A stretch of 64,000 bases of DNA, taken from the NCBI GenBank assembly GCA_963727805.1, contig CAVSHF010000003.1:1120001-1184000 (forward strand), read 5' to 3'. Shown one piece after another: positions 1-64,000 of the stretch (positions are counted from its first letter, which is position 1; the number at the start of each line of letters is the position of its first letter). The stretch is from an uncultured Nitrospiraceae bacterium. GTDB taxonomy: Bacteria; Nitrospirota; Thermodesulfovibrionia; Thermodesulfovibrionales; Dissulfurispiraceae. A program made the translations under genes and the position numbers. The notes beneath the pieces were generated by a model that ran no database searches, was not told where the DNA came from, and saw only the letters and a list, made by a program, of their open reading frames with translations.

Positions 1-286
1 CTTCCATTTTCAGAGGAATGACCACACCCCTCGCTTCCATCGGAAGATTATTCTCCATCCAAGCAATCATTTCCTCAGAAATATCGCATGCGTATACCTT
101 TCCTGCTTTCAGTTTCTTACTAAAAGGGAGAGCAAAAAAGCCTGTACCTGCACCGATGTCGATTAAGATTTGGGGATTCGTGAGATCGGCTTTTGACCAT
201 ATCAATTCTGGACTCAGAATTTCCAGCCTTTTGGGCTCGTTGAGTTTGGCGAGTTTAGCCGGATCGAATTTCCTTGATTCACTCAT
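1..286 (-). CDS. Class I SAM-dependent methyltransferase (partial, runs off window start)
   Basis: Not in the ORF track; translated by hand from ATG at 286 (RBS GGAGG at 296-300): MSESRKFDPAKLAKLNEPKRLE...LIDIGAGTGFF...VYACDISEEM, with the SAM-binding DxGxGxG motif. Confidence 0.85.
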   Translation of the reverse strand, partial: MSESRKFDPAKLAKLNEPKRLEILSPELIWSKADLTNPQILIDIGAGTGFFALPFSKKLKAGKVYACDISEEMIAWMENNLPMEARGVVIPLKME

Positions 287-888
287 TATTTCATACCTCC
301 ACTCAGTCTTCACAACAATTATATCAATTCAGGCGGATTTACGGGCGAAGGGATTTGATCCGGTAATCATTGGTCATATTATTTTGGCCGAACTGATGAA
401 GCCGAGGTGTTAGCGAGAGCTGGCTTGTACGATGTGCTATTATACTCCGCATAAAGAAAGATCCGGACACTATTTTTACAGTTCTTCCTTACTCGATCTT
501 GTCAGTTTTCTGTCACAAGTGAAAGATTCTTTCCGAAACAAATGGCAATGAAAAGTCCGCTCGACAACGACTTCAAAGTAACAAACACTTTGCGTGATCT
601 ACTTTTTTTTGCATATACGAGCATGTTCTCACAGAAGCTTACGCCCGAGATAGAAATTAATATTATGCAGCGTATAGTCAGAAATGTGTAAATGGCGCAT
701 CCATGGTCCACCTGCAAATAAACACCACTACACTAGCTTTAATTGTACGGATTGCCAAAATAATCTAATAGAATTCTTCCCTCTCTTACTTCCTGCAATA
801 CACCCTTTTAATTAAATTGAAAATAGTGTAAGTTATTATTATTGGAACTTAACAGTGTGACAGTTTATGTGACTAACATTACAAATCG

Positions 889-956
889 GGTATTAGTTGG
901 CCGACAAATGTGAGATTTCCGGTATTAGCAAGAAACTATATAATAGCTTGTTAGGC
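889..956 (+). other. attI-like integron recombination site
   Basis: GTTAGGC core (950-956) preceded by AT-rich AAACTATATAATAGCTT and two GGTATTAG direct repeats (889-896, 921-928); the core is complementary to GCCTAAC after the downstream gene. Confidence 0.4.
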
Positions 957-980
957 AAACAGGGACGGGAGCATGCGCAC

Positions 981-1523
981 ATGGACAAAATGCCGCTCAG
1001 TAAAGCGTTCACGCTGATAGAATCTGGTCCAGTTGTTCTTGTTACGACAAGTGATGGAAAGAAAGACAATATAATGACGATCTCGTGGACCATGGTGATG
1101 GACTTTACGCCAATCTTTGCAATAACCACTGGGCCCTGGAACTACTCATATACTGCACTTCGGAAATCGAAGGAATGTGTAATTTCAATTCCCACTGTTG
1201 ACCTGCTTGATAAGGTCATTGGTGTGGGAACATGTTCCGGCGCCGACACGGACAAATTTGAAAAGTTTGGGCTAACTCCTGTGAAGGGAAAGTATGTTAG
1301 GTCGCCCTTGATTAAGGAATGCCTGGCGAATATCGAATGTAAAGTGAGAGATATCGTCCAAAAGCATAATATCGTTGTCCTCGAAGGTGTCGCTGCGTAC
1401 TTTGACAGTTCACGAAAAGAGACGCGAACCGTTCACGCAATTGGCGATGGAACTTTTATAGTAGATGGGCGTAGGTTAAACCGAAAGAAAGTGATGTCGA
1501 CAAAGATTCCACCTGGACTCTAG
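981..1523 (+). CDS. Flavin reductase-like FMN-binding protein (gene-cassette ORF)
   Basis: GPVVLVTT...NIMTISW...ECVISIP...PLIKECLANIECKV motifs; ATG at 981 preferred over the track's TTG start at 897. Confidence 0.9.
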   Translation: MDKMPLSKAFTLIESGPVVLVTTSDGKKDNIMTISWTMVMDFTPIFAITTGPWNYSYTALRKSKECVISIPTVDLLDKVIGVGTCSGADTDKFEKFGLTPVKGKYVRSPLIKECLANIECKVRDIVQKHNIVVLEGVAAYFDSSRKETRTVHAIGDGTFIVDGRRLNRKKVMSTKIPPGL

Positions 1524-1594
1524 TTCCTTACTGAATTGGGGAATGCTGTTGCTCCTTCCCTTAATCATCCATACGTAATGGCATCCAGCGGCTT

Positions 1595-1655
1595 GCCTAA
1601 CAATTCGCTGCAGGAGATAGACCTGACAGCCGGGGCCTGAGCTGAAATGTTAACA
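1595..1655 (+). other. attC-like integron cassette recombination site
   Basis: GCCTAAC-AATTCGCTGCAGG...CCTGAGCTGAAAT-GTTAAC: R''/R' boxes, imperfect inverted arms with an extra unpaired G, ~60 bp. Confidence 0.65.
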
Positions 1656-2141
1656 ATTATTTTTGTAAATCCTCAACAGTTGCAATCTCTCGAAAGTGTG
1701 GCGTGGTAGGTGCATGTGGTATAGCCATCCTGCGTATTTCCGGAAGAAACATTGCTTATTGTTCAGCACCCCAATTGTGTTGAGTTCCAGAAACAGCACG
1801 CCAGCAAATATTGGCAGATATTCTCTGAAATCCTCATAACAGGGAATGTCCCGGCGGTGCGTATAATCAGGTAACCCAGTCAGTTGCTACCACGCTGCTG
1901 CCTCAAAGATTACGACACGAATTGAGATCGTCAAATTTCTGGCAATGAGAAAGGGTTCAGCCGGCAACCATCAAACTGCAAGAAATTTCCAAATCAAGGT
2001 TCGGAGGTGTACCTATTTGAGTGACAGATCCTCACATTAATTGTGATGGAACCCGATACTCTAGAGACCTCTATCTACAGTTGAGGTGCACCCTTCTCTG
2101 GTATACAAAGGCATTTCTTGTAATTCTGATGAGGCTTCTTC

Positions 2142-2750
2142 TCAACAATTCGGACGCTCTGTGCATGGCTTATCTCCAGGTCCCGGCAATTCCGCTTTCT
2201 TCCCACCTGCTGATTCTCCTTCAATAAGAGATTCGACGTCAGGATACGGGTATATGGTAACGGCTCCGTTTTCAGGTAAACATCCCGAATCGATCGATGG
2301 CCCGTATACACTATAGACTTTTCTCCCTAACAACCTAAGCAAAACTCCCTGCTCTGCCCGATGATGCGCAGTGTGTGCTATCCTTCTCAGCATAATCCAA
2401 GCCCTCGTTCTTATAACATCAAAAAAAGACACTTCAGTCTCCCACCATGCCTTATCTTTCTTTTTAAGAGCGGCGAGCCTCTTTCCACTATCTTCAGCAT
2501 ACCTTTTCATAAACTCAATGCGTATTTCCTGATTAGGCAAGGGAGGCGCTCCAACATCAATACCGAACATATTGCAAAACCACTTGTTTTCACTCAAACA
2601 CTGATGCACCATATGTTCTAGGGCATTTCTGTCTCTTTCATCCAATGGATGAGGGCGAATTGAAAGATCATCATCCATAAAGGTGCTCCAAACACTGAGG
2701 GTTTTTAGTCGTTCTGTCTCATAAGTGTCTATAAGAAAATCATATTCCAT
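2142..2750 (-). CDS. DinB/YfiT-like family protein
   Basis: Metal-binding His pattern EHMVHQC...RRIAHTAHHRAE; RBS AGGAGG. Confidence 0.8.
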   Translation of the reverse strand: MEYDFLIDTYETERLKTLSVWSTFMDDDLSIRPHPLDERDRNALEHMVHQCLSENKWFCNMFGIDVGAPPLPNQEIRIEFMKRYAEDSGKRLAALKKKDKAWWETEVSFFDVIRTRAWIMLRRIAHTAHHRAEQGVLLRLLGRKVYSVYGPSIDSGCLPENGAVTIYPYPDVESLIEGESAGGKKAELPGPGDKPCTERPNC

Positions 2751-3037
2751 TTCTCCTCCTTCTCTTAACTTGAGTTAATGTTCACAAAGTATAATCCTTT
2801 ACATGTTATTCATCAACTAAGGTGAAACAATGATCTTGTTACGCAAGAGACATCTGACGAAGTGGACATAATAGATTTTATTCGTCACATTCACTACACT
2901 GGCGACATTGGAGGTTATCAGTCAGAATTTTTTGGTAGGAACTCTTTATTCAACAATCATTTGTTATCCGCCGCTTTGTATATCTTCAGATAGCGAAAGA
3001 CGAGAAAAAGGACGCGAGGATCCCGGCTTCTTGTTCA

Positions 3038-3081
3038 CCCCGTATCAGCTGCTTAGCCAAAGGACGTCAGCTGATACGGGG
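3038..3081. terminator. 14-bp inverted repeat, probable terminator
   Basis: CCCCGTATCAGCTG...CAGCTGATACGGGG, ~40 bp downstream of the YVTN gene stop. Confidence 0.5.
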
Positions 3082-3122
3082 GATGCACAACGGGCACGAC
3101 CCGGCCGGAACTCAGTTGTATT

Positions 3123-4574
3123 TCAGCGCTGAACCTGAACTGGTAACCCGGGTTTATCTTCGTTCAAGGGCACAATTACCAGGAAACGGCGCTGACTATC
3201 CTCACTGCTCTGTACCGCCCTGCGAAGCGGTCCAACTGTAACCACGATCGCTGCTCCAGCTGGATTGGTCATAAACTTCGCCACCGGCTCAAGAGAGCCC
3301 GATCCATCGGCATTGCTGCCAAGCGCCAGCAAAAAGGGCTTCTTCGCTTCAAGGCCAGTGACCGCCGCCTCCAGCAGGTCAATCAGTCCTTGGTTGTTTA
3401 TTGCTACGGTGGTCTGCGGTTTTCCCGATTCGACCGAGATCAACGTCAGATGAACTGCATCACCGGACGTGCCGATGGGCGAGAGGTTTTCACTGCCATT
3501 ACCGACGGGAACGGCGTTGGGGATATAGACCATCCCTTGCGGTGATTGGCCAGTTTTAATTGTAGCAACAACCTTGTTGCTCCGCGTATCGATCGCCGTG
3601 ACTGAGTTGGCGTTCTCAAGGCCAACGAAGATCCGTGATCCTTCACCCGAGGGCCAGAGCCCGTGGGGTAGTTCGCCGGTCCGAATCGTGGCGACCAGTT
3701 CCGGACGATCGGAGGTAGTGAAGACCTTGATTTCATTGAGTCCGCCAACCGTGATATAGGCGAATTGACCGTTGGCGTTGCGAGCGAAATTAACGTGGTT
3801 GGTGATAGGACCCGTATCCAAAACGGCGATGTTGGTAAAGGGCGGCTTTGCATTGAACACCTGAGTCTTTCCTATGTCCTTGAGAGTAAACCACACCTGT
3901 TTACCGTCCGGTGTAGCAGCGATGTCCGGACAGAAAGGCGAGGCCTGCTTCACCCGGCCAACTATCTGATAAGTCTTGGTATCGATCACCACCGTTTCGG
4001 GCGTAAAGCTCGAACAGATGTAACCATATGCCCCGTCAGGAGAGAAGATCGTCATACCCGGACCATTGGGAACCTGGATACGCCGAGTGGGTTGATAGGT
4101 TTTACCGTCGAGCACCTGTACGAAGTCCTCTCCTCTAACTGTAACCCAGACTTCCTTACTATCGGGCGTAAAAAAGGCCTCATGCGGGGCTCTGCCGACA
4201 TAGGCGATGTGTTTGACGCTATTGGTCTGCGTATCGATGAACGCCACAGAGTTGGATCCAACAGAGACCACTACAAGCGTGCGATGATCCGGCGAAAACC
4301 CCATACCATGGACTAGGAGCTGGCCTCTGTATAAAGGGCTCAGATTACCTGGGGTCTGGTCACCGAGGCGGATTACTCCTATAAGTTTTTCTGCAGCCGG
4401 ATCGACAACCGAAACCGTATTCGATGTCTGGTCCGAGAGATAAACGCGGTCATGTGAAGAGATCGGGACATCGGGCATACTGGCCAAGCCGGGGGCCTGG
4501 CCGGCGTTTGCCGATGTGACCAGCAGCAAAATAAGCATAAGTGTGACTGCCTTTTGTTGAACAATAAGAGACAT
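3123..4574 (-). CDS. Secreted YVTN/YncE-family beta-propeller protein
   Basis: Signal peptide; repeated SN(T/S)V(S/A)xID...GxxPH(G/E) blades; ATG 4574 with GGAGG. Confidence 0.85.
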   Translation of the reverse strand: MSLIVQQKAVTLMLILLLVTSANAGQAPGLASMPDVPISSHDRVYLSDQTSNTVSVVDPAAEKLIGVIRLGDQTPGNLSPLYRGQLLVHGMGFSPDHRTLVVVSVGSNSVAFIDTQTNSVKHIAYVGRAPHEAFFTPDSKEVWVTVRGEDFVQVLDGKTYQPTRRIQVPNGPGMTIFSPDGAYGYICSSFTPETVVIDTKTYQIVGRVKQASPFCPDIAATPDGKQVWFTLKDIGKTQVFNAKPPFTNIAVLDTGPITNHVNFARNANGQFAYITVGGLNEIKVFTTSDRPELVATIRTGELPHGLWPSGEGSRIFVGLENANSVTAIDTRSNKVVATIKTGQSPQGMVYIPNAVPVGNGSENLSPIGTSGDAVHLTLISVESGKPQTTVAINNQGLIDLLEAAVTGLEAKKPFLLALGSNADGSGSLEPVAKFMTNPAGAAIVVTVGPLRRAVQSSEDSQRRFLVIVPLNEDKPGLPVQVQR

Positions 4575-4628
4575 GATATACCTCCTTGGATAGGGCATTA
4601 CAGAATAGCTACTCTACCGGCTTTTCAC

Positions 4629-5006
4629 TTATTTCAAACGCGCGTTCATAACGATAATTTCCTGCTGCTGGGTCACGATTATTTCCTGGGCAAGTCGCCG
4701 CAGGACTGGATCCTTGCCATAAATTAACTCTATTTTTGCCATATCAACAGCCCCTTGGTGGTGAGGAATCATCATGGCAGCGAAGTCGTGATCGGGATCT
4801 CCAGTCATGGGGGCGTTTTTCATTCCCAGATCCATTATTGTCATCGCTTCATTCATAAGCTCGTGGAAGGATTTCTCGGTACTGGCGGAAAAAGAATGTG
4901 ATGAAGTACTTCCTATAATTGCACCGATTATCACCAATATTGTTGCGAGCAGCAATGCACAAAGCTTTGGTCGCACCTCATTTGTATGTTTTTCCTTCTT
5001 GAACAC
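4629..5006 (-). CDS. DUF305 (CopM-like) domain protein
   Basis: DHDFAAMMIPHHQGAVDMA...LAQEIIVTQQQEI signature; N-terminal TM/signal segment. Confidence 0.85.
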   Translation of the reverse strand: MFKKEKHTNEVRPKLCALLLATILVIIGAIIGSTSSHSFSASTEKSFHELMNEAMTIMDLGMKNAPMTGDPDHDFAAMMIPHHQGAVDMAKIELIYGKDPVLRRLAQEIIVTQQQEIIVMNARLK

Positions 5007-5151
5007 GATTCACCTCCTGTAGTGAGCCTGACATATGATATGCCCGGCAGGCCCATATTAGCTAAGTTACCCTCTGCAAATTAGTGCGGGAATTTAATCA
5101 CAATCTGCAATACTGGTTTCAATGGACTTATGACAAACCTAGTCCGATTTC

Positions 5152-5973
5152 CTACGCCTTAAAGAACGACAGCAGATCCGCATTAACCTGATCCTTATGA
5201 GTCGTGCACAGGCCATGCGGCGCGCCTTTGTATACTTTGAACGTCGCGTTCTTGACGATCTTTGATGAGAGCATAGCAGAGTCAGCAATAGGCACTATCT
5301 GATCGTCGTCACCATGCAAGATCAAGGTCGGCACATCGAATTTTTTAAGATCTTCAGTGAGGTCAGTTTCGGAGAATGCATTGATGCAAAAGTACGCAGC
5401 AGGCATGCCAGCCATCATTCCCTGGAGCCAGAATGAATCGCGCACGCCTTCGGAGATCTTTGCACCCGGTCTGTTGTAGCCATAGAACGGCATAGTAAGA
5501 TCCTTGAAGAACTGTGATCGGTCTGCAAGGACATTGGCGCGGATACCGTCAAAGACATCCATTGGCAAGCCGCCAGGGTTTGCTGATGTTTTTAGCATCA
5601 GCGGTGGCACTGCGCCAATCAATACAGCTTTAGCTACACGTTTCGTACCGTGGCGTCCTATATAGCGGGCGACTTCGCCTCCGCCAGTAGAGTGACCCAC
5701 GTGAATCGCACTCTTCAGGCCGAGCGCTTCCACGAGCGCCGCAAGGTCATCAGCGTACGTGGCCATGTCGTTTCCGGTCCAAGGCTGACTAGAGCGCCCA
5801 TGGCCGCGACGATCATGCGCGATGCAGCGGTAACCGTGTGAGGCCAGATAGAACATCTGGTCCTCAAAGGCATCCGCGTTCAGAGGCCAACCATGGCTGA
5901 ACACTACAGGTGGTCCGATACCCCAGTCCTTATAATAGATATCGGTGCCGTCTTTGGTAGTAATTGTGCTCAT
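5152..5973 (-). CDS. cpo: Non-heme chloroperoxidase / alpha-beta hydrolase
   Basis: IYYKDWG, FSHGWPL, GHSTGGG nucleophile elbow, [16 protein letters not shown] 5973 with AGGAGG. Confidence 0.88.
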
Positions 5974-6259
5974 TGTATGCCTCCTTTGAACCAGCTGGAT
6001 AGTATAAAGCATCTTTCACAATTTGTTGTTGGGACCTTTGCCTCCGCTTTGCATCTAAGTCACTTCTTTACATTGAGGAAAGAAATTAAAGTGCGCACAT
6101 ATTAATAATAGAAATCAGCCGAAGCGATTCATATAGGAGGATTCCCTTTTTTTATATAAGTGTTGGACTGATTTTTATGTAGGACATCTCCTACGGCAAA
6201 GAAAAGACATGAAATATTCTGGACAGGTCAGCTTATTTTTTTGTCCAGGAGGTAACAGA

Positions 6260-8094
6260 GTCGAGTGGCGCGAGGGAATCTCACCCTCACGCTCTCCCAG
6301 ATCCGGACGTGACAGTCTCCCGTCATCCGGCTCCTATCATCCAGCCTAAGGTTGAAACCCAGCAATCCAATGGGCGAACAGAGAAGGCTGTCGACAGGCT
6401 ATCTGTCTCAACCATATTGTCGCCCTCCGGTTATTGGATTTAAACCATTTGTATTTCCTTTGCATGCATCGGACTAGAATACTATTGAAAGTTTTGAAGA
6501 TCGGGTACAGTGCAGATTTGTAGTACTGACCATAGTAGTTGATCCAACCCCGAAGGACTGGATTACAGAAACGTGAAAGCTCTTCAAGGCTCTTGTCACT
6601 GCGCCGGTGAATGAACCAACTCCTCATGACTCCACGAATTGCACTGGACGCCTTATTACTCACAGCTGGGCTGAAGTTCACAAAGTAATTTCCAGACCGA
6701 CTCTTTGATCTCCGGGGTCGAAAAGTGTACCCGAGAAAATCAAAGCTCTCATTCAGGTAACTCTCTTGTCTCAATCCATCCTTACAATAGACAATCTTTG
6801 TCTTTTCAGGATGAAGCTCCAGCTTGCACTGCGTAAGCCGCCGTCCAATCTCCGTTCTGAGCCATTTGGCTTGCTTCTCACTTTTACAGTGCACAATAGC
6901 GTCGTCGGCGTAACACTCGAAAGGAATGGTTGGAAAGTTTCGTTTCATCCACTCATCAAACGCATAGTGGAGGAAAAGATTAGCGAGCAGTGGACTTGCG
7001 ACACCCCCTTGGGGAGTGCCCTTGTCACGGCTCACTCGCGTTCCGTCTTTCAATTGGGCAGGGGCCTTAAGCCATCGCTCAATGTATAACAGAATCCACT
7101 TGCATTCAGTATGCTTTCTAACAGCACGCATAACGAGGTCGTGATCCAGATTATCAAAGAACCCTTTGATGTCTAAGTCCACAACCCAGTCATAACGCCA
7201 GCATCTCTGACGTGCTACCCCTACCGCTTCAATCGCTGACTTTCCCGGCCTGTATCCATAGGAATCCTGATGAAAATGAGGCTCCACTTCAGGCTCCAGA
7301 TACATCTTAACCACCATCTGCGCAATCCGATCTCCTACCGTAGGAATACCCAGAGGCCTTATACCTCCGTTATCCTTCGGTATTTCCACGGTGCGCACCG
7401 GTGGCGGAAAGTAGCTCCCCGACGACATCCGATTCCAGAGCTTGTAGAGATTATCCTTAAGATTCCTCTCAAACTCCTCGATCGATTCCCCATCCACGCC
7501 AGCAGCACCACCATTTGCCCTTACCCGTCTAAAGGCTTCCAATACTACTTGCTTAGAAATACTAAACGGCTTTGCCTTACTCAATAGCTCCTCCCAACAA
7601 ATGGTTGACTATTCAATAAAGCTGGACGATGTAGCCCCTTTGCTCCGGTCCCATTACGAACCTTCATCGCTACTGCTGGCTACTCCGCCTCTGTGCTCCG
7701 CATCGGTACTCTCATTCTCATGGGGCCACCACTTGAACTTCTCCCTTAGCATCGGAGCGACAGTTTCCCACGTTCCACACAAGAGCCTGGATCAGCTTCA
7801 TGCCGCCTTTATGCCGGACGCCGTTCAGGCAGTAAACAGGTATCTCCTGAACTAATCCTGATGTAAAATAAGATACATCAGTTTTGACGTCGTCCTTTAC
7901 CTTTCGACACCTCATCAGCGGTTCGCTTGTGCTCATCTCTCTGATCCTTACCTGACACGATCTTGTCGTGCCTTTTCCTTAACGCTCACCACACTGGCTC
8001 TTTAGCAGTGCAGCTTAAGGTGGTTTGAAGCCTGCTCCTGTAAACCGGCTTCGAGGGGCCAGCCCTCATCTTCTTGTGCAGCCTCGTGGCGCAC
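6260..8094 (-). mobile_element. Group II intron, RmInt1-like (IIB / bacterial class D), full length
   Basis: 5' GTGCG at 8094; domain V/VI GAGCCGGATGACGGGAGACTGTCACGTCCGGATC...CGCCACTCGAC ending AC at 6260; internal RT ORF; EBS1/IBS1 complementarity. Confidence 0.92.
6346..7584 (-). CDS. ltrA: Group II intron reverse transcriptase/maturase (no endonuclease domain)
   Basis: GAAGVDG, RPLGIPTVGDR, DLDIKGFFD, GTPQGG, YADD, LRGWINYY; N-terminus resembles the RmInt1 protein. Confidence 0.95.
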   Translation of the reverse strand: MSKAKPFSISKQVVLEAFRRVRANGGAAGVDGESIEEFERNLKDNLYKLWNRMSSGSYFPPPVRTVEIPKDNGGIRPLGIPTVGDRIAQMVVKMYLEPEVEPHFHQDSYGYRPGKSAIEAVGVARQRCWRYDWVVDLDIKGFFDNLDHDLVMRAVRKHTECKWILLYIERWLKAPAQLKDGTRVSRDKGTPQGGVASPLLANLFLHYAFDEWMKRNFPTIPFECYADDAIVHCKSEKQAKWLRTEIGRRLTQCKLELHPEKTKIVYCKDGLRQESYLNESFDFLGYTFRPRRSKSRSGNYFVNFSPAVSNKASSAIRGVMRSWFIHRRSDKSLEELSRFCNPVLRGWINYYGQYYKSALYPIFKTFNSILVRCMQRKYKWFKSNNRRATIWLRQIACRQPSLFAHWIAGFQP

Positions 8095-8216
8095 TTATTT
8101 CAGTAATCATTGATTTTGCGCGACAGCTGGCGCTAGAGATTATCAGTAGGAACTTTTTGGGGCAGATCATAGTGGAATGCCGTTTTGCCTAAACGTGAGT
8201 CAACTGGCCATGCAGA

Positions 8217-9248
8217 TCAACAGTAGATGCTAGCGATCTCTCCTATTATTCTTCTGAGCACATTTTTTGTTTTATCGTATGTTCTCAACTTTTTCCCGCT
8301 ATATTCATCCATGTAGAGCTTTCGGTTAACTTCCACCATTACAGACGATACCCTCTTGTCCTTTTCAAAGTGTCTGAGTGGAACGTAAGTTCCTGAGTAC
8401 GGTTTGTTAAGTTTGACGGAGAATCCTGCAGATTTACAGCATTCCTCTGCTTTCTTAACCAGTGAGGGCGGCGTATGGAAGGAATCAGTTCCGATGCATA
8501 TGTCAGGTCTGTTCGGGTCTTGATCTAATTCAAAAGGCAATGGGACAGATGAAAACGAGTGACAGTCAACAATCAGGCATCTTTCATATGTTTCCAGTAA
8601 TTTCTCCACTTCATCCCCCATTGACTGATGATAAGGAAAGTAATATTTATCAAGGAGTTCCTTTCTCTGTACGCTACCCATTTCCTCTCTCAAAGATTGC
8701 CCGTCGGATGTTTTCACATAGATTACGCCCATCCCCTTCTTGGACATAGGCTCGTCTCTATCATCAGGGAACCGTTCCGGATCAACAACCATTCGGCTTT
8801 GTCTGCAAACAAAAGCAATACCTCCCAACACATCTGCGTTAAGGAAAAGATCATCAGTGTACCTGTCGGTTAATAGAAGCAACTCCTTTTGGATCGCTTC
8901 ATTGCTTATCAATAATGATTTTCTGATTTCATCCGGAATCGCCGTTGAGCTATGGGGTACGTGGATAAGGAGAGGGATTTTGACACTCCTCTTTAGAATT
9001 TCAAAATTACCTTTTTTTAGTACCCTATTCAGCTGTTCGATCCTCTTTGTTTGATCATACCGCTCATCGCCAGTTTCTTCTCCCATCATCCAGAGGTGGA
9101 GTTTCGTATATTTTTCGTAGTCCTCTTCCGTCCATGTCTGCATTGAGTTCAGATACCATTCCGCCCGCTTGCGGTCCATGCCGTACGACATGAGTCTCTG
9201 GAGATAGGATTCATCTTCTTCCGTATACTTCCGTTCTTCGTTTTTCAT
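8217..9248 (-). CDS. N-formylglutamate amidohydrolase family protein with N-terminal extension
   Basis: IHVPHSS, TDRYTD, SRMVVDPERF, PYH, DCHSF, RPDICIGTD, N.PYSG, MVEVNR.LYMDE. Confidence 0.85.
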   Translation of the reverse strand: MKNEERKYTEEDESYLQRLMSYGMDRKRAEWYLNSMQTWTEEDYEKYTKLHLWMMGEETGDERYDQTKRIEQLNRVLKKGNFEILKRSVKIPLLIHVPHSSTAIPDEIRKSLLISNEAIQKELLLLTDRYTDDLFLNADVLGGIAFVCRQSRMVVDPERFPDDRDEPMSKKGMGVIYVKTSDGQSLREEMGSVQRKELLDKYYFPYHQSMGDEVEKLLETYERCLIVDCHSFSSVPLPFELDQDPNRPDICIGTDSFHTPPSLVKKAEECCKSAGFSVKLNKPYSGTYVPLRHFEKDKRVSSVMVEVNRKLYMDEYSGKKLRTYDKTKNVLRRIIGEIASIYC

Positions 9249-9426
9249 AGCGGTTTATCTTCCGTAATATCCTTTCCCAAATTGTCTGTTCATAAGAAGA
9301 ACCTTTCCCTTTTCCTCTTTATTACGCAGCCCATCTCCTTTACCCCTTGGGATACCGCATTGATATGCCTTTAGCTCTAATTTCACTATCTCAGCCCCTT
9401 TCTTTCTCACGCATACCCCTCAAGTT

Positions 9427-9876
9427 TTATTTCCATTTACCAACTTGCTTAAGTGTAATTCTTCTCCTTTTCCCATCACCGTCGAACACAAATCCATCTG
9501 CTAAGCCATCGCCCTCAAGGCTGTGCAGTATCATTTTGCCATCGAACTCAGAAAACTGCTTCAGCCATTCTGCTATTTCATCAAAGTTATACCATTTCGC
9601 GTCTTTCGCCGGAACAAATCCCTCACACTCCATATAGAAATCAGTGCCATCATCACTGGCCTTAAACTCCAAAAAGCCAGCTTGATTAATATCTATGCTA
9701 TCCAGAAAAAAGCGCATATCTTCATTAAAAAGAGTTTTATGATTTTTTAAAATACGCTTTAATTCAGAACGACGGCCTTTTCTTACTTTTATGCCATATA
9801 AATACATGCGTGTCCAGTAGCCCAATGTGCCCTCCTTTCGTTTGTCAATCTGTCCGTATCGTTTGTTGAGTTTCAC
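9427..9876 (-). CDS. Hypothetical protein
   Basis: 149-aa ORF in the same orientation as its neighbour; no recognised motif. Confidence 0.5.
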   Translation of the reverse strand: MKLNKRYGQIDKRKEGTLGYWTRMYLYGIKVRKGRRSELKRILKNHKTLFNEDMRFFLDSIDINQAGFLEFKASDDGTDFYMECEGFVPAKDAKWYNFDEIAEWLKQFSEFDGKMILHSLEGDGLADGFVFDGDGKRRRITLKQVGKWK

Positions 9877-10052
9877 CGCCTTCCGCGGTTCTCATGAAGG
9901 CACCATTGTTGATTCCACACATGCGAAATTAAGTCGACACATTCCATTTAAACATTGAATATCGATACAATCTGATTGTATGATGCTATAATTGCTTTTA
10001 TAATATCCAGGCAACGATCTCATAGTCACTTTTACACACTATTTGGAGGAGA

Positions 10053-10637
10053 GTGAATACATTAACTGCTAACATTCAGCGTCCATGGTTGGCCCGAATT
10101 CTAGACGGCTCAAAGAAAATCGAATATCGTGACTCATCTGAATATTGGATGAATCGGCTTGATCGCGTAGGTCCACCCCCTTTCCAACTTCGTCTCATCA
10201 ACGGAATGAAAGCCGATTCCCCCGAGGCAACAATTCTGGTTAAAAAGGTTGACATCGATTTCTTAAGTGGATCAATACGCTTTCATCTCGGAAAGGTGCT
10301 TTCAAAACTGCGCTGGGATTCCACTTGGCATGCAAAGTACCCTCCCACCCCTCCCAATGCACGTTTCGATCCGAAGAATCTAGATAAGCAGTCTCCAAAG
10401 CGCTCTAGGATCAGACTTAAAGTACCTCGGGAGGTATACGAGAACACTCGAATGTCTGGTATTCATCACTTCGACTTGCCGGTAGACGTTGCAACTCGTG
10501 AACGCCTCCGGAAGCAGGGGCCAGTCCCATTCATGCTTAAGCTCTTATACGGCGATTTCTCTGTTGAAGTAGTCGCTTATGAACTCTTCGGCGAATATTT
10601 CGGTGATCAAGTGGAATTCGCTGTTCTAACTTTGTAG
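10053..10637 (+). CDS. ASCH/PUA-like domain protein
   Basis: N-terminal ...RPWLARILDGSKKIEYR matches the ASCH GxKxxExR motif; RBS GGAGGAG before GTG. Confidence 0.7.
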   Translation: MNTLTANIQRPWLARILDGSKKIEYRDSSEYWMNRLDRVGPPPFQLRLINGMKADSPEATILVKKVDIDFLSGSIRFHLGKVLSKLRWDSTWHAKYPPTPPNARFDPKNLDKQSPKRSRIRLKVPREVYENTRMSGIHHFDLPVDVATRERLRKQGPVPFMLKLLYGDFSVEVVAYELFGEYFGDQVEFAVLTL

Positions 10638-11207
10638 TCAAAAGGCCTGCTCTCAACGTCTTAGACCTAGTGCGCATAGTCTCTCTATACGGCGTCTATT
10701 GATAATTCGATTTATACCGCTTGGAAGTGGTCTGCGAAGTCTTTATTTTGGCATCTTGCACAGGATGCGTTCACTCCAACTCTCGGTTAGGGAACATCGC
10801 ATTTCTCAGGCGTCCAGATCAAGGCTTGTTACACGGGACACCCGAGGAAGAGCCCACGATAGATTGTTTTCGGTAATTATCAAATTTCTGGCACAGTCCG
10901 TGTTGATTGTTTTTCAGTAGCAGTTGCCATCCGCCCCGAGAATAATCGATACCTGCTGTCATGCTATCTCTTTCCCCGCATAATTGCATGTATGAGCTCG
11001 TCCAGTAGCTGCATAAAGCGTGACAATGATCACAATATTTATGCAGTATCCCCTATACTGCCCTGCTCCGAAAAGGACAGTATAGGAGATTTCCCCCCTA
11101 TTTAAAGAGGCCTTCCGCGTTCTCTAAGATAAAGGTTTTCGTGTCGCTTAGAATACTGTTGAGTGCATCAGCCCGATGTTCCTTCGGCAGCAACGCTAGA
11201 AGGTAGA

Positions 11208-11393
11208 TCACACTAGAGCACGCCTGTGACCTTGCACAGTTAGCCAGGTCAAGCCCTTTTCCAGCTCAGCCGGCCCATTCATTACCTTTTCAAAATAGCT
11301 TGCATACTGATTCCACCAGTAAAGGGCCTCGTTAAGAGCCTCAATCCCTATTCTTGCTTCCTTCTCATGTACTGTTCTGTTCGTGTCTGACAT
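11208..11393 (-). CDS. Small hypothetical protein
   Basis: ATG at 11393 with GGAGG; 61 aa. Confidence 0.35.
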   Translation of the reverse strand: MSDTNRTVHEKEARIGIEALNEALYWWNQYASYFEKVMNGPAELEKGLTWLTVQGHRRALV

Positions 11394-11681
11394 TGATACC
11401 TCCATTTGTGAGTTTTAATAGTCCTGCAATATATGGATAATACCCACGCAAACGAAGTTTGAAGCAAAAAAATGGTTTTAAGTTGGAGTTATCAAAGTGA
11501 CATGTACAACGTATTGTCCTTATATTTATTGAGAGGATAAATATAGGTGAATTTTGCTGTTACGGTCATCGACGTGTGAATAAATGATTTCTTTTAGGGT
11601 ATAACGGCTAATATTCTGTCGTAAAAGTGACATCATCTTATCCCAGTATCTGCCGTTTTGACGTCAATTTGATTACAAATT

Positions 11682-14600
11682 ATGATAAGATGTTGTATTC
11701 AACGAGAGGATAACATATTGCCAGACTTCGATTCATTTAAAGAAAATCTACTGAACCTGGTCGCAAAGTTCGAGAAGGACAGGGAACATTATTTATCAAA
11801 GGGCTATCCCGAGGCTCAGGTACGAATCGATTTCCTCAATCCCCTTTTTGATGCCCTTGGCTGGGACATCGAAAACAAGGCGCATAAGGCGCCGCACGAA
11901 AGAGATATCATCGTTGAGCTGTCGCCTGAAGCCACCGGGCGGCCGGATTACAACTTTCGCTTAAAGGGCGATACAAAGTTCTTTGTCGAAGCAAAAGCAC
12001 CCTCGGTTTCGCTGGACGATGTGAACCATGTCCTTCAGGCAAAGGCTTATGCCTGGTCAACGAAAACGGTCTATTTCGTAGTGCTGACCGACTTTGAGGA
12101 ATTCAAGCTCTTCGACGCCTCTTTAAGGCCAAGCCTCAGATTCCCCAGTGAAGGTCTGCTCTTTGATTTCAAATATACCGATTACCTCAGTAATGCCGAA
12201 GAGTTATGGAAACTCTCTAAAGAGAGCGTCGAGAATGGTTCATTGGAAGCACTTCTGCCTAAAGATACAAAGAGCAAACGTCTCAGGGTCCCGCCCGACA
12301 AATCCTTTCTCGAAGACCTTACCGCCTGGCGCACTGAGATTGCGAAGGATGTGCATAAGCGCAATCCGGGATTCGACGTAAAACTCCTGAACGATGTAGT
12401 CCAAAAACTGCTCGACCGCATCATATTCGTCCGGATCGCCGAAGACCGGAAAATCAGGCCCGACAGAGAACTGTGGGAGATCGTCGCGCAATGGAAAGAA
12501 GAAGGCAGGAGAAAGACGATAATGTCTCATCTTGTCGAGCTTTTCTGTGAAGTAAACGACGATCTGAACGGCGATATATTCAAGCCACACGCATGTGAGA
12601 CCGCGAATGTGGATTCCGACCTCCTGGCTGAGATCATCGAGAGTCTCTATTTTCCGAAGAGCAGATACCGTTTTGACGCCATCGGCGTAGAACTTCTCGG
12701 AAGCATCTATGAGCGCTATCTCGGCAGCACGATCCGCGTCACTCCTCAGAGAGTGAAGGTCGAGGAAAAGCCCGAAGTCAGGAAGGCCGGAGGCGTCTAT
12801 TACACGCCGAAATATATCGTCGATTACATTGTAAAAAACACGGTCGGTAAAATCATCGAAGGCAAGACACCGCGACAGATAGAAAAGATAAAGATTCTTG
12901 ATCCTGCCTGTGGTTCAGGATCGTTCCTCCTTGGCGCCTACCAATATCTGATCGATTATCATCTCAAATACTATCGCAATCATCCCAAAGAGGCACAAAC
13001 GCTCCACCTCTTTCCTTACTGGAAAATATCACCTGAAGAATTGAGTCTTCCGCTCCACGAGAAGGCAAATTTCCTGAGGAACAATATCTTCGGCTGTGAC
13101 ATAGACCCTCAGGCGGTCGAGATAACGATGATGAGCCTTTATCTGAAGGCGCTGGAAGGAGAGCGTAGCCTGCTGCCCAAGAAGCAGCACCTGCTTCCTT
13201 CACTCGGAGACAATATCAAATGCGGCAACAGCCTAATAGGATACGACATCATGGACGGGCAGCTGTTCGATGATGATACAAAGAGCCGGATTAATTTCTT
13301 TGACTGGGATTCAAAATCCACCGGATTCGGTGAGATAACGGCAAACGGCGGCTTTGATGTGGTGATAGGAAACCCTCCGTATGTGAGAATACAAGCGATG
13401 AAGGAATGGGCGCCCGTCGAAGTTGAGTTCTACAAGCATAAATATGTCTCAGCTAGCAAAGGTAATTATGACATCTATGTGGTGTTCGTAGAGAAAGGAC
13501 TGAGTCTATTAAACAATCGTGGACGGATGGGATTTATTCTGCCGCACAAGTTCTTTAACGCGCAGTATGGAAAACCCGTGCGAGAGTTGCTGGCCAAAGG
13601 GAATCATCTTTCACATATCGTCCATTTCGGCCATCAACAGGTATTTGAAGGGGCAACAACATATACATGCTTGATGTTCTTGAACAAAGAGGGCGATAAA
13701 AGTTGCTTAGTTGAGAAAGTTGATAACCTCGTGGAATGGCAGGAATCAGGACGATCAGTCACAGGCAAGATTGCGGCAAACAAAATAAATGGGACTGAAT
13801 GGAATTTCACGGTGGGTGCTGCTGCCTCATTATATGAGCGTTTAGCAAATATGCCTGTAAAGCTGGGGGATATCGCTCATATTTTTGTTGGCACGCAGAC
13901 TAGCGCTGACGATGTTTTTGTTTTGGATCACTGCAGGATCGACGACCAATATATCATAGGCATGTCGAAAGCACTCGACAAGCAAGTCAAGGTCGAGGTT
14001 TCAAGTACGCGACATTTTCTTCGCGGGCGACAGATACGTAGATATGAGCCGCCTCAGACAAGCTCATATGTAATTTGTCCATATGAAATATCGTCAAATG
14101 AATTTCGCTTATTTACCTTGACGGAAATGGAAAAGAAATTTCCATTGACGCTTGCTTATTTGAGAGAAAATAGGGCGGCTTTGTCAGCACGGGAAAAGGG
14201 AAGGTTGAAGGGGGCAGCTTGGCACGCCTTTGGCTATCCCAAGAGCATGACATTGTTTCAAAAGCCAAAAATTATTGTACCTGATTATAACAATGTAGCC
14301 GCATTCACTTTTGATCCAGATGGGCACTATTATAAAACCGGCTACGGAGTCATCGTTGAAGATGATAATTTGTCACCGTTATTTATTCTCGGACTGCTTA
14401 ATTCATCTTTACTGTTCAAGTATCTCCTTTCTATAGGTACTTCGCTACGAGGTGGATATGTCCGTTTTTGGACACAATTTATCGAACAGCTGCCTATTCG
14501 TTCTATTGACTTCAACAACCCATTAGAGAAGGCTGTCCATAACAAACTTGTTGATCACGTCGAACATATGCTCGCAATGCACAAGAAGAAGTCGGCACTT

Positions 14601-14732
14601 CCGCCCTCTGCTGAGCGCGAAAAGATCGAGCGGGAGATTGCGATTACGGACGAAAAAATAGACGACATCGTTTATGATCTTTATGGGATAACGGATGAGG
14701 AGAAAATAATTATTGAAAGAAACGGATTTTGA
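11682..14732 (+). CDS. Type IIG fused restriction endonuclease / N6-adenine methyltransferase (Eco57I/TaqI-C-like)
   Basis: N-terminal HsdR_N-like PD-(D/E)xK (RPDY...FFVEAK), GVYYTP, ILDPACGSGSFL (motif I), GNPPY (motif IV), C-terminal TRD (KIIVP...LGLLNS...LPI); true start may be TTG at 11718. Confidence 0.92.
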   Translation: MIRCCIQREDNILPDFDSFKENLLNLVAKFEKDREHYLSKGYPEAQVRIDFLNPLFDALGWDIENKAHKAPHERDIIVELSPEATGRPDYNFRLKGDTKFFVEAKAPSVSLDDVNHVLQAKAYAWSTKTVYFVVLTDFEEFKLFDASLRPSLRFPSEGLLFDFKYTDYLSNAEELWKLSKESVENGSLEALLPKDTKSKRLRVPPDKSFLEDLTAWRTEIAKDVHKRNPGFDVKLLNDVVQKLLDRIIFVRIAEDRKIRPDRELWEIVAQWKEEGRRKTIMSHLVELFCEVNDDLNGDIFKPHACETANVDSDLLAEIIESLYFPKSRYRFDAIGVELLGSIYERYLGSTIRVTPQRVKVEEKPEVRKAGGVYYTPKYIVDYIVKNTVGKIIEGKTPRQIEKIKILDPACGSGSFLLGAYQYLIDYHLKYYRNHPKEAQTLHLFPYWKISPEELSLPLHEKANFLRNNIFGCDIDPQAVEITMMSLYLKALEGERSLLPKKQHLLPSLGDNIKCGNSLIGYDIMDGQLFDDDTKSRINFFDWDSKSTGFGEITANGGFDVVIGNPPYVRIQAMKEWAPVEVEFYKHKYVSASKGNYDIYVVFVEKGLSLLNNRGRMGFILPHKFFNAQYGKPVRELLAKGNHLSHIVHFGHQQVFEGATTYTCLMFLNKEGDKSCLVEKVDNLVEWQESGRSVTGKIAANKINGTEWNFTVGAAASLYERLANMPVKLGDIAHIFVGTQTSADDVFVLDHCRIDDQYIIGMSKALDKQVKVEVSSTRHFLRGRQIRRYEPPQTSSYVICPYEISSNEFRLFTLTEMEKKFPLTLAYLRENRAALSAREKGRLKGAAWHAFGYPKSMTLFQKPKIIVPDYNNVAAFTFDPDGHYYKTGYGVIVEDDNLSPLFILGLLNSSLLFKYLLSIGTSLRGGYVRFWTQFIEQLPIRSIDFNNPLEKAVHNKLVDHVEHMLAMHKKKSALPPSAEREKIEREIAITDEKIDDIVYDLYGITDEEKIIIERNGF

Positions 14733-14767
14733 TAGAGCCTTAAATACAATGGGAGATCCTAACAGAT

Positions 14768-15835
14768 ATGAACAGTGAGACCTATTCTGATCAATTCAGA
14801 ATCAGGCTTGGCGATGAAACTCTGAAGAAACAGCGAATTTACCTGGACACAAAATATTGGATTTTCATACGAGATGCCTCTGCTGGCACAGCAACACCAG
14901 TGCAAATACAAATCTATAGAAAGCTAACAGATTTAGTGAAAGAAGGAATTATTCTCTGTCCATTAAGCCCCCATATTTTCGAGGAACTCATGAAAGTGGG
15001 TGATAAAGAAAAAAGGCTTCGTATGGCCCACGTAATGGATGAACTTAGCCAACAAATCAGTTTCATATCACCACTGAATATCGTCGGACAAGAACTTCTT
15101 AATTTTGTACGTAACTGTGAGGCCAAGGCTGGTGGACATTCTTATTTCAATACAACAAAATATATATTTACAAAAGTAGCTTTTGCTTTAGGGGAGCTAT
15201 ATCCCCTTATCGAGGGAATTCCTGACGAGCAGTTGAATGACATTAGAATTAGCTTTTTTGATCGCCTTTCGAAGTGCACATTGGTGGAAATGATAGAAAC
15301 TATAAAGGAGCCTTTTCCTCGAAGAAAGTCTGAACCTCTAATTTCTCAATTAAATAAGGGGAAGGACGATAATCAGAATTGGAAATCATTTCACGAAGTG
15401 TTCATGCATGAAATAGCTGGGATATTGGACGTTGTAAGGGATGATATCGAAAACCTTTGGCGCTACCTGTATACAAATGACCATGGCGGTTCGATTAAGA
15501 CGGAAGAGGTGCGCCAAACAGAGAGTGTAAAATTGTTATCAAACCGAATTTATCAGGCTTTTGATCAACATCAGATTGATAAAGAACTGCCATATTTTCA
15601 TATAACAGCATCTCTCTATGCATATCTGAGGCACAATAAAGGTCAGCGATTTAAGGAAAATGATCTTATCGACTTTTCTCATGTAGCATGGGCACTTCCT
15701 TATTGCAATAGTTTTTTTACTGAAAAGCCATTGCATGATTGGTTATGTAATAAACCATTAAGGCTGAATGAAGCATACGGGACAAAAGTGCTTTGGCAAG
15801 AAGAAGATGTCTTGGATGCTTTGAGTGCATTGTAA
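14768..15835 (+). CDS. Hypothetical protein with PIN-like acidic motif pattern
   Basis: IYLDTKYW...SPHIFEEL...ENDLIDFSHV...FFTE; AT-rich; 35 bp after the RM gene. Confidence 0.6.
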   Translation: MNSETYSDQFRIRLGDETLKKQRIYLDTKYWIFIRDASAGTATPVQIQIYRKLTDLVKEGIILCPLSPHIFEELMKVGDKEKRLRMAHVMDELSQQISFISPLNIVGQELLNFVRNCEAKAGGHSYFNTTKYIFTKVAFALGELYPLIEGIPDEQLNDIRISFFDRLSKCTLVEMIETIKEPFPRRKSEPLISQLNKGKDDNQNWKSFHEVFMHEIAGILDVVRDDIENLWRYLYTNDHGGSIKTEEVRQTESVKLLSNRIYQAFDQHQIDKELPYFHITASLYAYLRHNKGQRFKENDLIDFSHVAWALPYCNSFFTEKPLHDWLCNKPLRLNEAYGTKVLWQEEDVLDALSAL

Positions 15836-15870
15836 GCTGCCGTTTATTTGCTCCGCCTAATTAATATTGT

Positions 15871-16311
15871 TTGATAAGGAGTAATCAAATGACAATGCTT
15901 GTGGATTCGAGTAAAAAGCCAGATGTAGGGGAACACGGCCTTATATGCTGGGCGACTGCTGTGCTGATTCTGGCAGATGCCACAGACGCTAAATTCGCAG
16001 ACACAATAATATTGTGTGCATCAGATATATTGAGCAAATCCCTTACAACTCGTGATCGCAATGAAGTTGTCACATCACTTTCCCGTAATCGCTCCATAAA
16101 ACTAAAGAATATAAAACTGCATCTGCCGAACAGTTCATTTTATCGCATAACAGCCAAAAGGCGAGCCCCGCAATCAAAAAAATATTCTAAGCGAATGGCA
16201 GAGGCTCTGAAAATGCTAGCTCAAGGTTATAGTTACAATGAGACGAGTAAAGCAACCCATATTCCGGCGGGAACGTTGAGATCTCGCCAGTCGCGTCTTA
16301 GCAAAAAATAG
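15871..16311 (+). CDS. Hypothetical protein with C-terminal helix-turn-helix
   Basis: EALKMLAQGYSYNETSKATHIPAGTLRSR resembles a sigma70-r4/LuxR-type HTH. Confidence 0.45.
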   Translation: MIRSNQMTMLVDSSKKPDVGEHGLICWATAVLILADATDAKFADTIILCASDILSKSLTTRDRNEVVTSLSRNRSIKLKNIKLHLPNSSFYRITAKRRAPQSKKYSKRMAEALKMLAQGYSYNETSKATHIPAGTLRSRQSRLSKK

Positions 16312-16313
16312 GC

Positions 16314-16520
16314 CGGTACGAACCTGACCTGAACCGCATATATCTGAGTTTGTCGCAGCACCACTGGACCGCTATTATCCCTGCACGTACATACAAATCG
16401 AAAGAGTAGGCCCCGGTCGAGGCCGGAGTGCTGCTGGTCACCAGAAGGATCATTGCGGCATTGCGGCATCACACGTTTTTCAGGATCGAAGAACTCAATG
16501 CCAGAATCGAAGAACTAACG
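16314..16520 (+). pseudogene. istA: IS21-family transposase (IstA) fragment
   Basis: Hand translation RYEPDLNRIY...TAIIPARTYKSKE*APVEAGVLLVTRRIIAALRHHTFFRIEELNARI matches the IstA core YEP...IIPARP.KP.DKAKVE.GV; in-frame stop; no ends. Confidence 0.8.
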
Positions 16521-16865
16521 ACCACGTTGTTAACAGCCACCAGTTCCGAATAGCTATCAGTATTGTTACCGCTACCTATTTACCACTTATCACAAGTTCA
16601 TCGGCGGTATGGGTCAAGGCAAAGGGTGATGTGAGTTCGATTTGAAAGCGTTTCTGCAGGGACAAGACGAGTAGTATGAGGTATATACACATAGGCCATT
16701 TAACAAAGCATGCGGAACACGCTATGCATTATCCTCAGAAATGAGTTCGCCCTACGACAGGGCGCAAAAAATAATAAAGGTGGCACAGGATTTCCCATGC
16801 CACCTTCATGCCACCCTTTTGGGCGGGATCGCACCTTAAAACAAACTGAATTTTAAGGCTTTAAT

Positions 16866-16943
16866 TGGTCGGGGCGATCCGATTTGAACGGACGGCCTCT
16901 CGCACCCCAAGCGAGTGCGCTAGCCAGGCTGCGCTACGCCCCG
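16866..16943 (-). tRNA. tRNA-Pro(GGG)
   Basis: CGGGGCG acceptor stem, CTCGC-TTGGGGT-GCGAG anticodon arm, GTTCAAATC T-loop, encoded CCA. Confidence 0.97.
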
Positions 16944-16944
16944 A

Positions 16945-17331
16945 TTATGCTAAGGTCTCAAGCAGATGCCTGAGCCTTGTCTTTACCATAGCGAGGATCT
17001 TGTCCCTGGTGGGTTCCTGTTCGGGCATCTCCTCCGCCGCGGCTTCCATCTCCTGCTCGGGAAGCATCCCGCCCAGCTTCTTCCTTACTCCGTCGATCGT
17101 ATACCGTTCTTCATAGAGAAGCTTCTTGATAAGCAAAAGAAGATCGATGTCTTTTTTTGTATATATTCTCTGTCCCGATTTACTCTTCCTCGGGCTTAGA
17201 AATGGAAATTCCGACTCCCAGTATCTTAGCACATAGGATTCAACGCCGACCAGTCTGCTCGCCTCTCCTATTTTATAGAAAAGCTTTTCAGGGAAAAGTC
17301 TCAACACCTGCGGCTGAAAGGCTTCGTTCAT
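16945..17331 (-). CDS. MerR-family transcriptional regulator
   Basis: [24 protein letters not shown]...GQRIY; conserved ihfA-merR-tRNA-Pro arrangement. Confidence 0.92.
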
Positions 17332-17345
17332 GCTTGCTGGCGCCT

Positions 17346-17624
17346 CTATTTCTTCTCTATCGCCTCTTTGAGCTGATCGCTCGATTTGAAGGTCACTACT
17401 TTCCGGGGAGTTATTTCAACCTCTTCCTTGGTTTTAGGGTTCCTTCCGATCCTAGCACTCTTCTTTCTTACCGTAAAAGTCCCGAACCCCGATACTTTCA
17501 CAGATTCTCCCGCAACAAGGGTCTGTTTGAGAGTGTCGAATATAATTTCCACGATATCCTGCGTCTCGTTCTTCGGAAGCCCAACCTTTTCGAATAATAG
17601 GTTCACAATTTCAGCCTTTGTCAT
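17346..17624 (-). CDS. ihfA: Integration host factor subunit alpha
   Basis: MTKAEIV...VKVSGFGTF...[20 protein letters not shown]. Confidence 0.92.
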
Positions 17625-17872
17625 AAACTCCCCCGATTGTTTCACTCAACACTTACTATTACGGATTAATCAGCCGTACCCTAAAGTAGATAATTTTATC
17701 CTACTTTGATAACTCCTTGCAAGTATTTTAAATTTCGCCAGCAATGTACTGTATTAGGAGGCCGCTCTCCCCGACTTTTGAAGCCACCCGCAACGTTTGA
17801 CTCCCACAAAGATTATCTGTTATTCTGGATGGTGTCGTTGAACAGATATCGCTCGAAGGACAGATACTATTC

Positions 17873-18256
17873 ATGAAATCTGATAAAGAAATCACGGTCA
17901 AGGAAAAGAAACTGCAGGAGATAAGAAAAAGGCTTCTTCTTCAGAAAGAAGAACTCCTCTCGGGCGCAGGGATTACACGAAATGCGTTGCCGGATGAAAC
18001 ACTCTTTCCTGAACTGGGAGACCAGGCATCTGCCGAGATCGACAGGAATTTTACTCTCCGTCTCAGGGACCGTGAAAGAAAACTTCTGAAAAAGATCGAA
18101 GAGGCCATTGAACAGATCGATAGTGGAACTTACGGGATATGCGAAATATGCGGACAGGATATCAGCATAAAGAGACTTGAGGCGAGACCGGTGACAACAA
18201 TGTGCATAGACTGCAAAACCGAGCAGGAAGAGGAAGAGAAGCTCAGAGAAAAATAA
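17873..18256 (+). CDS. dksA: RNA polymerase-binding protein DksA
   Basis: Coiled coil with ELGDQA tip; GTYGICEICG...RLEARP...CIDCK zinc finger. Confidence 0.92.
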   Translation: MKSDKEITVKEKKLQEIRKRLLLQKEELLSGAGITRNALPDETLFPELGDQASAEIDRNFTLRLRDRERKLLKKIEEAIEQIDSGTYGICEICGQDISIKRLEARPVTTMCIDCKTEQEEEEKLREK

Positions 18257-18275
18257 ACCCCGCCTCTAAGACTGA

Positions 18276-19331
18276 TTAAATCGCCTGATCCGAATTGGAC
18301 TCCACCTTCCTGAATATCTTGATGACTGAGACAAACAGCGCCAATACAAGGGGTCCCATCACAAGGCCGATAAGGCCGAACAGCTGTATCCCTCCGAGAA
18401 CGCTGAAGAGTATGACGAGCACATGCATCTTGGTCCTGCTCCCGATGATGATTGGCCTTAGGAGACTGTCGATCATGCTGATGCCGAAGACCCCGATGAA
18501 GATAAGCGCAAAGGCATTAGCGATCGCACCATGGACAAACAGGTAGATTACGGCAGGTCCCCAGACGGCAAGTGACCCGATCAGAGGGATAAACGACGCT
18601 ATCGATACCGCAAATCCCCAGAGGACAGGAGAGGGGATCCCGAGAATAGAGAAAGCTATGCCGCCGACAATACCTTGTGCAATAGCGATCAGGACGCCGC
18701 CGTAAATCGTCGATATAATGATGTCCCTCATCTGGGCTGCAAGCAGGAATTTTTCCTCATCGGAGAAAGGCATATAGTCACGGATCTTCTGCAGAAAAGC
18801 CGAGCCATCTTTGAACATGAAGAAGATAGAAAAGATCATGAATATAAAATTTACCGCTAGGGCGATAAAATTACCTGCGCCGCGTGTAATCTGCGACATC
18901 AATTCCTTTCCCAAGCGGGAGAGATAATCGATAATCGCCTTGTCGAGCTCGGCCTCAGTAACTCCCATGATATCGGTTAGCCTACTCATGACAGCGCTGA
19001 GTGATGGGTGCTGAAGCGTATGCTTCAATGTCGTAAGCTGATCACTCTCAAGATAATCGGAGAGATGCTTTAGTTCCGCAACAAGAAGGACTATGAAATA
19101 CGAAAAAGGACCGACGATAACGGTTATAATAATGATCAACGTAATGAGAGACGCAAGCCACTTCCACGGTATGTGACGGAGTGTAAAGGCATAGAGGGGG
19201 TAAAATACGATAGCGAAAACAATGGCCCATGCAATGGGGGAAAGAAATGGCTTCAGTATCTGAAAGGTAAGAAACCCCAGAAGAGAAACAATAGCAAGGA
19301 GCGTTATGGAGTAGAATCTTTTGGATGTCAC
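18276..19331 (-). CDS. AI-2E family transporter
   Basis: Multi-TM; SFIPLIGS, DSLLRP, GGIQLFGLIGLVMGP. Confidence 0.9.
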   Translation of the reverse strand: MTSKRFYSITLLAIVSLLGFLTFQILKPFLSPIAWAIVFAIVFYPLYAFTLRHIPWKWLASLITLIIIITVIVGPFSYFIVLLVAELKHLSDYLESDQLTTLKHTLQHPSLSAVMSRLTDIMGVTEAELDKAIIDYLSRLGKELMSQITRGAGNFIALAVNFIFMIFSIFFMFKDGSAFLQKIRDYMPFSDEEKFLLAAQMRDIIISTIYGGVLIAIAQGIVGGIAFSILGIPSPVLWGFAVSIASFIPLIGSLAVWGPAVIYLFVHGAIANAFALIFIGVFGISMIDSLLRPIIIGSRTKMHVLVILFSVLGGIQLFGLIGLVMGPLVLALFVSVIKIFRKVESNSDQAI

Positions 19332-19351
19332 CCTGCTAGCCTGATTATCAA

Positions 19352-20038
19352 CTATCCTCGGCTCCTCCTTACTTCCGCTGCCTTTTGGGCAAGCGATTCA
19401 AATAGCCATAGTGAAAGGGGATCATAGAAGATTCTCTCGGGGTGCCACTGGACACCTACGCAGAAAGTATGACCTCTTTTATATATCCCTTCAATTATAC
19501 CATCTCCGGCGATAGCAAAAACGGCGAGTTCATCTCCAACCTCTTTAACCGCCTGGTGATGAGAGGAATTAACCGTATACTCATTCCTGCCATCACCCCG
19601 CAGGAGGTCGATGACTTCAATCTTATGCATGCCCTTTCGATGGTCTGATGCGTTTAGTAACTGGTATTCGATATCTTGAAAGATCGTACCGCCGTGAACG
19701 ACGTTCAGCAACTGCATGCCGTAACAAAGAGCAAGGACAGGCTTACCTCTACTCATCGTTTCCCCAAGCAGGAGCGTTTCAAAATTGATCCTTTCTCTTC
19801 TTTCCATTTTGACGTATTCCAGAGGGACAATCGTTTCTTCACGATAATAATCGGGAGGGATGTCACCGCCTCCGGTCAGTAATAGACCGTCGATGATATC
19901 CATCAAAGACGACACGTGTTGCAGTATTGGCAGGACAACGGGAAGCCCACCCGAATTTTCAATGGCAGAAATGTAGTCCGGTCTCACCCCCAGCATGTCG
20001 TCAGTAAATCCACATGTTATCCCGATCACTGGTCTCAT
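19352..20038 (-). CDS. Peptidase C26 / gamma-glutamyl-GABA hydrolase family
   Basis: MRPVIGIT, GLLLTGGGD, ALCYGMQ, NSSHHQAV, GVQWHPE. Confidence 0.9.
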   Translation of the reverse strand: MRPVIGITCGFTDDMLGVRPDYISAIENSGGLPVVLPILQHVSSLMDIIDGLLLTGGGDIPPDYYREETIVPLEYVKMERRERINFETLLLGETMSRGKPVLALCYGMQLLNVVHGGTIFQDIEYQLLNASDHRKGMHKIEVIDLLRGDGRNEYTVNSSHHQAVKEVGDELAVFAIAGDGIIEGIYKRGHTFCVGVQWHPERIFYDPLSLWLFESLAQKAAEVRRSRG

Positions 20039-21606
20039 TAAATTATCCTTCCACCGCGCGCACCCGAAAACACGCCTTCGCTGAAAGAGAGCGTCCCGTT
20101 CACGAAAACATGCTTTATGCCTTTGGACATCCTAAAAGGCTCTTTGAAGGTCGCCCCGTCAATCATTGTATCGTAATCGAATATGACGAGATCGGCATAG
20201 AACCCTTGTCTTATAAATCCTCGCCGCTCAAGCCCGAAAACGGCGGCAGGCAACGATGTAATCCTTCTGATAGCTTCGGGAAGCTTGAGTAGCCCTCTTT
20301 CTCTCACGTACCTGCCGATAAACCTCGGGAAACTCCCGAAACCTCTCGGATGCGGCTTACCGCTGAACGTTGGCCCTGAGAAAGAACGCACCGAGCTGTC
20401 GGAGCCGATCATTGTGCAGGGGAGAGAATAAAATCGCTTCAAGTTCTCTTCGCACATAGAGAAGAAAATCGCGCCGGCCCTTGCCTCCTCATCGATGATG
20501 ATATCGAGCACCGTGTCAGCAGGATGCCTGCCGGTCTTCGACGCAATATCGATGACGTTTTCGCCTTCCATCCATTTATTCTCCGGCTTTGTCACCGTAG
20601 AGATATAAATACCCTTCCAGTAATTGTCACCGCTTGCAGCAAGCCCCTCCCTAATCTTCTCCCTCGTAGCCGCGTCTTTGAGCCTTTTCAATTCCTCCTG
20701 GACGCCGCCCGTATAAACCCATGGTGGAACAACGGTATCCAAATCGGTACTCGATGCGATATACGGATACCGGTCACAGGTCACTTTCAATCCTGTTGCC
20801 TGGGCATCCTCAATTATTGCAAGGACTCTGTCTATCTTCCCCCAGTTGCGCTCCCCGGAGGTCTTAATATGTGAAATGTGGACCGGCACCCCCGACTCTT
20901 TCCCCACTTTCAATGTCTCTTCCACTGCCTCGATAAGATCGTCCCCTTCGCTCCTCATATGAGAAGCATAAACTCCACCGGGGCAATGTGAGAAAACGAT
21001 CTTTGCAAGTTCGACGATCTCTTCTGTTCTCGAATAAACGCCTGGGGGATAGATCAAGCCTGTCGAAAGCCCTCTTGCTCCTGCTGTAAGGGCCTCGGAA
21101 AGAAGTCTTTTCATTCTGGCCATTTCAGTCTCAGTGGGATTGTTGTCCCTGTATCCCATGACTGAGGCCCGTATATTACCCTGTCCGCATAACGTGGCAA
21201 AGTTCAGAGCTATGCCTTTTTTTTGCAGGATTCCGAAATACTCGCCAAAGGTAGACCACCGCTCTTTTATGCCGAGTTCCTTCTGATCCACCTCTCTTCG
21301 TTCCAACGCTTCGCCAAAAAGCGGCGCTGCTGAAAGACCGCAATTGCCGTTGATCTCTGTCGTGACCCCTTGTGAAAGCTTACCTTCAGCCCTTCCATCA
21401 GCAAGAATGGTAAATTCAGAGTGAGCATGCGTATCGATAAATCCCGGTGCAACAACAAACCCGGCCGCGTCGATGACCCTGCGAGCAGCAATTTCCTCTT
21501 TTCCGATAAAGCAAATGCTAGCGCCCTCTATGCCGACATTAAGGACTTCCGGTGCCGCGTTGCTACCGTCAATAACATTGCCTGTCTTTATCAGATAGTC
21601 GATCAA
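20038..21606 (-). CDS. N-acyl-D-amino-acid deacylase (D-aminoacylase)
   Basis: PGFIDTHAH, GNCG, STGLIYPPG, SHMRSE, HISHIK, GSD, PHPRGFGSFPR. Confidence 0.9.
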   Translation of the reverse strand: MIDYLIKTGNVIDGSNAAPEVLNVGIEGASICFIGKEEIAARRVIDAAGFVVAPGFIDTHAHSEFTILADGRAEGKLSQGVTTEINGNCGLSAAPLFGEALERREVDQKELGIKERWSTFGEYFGILQKKGIALNFATLCGQGNIRASVMGYRDNNPTETEMARMKRLLSEALTAGARGLSTGLIYPPGVYSRTEEIVELAKIVFSHCPGGVYASHMRSEGDDLIEAVEETLKVGKESGVPVHISHIKTSGERNWGKIDRVLAIIEDAQATGLKVTCDRYPYIASSTDLDTVVPPWVYTGGVQEELKRLKDAATREKIREGLAASGDNYWKGIYISTVTKPENKWMEGENVIDIASKTGRHPADTVLDIIIDEEARAGAIFFSMCEENLKRFYSLPCTMIGSDSSVRSFSGPTFSGKPHPRGFGSFPRFIGRYVRERGLLKLPEAIRRITSLPAAVFGLERRGFIRQGFYADLVIFDYDTMIDGATFKEPFRMSKGIKHVFVNGTLSFSEGVFSGARGGRII

Positions 21607-21717
21607 CCGTACCTCAGTCAGGAGCGGGAGAATGAAAGTCCTGAAGCTAGGAACTTTTTTTATGAACTTATGAACTTCCGGGCATCAGCTGTTCTGCTTA
21701 GAGCTACTTGACCGCTC

Positions 21718-23040
21718 TCATCGTGAATAGCTCACAGGTTTTGCCTGAGCCTTTGAACTCACGTTCTCCTGATCGTCGAGCGCAACATGCTGAATAGGCT
21801 GTGAGGTGAAATATTTGTGGATTCCCTCAGCGATAGAGCGTGCGAGGGACTGCCGATAGGAATCAGTTGCCAACAGTTTCTCTTCCCGGGGATTGCTGAT
21901 GAATGAAACCTCCACCAAGGATGAAGGCATCTTCGCACCGAAAAGCACATAAAAGAGCGCCTGTTTTACGCCCAGATCGTTCACGTCGTGATATTTTTTC
22001 CCCAATGATGACACGACAGATTGCTGGATATACCCCGCTACATTGACCGACTCATTCCTTTTATTCTCCCTTTCGAGTGATGCCAGTATCACACCGAGTT
22101 CACCCTTCATCTGCTTCATCTTCTTAAGCGAAATCGCGTTTTCGCGCGCCGCAACCTTCATTGCCTCGACGTCGTTGGTCCAATTGAGGAGATATGTTTC
22201 AATGCCCTTCGCCTTGCGGTTCGAGCTTGCATTTGCGTGGATGGAGACGAAGAGGTCGGCATTATGCCTGTTAGCAATTTCGGCCCTCTCGGGAAGAGGG
22301 ATAAAGACATCCTTCTCACGGGTAAGGACTATTTCATAAGAAGGATAGTCTTCCCTCATGATCTCCCTTACCCTGATTGCAATATCGAGTACAACGTTCT
22401 TTTCACACAGCCCCGATAGTCCCACGGCTCCGGGATCATGTCCGCCATGGCCGGCGTCTATAACGACTGTCCGTTTGATGAACTTGCTCATCCGGTTTGA
22501 ATCAGGCAGATTTGCATCGGGGCGCCTGGAAGTGTTCATGGGCTTCTCATCAGGCATCAGAACATCGGTATCCATTTCCGATCTCAGGTCGTCTTTTCCC
22601 CTGCTTTCGGCCCCATTGATATAAATATCTACAACGAGACGCGAAGGGTCTTCGAGGTTCATAACCTTGAAATTATATGTCGGCTTCTTCAGATCGAAGA
22701 CTATCCTTGTTATATCGGCGCTATACTGACCGATCCTCACGGACTTCACAAATTCATAGTTGATCTCAAAGCTCTTACGGAGGCCCTTTGTCAACTTCGT
22801 ATTTTTAAGATCGAAGAAAAGCCTTTCGGGATTTGAGAGCTTGCTGTTAGTAAATTCAACCGGCTTCGAGAGAGCGAAAACAAACCTCACGAAATCCTTG
22901 TTTTCCCAGTGGCGCACATCCGTTATTTGAGCCAAGTCCTCCGCATGGCTGACTAGCGGGATAATAAGAAGAAATAAAAGCAGTGGGATGCCATAAAATA
23001 AAGCAGAAGCACCAGCCTTATTGCGCTGCAAATTCGTCAT
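21718..23040 (-). CDS. N-acetylmuramoyl-L-alanine amidase with AMIN domain
   Basis: VIDAGHGGHDPGA, EK, FVSIHAN, LVEVSFISN; N-terminal AMIN (PERLFFDL). Confidence 0.93.
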   Translation of the reverse strand: MTNLQRNKAGASALFYGIPLLLFLLIIPLVSHAEDLAQITDVRHWENKDFVRFVFALSKPVEFTNSKLSNPERLFFDLKNTKLTKGLRKSFEINYEFVKSVRIGQYSADITRIVFDLKKPTYNFKVMNLEDPSRLVVDIYINGAESRGKDDLRSEMDTDVLMPDEKPMNTSRRPDANLPDSNRMSKFIKRTVVIDAGHGGHDPGAVGLSGLCEKNVVLDIAIRVREIMREDYPSYEIVLTREKDVFIPLPERAEIANRHNADLFVSIHANASSNRKAKGIETYLLNWTNDVEAMKVAARENAISLKKMKQMKGELGVILASLERENKRNESVNVAGYIQQSVVSSLGKKYHDVNDLGVKQALFYVLFGAKMPSSLVEVSFISNPREEKLLATDSYRQSLARSIAEGIHKYFTSQPIQHVALDDQENVSSKAQAKPVSYSR

Positions 23041-23261
23041 CTCGCTTCGACAGATTTAATTTGAGGAATCTCTTTCCTTAACGTTGTTTCGACCCAGTTC
23101 TTCAGTGTGAGCGTTGACATCGGACAGGTACCGCACGCCCCTTTGAGCCTGACATAAACCACGTCATCCTTTATTTCAACGAGGTCTATATCCCCTCCCT
23201 CGGACTTCAATCCAACTCTGATCTTGTTCAAGACCTCTTCAACTTTTTCCTTCGTTATCAT
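23037..23261 (-). CDS. NifU C-terminal-like Fe-S carrier protein
   Basis: IR..L.SEGGDIDLV...LKGACGTCPMS. Confidence 0.9.
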   Translation of the reverse strand: MITKEKVEEVLNKIRVGLKSEGGDIDLVEIKDDVVYVRLKGACGTCPMSTLTLKNWVETTLRKEIPQIKSVEAR

Positions 23262-23434
23262 TAGTCCCTCCATATTGATCTCACTTGTGTAGGAGCTTAT
23301 CGCCCTTCTGCTATAGTATCCCTTATGAAATCATATCGCATAAGTAATAATTTATCAAGGGGTTAGGTGTTTTATTGAAACCATTTTGCATGGTATTTCT
23401 TTTTTAAGGTCACATTTATCCTATAATAATAGTA

Positions 23435-24349
23435 ATGAACAAAGTCGGCTTTTTCTACGATGATGTTTTTTTGAAACACGAACCTACTGGATTTCATACT
23501 GAAAATAGAGAACGGCTCGTCGCCATTGTCGAGGTCCTTCAGAATTCTGCGGTCTGGAGCAACCTGATCCACATCAGCCCACGCGAGGCTTCTTTCAAAG
23601 ACATCTCTCTTATTCACACCGAGAAATATATAGATAAGGTCAAGAGTCTCGAGTCCGGGTATCTCGATGCGGATACCTATGTATCCAAGGGAAGTCTCGA
23701 AGCGGCTCGATATGCCGTGGGGGCGGTAATTGAGGCTGTAGAACGATGCATGAAGGGTGAGATCAAGCGGGCTTTTTGCGCCGTTCGCCCTCCCGGGCAC
23801 CATGCCGAGTCCTCTGCCGCAATGGGATTTTGCATCTTCAACAATATCGCCATCGGTGCGCGTTACGCTCAAAAAATAGGGTATAAGAAAGTTTTTATAA
23901 TCGATTTCGACGTTCACCACGGAAACGGTACGCAGCATGCCTTCGAGGAGGATGATACAGTCTACTTTTTTAGCACCCATCAGTATCCGCACTACCCAGG
24001 CACCGGCAGGGATGCGGAGCGGGGAAAGGGACGGGGAGAAGGGTTTACTTATAATGTGCCGATGAAATCGGGATCAGGAGACAGTGAATACCTCGATGTC
24101 TATCAGAAAACCCTGCCGCCGTTGATGAAAACTTTCGCTCCGGATCTCGTCCTCGTCTCGGCGGGGTATGACATTCTCTCGGATGATCCCCTTTCAAGTA
24201 TACACGTCTCTCATGAAGGGATTAGGCTAATCATGAGGGCAATCCTGCAAACAGCATCAGTGCCGGTCGTTATTTCGCTTGAAGGCGGATATCATTTACG
24301 CGCGCTCAGCGAGGCAGTCAGGATCACCCTTGAAGAGATGCTGAAGTAA
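23435..24349 (+). CDS. Histone deacetylase family protein
   Basis: RPPGHHA, GFCIFNN, DFDVHHGNGTQ, SAGYD, LEGGY. Confidence 0.93.
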   Translation: MNKVGFFYDDVFLKHEPTGFHTENRERLVAIVEVLQNSAVWSNLIHISPREASFKDISLIHTEKYIDKVKSLESGYLDADTYVSKGSLEAARYAVGAVIEAVERCMKGEIKRAFCAVRPPGHHAESSAAMGFCIFNNIAIGARYAQKIGYKKVFIIDFDVHHGNGTQHAFEEDDTVYFFSTHQYPHYPGTGRDAERGKGRGEGFTYNVPMKSGSGDSEYLDVYQKTLPPLMKTFAPDLVLVSAGYDILSDDPLSSIHVSHEGIRLIMRAILQTASVPVVISLEGGYHLRALSEAVRITLEEMLK

Positions 24350-25540
24350 TAACGCCACCGTCCTGAAATATTCTTTCCTGCATTTAATTTCTATCTCGGC
24401 GAGCATATCAAAAGGGACCTGAAAAGTGCCGTGCCCTGCAGTAAACACGCCATGTCCATACACGATAGCCCCCCCCGAGTGCTTCATAGCAAGAGGCACC
24501 GTGTTCATCAGTCCCGTCGGCCCGGTCCCGATCTCTCCAGAAACAATAGGCGTCTGAAGGATGTTCCGCTTTTCCCGGCATGCTTTGTGACAAAGACTAC
24601 GGTCGCACCCTTCCTTTTTACAATACATCGACATAATCACTGAGAATGTCGGATGCCCGTGCAGGATCGCATTGCAGCCGGTTCCGAAATAAATATTCTT
24701 ATGGGCAGAAAGTTCGGAGGATGCCGTGATGCCGACCGATGAAGACCCATCGAGAGGGACTATGTCTATACAATCATTAAGTTCATCAAGTGAGCTTCCG
24801 GTCTGACTTATGAAAATATGGCTTTCATAAACATAACAAATATTCCCGAAATAAGAATCGACAAGATGACTTTCAACGACTGCCTTGCCCGCCTCAGAAA
24901 GCATCGCGATGACTTCGTCAGCGGTCACCGGTGCCTTCGCACGCAGTGCTCTCCGGTATTTCGGAGATGGGGTAGACCTGACCATTTCAGCAATAGCAAC
25001 AAATGCTTTTAGATACTCCTCTTTCACCGGAACGTCCGTTTGCACGCAGCTGTCAAAATGGACGAGTGAATCATAGAAATATTTCACAAAGGACGAAAAG
25101 CAAACGGAACTGAATGAAACAAATGCCTGCTCAGGAGAGACGACGCCATAGGCAATAATTCCACGCCCCCTTATGATCGCTGATTTCCTGTGAGAAAGCG
25201 CATCGGCTATAGCGTGCGGAGAGAATTCATCGACCACCGGGATGTCATGAAAAAAAGTCCTTGTCTCGCAATCCATGGGAACAATCTTTTTCAGCTCGCG
25301 GCAATTCCTGTCATATGCGGTGATCTCTCGGATAATTCTCCTGTAAGGTTCAGCAGGCTCCGCAAAAAGAAGACTACCGATATTCATGAGCTCGCATACC
25401 TGTTTCAATACCAGGACATCTCCGCTCAGAGGCTTATTAGAAAACAAGTCTGCATCGAGCGCTAAGAATATAGCATCATCCTTTTTGGCAAGTCCCTGCG
25501 ACTCAAGTTTGTCGAGATATTTATTGACCAATCGCCGCAT
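24296..25540 (-). CDS. Class II aldolase/adducin family protein (two-domain)
   Basis: C-half GN...SSELSAH...ILHGHP...YGHGV; degenerate N-terminal copy. Confidence 0.75.
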   Translation of the reverse strand: MRRLVNKYLDKLESQGLAKKDDAIFLALDADLFSNKPLSGDVLVLKQVCELMNIGSLLFAEPAEPYRRIIREITAYDRNCRELKKIVPMDCETRTFFHDIPVVDEFSPHAIADALSHRKSAIIRGRGIIAYGVVSPEQAFVSFSSVCFSSFVKYFYDSLVHFDSCVQTDVPVKEEYLKAFVAIAEMVRSTPSPKYRRALRAKAPVTADEVIAMLSEAGKAVVESHLVDSYFGNICYVYESHIFISQTGSSLDELNDCIDIVPLDGSSSVGITASSELSAHKNIYFGTGCNAILHGHPTFSVIMSMYCKKEGCDRSLCHKACREKRNILQTPIVSGEIGTGPTGLMNTVPLAMKHSGGAIVYGHGVFTAGHGTFQVPFDMLAEIEIKCRKEYFRTVALLLQHLFKGDPDCLAERA

Positions 25541-25587
25541 ATTTTATTAAATGACTAATCTCTTTTGCTTCCATGCATATGCCTCTC

Positions 25588-27285
25588 TCATTGATAACCT
25601 CGTATCTTATAATAGTTGGCTCTTGCTTTAAGAAACTCCTCCCGCTCAATCGGGGCTATCCTGACCGCTGCGCTCGATGAGCCTTCTTCACTGAAGAACC
25701 TCTCGGGCAGGTCATCATCTTCAGTGGTGAACCCATTCATCCTGTTCATCTTGCGTTCGAGGTCCCATATCCTCTGCCCGATTTTGAGGAGCGACTGTAC
25801 ATTATAATCCTTGCCTGTCACTGCGTTGATCGCTCTTGCATATTCCTCAAGTCCCGCAGCGAAAAAGACGAACTTGCACGCTGTAAGCGAGTCGACGACA
25901 GCATTCAGGTCCTCGGCGATCTTGATCATCCGCGCCTTTCCTTCAAAGGAAAATCTGTCGGTGGCAACAGGCTTCCTGAGTATCTCATGACTCACGGGGT
26001 AGGCCCTCAAGTGGCAGCCACCCCTGTTTGATGTTGCATAGGCGAGCGCCATGCCATAAGCGCCTCTGGGGTCATATGCCGGCAGTTCCAGTTTTTTGAC
26101 GGACATGCTCATTTCAGGACATCCTTTTGACAACCCATAGCGGTATGATCCCTCTGCAAGAGCCGATCCGGTTTCATTATGCCTCTCTGCGATATCCTCC
26201 AAGAGTATCAGCATTTCAGATGGGGTAACTCTGATGTTATTTATCTCGCAAAAGCATGCGATGGACGATGCCGCCGATATGGTATCAAGTCCGTAATCAT
26301 TGCATATCCTGTTTGCCTCGACGATGCCCTCAAGATTGGCGCAACTGTTCAATGCGCCAAAATGAGAAACAGTTTCGAACTCCGGCATGACCTCGCCGCC
26401 AGAGCCGATCTTTTTGCAGAGGACCGGGCAACCGGCGCAGCCAGCCTTTTTTGATTGATAGCGCGTCTTCATCGCATACCCCGAATAGCGCGAAGCTTCC
26501 GGGAATAGAGTCTTCCTGAAATTATTGGTAGGCTCCATCCGTCGCGCATGTATGAGATCGACTAGAGCAGCCGTGCCGAATTCCGACAGTCCGAACTCCC
26601 CGAAAACCGCTGGCGATGCCCGCAGTAGTCTCATGATATCCTCGCGGGATTTCATCAGAGCATCAGCATCGACAACAGGAATTGCCCTTTCGCCCTTCAC
26701 CTTAATGGCCTTCAGCTTCTTTGCCCCCATAACAGCACCAAGGCCGCCCCTTCCAGCCGCGTAATGGCCATCAATAACAATCGAGGCATAACGAACCTGC
26801 TTTTCTCCTGACCTACCTATCGAGGCAAAAGAGCCCTCTTTTCCCATAATGATGCCCAACTCGGAGACGTTCTTGCCGGCCAGGCCATCCGCGTCCATTA
26901 TCGATATTCGGTCATTATCGATATCGAGAACAACCCACCTGTCTGAAATCCCGGTAATCTCGATAAGATCGAATCCCGCCCGTTTCAATTCAGTGCCAAA
27001 GCGTCCACCGACAGAACAATCGAATACGGTCCCCGTCAACGGAGACTTGGAGACGACGGCCATCCGTCCTGATGTGGGAGCAGCCGTTCCTACGAGAGGA
27101 CCGGTTGAGAATATAAGCGGCATTTCTGAGGAATCATATTCATGGGAGATCCTGTCACCGAGGAGCGCTACGCCTACCCCCCTGCCCCCAAGATAGTCGG
27201 CGCATAATTCTTCAGAGGTATCGAACATATCGATTTTCCTCGAAATAAGATCGACCCTAATACTCTTGAGTGTGTACCCGGACAT
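25588..27285 (-). CDS. Aldehyde:ferredoxin oxidoreductase (AOR family) 1
   Basis: YLGGRG, KSPLTG, AGRGGLGAVMG, CAGCPVLC, PEFET, GLDTIS, PAYDPRG, RGGCHL. Confidence 0.92.
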   Translation of the reverse strand: MSGYTLKSIRVDLISRKIDMFDTSEELCADYLGGRGVGVALLGDRISHEYDSSEMPLIFSTGPLVGTAAPTSGRMAVVSKSPLTGTVFDCSVGGRFGTELKRAGFDLIEITGISDRWVVLDIDNDRISIMDADGLAGKNVSELGIIMGKEGSFASIGRSGEKQVRYASIVIDGHYAAGRGGLGAVMGAKKLKAIKVKGERAIPVVDADALMKSREDIMRLLRASPAVFGEFGLSEFGTAALVDLIHARRMEPTNNFRKTLFPEASRYSGYAMKTRYQSKKAGCAGCPVLCKKIGSGGEVMPEFETVSHFGALNSCANLEGIVEANRICNDYGLDTISAASSIACFCEINNIRVTPSEMLILLEDIAERHNETGSALAEGSYRYGLSKGCPEMSMSVKKLELPAYDPRGAYGMALAYATSNRGGCHLRAYPVSHEILRKPVATDRFSFEGKARMIKIAEDLNAVVDSLTACKFVFFAAGLEEYARAINAVTGKDYNVQSLLKIGQRIWDLERKMNRMNGFTTEDDDLPERFFSEEGSSSAAVRIAPIEREEFLKARANYYKIRGYQ

Positions 27286-27464
27286 AACTTATTGTAACAT
27301 TAGAAAGCCTGAGCATAATTGATTCACTGTTGCTCGGCATCCAGGCGACGAACTGCCCCTACAAAATAACCCCTATTGAAATTACCGTATTGTATGATAA
27401 ACTTTCATCAGTGACAGTTATTTAATTCATGTCATCTTTTACTAAATAGTATTGGAGGTGCCGT

Positions 27465-29201
27465 ATGGACAAGATATTGAGAATTGACATGGGAGCCGAC
27501 GGAGGCCCTAAATTCACCGAAACACCCTTAGGAGAGTATACCGGGTTTGGTGGACGTGCCATGACGACGGCTGTTGTATCGAAAGAAGTCCCGCCGCTTT
27601 GCCACCCTCTAAGCTCCGAAAACAAGCTAGTCATTGCGCCGGGAATGTTGAGCGGCACAATCGCCGCAATGTCAGGCAGAATCTCGATAGGCTGTAAGAG
27701 CCCTCTTACCGGCGGCATCAAGGAGTCAAATTCTGGTGGCCAGGCTGCTCAGGTGCTCGCACGGCTCGGTTACGCCGCGATCATCCTTGAGGGCAAACCT
27801 AAAACAGAAGATCTCTACAAAATTTTGATCAACAAAGACGGCGTAAAAATTGCTGCCGATAACGCACTGAGGATACTGCCAAATTACGACCTCGTCGAAA
27901 AAATGAAGGCCGAATTCGGAGACAAGATCTCCTGTATCTCGATCGGTCCTGCCGGCGAAATGAAGATGAATATTGCTTCGATCGCTTGCACCGATATGGA
28001 ACTGCGCCCGACGCGCCATGCAGGCCGCGGCGGTGTCGGTGCGGTCATGGGATCAAAAGGGGTCAAAGTAATCGTGCTCGATGACACGGGGATATCTATG
28101 CGTTCGCCGAAAGACGCACAGAAGTTCAAAGATGCAAACAAGCGCTTTGTCGATGGCCTCACGAAACATCCGGTCACGGGTCAGGCACTTCCTGCATACG
28201 GAACAAACGTATTGACTAATATTCTCAGCGAGGCTGGTGGATATCCGACGTATAATTTCAAACAGGGCAGCTTCGCGGGCGCTTCAAAGATAAGCGGTGA
28301 AACCCAAGCAGAACTCGAAAAAAAGCGTGGCGGTGTCCCGACACACGGTTGTCACCGCGGCTGCGTCATTCGCTGCTCCGGTATTTACAATGATAAAGAC
28401 GGTCACTATCTTACCAAACAGCCTGAATACGAAACGGTCTGGGCACACGGCGGTAACTGCGGCATTGATGATCTCGACTCCATCGCTATGCTCGACTTCC
28501 TCGATGACAATTATGGAGTAGACACAATAGAGATGGGCACCACTATTGCGGTTGCCATGGACGCAGGTATTGCAAAATTCGGCGATGCCGGTGCGGCAAT
28601 TAACCTCGTAAAAGAGGTGGGGAAAGGTTCGTATCTCGGCCGCATCCTCGGTGGCGGCGCAGCTGTCACCGGAAAGGTTTTTGGCGTAGAGCGTGTCCCC
28701 GTAGTCAAGGGCCAAGCCATGCCTGCCTACGATCCCCGGGCGGTGAAAGGCATCGGCGTCACTTATGCCACCTCTCCCATGGGCGCAGACCATACTGCAG
28801 GATATGCCGTTGCAACCAATATCCTCAAGGTCGGTGGATTTGTCGATCCTCTGGTTGCTGAGGGCCAGATCGAGCTCTCGCGCAACCTTCAGATCGCTAC
28901 CGCTGCGATAGATTCTACGGGCATGTGCATTTTTATCGCCTTTGCAATCCTCGATCAGCCCGAGACTTTTCAGGCACTTCTGGATCTGCTCAATGCTTTC
29001 TACGGTCTGGAACTTACGGGTGACGGTGTGGTAGCCCTGGGCAAAAAGGTGCTCTCGATGGAGCGCGATTTCAATGAGAGAGCCGGTTTTACCTCCAAGC
29101 AGGACCGTCTGCCCCGCTATTTCTCAACCGAATCTTTGTCGCCCCACAACGTAACGTTCGACGTCAAGGATGAGGATTTGGACAAGGTTTTCAACTGGTA
29201 A
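27465..29201 (+). CDS. aor: Aldehyde:ferredoxin oxidoreductase (AOR family) 2
   Basis: GGR, KSPLTGGIKESN, AGRGGVGAVMGSK, CHRGCVIRC, PEYET, DTIE, PAYDPR, MGADHTAG. Confidence 0.92.
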   Translation: MDKILRIDMGADGGPKFTETPLGEYTGFGGRAMTTAVVSKEVPPLCHPLSSENKLVIAPGMLSGTIAAMSGRISIGCKSPLTGGIKESNSGGQAAQVLARLGYAAIILEGKPKTEDLYKILINKDGVKIAADNALRILPNYDLVEKMKAEFGDKISCISIGPAGEMKMNIASIACTDMELRPTRHAGRGGVGAVMGSKGVKVIVLDDTGISMRSPKDAQKFKDANKRFVDGLTKHPVTGQALPAYGTNVLTNILSEAGGYPTYNFKQGSFAGASKISGETQAELEKKRGGVPTHGCHRGCVIRCSGIYNDKDGHYLTKQPEYETVWAHGGNCGIDDLDSIAMLDFLDDNYGVDTIEMGTTIAVAMDAGIAKFGDAGAAINLVKEVGKGSYLGRILGGGAAVTGKVFGVERVPVVKGQAMPAYDPRAVKGIGVTYATSPMGADHTAGYAVATNILKVGGFVDPLVAEGQIELSRNLQIATAAIDSTGMCIFIAFAILDQPETFQALLDLLNAFYGLELTGDGVVALGKKVLSMERDFNERAGFTSKQDRLPRYFSTESLSPHNVTFDVKDEDLDKVFNW

Positions 29202-29210
29202 TAATCCATT

Positions 29211-29236
29211 GGGGAGAGGATCCAGGTCCTCTCCTC
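29211..29236 (+). terminator. Intergenic hairpin between aor and the moaD-like gene
   Basis: GGGGAGAGGA-TCCAGG-TCCTCTCCTC. Confidence 0.4.
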
Positions 29237-29249
29237 AATCTCCTTCTTC

Positions 29250-29474
29250 ATGCAGATAATAATTAACCTTTTCGCGACTCTTAGAAAGAACCGCTTCGAC
29301 AGCGATCAGCGGGAATACCCCAACGGAATAACTATTCGGAGTGTTCTGAACGATCTCTCAATTCCAGAAAATGAAGCTGCTATCATTTTTGTAAACGGCA
29401 GGCACGCGGAACCGGATACCCTGCTTCTGGAGAAAGACACCGTATCGATTTTCCCCCCTATTGGCGGCGGATAG
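29250..29474 (+). CDS. MoaD/ThiS-family sulfur carrier
   Basis: LFATLR...VNG...SIFPPIGGG C-terminal Gly-Gly. Confidence 0.9.
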   Translation: MQIIINLFATLRKNRFDSDQREYPNGITIRSVLNDLSIPENEAAIIFVNGRHAEPDTLLLEKDTVSIFPPIGGG

Positions 29475-29475
29475 A

Positions 29476-30297
29476 ATGGACCAGCTTCGCAAATATCTCA
29501 AAGCTCATGCCGTGGATGATCTCGTGGAGCAAGCCGTTCTGGATGAAGCGTCCCGGAGATTCATCCATTCTCCGCATACTGTCGAAGAAGCGACTCTCAA
29601 GGCTAACCTCCTGCCCGCCCGCTATCAACGCAATCGCAAGACGCTGTCGATCGAACAACAACTCGCGCTCTTTCAGGCTCGCGTTGCCGTTATCGGCTGT
29701 GGTGGGCTTGGGGGATATGTGATTGAAGGACTTGCCCGCCTTGGTGTTGGGACCATCGTAGCGGCTGATCCCGATCAATTCGAGGAACATAACCTCAATC
29801 GTCAGATTTTATGCACACTCGAAACCCTCGGTTATCCAAAGACAGCTGCCGCCGCTAACCGCGTGAGGCAGATCAACCCCGCTATAAACCTGGTTCCAAT
29901 CCAGAAGGCACTCACTGATGACAACGTAGCGGAAATTTTGAGAGATTCTAATGCGGTCGTAGACGCGCTTGATAGCAATGCAGCTAGAATCGAATTGGCA
30001 AAGTTCTGCAGCGACCATTCGCTCCCTCTCGTCCACGGGGCTATTGCTGGCTGGTACGGGCAGATCACGGTCCAATTGCCCGGTGAACAAACAGTACTCA
30101 ACCTCTTGCAACGATGTAAGCAAGAAACTGGCATTGAAAAAGAAATCGGCAATCCCGCCTTCGCCCCTGCAGTCGTAGCAAGCCTGCAGACAGCAGAAGT
30201 CTGCAAAATCATCACGCACCAAGACAGAACTCTGAGCGGTCGAATCATCTTCATCGATCTCCTGGATATGAGATTCGAAGAAATGAGGATTGAGTGA
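29476..30297 (+). CDS. HesA/MoeB/ThiF-family adenylyltransferase
   Basis: RYQRN, VIGCGGLG, D.D.FEEHNLNRQ, DALD. Confidence 0.9.
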   Translation: MDQLRKYLKAHAVDDLVEQAVLDEASRRFIHSPHTVEEATLKANLLPARYQRNRKTLSIEQQLALFQARVAVIGCGGLGGYVIEGLARLGVGTIVAADPDQFEEHNLNRQILCTLETLGYPKTAAAANRVRQINPAINLVPIQKALTDDNVAEILRDSNAVVDALDSNAARIELAKFCSDHSLPLVHGAIAGWYGQITVQLPGEQTVLNLLQRCKQETGIEKEIGNPAFAPAVVASLQTAEVCKIITHQDRTLSGRIIFIDLLDMRFEEMRIE

Positions 30298-30376
30298 TCC
30301 CCCTCCATCCCCTCAGTTATAATAAAAGTGGCTATAATTTGGATGGGGTTGTCTAAAAGGGGACTGTTCAGAAGTG

Positions 30377-31561
30377 ATGCAGGCAAAAAAGCCGCTCAAG
30401 AAAGATGTCGTCATCATAGGCGCAGGCGCTGCCGGACTCATATGCGCGATTGAGACCGGAAAGAGGCACCGCTCGGTGCTCGTCCTCGATCATATGGAAA
30501 AGATTGGGAAAAAAATCCGGGTATCAGGGGGGGGGCGCTGCAATTTTACAAACTTGAACCTGCAGCCAGAAAATTATTATTCCGCAAATCCCCATTTCTG
30601 CAAATCGGCCCTTGCCCGCTTTACTCCGCACGATTTCATCCGCATGGTAGACAGGCACGGGATCGAATATGTTGAAAAGGAAAAAGGACAAATATTCTGC
30701 AAAAAAACCTCCGGGGAGATCGTCAGGATGCTCGATAAGGAGTGCGCCAACGCCGGTGTTGAAATACGAATGAATTGCAGGGCCAGCATCATTTCAAAGA
30801 ATGAGAACTTTTCTATTACAACAAACCGTGGCACGGTCGAGGCCGCGTCCCTCGTGATCGCAACCGGTGGGCTCTCATATCCCGAACTCGGTGCCACGGA
30901 CATCGGATACCGCACTGCCGGGAAGTTCGGCTTGAAAGTCACTGAATTGAAACCCGCTCTCGTCCCTCTCATCTTTCGTCATCGCGACCGGGAAATCTTT
31001 AAAGAATTGAGCGGTGTTTCATTTGACGTTTTAATCGGCTGCAAAGGAGCGCACTTCCGAGGTGAAGTCCTCTTTACCCATCGAGGTCTTAGCGGGCCTG
31101 CGATTCTTCAGATCTCATTATATTGGGAGCAAGGCGACAAGATTACCCTCAATCTCTTGCCCGATATTGATGCTTATGAACTCTTTATTTCGAAACGCAG
31201 GAGCAGAATCGAGCTGAGTAATCTTCTCTCCGAACATCTTCCCCGAAGATTTAGTCACAAGTGGTGTGCGTTAAATGCCTTGTCGAGGCCCTTGTGCGCA
31301 TATACGGAAAAGGAGATTAAGGACATTGCCGCTCAGCTCCACAACTGGACAATAATCCCTGAAGGCACTGAAGGCTATAGAAAGGCAGAGATCACCCTCG
31401 GCGGAGTTGACACCGATGAATTATCATCCAAGACTATGGAGGCAAAGAAAGTACCGGGCCTCTATTTCGTAGGCGAGGTAATTGATGTCTCCGGGCAGCT
31501 CGGCGGCTATAATCTTCAATGGGCCTGGTCATCAGGGTTTGCAGCGGGGCAATATGCGTAA
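30377..31561 (+). CDS. HI0933-family NAD(P)/FAD-dependent oxidoreductase
   Basis: IIGAGAAG, GKKIRVSGGGRCNFTN, ATGGLSYP, LFTHRGLSGP, GGYNLQWA. Confidence 0.92.
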   Translation: MQAKKPLKKDVVIIGAGAAGLICAIETGKRHRSVLVLDHMEKIGKKIRVSGGGRCNFTNLNLQPENYYSANPHFCKSALARFTPHDFIRMVDRHGIEYVEKEKGQIFCKKTSGEIVRMLDKECANAGVEIRMNCRASIISKNENFSITTNRGTVEAASLVIATGGLSYPELGATDIGYRTAGKFGLKVTELKPALVPLIFRHRDREIFKELSGVSFDVLIGCKGAHFRGEVLFTHRGLSGPAILQISLYWEQGDKITLNLLPDIDAYELFISKRRSRIELSNLLSEHLPRRFSHKWCALNALSRPLCAYTEKEIKDIAAQLHNWTIIPEGTEGYRKAEITLGGVDTDELSSKTMEAKKVPGLYFVGEVIDVSGQLGGYNLQWAWSSGFAAGQYA

Positions 31562-32138
31562 AATGAAAACAATCATACTTGCATCGGCATCACCAAGAAG
31601 GAAAGAGATACTCGATATAACAGGCCTAAAGTTCAAAGTCGATGAGAGCGACTACGAGGAAAATTTGGACATTAGCCTTCAACCCTGTGAACTCGCAATG
31701 CGTCATTCGATCGGGAAAGCGAAGGCGGTCGCAGCTAGATACAGGAATGCTCTTATAATATCAGCGGACACGATCGTGGTATTGAAGAACAGGGTTTTCG
31801 GCAAGCCCTGCAACAGGAAAGAGGCGAAGGGGATGCTGAAAGCCTTGAGCGGAAAGACACATACTGTAATCACCGGATATACAATACTAGACACCAACAG
31901 CGGAAAAGAAACGACCAAATCGATTGAATCAAAGGTCTTCTTTAAACGGCTGACTGATGATGAGATAAACACATACATTAAATCAGGTGAGCCTTTGGAC
32001 AAGGCAGGCGCTTATGGAGTCCAGGGACTAGGGGCTTTGATCGTTAAAAAGATAGAAGGGGATTTTTTTAATGTGATGGGTCTGCCATTAAGTGCACTTG
32101 CAGAGAGCCTGAAAAAGTTCGGGATTAGAGTATTGTGA
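31554..32138 (+). CDS. maf: Maf-family nucleoside triphosphate pyrophosphatase
   Basis: IILASASPRR, ADTIV, GKP, DKAGAYGVQG, NVMGLP. Confidence 0.92.
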   Translation: MRKMKTIILASASPRRKEILDITGLKFKVDESDYEENLDISLQPCELAMRHSIGKAKAVAARYRNALIISADTIVVLKNRVFGKPCNRKEAKGMLKALSGKTHTVITGYTILDTNSGKETTKSIESKVFFKRLTDDEINTYIKSGEPLDKAGAYGVQGLGALIVKKIEGDFFNVMGLPLSALAESLKKFGIRVL

Positions 32139-32160
32139 TGACAAATTATCGCCTTCAACC

Positions 32161-32215
32161 GATTCACAATCTTTCATAATCTCTTCGCAGCCTGTTCACA
32201 ATTATTTGGTACTCT
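32161..32215 (+). promoter_or_regulatory. Direct-repeat regulator box (TTCAYAAT x3-4) with -10-like hexamer, copy 1
   Basis: GATTCACAATCTTTCATAATCTCTTCGCAGCCTGTTCACAATTATTTGGTACTCT; 45/51 identical to the reverse complement of 51074-51124. Confidence 0.7.
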
Positions 32216-32389
32216 ATAGCTAAGAACAAAAGATATTTTAGGAAAAAACACCATGAGGGTGAGTCTAAAAAAAAGGGAGGAGATGAAGATTATGTAACGT
32301 CGTCATATCTCACAGGAAATTTGGTATGCCATCTGCTATGATGCAACGATAGCGATATATTGCAGCTTACTTTTTGCGAGGAGGTTTAT

Positions 32390-32896
32390 ATGAAAATCAG
32401 AAAAATGGGATTAGGGATCATTGGGGCTTCGCTGTTGGTCTTAACAGGATTTGTGAGCCCCAGTGCTGCTGGCGTCAATGTAAATGTAGGAGTATTCGCT
32501 CCGCTTCCCCCATTAGTTTTCCCCGCTCCGCCTCCTGTAGTCGTGATCCCGGGGACATATGTTTATGGTGTTCCCGATGCCCAAGTAGATATTCTCTTTT
32601 ATCACGGCTACTGGTGGCGTCCTTACGAAGGGCGTTGGTACCGATCACCCCGCTATGACGGATCCTGGAGATATTTTCCTTCTGAAAGGGTTCCTCGTGT
32701 CGTAAGGGAACTGCCGCCGGAATATCGTCACTATAGGCCAGCCAATGGACGGATCTCCCACGAAGAGTTTAGAAGAAACTGGAAGGGCTGGGAGAGGGAC
32801 AGGCACTGGGACAAGCACGAAGATCGGAGGGACCGTGGAGATCGTGGTGACCGCGAAGACCGTGGTGACCGCGGAGAAGGACATAGAGGCAGATAA
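32390..32896 (+). CDS. Secreted Pro-rich / W-Y-rich hypothetical protein with C-terminal DRG repeats
   Basis: Signal peptide, GVNVNVG..PPP, FYHGYWW, (DRG)n tail; RBS GAGGAGG. Confidence 0.75.
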   Translation: MKIRKMGLGIIGASLLVLTGFVSPSAAGVNVNVGVFAPLPPLVFPAPPPVVVIPGTYVYGVPDAQVDILFYHGYWWRPYEGRWYRSPRYDGSWRYFPSERVPRVVRELPPEYRHYRPANGRISHEEFRRNWKGWERDRHWDKHEDRRDRGDRGDREDRGDRGEGHRGR

Positions 32897-32943
32897 GCAC
32901 TTAGAGGATAGCTGAAGTTTGGCAAAATAGCGGGACCGAAAAG

Positions 32944-32989
32944 GGGACGGTTTGATTATTTACGACAAGTGAAATATTCGAACCGTCCC
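32944..32989. repeat. REP-like inverted repeat / bidirectional terminator
   Basis: GGGACGGTTTGA...TCGAACCGTCCC between convergent genes. Confidence 0.5.
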
Positions 32990-33042
32990 ATTCTCTTTCG
33001 CTCACTTAAGAGCTCAGGAAAATAGACGGACACATCCGATAT

Positions 33043-34035
33043 TTAGGAAAATCTGCCAGCTAGTGATCTATAGCTGGTATTCCGCAGTTTGTTTATAAGG
33101 GCTAACATCTCCCGCCTTGTCTCTGCCCGGAACGCCTCGGTCCTGATGTTTCGTGTATCTCGCAGTCCTTTTACGTACCAGGCAAATAACTTGCGAAATT
33201 TGGTCGTACCGGCAATATCTCCATCAGCCTCGACGGTTAAATCCAGATGACTTATCATGATGTCGACAAGTTCCTCAATACTGGGGCGAGCACGCACAGT
33301 ACCATTTTTCAGATATTGGACCGTCTCATCGAAAATCCATGGATTGCCAAGAGCACCTCTTGCAACCGCGACACCGTCACAGCCGGTCACATCAAAAATA
33401 TTTCTTATCAGTTCTGCTGAAAAGGCGTCTCCGCTAGCAATGACCGGTATGGTGAGTGCTTCTTTCACTTTTCTGATTTCATCATAGTCAACTCTGCCGC
33501 TGTATCCCTGTGACTGAGTCCTGCCATGAATAAAAACAGCACTGACTCCCGCTTCTTGTGCATACAGGGCCACGTCCCTGGCGTTGACCGATGATTTGTC
33601 CCATCCCGCACGGATCTTGACTGTGACTGGCAGGTGTGAATGGTCGACAACTGCTTTGAGGACTTCGAAAAGCGTTCGAGGCTCTCTAAGCATAGCTGAG
33701 CCTTCGCCTCTTTTGGTCACCTTGCTTACCGGACAGGCGGCATTGATATCAAGGACATCGAACTCGTAATCTCGGAGAATATCTAGGGCTTTCAGCATGA
33801 TCTTCGAGTCGTTACCCAATAACTGTAACCCCAAAGGCCTATCAGCGGGGTTTGTCGAGAGCATCTTAAGAGTATTGCTATTGCGATATGTCAGAGCACG
33901 AGCGCTGATCATCTCCGCAAATGCCAGCCCGCAACCGAAGCGCCTATTCATCATGCGGAAAGGAAGATCGCTAACACCCGCCATCGGGGAAAGCATAACG
34001 GGGGAAATCAGTGTCAAATTACCTATTTTAAGCAT
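33043..34035 (-). CDS. dusB: tRNA-dihydrouridine synthase B
   Basis: LSPMAGVSD.PFR, DINAACP, VTVKIRAGW, IHGRT, ARGALGNPW. Confidence 0.9.
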   Translation of the reverse strand: MLKIGNLTLISPVMLSPMAGVSDLPFRMMNRRFGCGLAFAEMISARALTYRNSNTLKMLSTNPADRPLGLQLLGNDSKIMLKALDILRDYEFDVLDINAACPVSKVTKRGEGSAMLREPRTLFEVLKAVVDHSHLPVTVKIRAGWDKSSVNARDVALYAQEAGVSAVFIHGRTQSQGYSGRVDYDEIRKVKEALTIPVIASGDAFSAELIRNIFDVTGCDGVAVARGALGNPWIFDETVQYLKNGTVRARPSIEELVDIMISHLDLTVEADGDIAGTTKFRKLFAWYVKGLRDTRNIRTEAFRAETRREMLALINKLRNTSYRSLAGRFS

Positions 34036-34048
34036 TATACCGGAACCA

Positions 34049-34945
34049 TTATCTACCGCTCGATGCCGCATACACCTTCTGAAGCTCTTCTATTGCATCC
34101 TTCCATGGACTTAGCAGTTCCCCCCCATTATCGGTCTCATATCTTACAAACGGTCTTTTAAACATCACATTATCAAAGAAACAATATTTGCCTTTCCGGT
34201 CTTCTTTTGAGGCTCCTGACAATGTCATGATTTCGGTGCTAAAGATGGGGCCTTTTGTATCCAGATCGAGAAGTATCAGATTCCTGGCGTCGATACGCAT
34301 GTCCAGACTTCCGGTCTTCATATTGATCTCGCCGTCCACCTTGACCCCTCCCGATACAATTTTACCTTCAGAGACGACTGAGAGTTTAACTCCTGAGATT
34401 GAGTTTTCAAAAGGATAGACAAGCCCGCTGAAACTGAGGTGCAATTCTTTCAGCGTCATAGTATTTTGCGTTGCTGGGAGTCGTTCGTCTTGCAGTAAAA
34501 CCTGCCCGTTATTGATAAGAAGCCTGCCGATCGAGAAGGCAGTATCGCTGTTGCTTCCTTCTACCTCTCCTTTCCTGCAGATGCCATTCACAAATGGGAC
34601 CATCAGGGTCCCATGCTTATCGATCACGAACTTGAGATAGGGCTTTTCGATGCTGAGGCTCGACACGGAATAATGCCTCTTGAGAAAACCCAGCAAGTCA
34701 GCCCTAATGGTCATGCTCTCTGCCCTCGCAATTTCCCCGTTATCCTTCAACAGCCTTATTCCATAAGCATCGACTCTTCCCCACTTGAGCTCGATCCGCT
34801 CGACATGGAAGTCTTTGCCCAATAATTTTTCGAGCTCTGTCTTGAGGAGTTCGTTGGCGTTCTTTATGAGAAAAAAAAGGACGATGCAGATAATACCGAT
34901 GAGAATCGAAACGATAGCAACTATGCGTCTGCGGAGCTTAGTCAT
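34049..34945 (-). CDS. AsmA-like / DUF748-like membrane-anchored beta-rich protein
   Basis: N-terminal TM followed by beta-strand-rich AsmA-type pattern (LEKLLGKDFHVERIEL...LSIEKPYL...D). Confidence 0.6.
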   Translation of the reverse strand: MTKLRRRIVAIVSILIGIICIVLFFLIKNANELLKTELEKLLGKDFHVERIELKWGRVDAYGIRLLKDNGEIARAESMTIRADLLGFLKRHYSVSSLSIEKPYLKFVIDKHGTLMVPFVNGICRKGEVEGSNSDTAFSIGRLLINNGQVLLQDERLPATQNTMTLKELHLSFSGLVYPFENSISGVKLSVVSEGKIVSGGVKVDGEINMKTGSLDMRIDARNLILLDLDTKGPIFSTEIMTLSGASKEDRKGKYCFFDNVMFKRPFVRYETDNGGELLSPWKDAIEELQKVYAASSGR

Positions 34946-34989
34946 ATGTTAACTATACAGTCTTCCGGCATATTCGGCCGGACTATGCC

Positions 34990-36120
34990 TCAGCCTTTAA
35001 TTTCCTTTTCATAAATCCGGTACCGCTTATACAGCTTTCCTCCGATCATCTCTACAAGCCTGATGATGGGAATGTTGTCTTCGAGTATCCAGGAAAATTC
35101 GACGCGCTGATATTTCCCCCTCCTAACGCCCTTGAACGCTTCCCTGAAGAGAATGCCATCAACACCCCTGTTGCGATATTCAGCCTTAATGCCCAGGAGC
35201 AAGAGCCGCAGATCGGGTATTTTCCTCGAATAATAGAGCGCCTTTGCAATCGTCATCGGGTTCAGATTGCCGTGCATCCTCCTGAGGACAAAATTGAAAT
35301 CGGGGAGCATCCCGAGAAACCCGACCGGCTGGCCGTCCTTCTCAGCGATAATGGTCATGTCAGGGACAACCAGCGGCTTGAGCCTTTTTGAGCTGTAATC
35401 GAGTTCATCCTCAGTCATCGGGATAAAGCCCCAATTATTTCCCCACGCAGAATTATAGACTTCCCTGAATCCCCGCATAGCCTCCATGAAATGATTCTTT
35501 GTGACCTGCTTCGTCGTTATACCCCTTTTTTCAGCGATGGCGGCTACCCTCATTATCTTTTCGGGCAGCTCTTCTTCGACCTGATAAATGTAGGCATGCA
35601 AATCCTTGGCCTTCACAAGACCATAGCCTGTCATCAGCTCGTTGTAATAAGGCGGATTGTACGATGTCATTAGCATCGGCGCCTCGTCGAAACCATCGAT
35701 CAGAAAGCCGCACTCCTCATTAGTTGAGAAATTCATAGGACCGCGCATAATCGTGAGTTCCTTCTCCCTTAACTTCTGAGAAACCGTGTCGAGAAGGGCC
35801 TTCGCAACATCGCTATCGTTCGAGCTCTCGAAAAAGCCGAAGAAGCCGGCTTTTTCTTTCCAGGCCCTGATATGGAGATGATTGACAATGGATACTATAC
35901 GGCCAACGACCTTGCCATTCTTCCGGGCAAGAAAGAAGTCGACGTCCGCGTCATCGAAAAAAGGATTCTTCGGGGAGAAATGGACCTTTAAATCATGAGT
36001 TAATTGCGGGGAATATAAAGGGTCTTCCCCGTAAATCGAAAACGGAAGCTTGATGAAATCAAGAAGGTCCCGCTTGCTCTTTACTTCAACAATTTCGATA
36101 CAGCCCTCCGAAAGACGCAT
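34990..36120 (-). CDS. GNAT-family N-acyltransferase, putative bacterial ceramide synthase
   Basis: FIKLPFSIY, GRI, GFFGFFE, RGPMNFSTNEECGFL, YNPPYY, WGFIP, SWILEDN; directly downstream of spt. Confidence 0.75.
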   Translation of the reverse strand: MRLSEGCIEIVEVKSKRDLLDFIKLPFSIYGEDPLYSPQLTHDLKVHFSPKNPFFDDADVDFFLARKNGKVVGRIVSIVNHLHIRAWKEKAGFFGFFESSNDSDVAKALLDTVSQKLREKELTIMRGPMNFSTNEECGFLIDGFDEAPMLMTSYNPPYYNELMTGYGLVKAKDLHAYIYQVEEELPEKIMRVAAIAEKRGITTKQVTKNHFMEAMRGFREVYNSAWGNNWGFIPMTEDELDYSSKRLKPLVVPDMTIIAEKDGQPVGFLGMLPDFNFVLRRMHGNLNPMTIAKALYYSRKIPDLRLLLLGIKAEYRNRGVDGILFREAFKGVRRGKYQRVEFSWILEDNIPIIRLVEMIGGKLYKRYRIYEKEIKG

Positions 36121-36130
36121 ACTGAGTTAC

Positions 36131-37321
36131 TTATATTAGGCCGAGAGCCTTCCCAACCTTCTTGAAAACGTCGAGCACCTTGTCGAGATGTTCATCGGTA
36201 TGGGTAGCCATATAACTCGTCCTGATGAGGGCTTTACCAGGAGGGACCGCGGGAGACGCAGCAACATTGGCGAATACTCCCTCTTCCTGAAGGGCCATCG
36301 CCATCTTGAAGGCCATCTCATCGGCACCTACGATAACCGGGATAATAGGGGTTTCGCTCGGCCCGACCTGGAAGCCGAGGTCCTTGAAACCTTTGAGCAT
36401 CTTATAGGTGTTGTACCACAGCCTTTTTATCCGTTCTGGTTCATCATCGATAATATCCAGTGCAGCGCTCACCGCTGCAACCGATGCTGGCGGCGGACTC
36501 GCGCTGAACATAAAGGCCCTCGCCATATGCTTAATGAAATGGATAGCATCACCATTGCCGGCTATAAATCCGCCAATCGACGCAAGAGATTTGCTGTAAG
36601 TACCCATAATGAGGTCGATCTCGTTTTCGAGCCCAAAATGTTCGGTGGTTCCTCTTCCCGTCTTCCCGAGGACGCCGATGCCATGGGCGTCGTCAACCAT
36701 CACCCTGGCTCCGAACTGCTTCGCTATCTTGACCACTGAAGGCAGATCGACAATGTCGCCCTCCATGCTGAACACGCCGTCAACGACGATGAGCTTGCCC
36801 CTGCCATTATTATCATTCAGGACCCTTTCGAGATCCGTCATATCGTTATGCCGGAATCTCCTCACCTCGCCATAGGAGAGCTTGCAGCCGTCAACAATGC
36901 TCGCATGGTCCATCTTGTCGATGATGACAACATCATCCTTGCCGACAATCGCTGAAATGACGCCAAGATTGACCTGAAATCCGGTTGAAAAAATAAGAGC
37001 CGCCTCTCGTTTCATAAACTTCGCGAGTTTCTTTTCAAGCTTAACGTGGATATCGAGCGTACCATTCAGAAAACGCGAGCCTGCACAACCCGTACCATAC
37101 TTCTTGATGGCTTCTATAGCCGCTTCTTTAACCCTCGGATGGTTGGTGAGACCAAGGTAATTGTTCGAACCCACCATAATCATCTTCTTTCCATTCATGA
37201 TAACTTCGGGGTCCTGAGCGCTCTCAATAACCCTGAAGAACGGATAAATCCCCGCTAGCTGCAGGTCCTTAGCAATCGTAAATTTAGAAAACTTTTCAAA
37301 TATATCAGTCTTTTCGATCAT
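36131..37321 (-). CDS. spt: Serine palmitoyltransferase (PLP-dependent alpha-oxoamine synthase)
   Basis: [44 protein letters not shown]; operon context. Confidence 0.8.
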
Positions 37322-38274
37322 AGCCAGTTATGGATCCTGTACCAATCGGCAGTCCACTTAGCTCCTTCCTTTATTTTCACTTTCGGAGAAAAACCAAGTT
37401 TCTCCATGGCCTTTGTCGTATGACACGTCCAGTGGGTATGCTTAATCTCTCGTATCTTGTCCGGGTTGATAATGCTCCCCCCCTGCATCTTTTCGGCGAT
37501 AGCGCCCAAAAAAGGCAGGACACATTTTGGAATCCCCACCTTTATCGGCCTACACTGAAGGGCACCGGAGATGGCGTCTATGATATCATCCGATGAATAG
37601 ATATTCCCATCTGACATGAAAAATATTTCTCCCTCGCCTTCCTCTTTCAGCGCAGAGAGTATTATACCATTTATGAGGTCATCGACGTATAAGAATGAAT
37701 AGTAAGATTTGCCCCAATAGGGTATTAAGCCCGATCTTACCATCTTAAAAAATACCAGTAAATCCTTGTCCCTAGGACCATAAACCGCAGGCGGTCTGAT
37801 GATAGTGAAAGGCATCTTTCCCTTTTGCGCAATAACATATTTTTCACCACCGAGTTTGGTCTTCCCATAAACAGAGACCGGCTTTGCCTCGCACTCCTCG
37901 CTGAGCGGCTTGCCGTCGCAGCTTGGACCGGCTGCCGCGAGGGAACTGAGATAGACAAATCGCTTCGGGGGAGCATGACGCACAACGGCATTAACAATAT
38001 TTTCGGTGCCTTTTTCGTTCGTACGGTATGACTCTTCCTCAGTATGTGCCTTGGTAAGTCCTGCAAGATGAAAAACGTAATCAAAACCCTTGATCCCTGA
38101 AAGCGAATCTGCATCGGTACAGTCTCCTTTGAGGAAGGAGACATTAAGGCCTTCGAGATATCTGAGGCTCAATGTGCTCCTCGTCAGGCAAGTGACATCA
38201 AAGCCTTCCCTGACAAGTGTCTCCACGAGATGGCTTCCGATGAATCCTGTTGCACCTGTGACAAAGGCTTTCAT
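37318..38274 (-). CDS. NAD-dependent epimerase/dehydratase, putative ceramide (3-oxo) reductase
   Basis: [38 protein letters not shown]; overlaps spt by 4 nt. Confidence 0.75.
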
Positions 38275-38345
38275 AGATTGTTTAATTCTAAGGAAAGGAT
38301 AGTCTTTTTTTCAAGGAAGGAAATCACCACAAGATTATCCCGTTA

Positions 38346-39659
38346 TTACTTGCTCCGTACCTTGAGCTTAAGACCACTTACCATTTCCACAATTACCTGT
38401 TCGTCCTTTCCGATAAGTTTATCGGAAGTTGCGGACCAGATTTCGCCGTGGACACGGACCATACCCCCCTGTGGTCCCACTTCGGTTTTTGTGATACCTT
38501 CAAGCCCCACAAGTCCCTCACTCCCGGTAACAGGTCTTGTCTTATGGGCCTTGTAGGCGAGGCGAAAAGTGACAATAAAAAAAATGGCTGTGACAAAGGT
38601 CGCGGGGATTATGATCGACAGCGAAATGCGTAAAAAAGGCAGTGGCGAATCGAAAAGCATGAGGGAGCCGAGAGTGATGGAAAGGGCCCCGCTGGCAGTT
38701 AGCAATCCGTATGACGTGACTTTCACCTCAAGGATAAAGAGGACAATGCCGATGATAATCAGCAAAAGCCCTGCATAGTTCACTGGGAGTGTTTGAAAAG
38801 CATAAAAGGCGACAACCAAAGAGATGGAGCCGATTATCCCCGGCAAAAGCGCGCCCGGATTCGTGAGTTCGAAAAAGAGCCCATAAAAGCCTAGCAGCAT
38901 AAGAATATAAGCGACGCTCGGATCACTGATAATAGTGAGTATCTTGAGCCGGAGACCCATCTTCTCTGTCACGACTATCGCATTGGCAGTGCTGAGCGTT
39001 TTGTCCGTGTTTAGGACCTTCACCTTTTTGCCGTCGATAGATTTCAGGAGTGAAGTCACATCTTTTGCAACAAGGTCGATAATTCCATTTGTCAACGCTT
39101 CAGTTTCGGTTGCCGAAATGCTCTTTCTAACCGCATCTTGCGCCCATATGGAGTTTCTACCACGTTGCTCGGCTATGGACTTGATATAGGCTGCCGCGTC
39201 GTTCTCGGCCTTTTCAGCCATCACCTTGTCCATCTTCCCCCCCATTGACACAGGATGAGCAGCTCCAATATTGGAACCCGGGGCCATCGCGGCGACATGT
39301 GCCGCAAGCATAATGAATACGCCAGCAGAAGCAGCACGGGCTCCGGCAGGCGCAACATAGACCACTATGGGGATGTTGCTCCCCATGATGTCTTTGATGA
39401 TGCTCCGCATAGAGGTATCCAGCCCCCCAGGGGTATCAAGCTCAATGACTAACGCTGCGGCCTTCAACCCAGAAGCCTTTTCGAGCGCTTTATGAATGAA
39501 CTCCGCTGAAACGGGATTGATGATACCGTTTACGGAAATAACAAGCACCTCGCCTTCTTTTACTTCGACCTTGGCAGAAGTATCGCCCGCCGAAATATCA
39601 GTTAAGCCGAATAGACATGCGAAGAGGAGCAAGAAAAGAATTGAGTATCGTTTATTCAT
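38346..39659 (-). CDS. nfeD: NfeD-family membrane-bound ClpP-class serine protease
   Basis: LDTPGG, ARAASAG, IGAAHPV, multi-TM core, C-terminal OB fold (VRVHGEIWSA). Confidence 0.9.
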   Translation of the reverse strand: MNKRYSILFLLLFACLFGLTDISAGDTSAKVEVKEGEVLVISVNGIINPVSAEFIHKALEKASGLKAAALVIELDTPGGLDTSMRSIIKDIMGSNIPIVVYVAPAGARAASAGVFIMLAAHVAAMAPGSNIGAAHPVSMGGKMDKVMAEKAENDAAAYIKSIAEQRGRNSIWAQDAVRKSISATETEALTNGIIDLVAKDVTSLLKSIDGKKVKVLNTDKTLSTANAIVVTEKMGLRLKILTIISDPSVAYILMLLGFYGLFFELTNPGALLPGIIGSISLVVAFYAFQTLPVNYAGLLLIIIGIVLFILEVKVTSYGLLTASGALSITLGSLMLFDSPLPFLRISLSIIIPATFVTAIFFIVTFRLAYKAHKTRPVTGSEGLVGLEGITKTEVGPQGGMVRVHGEIWSATSDKLIGKDEQVIVEMVSGLKLKVRSK

Positions 39660-39794
39660 GTACCTATGAAATTATACCATTAAAGTCCCCTTTGCCCGCT
39701 CGTGGCGACGTCCGTTTCAGACAAATAATAATCGAATGTATAGTATAATAATAGACATTTGTCCTTTGGACGACTGCAAAGAATTGGGAGGTAA

Positions 39795-40814
<1,020 letters not shown>

Positions 40815-40831
40815 CTCTCAGTTAAGCGCTG

Positions 40832-41464
40832 ATGGATATGAAGTTCGCTCGAGAAGGCTATCCATTTATCGGTCTTTTCGCCGTAGTTACGGCTGTGTCG
40901 CTCCTGTTGGGTCCATTATGGATAGCCCTGTTTCCTTTTGTTTTGACTCTCTTCATGGCCTACTTCTTCAGGGACCCCGAACGGGAAATCCCTGATGGAG
41001 AGGGTCTCATCGTCGCGCCTGCAGACGGCAAAATTCTCGTGCTACAGACCGTCAGAGAATCCCAATACATCAACAATGAAGTCTTGCAAATAAGCATTTT
41101 CATGTCGCCTCTCAACGTTCATGTGAACCGGGCCCCCTGCGACGGGATCGTCGAAAAGGTCATACATACGCCGGGGAAGTTCCTCTCAGCCTTTAAGCCC
41201 GAAGCCTCAGTACAGAATGAAAATATCGCCATGACGATGAGTACGAAATATGGAACGGTCCTCGTCCGTCAGATCGCCGGGTTTATTGCTCGTCGCGCAG
41301 TCTGCCGGGTTGCACCGGGAGAGGCACTCAGGAGAGGCGGCCGTTACGGAGTCATCAAATTCAGTTCACGCGTAGATATATTTCTGCCGTCGACAACAAT
41401 ACCGAAAGTCAGATTAGGAGAAAGGGTCACAGCAGGAGAGACTATTTTGGGATATATACCGTAA
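40832..41464 (+). CDS. psd: Phosphatidylserine decarboxylase proenzyme
   Basis: FFRDPER, APADGK, IFMSPLNVHVNRAP, QIAG.IARR, IKFSSRVD; upstream of pssA. Confidence 0.92.
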   Translation: MDMKFAREGYPFIGLFAVVTAVSLLLGPLWIALFPFVLTLFMAYFFRDPEREIPDGEGLIVAPADGKILVLQTVRESQYINNEVLQISIFMSPLNVHVNRAPCDGIVEKVIHTPGKFLSAFKPEASVQNENIAMTMSTKYGTVLVRQIAGFIARRAVCRVAPGEALRRGGRYGVIKFSSRVDIFLPSTTIPKVRLGERVTAGETILGYIP

Positions 41465-41473
41465 AATAGAATT

Positions 41474-42289
41474 ATGGCCTTTAAAAGAAGAGATCCAAAT
41501 CGAAAGCCCAAAAAGGGCGTCTATTTATTGCCGAATACTCTGACGCTTTGTAGTATGTTTGCGGGTTTTTTCGCCATTTTGTCAGCTATTAACGGAGATT
41601 TCCTCCCTGCCGCTTGGGCGATCATTATAGCAACTGTTTTTGATGGGCTTGATGGCTGGATCGCCCGCCTTACCAACACCTCAACGCGCTTCGGCATAGA
41701 GCTCGATTCATTGTCCGATCTTGTCGCCTTTGGAGTCGCCCCCAGTGTTATGATGTATAAGTGGGTCCTCGCTCCCTTCGAAAGATTCGGCTGGGCCGCT
41801 GCCTTTCTGTTTGTTGCCTGTGGCGCGCTTCGCCTGGCCCGGTTCAATGTGCAGACAGGCGCGCCCGGATCCAAGGCATTCAAGGGGATCCCTATCCCGG
41901 CTGCTGCAACTATCATCTCCTCCATCGTCATTTTTTATTCGACCTTCTGGAGCGGTATTCCGGATAAAAATGTTTTTTTTCCTATAATCACTATAGTAAT
42001 TGCACTTCTGATGGTGAGCACCCTTCGTTATCACGGACTGAAGGAGATAGACTTCCGTGAACGAAAGCCTTTTTGGGTGCTTGTGATTTTTGTCCTCGTA
42101 TTATTCATGCTCCTAATTCATCCATCAACAGCCATCTTTATCTTTGCGATGGCCTATCTCATATGGGGCCTGATCGAAAACATATACCTTTTCATGAAAA
42201 GGCGACGCATGAAGCAGGCGGAGCAGAGCGTACCTGGCGGTGCCGATACAAAGCATACCAGCGAAGGGGAGAATAATGAGGGTCGTTAA
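41474..42289 (+). CDS. pssA: CDP-diacylglycerol--serine O-phosphatidyltransferase
   Basis: [15 protein letters not shown]...[16 protein letters not shown]. Confidence 0.95.
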
Positions 42290-43787
42290 GATATTCGACA
42301 CTACTCTGAGGGATGGCGAACAGTCTCCCGGTGCATCGATGAATGTTGAGGAGAAGCTTCAGGTTGCCCGTCAGCTCGTAAAGCTTGGAGTCGATATCAT
42401 TGAGGCGGGGTTTCCTATCGCATCGGTTGGCGATTTCGAAGCGGTCAGGATGATTGCTGAAGAGATCAAGGGCGCTACCATAGCCGGCCTTGCTCGGACA
42501 AAATCCGAAGATATAGACCGCGCGGCAGAGGCCATCAAACCGGCGGAGTCGGGCAGGATACATACATTTATTGCCACCTCTGATATTCACCTCCAGTATA
42601 AGTTGAAGATGTCTCGGGAAGCGGTACTCGAGACCGCGATCAATGCGGTAAAAAGGGCCCGGCAGTATACCGATGATGTTGAGTTCTCAGCCGAGGATGC
42701 CACACGTTCTGATCGGGACTTTCTTGCCAGAGTGACTGAAGCGGTGATCAAGGCAGGGGCCAAGACAGTGAATATTCCGGATACCGTGGGATATACAGTA
42801 CCGCAAGAGTACGAAGAACTCATCAGATATCTCATGAATAACGTCCCCAATATCGACAAAGCGATCATATCGGTCCATTGCCATAATGACCTCGGGCTGG
42901 CTGTCGCAAATTCCCTTGCCGCAATCCATGCAGGCGCTGGACAGGCGGAATGCACGGTAAACGGTATCGGCGAGAGGGCAGGTAATGCTTCAATGGAAGA
43001 GATCGTTATGACGCTGAAGACAAGGCCCAAATTTTTCAATGCCGACACGCGCATCAAAACTCAGGAGATATACAAAACGAGCCGGCTCGTATCGAAAATT
43101 ACCGGCATCATTGTTCAGCCCAATAAGGCCATTGTCGGAGCCAATGCCTTTGCCCATGAAGCCGGCATTCATCAAGACGGTTTTTTGAAGGAGCGTTCCA
43201 CTTACGAAATCATGAAGCCGGAAGATGTCGGCATTCCCCAGTCGAAACTCGTCCTCGGGAAACATTCGGGCAGGCATGCCTTCAAACTACGCCTTCAGGA
43301 TCTCGGGTATGAACTGAGCGAGTCCGATATGAACAGTGCTTTTGAAAAGTTCAAACACCTGTCTGATCAGAAAAAATACATTTTCGATGAAGACATAGAG
43401 ACTCTCGTTTCTCAGCAGGTCTCGAAGGTCCCCGAACTATACGCACTCTCAGGACTTGAGGTGTTAAGCGGTATCGATGTCAGGCCGACGGCAACGGTCA
43501 AAATGTTCGCGCATGATCAAATCATCGAAAAGACCGAGCACGGCGACGGCCCCGTAGATGCTGTTTACAGGGCGATCGTTGCGATAACAAATACAAAAAG
43601 CAACCTGCTCAAGTTTGATGTAAAGGGTATTACCGGCGGGACCGATGCGCTTGGTGAGGTCGTTGTGACGCTTGAAGAGAGCGGCAGAACGGTCAGAGGT
43701 CAGGGCGCTGATACGGATATTATAGTTGCCTCCGCAAAGGCGTATATAAACGCCCTTAACAAACTCGCAGTCCGGAAAACACAATAG
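42276..43787 (+). CDS. leuA: 2-isopropylmalate synthase
   Basis: [43 protein letters not shown], regulatory GPVDA. Confidence 0.96.
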
Positions 43788-43889
43788 AGCCATTAGTCTC
43801 CTCTTCCGGTAAAGTCAGTATTCACCATTCTAAAGACCCACGTTAAATAAAAAGCGAACTCATAAATCTTTTCACAGGGGAATGAATCA

Positions 43890-44843
43890 ATGAACGCAAC
43901 GATATTAAAATCATTCATGCTTGTCATAGCGATACTTTTCATGAGCTCTATTGCCTTTGAGCATATTGCTCACGCGCGCGCCGGCGGGGGGACGTCTTCA
44001 GGCAGCAGGGGGTCCAGGAGCTTCTCCTCACCGAGCCGCTCATATGATACGACTCCTGAAAAACAGACCTCTCAATCGCCTGTGCAGCCTGCCTCTGCCC
44101 CTCAGCCTGCGAGCGGCGGTTTCATGAGAGGTCTTGCTGGCGGCATCCTGGGCGGGCTTATTGGCAGCATGCTCTTCAGCGGCCTTGGGTTCGCTGGTCA
44201 AGGTGGTTTTGGAGGAAGCGGGATAGGTTTGGTTGAAATCCTACTAATCCTTAGCTTTGGCTTCTTTATCTACACGCTGTTTAAGAAAAAAAGAGCAGGG
44301 GCAGGTTCATCTCAAGCATATTCGCAAAACGCTTACCAGCCACAGGGACAGCCTGGAAATCAGCCTTACAGCACAACTTCTGGACCTACTGGGTCTGCCG
44401 GCAATGACGGACTTTCCTACATTCGTCAAATGGATGCGAGTTTTAGCGAAGACCGGTTCAAAGATAGCGTAATGGACACCTTTTTCAAAATCCAGGCCGC
44501 GTGGATGAACAGGGACTTGTCATCCGTCACCACGCTGCTTACTGACGAGATGAAGAGGACCTTCCAGGGGGATATCGACAAGCTCATAAGGGAGAGGAAA
44601 ATAAACAGACTCGAGAACATCGCCGTAAGAAATATCGACATAACCGAGGCATGGCAGGAATCGGGTCAGGACTTCATAACGGTACTGTTTTATGCCAACT
44701 TGCTCGATTACACAGCTGACGAATCGACCGGAGCAGTCGTGACAGGCAGTAAGACGGAACCGGTAAAATTCGAGGAATACTGGACGCTCACAAGACCCGT
44801 AGGGAACAACCCCTGGCAGCTTTCTGCCATCAACCAGGCATAG
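43890..44843 (+). CDS. Tim44-like domain membrane protein
   Basis: ARAGGG.S.GSRGSRS, Gly-rich TM, IQAAW, FEEYW, WQLSAINQ. Confidence 0.88.
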   Translation: MNATILKSFMLVIAILFMSSIAFEHIAHARAGGGTSSGSRGSRSFSSPSRSYDTTPEKQTSQSPVQPASAPQPASGGFMRGLAGGILGGLIGSMLFSGLGFAGQGGFGGSGIGLVEILLILSFGFFIYTLFKKKRAGAGSSQAYSQNAYQPQGQPGNQPYSTTSGPTGSAGNDGLSYIRQMDASFSEDRFKDSVMDTFFKIQAAWMNRDLSSVTTLLTDEMKRTFQGDIDKLIRERKINRLENIAVRNIDITEAWQESGQDFITVLFYANLLDYTADESTGAVVTGSKTEPVKFEEYWTLTRPVGNNPWQLSAINQA

Positions 44844-44849
44844 GAAACA

Positions 44850-45062
44850 CAATAGCGCTAATCTATCGGAGAGTTCATTAAGTACTTCTTACCGGCGGTT
44901 GATCGCTCAGAGGAAGCTAAGTTCTGAAGGTCCTCTGTGGATGTGCCTTTTAATGCGGGCAGTCCCTCCCCTATCTTGCGCTTTCCCGGATCGCACTTCT
45001 CTAACCCGTGGGGAATGAGAAAAACAGAATCCTGCCATAATCGATCTCATTATGGCAGGATT
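44850..45062 (-). ncRNA. Diverged partial member of the structured non-coding element family (copy C)
   Basis: 44938-44967 is 26/30 identical, ungapped, to 50001-50030; serial hairpins including a perfect 14-bp IR at 45028-45062. Confidence 0.4.
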
Positions 45063-45112
45063 ATAAGATTGGGGTATAATAAAGGGACTATAGAAAGCAC
45101 CATGCGAAAGAC

Positions 45113-46540
45113 ATGAACATATTACTTACAGGCGCAACGGGGTATATCGGGCGACGACTTCTTCTCCGGCTCCAGCACGAGCCGAATGTGTCACTCCGCG
45201 TTCTCGTAAGAAACGCCAAAAAACTGAAATCGGGCGACGTCGGTAACGCAAGAGTCATTGAGGGCGACACGTTTAAATGTGCTTCGCTGGTTCGTGCACT
45301 GAAAGGAATAGATGTCGCCTATTATCTTATAAATCTTACGGGTGCTGGCAGGAACTTCAACAGGCTGGAACACCAGAGTGCCGAATTATTCAGGGACACC
45401 TGCATCGAATTCGGCGTAAAGCGAATCATCTACCTGTCGGGCATCGGAGACCTCGAGAAAGCATCGCCACAACTCAGGACTAAACTTGAGGCGGGCATGA
45501 TCCTCAGCGAACGACCACATGAGATCCAGACAATTTGGCTCAGGTCAGGCTTGACTATCGGCTCCGGCAGCATAACCTTCGAGATAATCGAAGGCATGCT
45601 CAGTCATCTACCGTTGCTGGTCTTACCAGCTTGGACCCGGATCAGGACCAATACTGCTTTTGTCACCGATGTCGTCGAATATCTCTGTAAAGCAAAGGAC
45701 CTTTCCTCCGACTGCAGCTCGGTCATCGACATCGGGTCTCCACCTCTGACGTTCCGAGAGATGATTGAGATCACAGGGAACAGAATGGGAGTGCGAAGAC
45801 CCATGATAGCGGTCCCTTTTAATTTTCCCCGGTTGTCCGCATATTGGCTCAGTCTCTTCACTGCTGTCCCCTACCGCATCGCATCTGTAATAGTAGCTGG
45901 GATCCGTTCAGGGCATATAATAGACACGCATGCATCCCAAACCTGCTTTCCATCAATAGCCCCTACGTCCTTTGACGAAGCAGTGCGGAGGGCTTTTATC
46001 AAGGTTGAGACCGACCAGGTCATCAGTCGCTGGTGTGACAGCAGCGCCGGAGAGGTATGCGATGTCGCTGAGGCTGATGAGAGCTCCACCGCCCGATACA
46101 AGGATGAAACGCGGGATTCTTTCGGTTCACTTAATCCCTCAGCTGTCTTTAAGGCCGTCAAGTCCATCGGCGGCAAAACAGGGTGGTTCACTTTCGGATT
46201 TCTGTGGAAGGTCCGGGGGCTTCTCGACAAATTGGTGGGCGGGTACGGTATGACCAGGGGGCGACGGGCCGAGAGCGACCTGCGCATAGGCGATAAGCTG
46301 GATTTTTGGGAAGTAGTAGACCTGCAGGAAAACCGAAGACTTCTGTTGGAGGCCCAGATGAAGCTGCCGGGTCGCGCCTGGTTAGAGTTTACAATTCAGA
46401 GGACCGACTTGGTGATAACAGCTTATTTCATGCCGAGAGGTTTCTGGGGAACCATCTACTGGTACAGTCTGATTCCATCTCATCATTTTGTCTTTAGGGA
46501 TCTTATCAAGAGCATAATCAAAAAGGCGGGTGGGCAGTAG
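45113..46540 (+). CDS. SDR-family oxidoreductase with DUF2867 (YbjT-like)
   Basis: TGATGYIG; IGG..GW; LDFWEV; LEAQMKLPGRAWLEF. Confidence 0.88.
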   Translation: MNILLTGATGYIGRRLLLRLQHEPNVSLRVLVRNAKKLKSGDVGNARVIEGDTFKCASLVRALKGIDVAYYLINLTGAGRNFNRLEHQSAELFRDTCIEFGVKRIIYLSGIGDLEKASPQLRTKLEAGMILSERPHEIQTIWLRSGLTIGSGSITFEIIEGMLSHLPLLVLPAWTRIRTNTAFVTDVVEYLCKAKDLSSDCSSVIDIGSPPLTFREMIEITGNRMGVRRPMIAVPFNFPRLSAYWLSLFTAVPYRIASVIVAGIRSGHIIDTHASQTCFPSIAPTSFDEAVRRAFIKVETDQVISRWCDSSAGEVCDVAEADESSTARYKDETRDSFGSLNPSAVFKAVKSIGGKTGWFTFGFLWKVRGLLDKLVGGYGMTRGRRAESDLRIGDKLDFWEVVDLQENRRLLLEAQMKLPGRAWLEFTIQRTDLVITAYFMPRGFWGTIYWYSLIPSHHFVFRDLIKSIIKKAGGQ

Positions 46541-46647
46541 GCTGACAATTTTTTTTCTCGAGAGAAAAAATGAGCAGTTTTGAGTTCGCCGCGAATCACG
46601 GATGTACTACGGAAGGGATCTTGCAACATAGCTTCGCGGAGGAGACC

Positions 46648-47049
46648 ATGGTGCATACTATAAAGGTAAAAATATATTACGAGGATACTGATGCAGGCGG
46701 CGTTGTTTATTATGCCAACTATCTCCGTTATATGGAACGGGCAAGGACGGAGTTCCTTTCCGAATACGGCATCAATGTCGCAGAACATCATCACCGGGGG
46801 TATTTTTTTGTAGTGACTCATGTAGACATCAGCTACAAGAGGCCTGCCCGTCTCGGTGAAACTATCGATATAACGACCGAAGTGGAAGAAGTGCGAAACG
46901 CGAGCATGACCATAAAAAATTGCATCCTGAAGGAAGGTTCCCTGCTAGTTCAAGCGCTTGTCACTTTTGCTTGCATCGATAGGGAGGGAAGGCCAAAGCG
47001 GCTTCCTGAGAGTTTCAGTCCATTCAGAGCTATGTCAAAAAAGTGTTGA
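46648..47049 (+). CDS. YbgC/FadM-family acyl-CoA thioesterase
   Basis: IYYEDTDAGGVVYYANYLRYMERARTE; ATG 46648 with GGAGG. Confidence 0.9.
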   Translation: MVHTIKVKIYYEDTDAGGVVYYANYLRYMERARTEFLSEYGINVAEHHHRGYFFVVTHVDISYKRPARLGETIDITTEVEEVRNASMTIKNCILKEGSLLVQALVTFACIDREGRPKRLPESFSPFRAMSKKC

Positions 47050-47149
47050 ACCTGTCATCTTTAGACATTCCTGGGTTATACATCTTCCTTCTGCGCCACC
47101 CCATAAGACCATCTTGTCAATCTTTGCTCAACACGGATATAATCAGCTT

Positions 47150-47608
47150 ATGACTATTGATGAAAGGCTAAAAGAACTGGGGATCTCTCTTTCAGATGCA
47201 CCGAAGCCGATGGGTTCCTACGTGCCCTGTGTTCAGTCGGGTAATCTCCTGTTTCTGAGCGGGGTGCTCCCGCTCAGAAACGGGCAACTAATAAAGACCG
47301 GAAGGGTTGGAGAAGCGGTGTCACTTGATGAGGCACGTGAAGCATCCCGACAAGTCATAATCAATACTCTTTCGCTACTCAAATCTCATCTCGGAAGCCT
47401 CGATAAAATAAGGTGCCTCAAATTAAATGGGTATGTAGCATCGGCTGAGAGCTTTACGGATCAGCCAAAGGTCCTCAATGCTGCCTCAGACCTTCTCTTC
47501 GAAATATTCGGCGAAGCAGGTAGACACGCCAGGGCCGCAATCGGCGTCTATTCCCTGCCTCTAAACTCACCAATCGAGATAGATTTCATCTTCGAAATCA
47601 AAAACTGA
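47150..47608 (+). CDS. RidA/YjgF-family protein
   Basis: P.PMGSYVP, NAASDLL.EIFGEAGRHARAAIG..LP. Confidence 0.9.
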   Translation: MTIDERLKELGISLSDAPKPMGSYVPCVQSGNLLFLSGVLPLRNGQLIKTGRVGEAVSLDEAREASRQVIINTLSLLKSHLGSLDKIRCLKLNGYVASAESFTDQPKVLNAASDLLFEIFGEAGRHARAAIGVYSLPLNSPIEIDFIFEIKN

Positions 47609-47609
47609 G

Positions 47610-48056
47610 TTAATATGTAGTAGGGTCTTCAGGCGGCAATGCCGATTCATCGAAAGGAATTACGCCGAGTTGTGTCATAACATTCTCCAGACCTATGAGC
47701 ATTTCTCGGTAATCGTAATTAGGCATCTCCTCTTTGAGCGCTCTTTCCACAAGTTGGTCGAAGGCATCGAAATCAAAACGTCCATCCAGCACATTTGCGC
47801 GTACCAGTATGCCGTGGACAATGCGGTCGTTGTTGAGATTAGCGACCTCTTCCATGACAAGATTCTTCCTTCTCTCGGAAGAGGCGATATACCATTCCAG
47901 AGCTCCGCTAAGGGCATCATAGAGCGTTACTATACCCGCAGCTATCTTGCCTTGCCCCAGTCGCCTTTTCCCACCCCTTATATGGAGCCGTGCCCTCAGC
48001 AGAGGACCTTCCTCAGGACCGAATGCACGTTCATCCATCAAACCCGCATGAGGCAT
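47610..48056 (-). CDS. Conserved hypothetical protein
   Basis: 148-aa ORF with RBS GGAGG; function not recognised. Confidence 0.65.
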   Translation of the reverse strand: MPHAGLMDERAFGPEEGPLLRARLHIRGGKRRLGQGKIAAGIVTLYDALSGALEWYIASSERRKNLVMEEVANLNNDRIVHGILVRANVLDGRFDFDAFDQLVERALKEEMPNYDYREMLIGLENVMTQLGVIPFDESALPPEDPTTY

Positions 48057-48178
48057 ACTACCCTCCTTTACTGAATTGTATCAACAGCCCTCACATGCTG
48101 CAAACCGACTCTTGGCCACAGTTCCATTTGTGATATGATCTTAGCTCAATCTCACTCTGTTATAATTAAAGTGAGGGT

Positions 48179-48853
48179 ATGTTTATGACAAAAAAGCGCG
48201 AACCCGAAGATTTTTCATTCCGGCCTTTCAAGAATCTGAAGAAAACGATCGACGCCGTGAAGAACCCTGCTGTCACAGAAAATAATGCCAAGGATGTTTC
48301 TTGTCCGGATGATGCAGAACTATTTCGTCTTGAAATGAAAGGAGTGCGAGAGATCGGGGAATTCCGGAAAATCCCTGTCGCGCAACGTCAAGTGATGCCT
48401 GCACCTAAGCAGCGCGATTCAGAGAAAGAGACATTGAAAATACTTGAAGATATATCGGAAGGCCGCCGACCTATAAGGCTTGAAGATACACAGGAGTACG
48501 TAGAATGGGTGAATTCAGTCTACAGTTCTGCCCCAATCACGAGAAAATTGCATGAAGGACATTTCGCCATCCAGGACTTTCTCGATCTCCACGGCTTCAC
48601 GGTTGATGAAGCCGCAGCACACATCGATGACTTTCTGAGAAGATCCCTATTAAATGGGCTGCGTTGCATCAAGATAATTCATGGCAGAGGACTTAAGTCA
48701 CCACAGGGGCCTATTCTGAAAGAGACACTTGTCGGATGGCTCTCAGGCCGATACCGGAAAAATATCATCGCATTCGTCACTGCGCGGCGATGTGACGGTG
48801 GACTTGGAGCGCTCTATATTATGCTCAAACAACATTGCCTAAAAAAGAGATGA
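48179..48853 (+). CDS. Smr/MutS2 C-terminal domain protein
   Basis: LDLHG, IIHGRGLKS, DGGLGALY. Confidence 0.9.
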   Translation: MFMTKKREPEDFSFRPFKNLKKTIDAVKNPAVTENNAKDVSCPDDAELFRLEMKGVREIGEFRKIPVAQRQVMPAPKQRDSEKETLKILEDISEGRRPIRLEDTQEYVEWVNSVYSSAPITRKLHEGHFAIQDFLDLHGFTVDEAAAHIDDFLRRSLLNGLRCIKIIHGRGLKSPQGPILKETLVGWLSGRYRKNIIAFVTARRCDGGLGALYIMLKQHCLKKR

Positions 48854-48896
48854 TACCGCACTTCACACATGGTGTATTAGTCCTATATAATGAATT

Positions 48897-49487
48897 ATGA
48901 ACTCCGGTGAAATGAAGGCATGGGAGCTTTTAAAGTCACTCGATCCTGTCGAGGTTTGCAGGCGTGCCGGTGCATCTTTCAATCCGGCTGCCCTGGAGTA
49001 TTCAATTCACTCGTTTAACAGTGATTTCCATCTATTTCTGACCGAGCAGAAAATAACGGGTGATGATCTTTTCCTTAAACGGTTAGGCTATTTTTTCGGG
49101 CTCTCGGCCCTCTCTTATCTAATTTCTTCAAGAGATATTCCGCCGACAGGCCGTCTCATAAAACCTTCTGATATCAAAGGTGGACAACTCTTCTTCAGGG
49201 GATCACATGTGCTGCCACTCGATAAGCTCGCCGCTAAGTATGGCGACGGCACAGAGGATTTTCAGCACAAAGGATCGGAACTTGGGGCTGAAGTTGCTCC
49301 TTATGGAGACGTCGCTCTAAAACTTCTTCCTTTTGCAAGGATCCCGGTCTATCTTCTCTTGTGGAAACAGGATGAGGAATTCCCGGCGCGTGCCGACCTT
49401 CTTTTTGATTCATCCTGCGCGATGCAGGCGCCCCTGGATATCCTCTGGTCCATCGCCATGATGACGGTCCTGGCGATGATGATGTAA
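48897..49487 (+). CDS. DUF3786-family protein
   Basis: GG.LFF, YGD, P.ARIP..LLW..DEEFPARADLLFD. Confidence 0.8.
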   Translation: MNSGEMKAWELLKSLDPVEVCRRAGASFNPAALEYSIHSFNSDFHLFLTEQKITGDDLFLKRLGYFFGLSALSYLISSRDIPPTGRLIKPSDIKGGQLFFRGSHVLPLDKLAAKYGDGTEDFQHKGSELGAEVAPYGDVALKLLPFARIPVYLLLWKQDEEFPARADLLFDSSCAMQAPLDILWSIAMMTVLAMMM

Positions 49488-49498
49488 TGGGCACTTAG

Positions 49499-49837
49499 TT
49501 AATACATTGATCTTATTCTTCCCGTCCGTTTGTCGATGATTACCTTGTCGACAAGGATACCGCGCCTATCTCTCATATCGGCCTCGAAAAAAAGCTCTCT
49601 TTCCCTTATGTCGCCTATCTTTACATCCCTCCTAGAATAAGAGTCCTTTAGCAATCTCCTGGCCTCCTGACTATTTGATACCGCCTTTCTTTGCCCATAG
49701 CCACGACCTGATTGCCCGTAATGATAGTAGCCGTAATGCCTATCGCCCGCGTAGGCAGCGGGAATCCAAAAAGAGATGGAAATAACAACAAACAACCCCA
49801 ACGTTATGCAGGCATTCACGAAAGATTTTAGGCTCAT
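49499..49837 (-). CDS. Small secreted protein, PepSY-like C-terminus
   Basis: Signal peptide; G/Y-rich linker; FFEAD...VDKVIIDKRTGRIRSMY. Confidence 0.7.
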   Translation of the reverse strand: MSLKSFVNACITLGLFVVISISFWIPAAYAGDRHYGYYHYGQSGRGYGQRKAVSNSQEARRLLKDSYSRRDVKIGDIRERELFFEADMRDRRGILVDKVIIDKRTGRIRSMY

Positions 49838-49900
49838 ATCATTCCCTTCCTTATCCGAAAGGATGTGAACTACTGACAACTTAACCACGGGAACGGTTGA

Positions 49901-50390
49901 ATTCACAGACACCAGCGCGCTGCAGGTTTTGCCCACAGATCATCTTGCAGTAGTCTCCTACCCGTTTAACCCGGGCCATCAATAATATAGCAAACCTTAA
50001 TGGATGTGCCATTTTATTCGGGCAGCCCCTGTCTATTTGAGACCTTTCGCTAACCTTGGCGAACGTCTGACTTAACCACATAACGAGTGAGGCATTAGTG
50101 GTCAAGCCGCAGTTATGGCAGAATAAATACTGCCTGAGTTTCCCGATTATCGGGGTGAATGTGCCCACATGGGAAACACTCCTGAGAGTGATGTCGTTCA
50201 CTCTCGCACAGTCCTGGTAACAGCTGTATCTATACATAGCTCGATGCCGTAAAAAAGTCAACGGCAACCGACTAACCCCACGTAACTTTTTGTAGGGAGG
50301 AGATTGCGACAGTAAGTTTCGATCAAAACCCACTGTTTGCCCCCCTACTGGCTTACGCCTAGCCGGGACATCCGCAACTATTAGTTCAAA
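49901..50390 (-). ncRNA. Large structured non-coding element, copy A (family not recognised)
   Basis: Two blocks ~85% identical to 53441-53713; many hairpins with G-U pairs on the minus strand; GGC-GTAA-GCC tetraloop; promoter immediately upstream. Confidence 0.65.
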
Positions 50391-50399
50391 CTCTGAAAC

Positions 50400-50428
50400 A
50401 TTATAGTCAGAATGTGGAAACGGGTCAA
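50400..50428 (-). promoter_or_regulatory. Sigma70-type promoter upstream of element A
   Basis: TTGACC (50428-50423), 17 nt, TATAAT (50405-50400); predicted start a few nt before the conserved TTTGAACTAATAG. Confidence 0.75.
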
Positions 50429-50490
50429 TCATTCTTCTTCCAAAAGCGCATGAATGGGGGAAAAGGACAGGCTACCCTTCCCCCATTCCA

Positions 50491-50760
50491 CTATTTCTTA
50501 TGACATTTTGTACAGTTGTCTGCGAGGCGAAGACTTTCGTACCGCTATGACAAGAGAAGCAGAGCTTACCGGCTTCATAGTCAACCTTGGTTATTTTCAC
50601 CGCCCCTTTCTTCATCTTGAACATATCGGCAAGGCAGTCCTTGCACACACATCCTTTAGCCGCATGCATTCCCCTGTCAAATATGCCCTTACCGGGGCTG
50701 TTATCACTGGCAAATTCCACAGGCTTCCCGGACAGCATGGCTGATGCATTCCCGATCAGT
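50491..50760 (-). pseudogene. c7-type triheme cytochrome c pseudogene
   Basis: H..KG..CKDCL (heme His lost), CFSCH intact, third motif DNCTKCHKK* in a shifted frame; no signal peptide. Confidence 0.7.
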
Positions 50761-50767
50761 GTTTCGT

Positions 50768-51007
50768 CTAGCACCCCTCAACAGCCTTTTTCTTGATGAT
50801 CTTACCGTCTTTGACCATAACTTTGTCGCCAACCTTGAATCCCTTAGCGTCTCCCTCAACAGTCGTTTCCTTGCCATCAGCAGCCTTAACGGTAATCTTG
50901 GTCCCCTCGATCTTACTGATCGCTCCCTTCACATCAGCAGCGAAACTGATCCCTGCAACTGCGACAGTGACGACGATCGCCACCAATACTACGAAAATCT
51001 TCTTCAT
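50768..51007 (-). CDS. Small secreted OB-fold-like protein with C-terminal EGC (ExtJ-like)
   Basis: Signal peptide MKKIFVV...SFA, KG.ISKIEG.KITV, KVGD.V, KKKAVEGC*. Confidence 0.7.
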   Translation of the reverse strand: MKKIFVVLVAIVVTVAVAGISFAADVKGAISKIEGTKITVKAADGKETTVEGDAKGFKVGDKVMVKDGKIIKKKAVEGC

Positions 51008-51073
51008 CCCTTTCACCTTCCTTCACAATTCTGTCTAAGACCAGCTTAGTGATTTTTGTTTCTGATTAAAGGA

Positions 51074-51124
51074 TACCAAATAATTGTGAACCCGCAGCGA
51101 AGAGATTATGAATAATTATGAATC
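51074..51124 (-). promoter_or_regulatory. Direct-repeat regulator box (TTCAYAAT x3-4), copy 2
   Basis: Minus strand GATTCATAATTATTCATAATCTCTTCGCTGCGGGTTCACAATTATTTGGTA followed by TCCT. Confidence 0.7.
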
Positions 51125-51183
51125 CACGTAGAGACAATGAGGTGCACATAAGCAGAGGTGAATTCTCCTTTTCTCTGATAACA

Positions 51184-52530
51184 TCAATGAGGAAACATTA
51201 ACGTGAAGACAGAGCCTTTTCCGAATTCGCTCCATACCGATATCACCCCACCGTGAGCCTCCGTCAGCTCTTTTACGATGGTTAGGCCGATGCCAAGGCC
51301 ACCTTTTAAGCCCCGATAGAACCTCTCGAAAATAAAGGGGAAATCCTCATCTCTGATGCCGCTCCCGCTGTCACCAACCTCGATGACCGTTCCGGAAGGG
51401 CTGTCAAAGGCCTTAATCCATGCATTGCCTCCCCTTTCCGTAGCCTTGAGAGCATTCGACAAAAGATTAATTATGACCTGACTCAGCCGGTCGGGATCAC
51501 CATTTATCGTAAGCCCTGCATCACAGGTCAGCTCCAGCTTGACACCCTTTTCTTCAAACAGCCTGCCGAAACGGCCCCAGATACCTTCCAGGAATGGCTT
51601 AAGAATGAAAACGCTTTTTCGGAGATAGCGGCTACTCGCCTCAGCTTGGCTAAGCTCCTCTATGCCTTCGATAATCTTGTTTAATCTGCCGATTTCCGAA
51701 TACAATGACTGGAGATTTTCTTTATCAAAAGGGATGAGGCCGTCCATCATACCCTCCAGTTCGCCGCGGATTGCACTTATGGGTGTTCTGAGCTCATGTG
51801 CGATGTTCGAGGTAAGTTTTCTTCTTAACGATTCCTGAACCTCGAGGGATTGTGCCATGCGATTGAATGAATCGGCAAGAGTGGCTATTTCGTCTCTGCC
51901 GGCAATGCTGACACGGCTTTTAAGATTGCCGGCACTGATCTCCATAGCCGCCTGTGTGAGCCCCTTTATAGGATTAGTCAATCTTCTCGAAACGACAATG
52001 CTAAGGATGATTGCGATGCCGCCTAGTGCAACCAATGATAGCAGAAGCAGCTCATCGGACCGAGCGATAAAGACCCCAGACTTTCGGGGCCTTAATAAGC
52101 CCACTTCAATATGCCCGATCTGTTCGCCCCCCAAAAATAATGGATAAGGCATGAATTTCTCGTCTGTCCTTCGTGCGTCAAAATCGGACAGTGCGATGAC
52201 CCTATTTAGAACTGCCTCAGGCTGGGCGGTGATGGCAGTTTCAGTATCCATTACAATGTCGCCTCTAATATCGTAAAGCTTGATATCGAAGCCGAGCATC
52301 ACCGCCCACAGCATATTTTCGACAATGTCCTTCTTGACCCATCCCTCATTTTTATCGTACGAACTCTCCAAGGCTGCCGTAATCCAATAGATTCGGTCTT
52401 CCCTTTCGCCTTCTAGATATTCCCCGAAATCGTTGAGCATCAGTTCCCTGAGAAGGAATGCTGCAGAAAGTGCAATAAGAGAGACAGTGACAAGCAGTAG
52501 AAGAAACTTAAGCCAGAGGCTCTTAAACAT
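51184..52530 (-). CDS. HAMP-domain sensor histidine kinase (BaeS-like)
   Basis: Two TMs, HAMP (DEI..LA.SFN.MA), AHELRTP H-box, NLLSNA N-box, D.GSGI, FERFYR, GLGIGL. Confidence 0.95.
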   Translation of the reverse strand: MFKSLWLKFLLLLVTVSLIALSAAFLLRELMLNDFGEYLEGEREDRIYWITAALESSYDKNEGWVKKDIVENMLWAVMLGFDIKLYDIRGDIVMDTETAITAQPEAVLNRVIALSDFDARRTDEKFMPYPLFLGGEQIGHIEVGLLRPRKSGVFIARSDELLLLSLVALGGIAIILSIVVSRRLTNPIKGLTQAAMEISAGNLKSRVSIAGRDEIATLADSFNRMAQSLEVQESLRRKLTSNIAHELRTPISAIRGELEGMMDGLIPFDKENLQSLYSEIGRLNKIIEGIEELSQAEASSRYLRKSVFILKPFLEGIWGRFGRLFEEKGVKLELTCDAGLTINGDPDRLSQVIINLLSNALKATERGGNAWIKAFDSPSGTVIEVGDSGSGIRDEDFPFIFERFYRGLKGGLGIGLTIVKELTEAHGGVISVWSEFGKGSVFTLMFPH

Positions 52531-53224
52531 CCTTTTTGCCGGAAAAACGGTACCCCACTCCGTAAATGGTAAGTATGTATTCCGGATTTCTCGGGTCTTT
52601 CTCTATTTTATGCCGTATATTCTTGATGTGTGCATCGATGCTCCTCTCGTACCCTTCAAACTGGTAGCCAAGGGCCTTTTCGACCAGTTCCTCGCGCGTA
52701 AAGACCCTGCCCGGATGCATAGCAAGAGTATGGAGCACCTTGAATTCGGTCGGAGTAACGTTTATCTGGTCTTCCGCTTTCCTGACTTCATAACTCTGCC
52801 CATCGATTATCAGAGCACCTTTATTAAAGCTGACTGGCGCCGCGTGTTCGAGGTCCCCTTTTTGCTGTCGCCTCAATACCGCCTTGATCCGGTATACTAA
52901 CTCCCTCGGGCTGAATGGTTTCACAACGTAGTCATCGGCACCAAGCGCGAAACCCGCTACCCTCTCCTCTTCAGAAGCCTTGGCGGTGAGCATGATAATA
53001 GGAAAGTCTCCGATGTGCCTTAACTCCTGGCATACCTCCTCCCCGCTGGTGTCAGGCAACATAAGATCTAAGACGGCAAGAAGTGGTTTTTCCTTCAGCG
53101 CCGCTTCTATCGCATCCTTTCCTTTGTCCGCATGAACAACGCGGTATCCTGCTCCTTCGAGGTAGACCTTTACGACTTTGGCAATCTTGCTGTCGTCTTC
53201 GATGATAAGAATGGGTTGGTTCAT
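52523..53224 (-). CDS. OmpR-family response regulator
   Basis: IIEDD, LDLMLP, MLTA, DDYVVKPFS, wHTH (TPTEF...IDAHIKNIRHK...YGVGY). Confidence 0.95.
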   Translation of the reverse strand: MNQPILIIEDDSKIAKVVKVYLEGAGYRVVHADKGKDAIEAALKEKPLLAVLDLMLPDTSGEEVCQELRHIGDFPIIMLTAKASEEERVAGFALGADDYVVKPFSPRELVYRIKAVLRRQQKGDLEHAAPVSFNKGALIIDGQSYEVRKAEDQINVTPTEFKVLHTLAMHPGRVFTREELVEKALGYQFEGYERSIDAHIKNIRHKIEKDPRNPEYILTIYGVGYRFSGKKDV

Positions 53225-53289
53225 AATTAATGTCTATTATATTGCACGGAGAAGAAAGTATTTTCAACTCCATTATATGTTATGATCGA

Positions 53290-53713
53290 CAATTGACGGC
53301 GACAGACTCAGTCTAGATCAGGAGCGCCCCAATATCATGGGGGAAGATAATCGCTAGAAAGACCACCCCGTATCTTGTCACAGTGGCATTTATTGAACTG
53401 CTCACCACGTAACTGCAGGAACGTATGTAGGAGTTCCGCGATTCACAGACACTAGCGCGCTGCAGGCATTTGCCCACAGCACGTCTTGTGGTAGTCTCCT
53501 GCCCTTTCGAAGTGACATGGCTCACTGTTTCATAGTCGTGGCAACAGCCGTATTTATATATAGCTCCATGCCGGGGAAAGTCAACAGCAACCAACCAACG
53601 ACACCTAACTTTTTGTAGGAAGGAGAATGAGACAGTAAGTTTCTATCAAAACCCACTGCTTGCCCCCTTCTGGCTTACGCCTAGCCGGGGGCATCCGCAA
53701 CTATTAGTTCAAA
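53290..53713 (-). ncRNA. Large structured non-coding element, copy B
   Basis: 53441-53504 and 53531-53713 match copy A; nested pairings suggest extension to ~53290. Confidence 0.6.
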
Positions 53714-53927
53714 AAGGTCATGTGGAATTCAGTATGACACACCGACAAGCGTATTTGATAAATACGGGGATCATTGTTGCACATTAGGCTGCGCTTAGCA
53801 CTTGGCTCTGCATCACCGATATGCCCGCTGCTCGACTCGCTCAAGGTGCTGGACAATGCGGTTACTATATTCTTTTATGCAACGGTAAGTCTTTGGTGTT
53901 CACGTTATTCTGTATATACTTTAACAC

Positions 53928-54359
53928 ATGGTAAACAAGCATGAAATCGCGTACCTGAGGCTTGCCCACGGCTGTTTTAATCTCACGATAGTGCTTTTTT
54001 TCATCTTCCAGGCATGGCTCGGATTACAAATAAGAAAAAAGAGAAAAGCAAAGCAATCTCCTCCATTTTCGATGATAAGAATACACAGAAAAATTGGTCC
54101 TGTTCTGATTCCGGCAGCAGTGCTCGGCTTTCTTTCCGGATGGGCCCTTATTTATTCTGATGTTGGATATTTGTTCAAATATCCTCTTCATTCGATTACA
54201 GGATCAGTCATCGCGCTGCTCCTGCTAGTCACGTATCCGGTTTCCAGATCAATAAGGGCAGGTGAGTCACTGTGGCGAGAACGTCATTACTGGCTTGGGT
54301 TATTTATAATGTGTCTGTATGGTATCCAGGCATTCCTTGGAATAGGGATACTGTTTTAA
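53928..54359 (+). CDS. DUF4079 / cytochrome b561-like membrane protein
   Basis: Four TMs, each with a His (AHG, IHR, LHS, RHY). Confidence 0.75.
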   Translation: MVNKHEIAYLRLAHGCFNLTIVLFFIFQAWLGLQIRKKRKAKQSPPFSMIRIHRKIGPVLIPAAVLGFLSGWALIYSDVGYLFKYPLHSITGSVIALLLLVTYPVSRSIRAGESLWRERHYWLGLFIMCLYGIQAFLGIGILF

Positions 54360-54395
54360 TAGATATCACGATATATTGCTGTAAAGGAGGATTCG

Positions 54396-54809
54396 ATGAG
54401 AAAATTTAGTTATTTGGTTTTAGCTGCCCTTCTCTTGACCGCTTTTGTGATAAGCGCTGCAGCAGAGGAAGAAAAGGCGGTAGTCGTTCCCATTGCTTCT
54501 GATGGAGTCCAGAGAGTGGAGATGCTCGGGGGAGACTATTTTTTTAAGCCAAAACATATCATCGTAAAAGTAAATGTGCCAGTCGAGATAATTATCCGAA
54601 AAGAATCCGGGCTCGTTCCCCACAATATTGTTTTGAATGCGCCCGAGGCTGGGATCAATATTTCAGAAGGTCTGGGCACTGATCCTAAAACCATACGGTT
54701 CACCCCGACCAAAACAGGAAAGTATGAGTTCTCTTGTGACAAAAAATTACTCTTTTTTAAGAGTCATAAAGACAAGGGCATGGAAGGAATGCTTGAGGTC
54801 GTTCAGTAA
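54396..54809 (+). CDS. Periplasmic cupredoxin-domain protein
   Basis: Signal peptide; PHN...GKYEFSC...SHKDKGMEG type-1 Cu ligand pattern. Confidence 0.85.
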   Translation: MRKFSYLVLAALLLTAFVISAAAEEEKAVVVPIASDGVQRVEMLGGDYFFKPKHIIVKVNVPVEIIIRKESGLVPHNIVLNAPEAGINISEGLGTDPKTIRFTPTKTGKYEFSCDKKLLFFKSHKDKGMEGMLEVVQ

Positions 54810-55102
54810 AAGTTGAGATTTTGATTCTCTTGCTGGATACTGAATAAAGGAGGCATAGGCGGCCTTCGCCGTCCTTGCCTCCGACGATAACGTCATATCT
54901 GAATCACTTTATCTGTGGAATAGTGAGCGACAATGACTTATCCAACTTCATTTATATTGGCCCTGTTACCTGACTGCGCTGTTTGACAGCCGCTGAGGTC
55001 ATCCTATTGGCAGAGTATTTGTCGCATTAGTCATGAGAAGGGATAATCCTTACGATGCTCTGCTTAATGTTTATTTAGGGGTGTACGGCTAGCTTTTTCC
55101 TA

Positions 55103-55597
55103 TCAGAAGCAGCTCCCTTCACAGAGGATAGGCTGGATCCTTTTCACCTCATCACTGCATTGAGGATCAAAGGGGAAACGTCCTTGTTTGTCGGACCAGA
55201 TCATCTGCAGCACCCTGAATTTCTTTTCTCCGTAATAGGAGGCTGTTTCGCACAGGTATTGCTTTGCACCGTTGGTGGGGACTTCAAGAAACCTGACTTT
55301 TATGTCACCAATCCTGAAATGACCGTTTCGGTCTGTAAAAGAAGCGCCTCCCCTGATTAAATTGGTGGCCTCAGTAATTAAAAGGGTTGATAAATCGTAC
55401 TCCAACCCAAATACAATAAGCTCAGGATGTTGCCAACTCTCTTCGATTCCTGCTGAGTAGGCGAAGGAAGGCAATTCCGCAAATGAATATACTATGCCAA
55501 AACCGTTCATCCTTATATTATAGTTCAGGACCTTTCCGCTCCCGGGAAGCGATGCACTGCCCGAGCAGGAACCGCATTTGCCATGTGTGTCACACAT
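55103..55597 (-). CDS. DUF4262-family protein
   Basis: FAYSAG...HPELIVFGL...LQMIWSDKQGRFPF. Confidence 0.75.
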   Translation of the reverse strand: MCDTHGKCGSCSGSASLPGSGKVLNYNIRMNGFGIVYSFAELPSFAYSAGIEESWQHPELIVFGLEYDLSTLLITEATNLIRGGASFTDRNGHFRIGDIKVRFLEVPTNGAKQYLCETASYYGEKKFRVLQMIWSDKQGRFPFDPQCSDEVKRIQPILCEGSCF

Positions 55598-55871
55598 AAA
55601 AGACTCCTTTCTGCATAGACCGTTCACCTTTAGCTCTTTTCCATATGGAGGAGAGGTCTAAGGTCTAGGATTAGACTTCTACGCATGCATTCAAGCCACC
55701 CTTTGACTTTCTGACTGTTTTGTCAGCCTCTGCTGTTCTCACTATTTTCGATATCTTCGATATCGCATATCAGCCCTCCAGTTTTCCGGTCGAATATAAC
55801 CACAGTTATATCTATATTTTAATTGTTTGTTGTATTTATATTCCGTGTGGACTCACAATAAAACATGGCTG

Positions 55872-56594
55872 TTAGACTCTTCTGCAAATAAACCCTACTC
55901 TTGGCAGAAATGGATAATAGAGATAAGGAGCATGTCCAAACCGTTGAATGTTGTGAAAGCCTGCCTTTCTTAAATTCTGAAAAAGATCTTCTGACGAACG
56001 AAGATGTATGGTAGAGATTCCTACAGAAAGCAGCTTCATATTTATCCAATCAAGAACTTTAATATTAGAGTTGCCTGCTTCCCAGAAACAGAAATACCCC
56101 CCCGGATTTAAAACTCGTTTCACTTCTTCCAACATCGCAAAGAGTGAATCATCGGCTAAGTGCTTTATCAAATAGGTACTGAGAACTACGTTAAAAGTCT
56201 TGTCCATGTATGGCAATTCTGTTCCACGTCCCTGTCTTATCCTAATCTTACCTTCAAGTCCACTCTGCTTGATTTCCCTTTTAGCTAAACCAACCATAAC
56301 AGGGGACACATCGAGGCCTTCAAGAGTTACTTTAAATTCTATTTTCTTGTGAAGATAAACAAGCAAACTTCCGCAACCGCACCCAATATCCAAGATCTTA
56401 TCGTCAGGATTGATAGACAGGGTCTTTGGAAGCTTCCTCGCAGGAGTATTCAGAAAGAGAATTCTTCCAGGAGCGAGCCAGTACCTGAACCATTTACCCC
56501 AAAAGGAACTCTGCCCGACCCACTGATCATATTCTCGTGCAGTCTTGTCTTGCTCATTTGCACAAGTATACTGAGACGAGTCGTTACAGAGCAC
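55872..56594 (-). CDS. Class I SAM-dependent methyltransferase
   Basis: ILDIGCGCG, GLDVSP.M, LPY.D.TF, RVLNPGG. Confidence 0.9.
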   Translation of the reverse strand: MLCNDSSQYTCANEQDKTAREYDQWVGQSSFWGKWFRYWLAPGRILFLNTPARKLPKTLSINPDDKILDIGCGCGSLLVYLHKKIEFKVTLEGLDVSPVMVGLAKREIKQSGLEGKIRIRQGRGTELPYMDKTFNVVLSTYLIKHLADDSLFAMLEEVKRVLNPGGYFCFWEAGNSNIKVLDWINMKLLSVGISTIHLRSSEDLFQNLRKAGFHNIQRFGHAPYLYYPFLPRVGFICRRV

Positions 56595-57597
56595 CCTTCA
56601 CCTGCCCAGCATCTTTCTTGTCCAGCAAAGTCCGCTGCTTGGGAAGGCCAAGCAGATCCAGTCCCTGATCGATAGTCGTGATCGGCATGTCAGGATAGTT
56701 CCTGTGGATATAGCTGATCAGTTCGCTCAACTGAGTGAGTTCGTTGTATATTATAAATTCAATACGAGCAGTTGCCCCGCTCATTGTCCCTGTGACGGTA
56801 TCCCCGGATTGGGGCTGACCGGAAAACGGAACCATGTACATTGCGAATCCATAAATTGGGAACCAGTGCAAAGTGACATACCGTGCCACGGTACCCGAAG
56901 GACTCAGCCTGAGCGTTTCGCCTTTGGTGAAAGATCCCTGCTTATCCGTTATCTTTACCTTGGCATCTATCTCATGCTGATAGAAAATCAGCCACGACTT
57001 ATCCGCATAGGCTTGGTCGATGTAGTTCTTCATCAGGGGGATGTTGTGTTTCATGCTGAATGATTTCAAATAATAAGGATCAATTTCCCCCCTATTGAAT
57101 GAGTTCGTTCCGCCTCTGCCGGACCGGTAGTATTTGCCGGCAATCTTCCCAATCATTGCATTGCTCTTGTTAAACGGATACACAATGCTATTAATAGTCA
57201 GTCCCAGACCTTCGAGGACAGCTTTGGACTGAGCGAATTCGGCTTCTACTTTGTCCGGTGTCAGTGATCTCAGATTAGGATGGGACGCCGTATGGCTCAT
57301 GATCTCCCAACCCGCATCCCTGAGCTCGATAATCTGGGGAGCGGTGAGATGGTACTGTGTATTGATCCAGTCGGTAGTGATGGCAGAACAGGCAACTGCG
57401 CCCTGCTCCGCGAATATTTTTTTCCCCACCAGATAGTCCGTATCGTCTCCGTCGTCGAAAACAAAGGTAACTAGGGGAACAGACTTACCGCGATAGAAGT
57501 CAACCCGCGGAGGAGCAGCACTGCAGGCAGCCAAAATAATCAAAGTCACCGTAACTATGAAAAATCGTCTCATCACTCTCCCATCAGAAAGAAGCAT
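56584..57597 (-). CDS. Polysaccharide deacetylase-family lipoprotein
   Basis: LAAC lipobox, TFVFDDG, WEIMSHTASH, YPF, IFYQH. Confidence 0.85.
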   Translation of the reverse strand: MLLSDGRVMRRFFIVTVTLIILAACSAAPPRVDFYRGKSVPLVTFVFDDGDDTDYLVGKKIFAEQGAVACSAITTDWINTQYHLTAPQIIELRDAGWEIMSHTASHPNLRSLTPDKVEAEFAQSKAVLEGLGLTINSIVYPFNKSNAMIGKIAGKYYRSGRGGTNSFNRGEIDPYYLKSFSMKHNIPLMKNYIDQAYADKSWLIFYQHEIDAKVKITDKQGSFTKGETLRLSPSGTVARYVTLHWFPIYGFAMYMVPFSGQPQSGDTVTGTMSGATARIEFIIYNELTQLSELISYIHRNYPDMPITTIDQGLDLLGLPKQRTLLDKKDAGQVKGAL

Positions 57598-57801
57598 ATA
57601 TCATTTATTTTAATGCAATGACATTATGAAATGCAGCATTCATCCGTGCTTTTATGATCCAAACGCTCGAGCGTGCTTCGAGGAAGTTCGCATATTGGCC
57701 ACTTTAAAAAGAGTTCTTGTAGCTTTAAGGAACATATTCAACATATCTTTCAGAAAATACGCGAGGCAAATAGATCTAAGGGAGTTAGACAATTTTCCAC
57801 G

Positions 57802-59169
57802 TCAATTGAGTCTTGAAGATGTCCCCCCCTCTGAATGTGGAGCTCTTACCAAGGAATCCGACTCCTCTTTTAAGACAGCATCGATTATAAAGTCGCAAAC
57901 ATCTTCAACGAAATAGGCGCCATATTTTGACAATCTTATAGCCCCGTCTTGGTTTTCAATACATCCATACTCGCTGAGTTGTGACAATAGAGAAGAAAAC
58001 GCATCAAGCGGGTCCTGACTGAATCTACCGTGGAACTGCTTTCTATCGAGGCCTTGTTTGACCTGCAGGTTCAATAATAGAGACCGGTACATTTGCTCTT
58101 TTTCGGTCAGAGCAATGTACCTGCCAATAGGCAGCACACCTTTTTTAAGCATATTTATATAGGTTGATAGCTCTTCGTGCTTATCGTAGCAAATTGTTTT
58201 GGTATAAGACCGTGCCCGTGAACCAAATGCTATAATGGGCATTTCTTTTAACCAGTGATAACGGTATCCCCACTGTTTATCATCAGTGAATCGTCCGTTT
58301 TGCTCGTATCCGTTTATGCTCATCCATTCCTGCGTAATACAAACCATTTCGAACAGCGTGTCGTTGTTAACAACTAGGCCAGGATTATCTTTATAAAGTT
58401 TTACGATGAGAGGGTTCACGATTTCATGTCTGATGTACTCAATCGAATCAGGACGTATCGACTCCAATAATTCAAGGTCTTTCTTTACTCCTTCCACGGT
58501 CTGTCCGGGAAGTCCCGTCATCATATCAATGTTGATTCTGATACCAGTTTCCTGAGCATCCCTGACAATCTTTGCAATCTGTTCCGGGGTATTCTGCCGG
58601 TTGCACAAACGGAGTACCGCTTGATCGAAAGTTTGACAGCCGATACTTAATCTGTTGATCCCGATAGTCCCTAAACCACTTATCCTCTTTTTGTCGGAGA
58701 GTGTTTGGGGATGGGCCTCAGACGTTATACTGCAGTTATCAGACAAGACAATACATGAGGAGATTTTGTCCAAAATAAGCTTTATGTCCTCATTGGAGAA
58801 TGACGTGGGAGTTCCACCGCCAAGATAGATGCATTTGGCCTTTTTACCAATGAAAACTTCGCGATTAGTTACAAGCTCAATCTCTTTCAGCAAATTGGCT
58901 AAATAATCCTTTTGGGCTTCCTTGTCGACCTTATGCGGAAACGAATTACAAAACAGACATTCAGAAAAACAGAAAGGCAGATGAACATACACCAATATTT
59001 CTTCTTCTTTTAAACTCTCTTTTACCTTTTCAACAAACCCATCTACCTGTGATGGTGCGAGCATTTTGAATCTATGAGGAGTAAACAGATCCGGTTGGCT
59101 TTTTGTATAATCAGTTGAACCGTAAAAGAGTTTTTCTCGTATGATGTCGAGTGATTTGTTTGTTTTCAT
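57802..59169 (-). CDS. HemN-like radical SAM enzyme
   Basis: YVHLPFCFSECLFC, YLGGGTPT, RLSIGCQTF, NIDMMTGLPGQT; alternative start 59199. Confidence 0.88.
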   Translation of the reverse strand: MKTNKSLDIIREKLFYGSTDYTKSQPDLFTPHRFKMLAPSQVDGFVEKVKESLKEEEILVYVHLPFCFSECLFCNSFPHKVDKEAQKDYLANLLKEIELVTNREVFIGKKAKCIYLGGGTPTSFSNEDIKLILDKISSCIVLSDNCSITSEAHPQTLSDKKRISGLGTIGINRLSIGCQTFDQAVLRLCNRQNTPEQIAKIVRDAQETGIRINIDMMTGLPGQTVEGVKKDLELLESIRPDSIEYIRHEIVNPLIVKLYKDNPGLVVNNDTLFEMVCITQEWMSINGYEQNGRFTDDKQWGYRYHWLKEMPIIAFGSRARSYTKTICYDKHEELSTYINMLKKGVLPIGRYIALTEKEQMYRSLLLNLQVKQGLDRKQFHGRFSQDPLDAFSSLLSQLSEYGCIENQDGAIRLSKYGAYFVEDVCDFIIDAVLKEESDSLVRAPHSEGGTSSRLN

Positions 59170-59297
59170 AGGCAATATGTGCTTACGTTCAAACTGCATG
59201 TTTTATGTAGTAGTGAATGTAAGCGAAATCTTATCATGGTTAAGGACGCAAATACAAGATATTTCTGGTCTCTATATATTGACTTAGCTACCATCCG

Positions 59298-59912
59298 ATG
59301 ATAAAATCAGAAATGAAAAATCTCATTTTCATAACTGTTCTGTTATATTTATTCTATGTCCCTCAACAGTCTGCTGCCCAGGAAAATTTCACGCCGATCT
59401 TTAACACTGCAAAAAGTCATTTGACCTTTTCTCTCGGATATGGCGAATCATATCCTGGATTCGGAGAAACAAAGACAAGGGTTCAAGATGTTGATTTCAT
59501 ACTAAAATACGGTCATTTTCTGTCGGAAGAAATAGGTGACTCGTGGTATCGGGGCAGGCACGAGATACTTATTGAAGTCCCTTTCTACTATGTTGCTAGC
59601 CCGAAGTCTGCTATAATGACCGGGATCAATTTTCTTGCCTGCTGGGATTTCACCTCCTTGTCAAAAAAAGTCGTGCCTTATCTGTTCGCTGGAGGTGGTG
59701 CCGTTTATACAAATCTGAATTTGCCCAATGATCTCGGGTCGAAGTTTAACGGCAACTACCAGGCGGGTGTCGGCACTCATTATTTTCTTACCCGTAATAT
59801 AGCCATCGATTTTAACGCTCGCTATCATCACATATCCAATGCAGGTACTGCAAAGCCGAATGTGCCTTTAAACTCTTCAAAAGTATTGATAGGGCTCTCT
59901 CATTTCTGGTAA
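59298..59912 (+). CDS. Acyloxyacyl hydrolase / PagL-like outer-membrane beta-barrel
   Basis: Signal peptide; PYLFAGGG, RYHHISNAG...PN, terminal aromatic residue. Confidence 0.85.
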   Translation: MIKSEMKNLIFITVLLYLFYVPQQSAAQENFTPIFNTAKSHLTFSLGYGESYPGFGETKTRVQDVDFILKYGHFLSEEIGDSWYRGRHEILIEVPFYYVASPKSAIMTGINFLACWDFTSLSKKVVPYLFAGGGAVYTNLNLPNDLGSKFNGNYQAGVGTHYFLTRNIAIDFNARYHHISNAGTAKPNVPLNSSKVLIGLSHFW

Positions 59913-60077
59913 TTCACTTAAGTAAGGTTTAATAATTTTATGTGACGAAGTTATACTATGAAGAGAGGTCCTCAACCGATAAAGATCAATTCGGGCATTA
60001 TTCTGGAATACTTATGGGTTGCTGGTTAGCGAACACAAAGTGGAAATAATGTCGTCAAGAAATGAAAGGAGAAAGTT

Positions 60078-60686
60078 ATGACAATGCATGTTAGGGGAAG
60101 TATGTTTGGTAGCAAAGCGTGGCATACGGCAGTCGTCCAGGTCATCTACATCGTTTTTGTAATGACAGTTTTATTCCCGGCGGCAGCTTTCTGTGGTTCG
60201 GACAGACTTATCGACAGCAATGAATACAAAGACAAAGACTTTCATAAGGGCATTATCAAGGAATACACCGACATGGTCAAAGGAGACAATGTTGATTGGG
60301 TGTGGGTCAACCCTTCGGAAAAACTCGCTCCATATAAGATAAAGGTCGGGACTATCACCAACATGTCGGATTCGCACAGCAAATCTCTGGTCGAGTCGGT
60401 CAAATCCATATTTGCGAGTTCCTTGGCGGATATTGCAGGAAACAAGGGAACGCTAACAGCTGAACTGTGCATAACGGAAGTGCAGAATTATGCTCCGGGC
60501 AAGGCATGGATTCCGTTTGCCGGAGGACACCAGATGCAGGCTGGCATGGGAGTCGAAATGATTATACGTGATCAAAATAACAAGATTGTGGCAAAGTTCA
60601 GGCATTTTGATCGCCGAGGCATGGACGTCAAAGATGCTGCAGAGGAAGTAGCTGATCACATGGTAAATTATATATCCAAACATTGA
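60078..60686 (+). CDS. Secreted hypothetical protein (DUF4410-like)
   Basis: Signal peptide; RBS AAAGGAG. Confidence 0.6.
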   Translation: MTMHVRGSMFGSKAWHTAVVQVIYIVFVMTVLFPAAAFCGSDRLIDSNEYKDKDFHKGIIKEYTDMVKGDNVDWVWVNPSEKLAPYKIKVGTITNMSDSHSKSLVESVKSIFASSLADIAGNKGTLTAELCITEVQNYAPGKAWIPFAGGHQMQAGMGVEMIIRDQNNKIVAKFRHFDRRGMDVKDAAEEVADHMVNYISKH

Positions 60687-60784
60687 TAGGAAAGCGACCC
60701 CGATCGGAAAATGATTTGAGGAGCATAAAGCGCTCTAAAGGCTTGATACGATAAAAGATACCGTTATCAATTCATTGGTTGCTC

Positions 60785-60812
60785 AAGAGGAGTCATCGAT
60801 ATTACTCCTCTT
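60785..60812. terminator. Bidirectional terminator-like hairpin
   Basis: AAGAGGAGT-N10-ACTCCTCTT followed by a T-run, between convergent genes. Confidence 0.55.
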
Positions 60813-60848
60813 TTCTTGTCGTGTGGTTAGATTGATTACGTGAGCTCG

Positions 60849-62273
60849 TTATCGCCTGATCTTGCCGCTCGCTGTTTTTGGCAAATGGTCAACGCACTCA
60901 AAATCCTTGGGCACCTTGTACTGTGTCAGTCTTTGATAGCAGAATCTGCGCAGATCGTCAGGATCGAAGACCTCGCCTGCCCCTTCTGTCAAGACGATCT
61001 TCGCTATTGGTAGTTGTCCGTATTGCGGATGCGATACGCCGTACACCAGGGACTCCCTGATATGAGGGTACTGGTTAATAATTGACTCCACTTCATAAGC
61101 AAATATTTTCATGCCGGCAAAATTGATGATATCCTTATCGCGCCCAACGATGGTAAGGAAGCCGGAATCATCAATCCTCCCAAGGTCTCCTGTCTTAAAC
61201 CATCCGTCCCTCAGGATAGCCGCCCTGTTCTGCCAAGGCGAGTAATAAGCGTCCAGCATCCCCTTCCCTTTTATGTGGATCTCTCCGATCCCCTCATCAT
61301 CTTTGTTCATAATTGCAACCTCGTAGTCGGGAAGTGCTCTTCCGACAGAACCGCGTTTATCGGTGGAGAGCTTTATAAAAGGCAGGCCTACCTCTATAAT
61401 CCCGTATGCCTCAGTCAATTCGAGACCGAATCTCGCGGAGAACCCTTCAGCTATTGAGTCGGGGAGTTTCATGGCAGTGGAAATAGCCATGCGTACCTCT
61501 TTTAGTGATTCAGGAGAAAGCATTGCGGCATGAGTCAGCAGATTGTAATGGAAAGGCGAGGCATAGATAAATGTTCCCCGGTGTCTGATCACGCCTTCTA
61601 TCACGGCCTCCGGAAATGGTCGGCCACAGAGGACGATGGTTGCTGCCCGGCGCAGATAGAGAAGAATGGAGACAACAAAATGAAAACTCATTGAGAGTAC
61701 CCACAGGACGGTGTCACAATGCGTTATCCCAAGCCCCTTATCAGCTGCGTCGGTCCTCTCGACTATTGCTTCATGAGAGAGGACAACGCCTTTGCTTATA
61801 CCAGTGGTCCCCGAACTGAATCGTATAAACGCCGGATTGATCTCATAGTACTCACGGCAAGGCCCTTCAACGGCTTCTCTCCTTATGAGGAAAAACTCTT
61901 TTCTGAAGAACCCGTCAGACCGAAGACTTTGGGCATCTCCGGAATTGTAGGTTCCCTTTTCAAAGATCAGAAAATCCAGGGCGATCCTGTCGATTGTCGA
62001 CTCGATTTCAGCCAAAGGCTGTTCGGGGGAGATTGGGATGATTACTGCAGGCAATGAGAGTATCGCTAGACTGGTGCTTACATAGTCGATACTGTCTCCG
62101 CAGAGAAGTCCGATACGATGGTACGGCCTGACTCCTTCCTCTCTGAATGCCTCTGCAATCGACTCCGCCGAAGAAAGCAATTGCCCGTAGGAGAGCACGC
62201 CATCACCCTCGATAACAGCTTTTTTGTCCCGAAATTCCTCGGTTTCCCGCTTTATCGTCTCGTAAATATTCAC
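60849..62273 (-). CDS. Class I adenylate-forming enzyme (acyl-CoA/ACP ligase)
   Basis: FSSGTTGISKG, EAYGIIE, FKTGDLG, GR.KD.I, LPKTASGKI. Confidence 0.92.
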   Translation of the reverse strand: MNIYETIKRETEEFRDKKAVIEGDGVLSYGQLLSSAESIAEAFREEGVRPYHRIGLLCGDSIDYVSTSLAILSLPAVIIPISPEQPLAEIESTIDRIALDFLIFEKGTYNSGDAQSLRSDGFFRKEFFLIRREAVEGPCREYYEINPAFIRFSSGTTGISKGVVLSHEAIVERTDAADKGLGITHCDTVLWVLSMSFHFVVSILLYLRRAATIVLCGRPFPEAVIEGVIRHRGTFIYASPFHYNLLTHAAMLSPESLKEVRMAISTAMKLPDSIAEGFSARFGLELTEAYGIIEVGLPFIKLSTDKRGSVGRALPDYEVAIMNKDDEGIGEIHIKGKGMLDAYYSPWQNRAAILRDGWFKTGDLGRIDDSGFLTIVGRDKDIINFAGMKIFAYEVESIINQYPHIRESLVYGVSHPQYGQLPIAKIVLTEGAGEVFDPDDLRRFCYQRLTQYKVPKDFECVDHLPKTASGKIRR

Positions 62274-62274
62274 A

Positions 62275-63738
62275 TCACACCTTTTTTATGTAGTCCCTGT
62301 GGATGGCCTTGAGCGCAAATATATACTTGGTCCCATTGACGATCGCCCTGAATATCTCGCGGCGCGGAACTTTGATCTTGTTCACCCGCAGCGGATTGGT
62401 GCTCCACGCAAGCCGGTAAAGGAGGGCAAAATGTGCATAAAACCTTCTGATTTCAAGCTTTGTAGGCAGTAAGGTATGCATGCAGTCATAAAAGAGATAC
62501 GGATCGCAGATGAATTCCGCTTTGTGTTTATGCCAGAGCTCAGTCCCCGGTGAGGGAGAAAACACCGTGAAGGAGACTTCGGCAGGTCCGATGTCCTTGA
62601 TGGCCTTCTCAACACTCCGAAAGTCTTCGACTGAGAAGCCGGGATCAACCATAAGGCTCGCATGTAACATTATGCCGATTTCGCGAAGCAGGGACACGGC
62701 TTTCTTATTGATATCCACTGTCGTCCGTTTTTTATAGTTCTTCAGTCTCGCCTCATCCATCGCCTCGAGCCCAACATAGACGATACTGAGGCCCGCCTTC
62801 TTCCAAAGACGGAACAGGTCGGGACGTCTAACGATAGTATCAGCCCTGGCCCAGCTTACATACTTCTTTCTGATGCCCCTTTCGAGGAGGAGATTCGCTA
62901 TTTCGGTCATACGGTCCTCGTTTAGAAAGGTTTCATCGTCGACAAAGTAGATATGCTCTTCCTTGATCGACTCGATCTCATTCACAACGCTTTCAGGGCT
63001 CCGCTCGAGATACTGTTTCCCCATTATGTGGTGCACTACGCAGAAAGAGCAGGTGAATTTGCACCCGTACGAGGTCCTTATCGACGCGATGCGCGGGAAC
63101 ATCGTATCGAGCTTCTTCCCCTCACTCGCCGTCCATGCCGAAAAGTAGCGCGAACGCTGCACAAGGTCCCTTCGCGGCAGAGGGATGGCGCTGACATCGG
63201 GATATTCCGGAGGTAGTGAGCTGGCCTTTTGTAAGAAATCGGGGTCATTCCGGTACAGAGCGACCTGTCCGAAAAAAAGAGACTCTCCCTGTTTAAATCG
63301 CCTTAGAAGCTCTCCAAAGGTTGTTCCTCCCTCGCCCCGAACAATAATATCTATATCATCGACAGCATATTCGACAGGGGAGATCGTCGCATGAATCCCT
63401 CCGACAACAACGAAGACAGACGGGTTGTCCGCCTTTGCAATTCGTGCCAGCTCCTTCACCCTTAGAAGCTGGTTACTGTAACCAGTGAGGCCAATTATAT
63501 GCGGCTTCACTTCCCGAAGCTTTTTTTTATAGGCCTCCATCGGTTCTTTCTCAAGGGTCAGGTCGCAGATTGTTACCAAATCTTCTGGGGGGACAGCGCC
63601 CGCAACGATTTCAAGCTCTAGAGGTTCAAGGTGGAGAAAATCATTGAGACGTTTGGCAACGAGGAGGTACGAATGAGGTTTCACAAGCAGAATTCGGAGT
63701 GGAGTACTTATTCCCTCGCAGTTGATTTCTGTTGGCAT
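62275..63738 (-). CDS. B12-binding domain radical SAM enzyme
   Basis: N-terminal B12-binding (EPLELE...VVGGIHAT), GCKFTCSFC, FVDDE, VGLE, P.PGT; ATG 63738 with AAAGGAG. Confidence 0.9.
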   Translation of the reverse strand: MPTEINCEGISTPLRILLVKPHSYLLVAKRLNDFLHLEPLELEIVAGAVPPEDLVTICDLTLEKEPMEAYKKKLREVKPHIIGLTGYSNQLLRVKELARIAKADNPSVFVVVGGIHATISPVEYAVDDIDIIVRGEGGTTFGELLRRFKQGESLFFGQVALYRNDPDFLQKASSLPPEYPDVSAIPLPRRDLVQRSRYFSAWTASEGKKLDTMFPRIASIRTSYGCKFTCSFCVVHHIMGKQYLERSPESVVNEIESIKEEHIYFVDDETFLNEDRMTEIANLLLERGIRKKYVSWARADTIVRRPDLFRLWKKAGLSIVYVGLEAMDEARLKNYKKRTTVDINKKAVSLLREIGIMLHASLMVDPGFSVEDFRSVEKAIKDIGPAEVSFTVFSPSPGTELWHKHKAEFICDPYLFYDCMHTLLPTKLEIRRFYAHFALLYRLAWSTNPLRVNKIKVPRREIFRAIVNGTKYIFALKAIHRDYIKKV

Positions 63739-63751
63739 GTGCGGCTCCTTT

Positions 63752-64000
63752 CTATTTGTATTTCCCATCGGCTCTTTCAGGATATCTCCCCTGTTTCACC
63801 ATAAAGGCTGCGGCCAGTCCCGCCTGCTCCCCGAGCGCCATACAGGTACCCATGACCCTCGTTGAACCAAGCGCCTCATGCGTAACTGAGATACAACGAC
63901 CTGCGCACAGAAGATTGGGGATATCCCTGACCTTAATACAGCGGAAGGGGATTTCATAATAATCGCCCGCTTTCACATACTTATAAACTGTCCCTTTACT
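63752..64000 (-). CDS. FAD-dependent oxidoreductase, C-terminal part (runs off window end)
   Basis: YEIPFRC...NLLCAGRCIS.THEALGSTRVMGTCMALGEQAG. Confidence 0.88.
   Translation of the reverse strand, partial: SKGTVYKYVKAGDYYEIPFRCIKVRDIPNLLCAGRCISVTHEALGSTRVMGTCMALGEQAGLAAAFMVKQGRYPERADGKYK

Follow-up and report, generated by a model that had tools for sequence, protein, structure and literature searches.

Copy A, the element at positions 50389-49865 on the minus strand of the 64,000-nt window (the whole stretch of DNA that was analysed), is very probably a non-autonomous, internally deleted IS200/IS605 element of the PATE-like kind, carrying a degraded omegaRNA and left over from a transposon that had tnpB and a Y1 TnpA. 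An earlier note on the same DNA had described it as a new, ornate RNA of about 500 nt with its own promoter. The 5′ "junction" of that RNA is largely the DNA left-end hairpin of an insertion sequence (IS), and its hairpin-rich middle is tnpB coding sequence. Among the origins listed in the note, our results favour the OMEGA-type non-autonomous derivative, here an IS200/IS605-tnpB deletion derivative with degraded omegaRNA; an IS110 bridge RNA, also listed, does not agree with the finding that all full-length homologues found sit in tnpB elements.

Extent and Parts of Copy A

Copy A is 525 nt long, 36 nt longer than first called: it does not stop at 49901 but extends to a TTCAC at 49865. It is composed, in order, of a TTGA(AC) motif, a left-end hairpin, a 143-nt leader-like stretch, tnpB codons, an omegaRNA scaffold and a right end in TTCAC, all on the minus strand. 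The TTGAAC target/TAM motif with the left boundary lies at 50384..50389, the cut site falling after TTGA, TTGAA or TTGAAC (±2 nt). TTGAAC or a one-base variant starts 27 of the 28 listed left-end rows, some of which are duplicates, with unrelated sequence upstream (L092 reads ATGAAC). The adjoining IS200/IS605 left end (50331..50383) is a subterminal imperfect hairpin recognised by its homology to the left ends of L061, a full element with tnpA and tnpB (77% over 61 nt), and of L065 (75%); by analogy with the family, it would be the DNA site of a Y1 TnpA.

Downstream of the 143-nt stretch, decayed tnpB zinc-finger codons (50091..50187), identified by protein and nucleotide identity to TnpB, read SQEC..CGHIHPDNRETQAVF, a frameshift and then CHNCGLTT. 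In the parent gene the same segment is a conserved multi-hairpin RNA, and in copy A a 12-nt deletion within it takes out the RuvC-III Asp motif. Next come shortened post-RuvC-III codons (50045..50090), with several internal deletions in the profile alignment, and the codons of the TnpB C-terminal tail (49901..50044), which double as the core of the omegaRNA (reRNA) scaffold and show 67-74% nucleotide identity to intact elements. The right end (49865..49900) keeps an upper hairpin and the terminal TTCAC, by homology to intact right ends, and has lost 15 nt with the hairpin foot and the lower 5′ arm. The host flank at 49849..49864 (minus strand) equals the empty-site sequence and, by analogy with the reRNA described in PMC8612924, would be the 16-nt guide of the copy A omegaRNA.

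Copy A has no tnpA. Of tnpB, about the first three quarters are gone, RuvC-I and RuvC-II among them, as is the RuvC-III Asp. No intact tnpA or tnpB lies inside it, only frameshifts, stops and deletions. No terminal inverted repeats of at least 25 nt with arms at both ends were found, and on inspection the two flanks differ, that is, there is no target duplication. The earlier statement that copy A shares no reading frame with the related copy B is right as far as intact ORFs go; decayed tnpB codons, however, are recognisable in A, in B and in a third copy, C. A 183-aa ORF that runs across copy A (50432-49881) was rejected as a gene; it has no NCBIfam or Pfam match and is closed in B and C.

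Relation to Intact TnpB Elements

The DNA search of 41 genomes returned matches in three, the organism's own (G000) included. In one of them, G010, the middle of copy A is matched by a repeated element present at least 14 times, and this element (L011) encodes a 489-aa RNA-guided TnpB (NF040570, 209 bits). Translated, copy A 50187-50125 is identical to the zinc finger of the L011 TnpB at 18 of 21 residues (E 2e-7 in the window). A protein search found 725 TnpB relatives at E ≤ 1e-30; the profile made from the best 120 of these 725 and the TnpB of G004 (proteins of >300 aa, a few partial ones having been dropped by the length filter) matches copy A at E 1e-10. Another relative, TnpB P0017, aligns through the C-terminal tail of copy A, with 53% identity over residues 471-500.

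At the DNA level, an alignment of 16 close TnpB proteins was used to retrieve 80 metagenome loci, and copy A 50187-50091 is 76-85% identical in nucleotides to the zinc-finger codons of the close intact clade. A profile built from 19 selected close loci matches copies A, B and C with E-values of 1.5e-47, 1.2e-18 and 3.7e-49, respectively. The 3′ 323 nt of copy A and both ends map in order onto intact elements (nhmmer E 7.8e-12 for the left end and 5e-4 for the right end); the match to an IS end that the earlier note had named as evidence against novelty is thus found on both sides. In answer to the same note's question about the neighbours of homologues, all full-length ones found are part of tnpB elements. 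Since L061 has this left end together with a tnpB and a divergent Y1 tnpA, the family belongs in IS200/IS605. Among 14 G010 loci, 13 right ends were found, and all 13 finish in TTCAC followed by unrelated flank. Sixteen loci from a contig scan overlap in sequence with known elements and were excluded as independent cases.

The intact IS605-type parent clade, made up of L061, the solo-tnpB loci L062-L069 and the G010 copies, has the same left and right ends as copy A. Its TnpB P0017 carries the Pfam domains PF12323, PF01385 and PF07282, and the tnpB pieces retained in copy A are 67-85% identical to the clade in nucleotides.

The 143-nt Stretch and Known RNA Families

The stretch between the left end and the tnpB codons (50188..50330, minus strand) is common to copies A, B and C. 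It has no BLAST match to intact elements; its best nhmmer match is L065 (E 0.12), and comparison with the leaders of L064 and L065 gave z 1.8-3.5, among 144 comparisons. One strong hairpin in it is retained by both A and B. It also has a −35-like GTTGACTTT at 50261-50256, and by eye a similar leader motif is present in two remnants of G003 (L164 and L172). These faint likenesses hint that the stretch may be a second decayed left end plus a tnpB leader. Two other origins were rejected. As tnpB RuvC-I/N-terminal codons ("VGFDRN", "GRQVLLT"), the stretch had tblastn E-values from 9e-4 to 0.85 over 121 queries, no profile support and ORF alignments at background; as a piece of tnpA, its alignment was also at background.

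A stretch with no firm origin, together with three related copies and the lack of an Rfam match, is what a new class of large independent ncRNA could offer in its favour. Rfam gave no match on the element, either at the gathering score over the whole window or at E ≤ 10 over 49500-54200, where two chance matches at E ~10 both fall outside it. This agrees with the earlier report that the RNA matched no RNase P, tmRNA, SRP, intron or riboswitch. However, about 380 of the 525 nt are accounted for by IS ends and tnpB, the promoter is a host one and the enclosing helices do not form (both are treated below), and a class-wide search of 300 other genomes, which scored two candidates per genome and also missed copy C, did not detect the 5′ domain. 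A new class is, in our judgement, extremely improbable. ARAGORN found nothing on the element and only a tRNA-Pro elsewhere. A group II intron (RF01999 and RF00029) occupies 6260-8067 of the window (minus strand), with a reverse-transcriptase/maturase ORF at 7584-6346.

Insertion Site and Host Promoter

The gene downstream of copy A (49499..49837, minus strand; 112 aa) has matches in 27 of the 41 genomes searched, its own counted, and its product has no Pfam or NCBIfam match above the cut-off. The TTGACC-N17-TATAAT reported earlier is present at 50428-50400 (minus strand), outside copy A, as a sigma-70-type promoter matching at 11 of 12 positions. It is the best of nine promoter-like sites in 49300-54200, a number to be read against the 7.1 ± 3.5 such sites of shuffled sequence. 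It had been taken as the RNA's own; judging from the orthologous loci, it is the promoter of the host gene, since two relatives without the element, G012 (L052) and G008 (L054), keep TTGACC-N17-TATAAT immediately 5′ of the orthologous gene.

Ten relative loci were examined at the orthologous site: one ends with its contig, two differ upstream and seven are syntenic up to a cytochrome gene. Copy A is missing from all seven, five of them from the same genus (G002, G003, G004, G005 and G007) and two from the same family (G008 and G012). At the five element-free loci of the same genus, the −10 box stands about 30-45 nt 5′ of the start codon (39 nt in G004), and the window minus copy A would give 41-43 nt. 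Taken together, the empty sites and this spacing indicate that copy A landed in the 5′ leader of the 49837 gene. Reads aligned at the site gave no joint spanning copy A, and among the loci compared there was no very close empty site that fixes the junction to the base.

From what is general in the family, a Y1 TnpA acting in trans would have pasted copy A as single-stranded DNA beside a TTGA(A) motif, about 14 nt 3′ of the −10 box of the host gene. Copy A would now probably form 525 nt of passively transcribed 5′ leader in front of that gene. One of the 21 listed sequencing runs contained over half of the sequence words, and a single RNA run is among the 21; contigs from the RNA run, which come from related organisms, cover the neighbouring genes, and inside copy A they give short, loose-ended zinc-finger matches that read on as intact tnpB.

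On the other side of copy A, the c7-type cytochrome gene (window 50774-50472, minus strand) looks decayed when compared with its orthologues: the N-terminal leader is absent, the His is missing from one CxxCH, and the last heme motif has shifted out of frame. Such decay next door suggests relaxed selection at the locus. Two copies of a 71-nt motif, 80% identical, are found at 32161-32231 (plus strand) and 51054-51124 (minus strand); the copy upstream of an ExtJ-like gene is conserved in relatives and is probably a promoter or binding site belonging to the two-component regulator next to it.

Folding and Covariation

Compared with shuffled sequence, copy A folds at z −4.2 and copy B at z −3.7, and in copy A the signal sits in the zinc-finger tnpB segment (z −4.1; −0.2 to −2.0 in the other segments). 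Several helices drawn in the earlier note do form. The local hairpins TGTCCC/GGGGCA and CAGTGGGTTTT/GAAACTTACTG have pairing probabilities of 0.92-0.99 in both A and B, and GTTGCG/CGCAAT pairs in A (0.63-0.93) but is lost in B, which reads CTCATT (0.0). The long-range helices said to enclose the middle do not: TATAGATACAGC/GCTGGTGTCTGTG reaches 0.067 and GAGCTA/TAGTTC 0.000. The same is true, in copy A, of GTAGG/CCTGC (0.001) and CTGCA/TGTGG (0.03), which had been read as pairings conserved between the copies.

One alternative is exaptation: copy A would serve the 49837 gene as a structured 5′ leader or attenuator, and copy B would do the same for a two-component operon. The place of copy A between promoter and start codon and its overall fold would suit such a role, as would the location of A, B and C, all three of which are in intergenic DNA. 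Nevertheless, the folding signal lies in an inherited tnpB segment, copy A is missing from every one of the seven informative syntenic relatives, and the decayed cytochrome neighbour speaks of relaxed selection. At the B locus, the five relatives that have the response-regulator gene (six loci were fetched) show no element signal beside it, and their upstream DNA is non-homologous. We consider exaptation very unlikely.

Covariation was counted at both ends of the family. In the left-end hairpin, 3 of 12 pairs show two-sided compensatory changes among 18 sequences. The 3′ scaffold has two-sided changes at 14 of 30 pairs and 88% of cells paired in 19 related rows, a count inflated both by the kinship of the rows and by the hand-drawn model, which was based on L069. 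None of 500 shuffles does as well, and slid controls stand at 36-44%. The RNAalifold consensus of the 3′ region has a covariation term of 0.08 and does not use the family's terminal stem. This covariation belongs to the transposon ends and the omegaRNA of the parent. Copy A itself keeps 6 of the 14 pairs of the terminal stem, as does C, and B keeps 9, while intact rows have 12-14. In the right-end stem of copy A, 1 of 6 and 0 of 3 lower pairs survive and 5 of 5 upper ones; its 5′ helices keep 4/6, 5/7, 3/4, 4/4 and 5/7 pairs, and copy B has lost the 5′ helices of the scaffold.

The hairpins of copy A may be understood as former needs of the parent: DNA end hairpins for TnpA, and for TnpB a long omegaRNA laid over the last tnpB codons. 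Both predict strand-specific G-U/G-T pairing, which is therefore expected.

Related Copies and Present Activity

Copy B (53393..53712, minus strand) is, from its homology to A and the profile, the same element with a further deletion of about 220 nt and a terminal TTCAA. The A/B homology described earlier is borne out over two blocks, 50390-50187 against 53713-53511 (172/205, 84%) and 49966-49901 against 53507-53441 (57/67, 85%). In DNA run X4, two contigs link the right part of B to an A-like middle sequence, by low-depth joints with sides of 66 and 34 nt. Copy C (G000:C3:1237864-1238405) carries an expanded TA repeat and has lost its left tip. The three copies are 82-85% identical to one another, and their shared ancestor would already have been without most of tnpB when it was copied to at least three sites, after which the copies drifted.

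More decayed traces are scattered over the genome, with right-end-only and left-end-only pieces at G000 C5:658101-658400, C3:897829, C3:719604, C5:1024884, C3:819541 and C3:2335981. Altogether, six left-end sites and seven right-end sites with TTCAC-like ends, in varied states of decay, were found there, and G003 has ten matches with differing deletions. L009 (G000:C5:658k) and L003 (G003:C2:684k) are family remnants at or near the same flanking genes that kept different pieces; this may reflect one old insertion common to both genomes or repeated use of a site.

The machinery that would act on copy A is equally eroded. One left end of the family, at G000:C3:1725191-1725638, stands beside a split Y1 tnpA with 73% identity to the TnpA of L061, and neither a tnpB nor a right end was seen beside it. 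A cognate TnpB was not found in the genome with NF040570, L011 and P0017 as queries, which returned only remnants and TnpBs of other clades; the best matches to P0017 are remnants or reach 35% over 82 aa. Guide targets of A, B and C next to TTGA, TTGAA or TTGAAC numbered 0 each in the genome (≤1 seed and ≤4 total mismatches). With its lower right-end stem deleted and the cognate tnpA split, copy A does not appear to be mobile at present. The half-deleted stem and the split tnpA, together with the lack of a cognate TnpB and of a guide target, make it most likely that copy A is inert today. What speaks against inertness is that the genome holds other, intact Y1 TnpAs, with 40% and 27% identity to the cognate type, as well as two open ORFs for TnpB-like proteins of other clades (513 and 515 aa, near G000:C3 305934 and 2164148).

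In a third related TnpB-like copy, near C3:2011700, unrelated sequence breaks in after the first zinc-finger cysteines. An IS200-like tnpA is also present in three identical copies (G000:C4:21836, C5:32290 and C5:421392), two of them flanked by another repeated element.

These observations bear on the alternative that copy A is a stand-alone omegaRNA cassette, transcribed from the host promoter into an RNA that a TnpB processes and uses in trans. Copy A lies on the same strand right behind a strong promoter and keeps the span from zinc finger to TTCAC (323 nt) with most 5′ helices, and use in trans has been proposed for the omegaRNAs of PATEs (PMC10055086). On the other hand, the terminal stem, which in ISDra2 is bound by the WED domain of TnpB (PMC10097598), is half deleted in copy A, and the genome yielded neither the cognate TnpB nor a TAM-adjacent guide target. 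We give such a cassette very little chance, and the reading of copy A as a degraded deletion derivative is retained.

A Long omegaRNA Candidate in the Parent Clade

The zinc-finger codons that fold so strongly in copy A also do so in intact parents (z −5.8 and −3.6), although not in L067, which has an insertion (z +0.3). Over 16 rows, 96% of cells are paired in the multi-hairpin junction that this region forms, and 5 of 28 pairs have two-sided changes; the model comes from RNAalifold and so leans towards the data, and 4 of 500 shuffles reach its measure of two-sided change. The zinc-finger pattern was matched by 55 of the 80 loci, 53 of them scorable, all of them kin and including near-duplicates. 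Against resampling of synonymous codons, their zinc-finger windows have a mean z of −2.1, with 47 of 53 below −1 and two loci positive; control windows from upstream have a mean z of −0.56, and 58 of 153 fall below −1. The multi-hairpin RNA is found at 50187-50091 of the window (minus strand) and in loci L060-L138.

At the 47 of 80 loci with a placeable right end, many with weak E-values, the junction starts 324-412 nt before that end; in copy A the distance is 323 nt. The modelled structure suggests that the junction is possibly the 5′ domain of a long omegaRNA in this TnpB clade. That the zinc-finger codons of the clade carry a dual-coded structure seems to us about as likely as not; with this structure as its 5′ domain, the omegaRNA of the clade may be unusually long, at about 330-410 nt. 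According to PMC10278001, processed omegaRNAs range from 79 to 466 nt, and 324-412 nt falls inside this range. A more ambitious claim is that the RNA of copy A is still functional from the captured host promoter, as a TnpB-processing signal, a decoy or an exapted leader, which would be the reason why copy A kept almost exactly the span from junction to right end. We find this claim very unlikely.

Comparison with Known Systems and Significance

IS200/IS605 elements have subterminal palindromic ends; the 3′ end of tnpB together with the right end gives rise to their reRNA, and the flank supplies a guide of about 16 nt (PMC8612924). Elements without genes often encode omegaRNAs and rely on proteins in trans (PMC10055086). 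The PATEs of Haloquadratum originate through internal deletion, and C-terminal tnpB codons may persist in them in disrupted form, as in HqIRS71 (PMC3119063), and the PATE-like elements of Geobacillus stearothermophilus bear an omegaRNA and have TTCAC as a documented end motif (PMC10055086). Copy A resembles the elements described in these two sources in that it has no intact gene, subterminal hairpins at both ends and no terminal inverted repeats, and likewise in its short left target motif, right-end TTCAC, origin by internal deletion with broken C-terminal tnpB codons left in place, and heterogeneous copies. Unlike the PATEs described there, it belongs to another TnpB clade and host, is larger (525 nt), low in copy number and old, has a damaged right-end stem and contains a 143-nt stretch of uncertain origin.

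The same holds for its RNA. As in the omegaRNA of ISDra2 and its orthologues (PMC8612924, PMC10097598, PMC10278001), the tnpB 3′ end and the right end are overlapped, the guide would come from the flank and a terminal stem-loop lies within about 10 nt of the end. In contrast with ISDra2, whose core is 116 nt, structure in this clade seems to extend back as far as the zinc-finger codons (324-412 nt), and in copy A the scaffold is degraded and no cognate nuclease was found.

By itself copy A matters little, as one more gene-less IS200/IS605 remnant. It does show how such remnants can mimic large ornate RNAs with an "own" promoter in scans of a single genome. The folding of the zinc-finger codons is of modest value to the study of TnpB: if these codons belong to the omegaRNA of the clade or act as a signal for its processing, recoding or truncating them would matter when the nucleases of the clade are tested, and the long-omegaRNA reading predicts where the 5′ end of the omegaRNA should lie.
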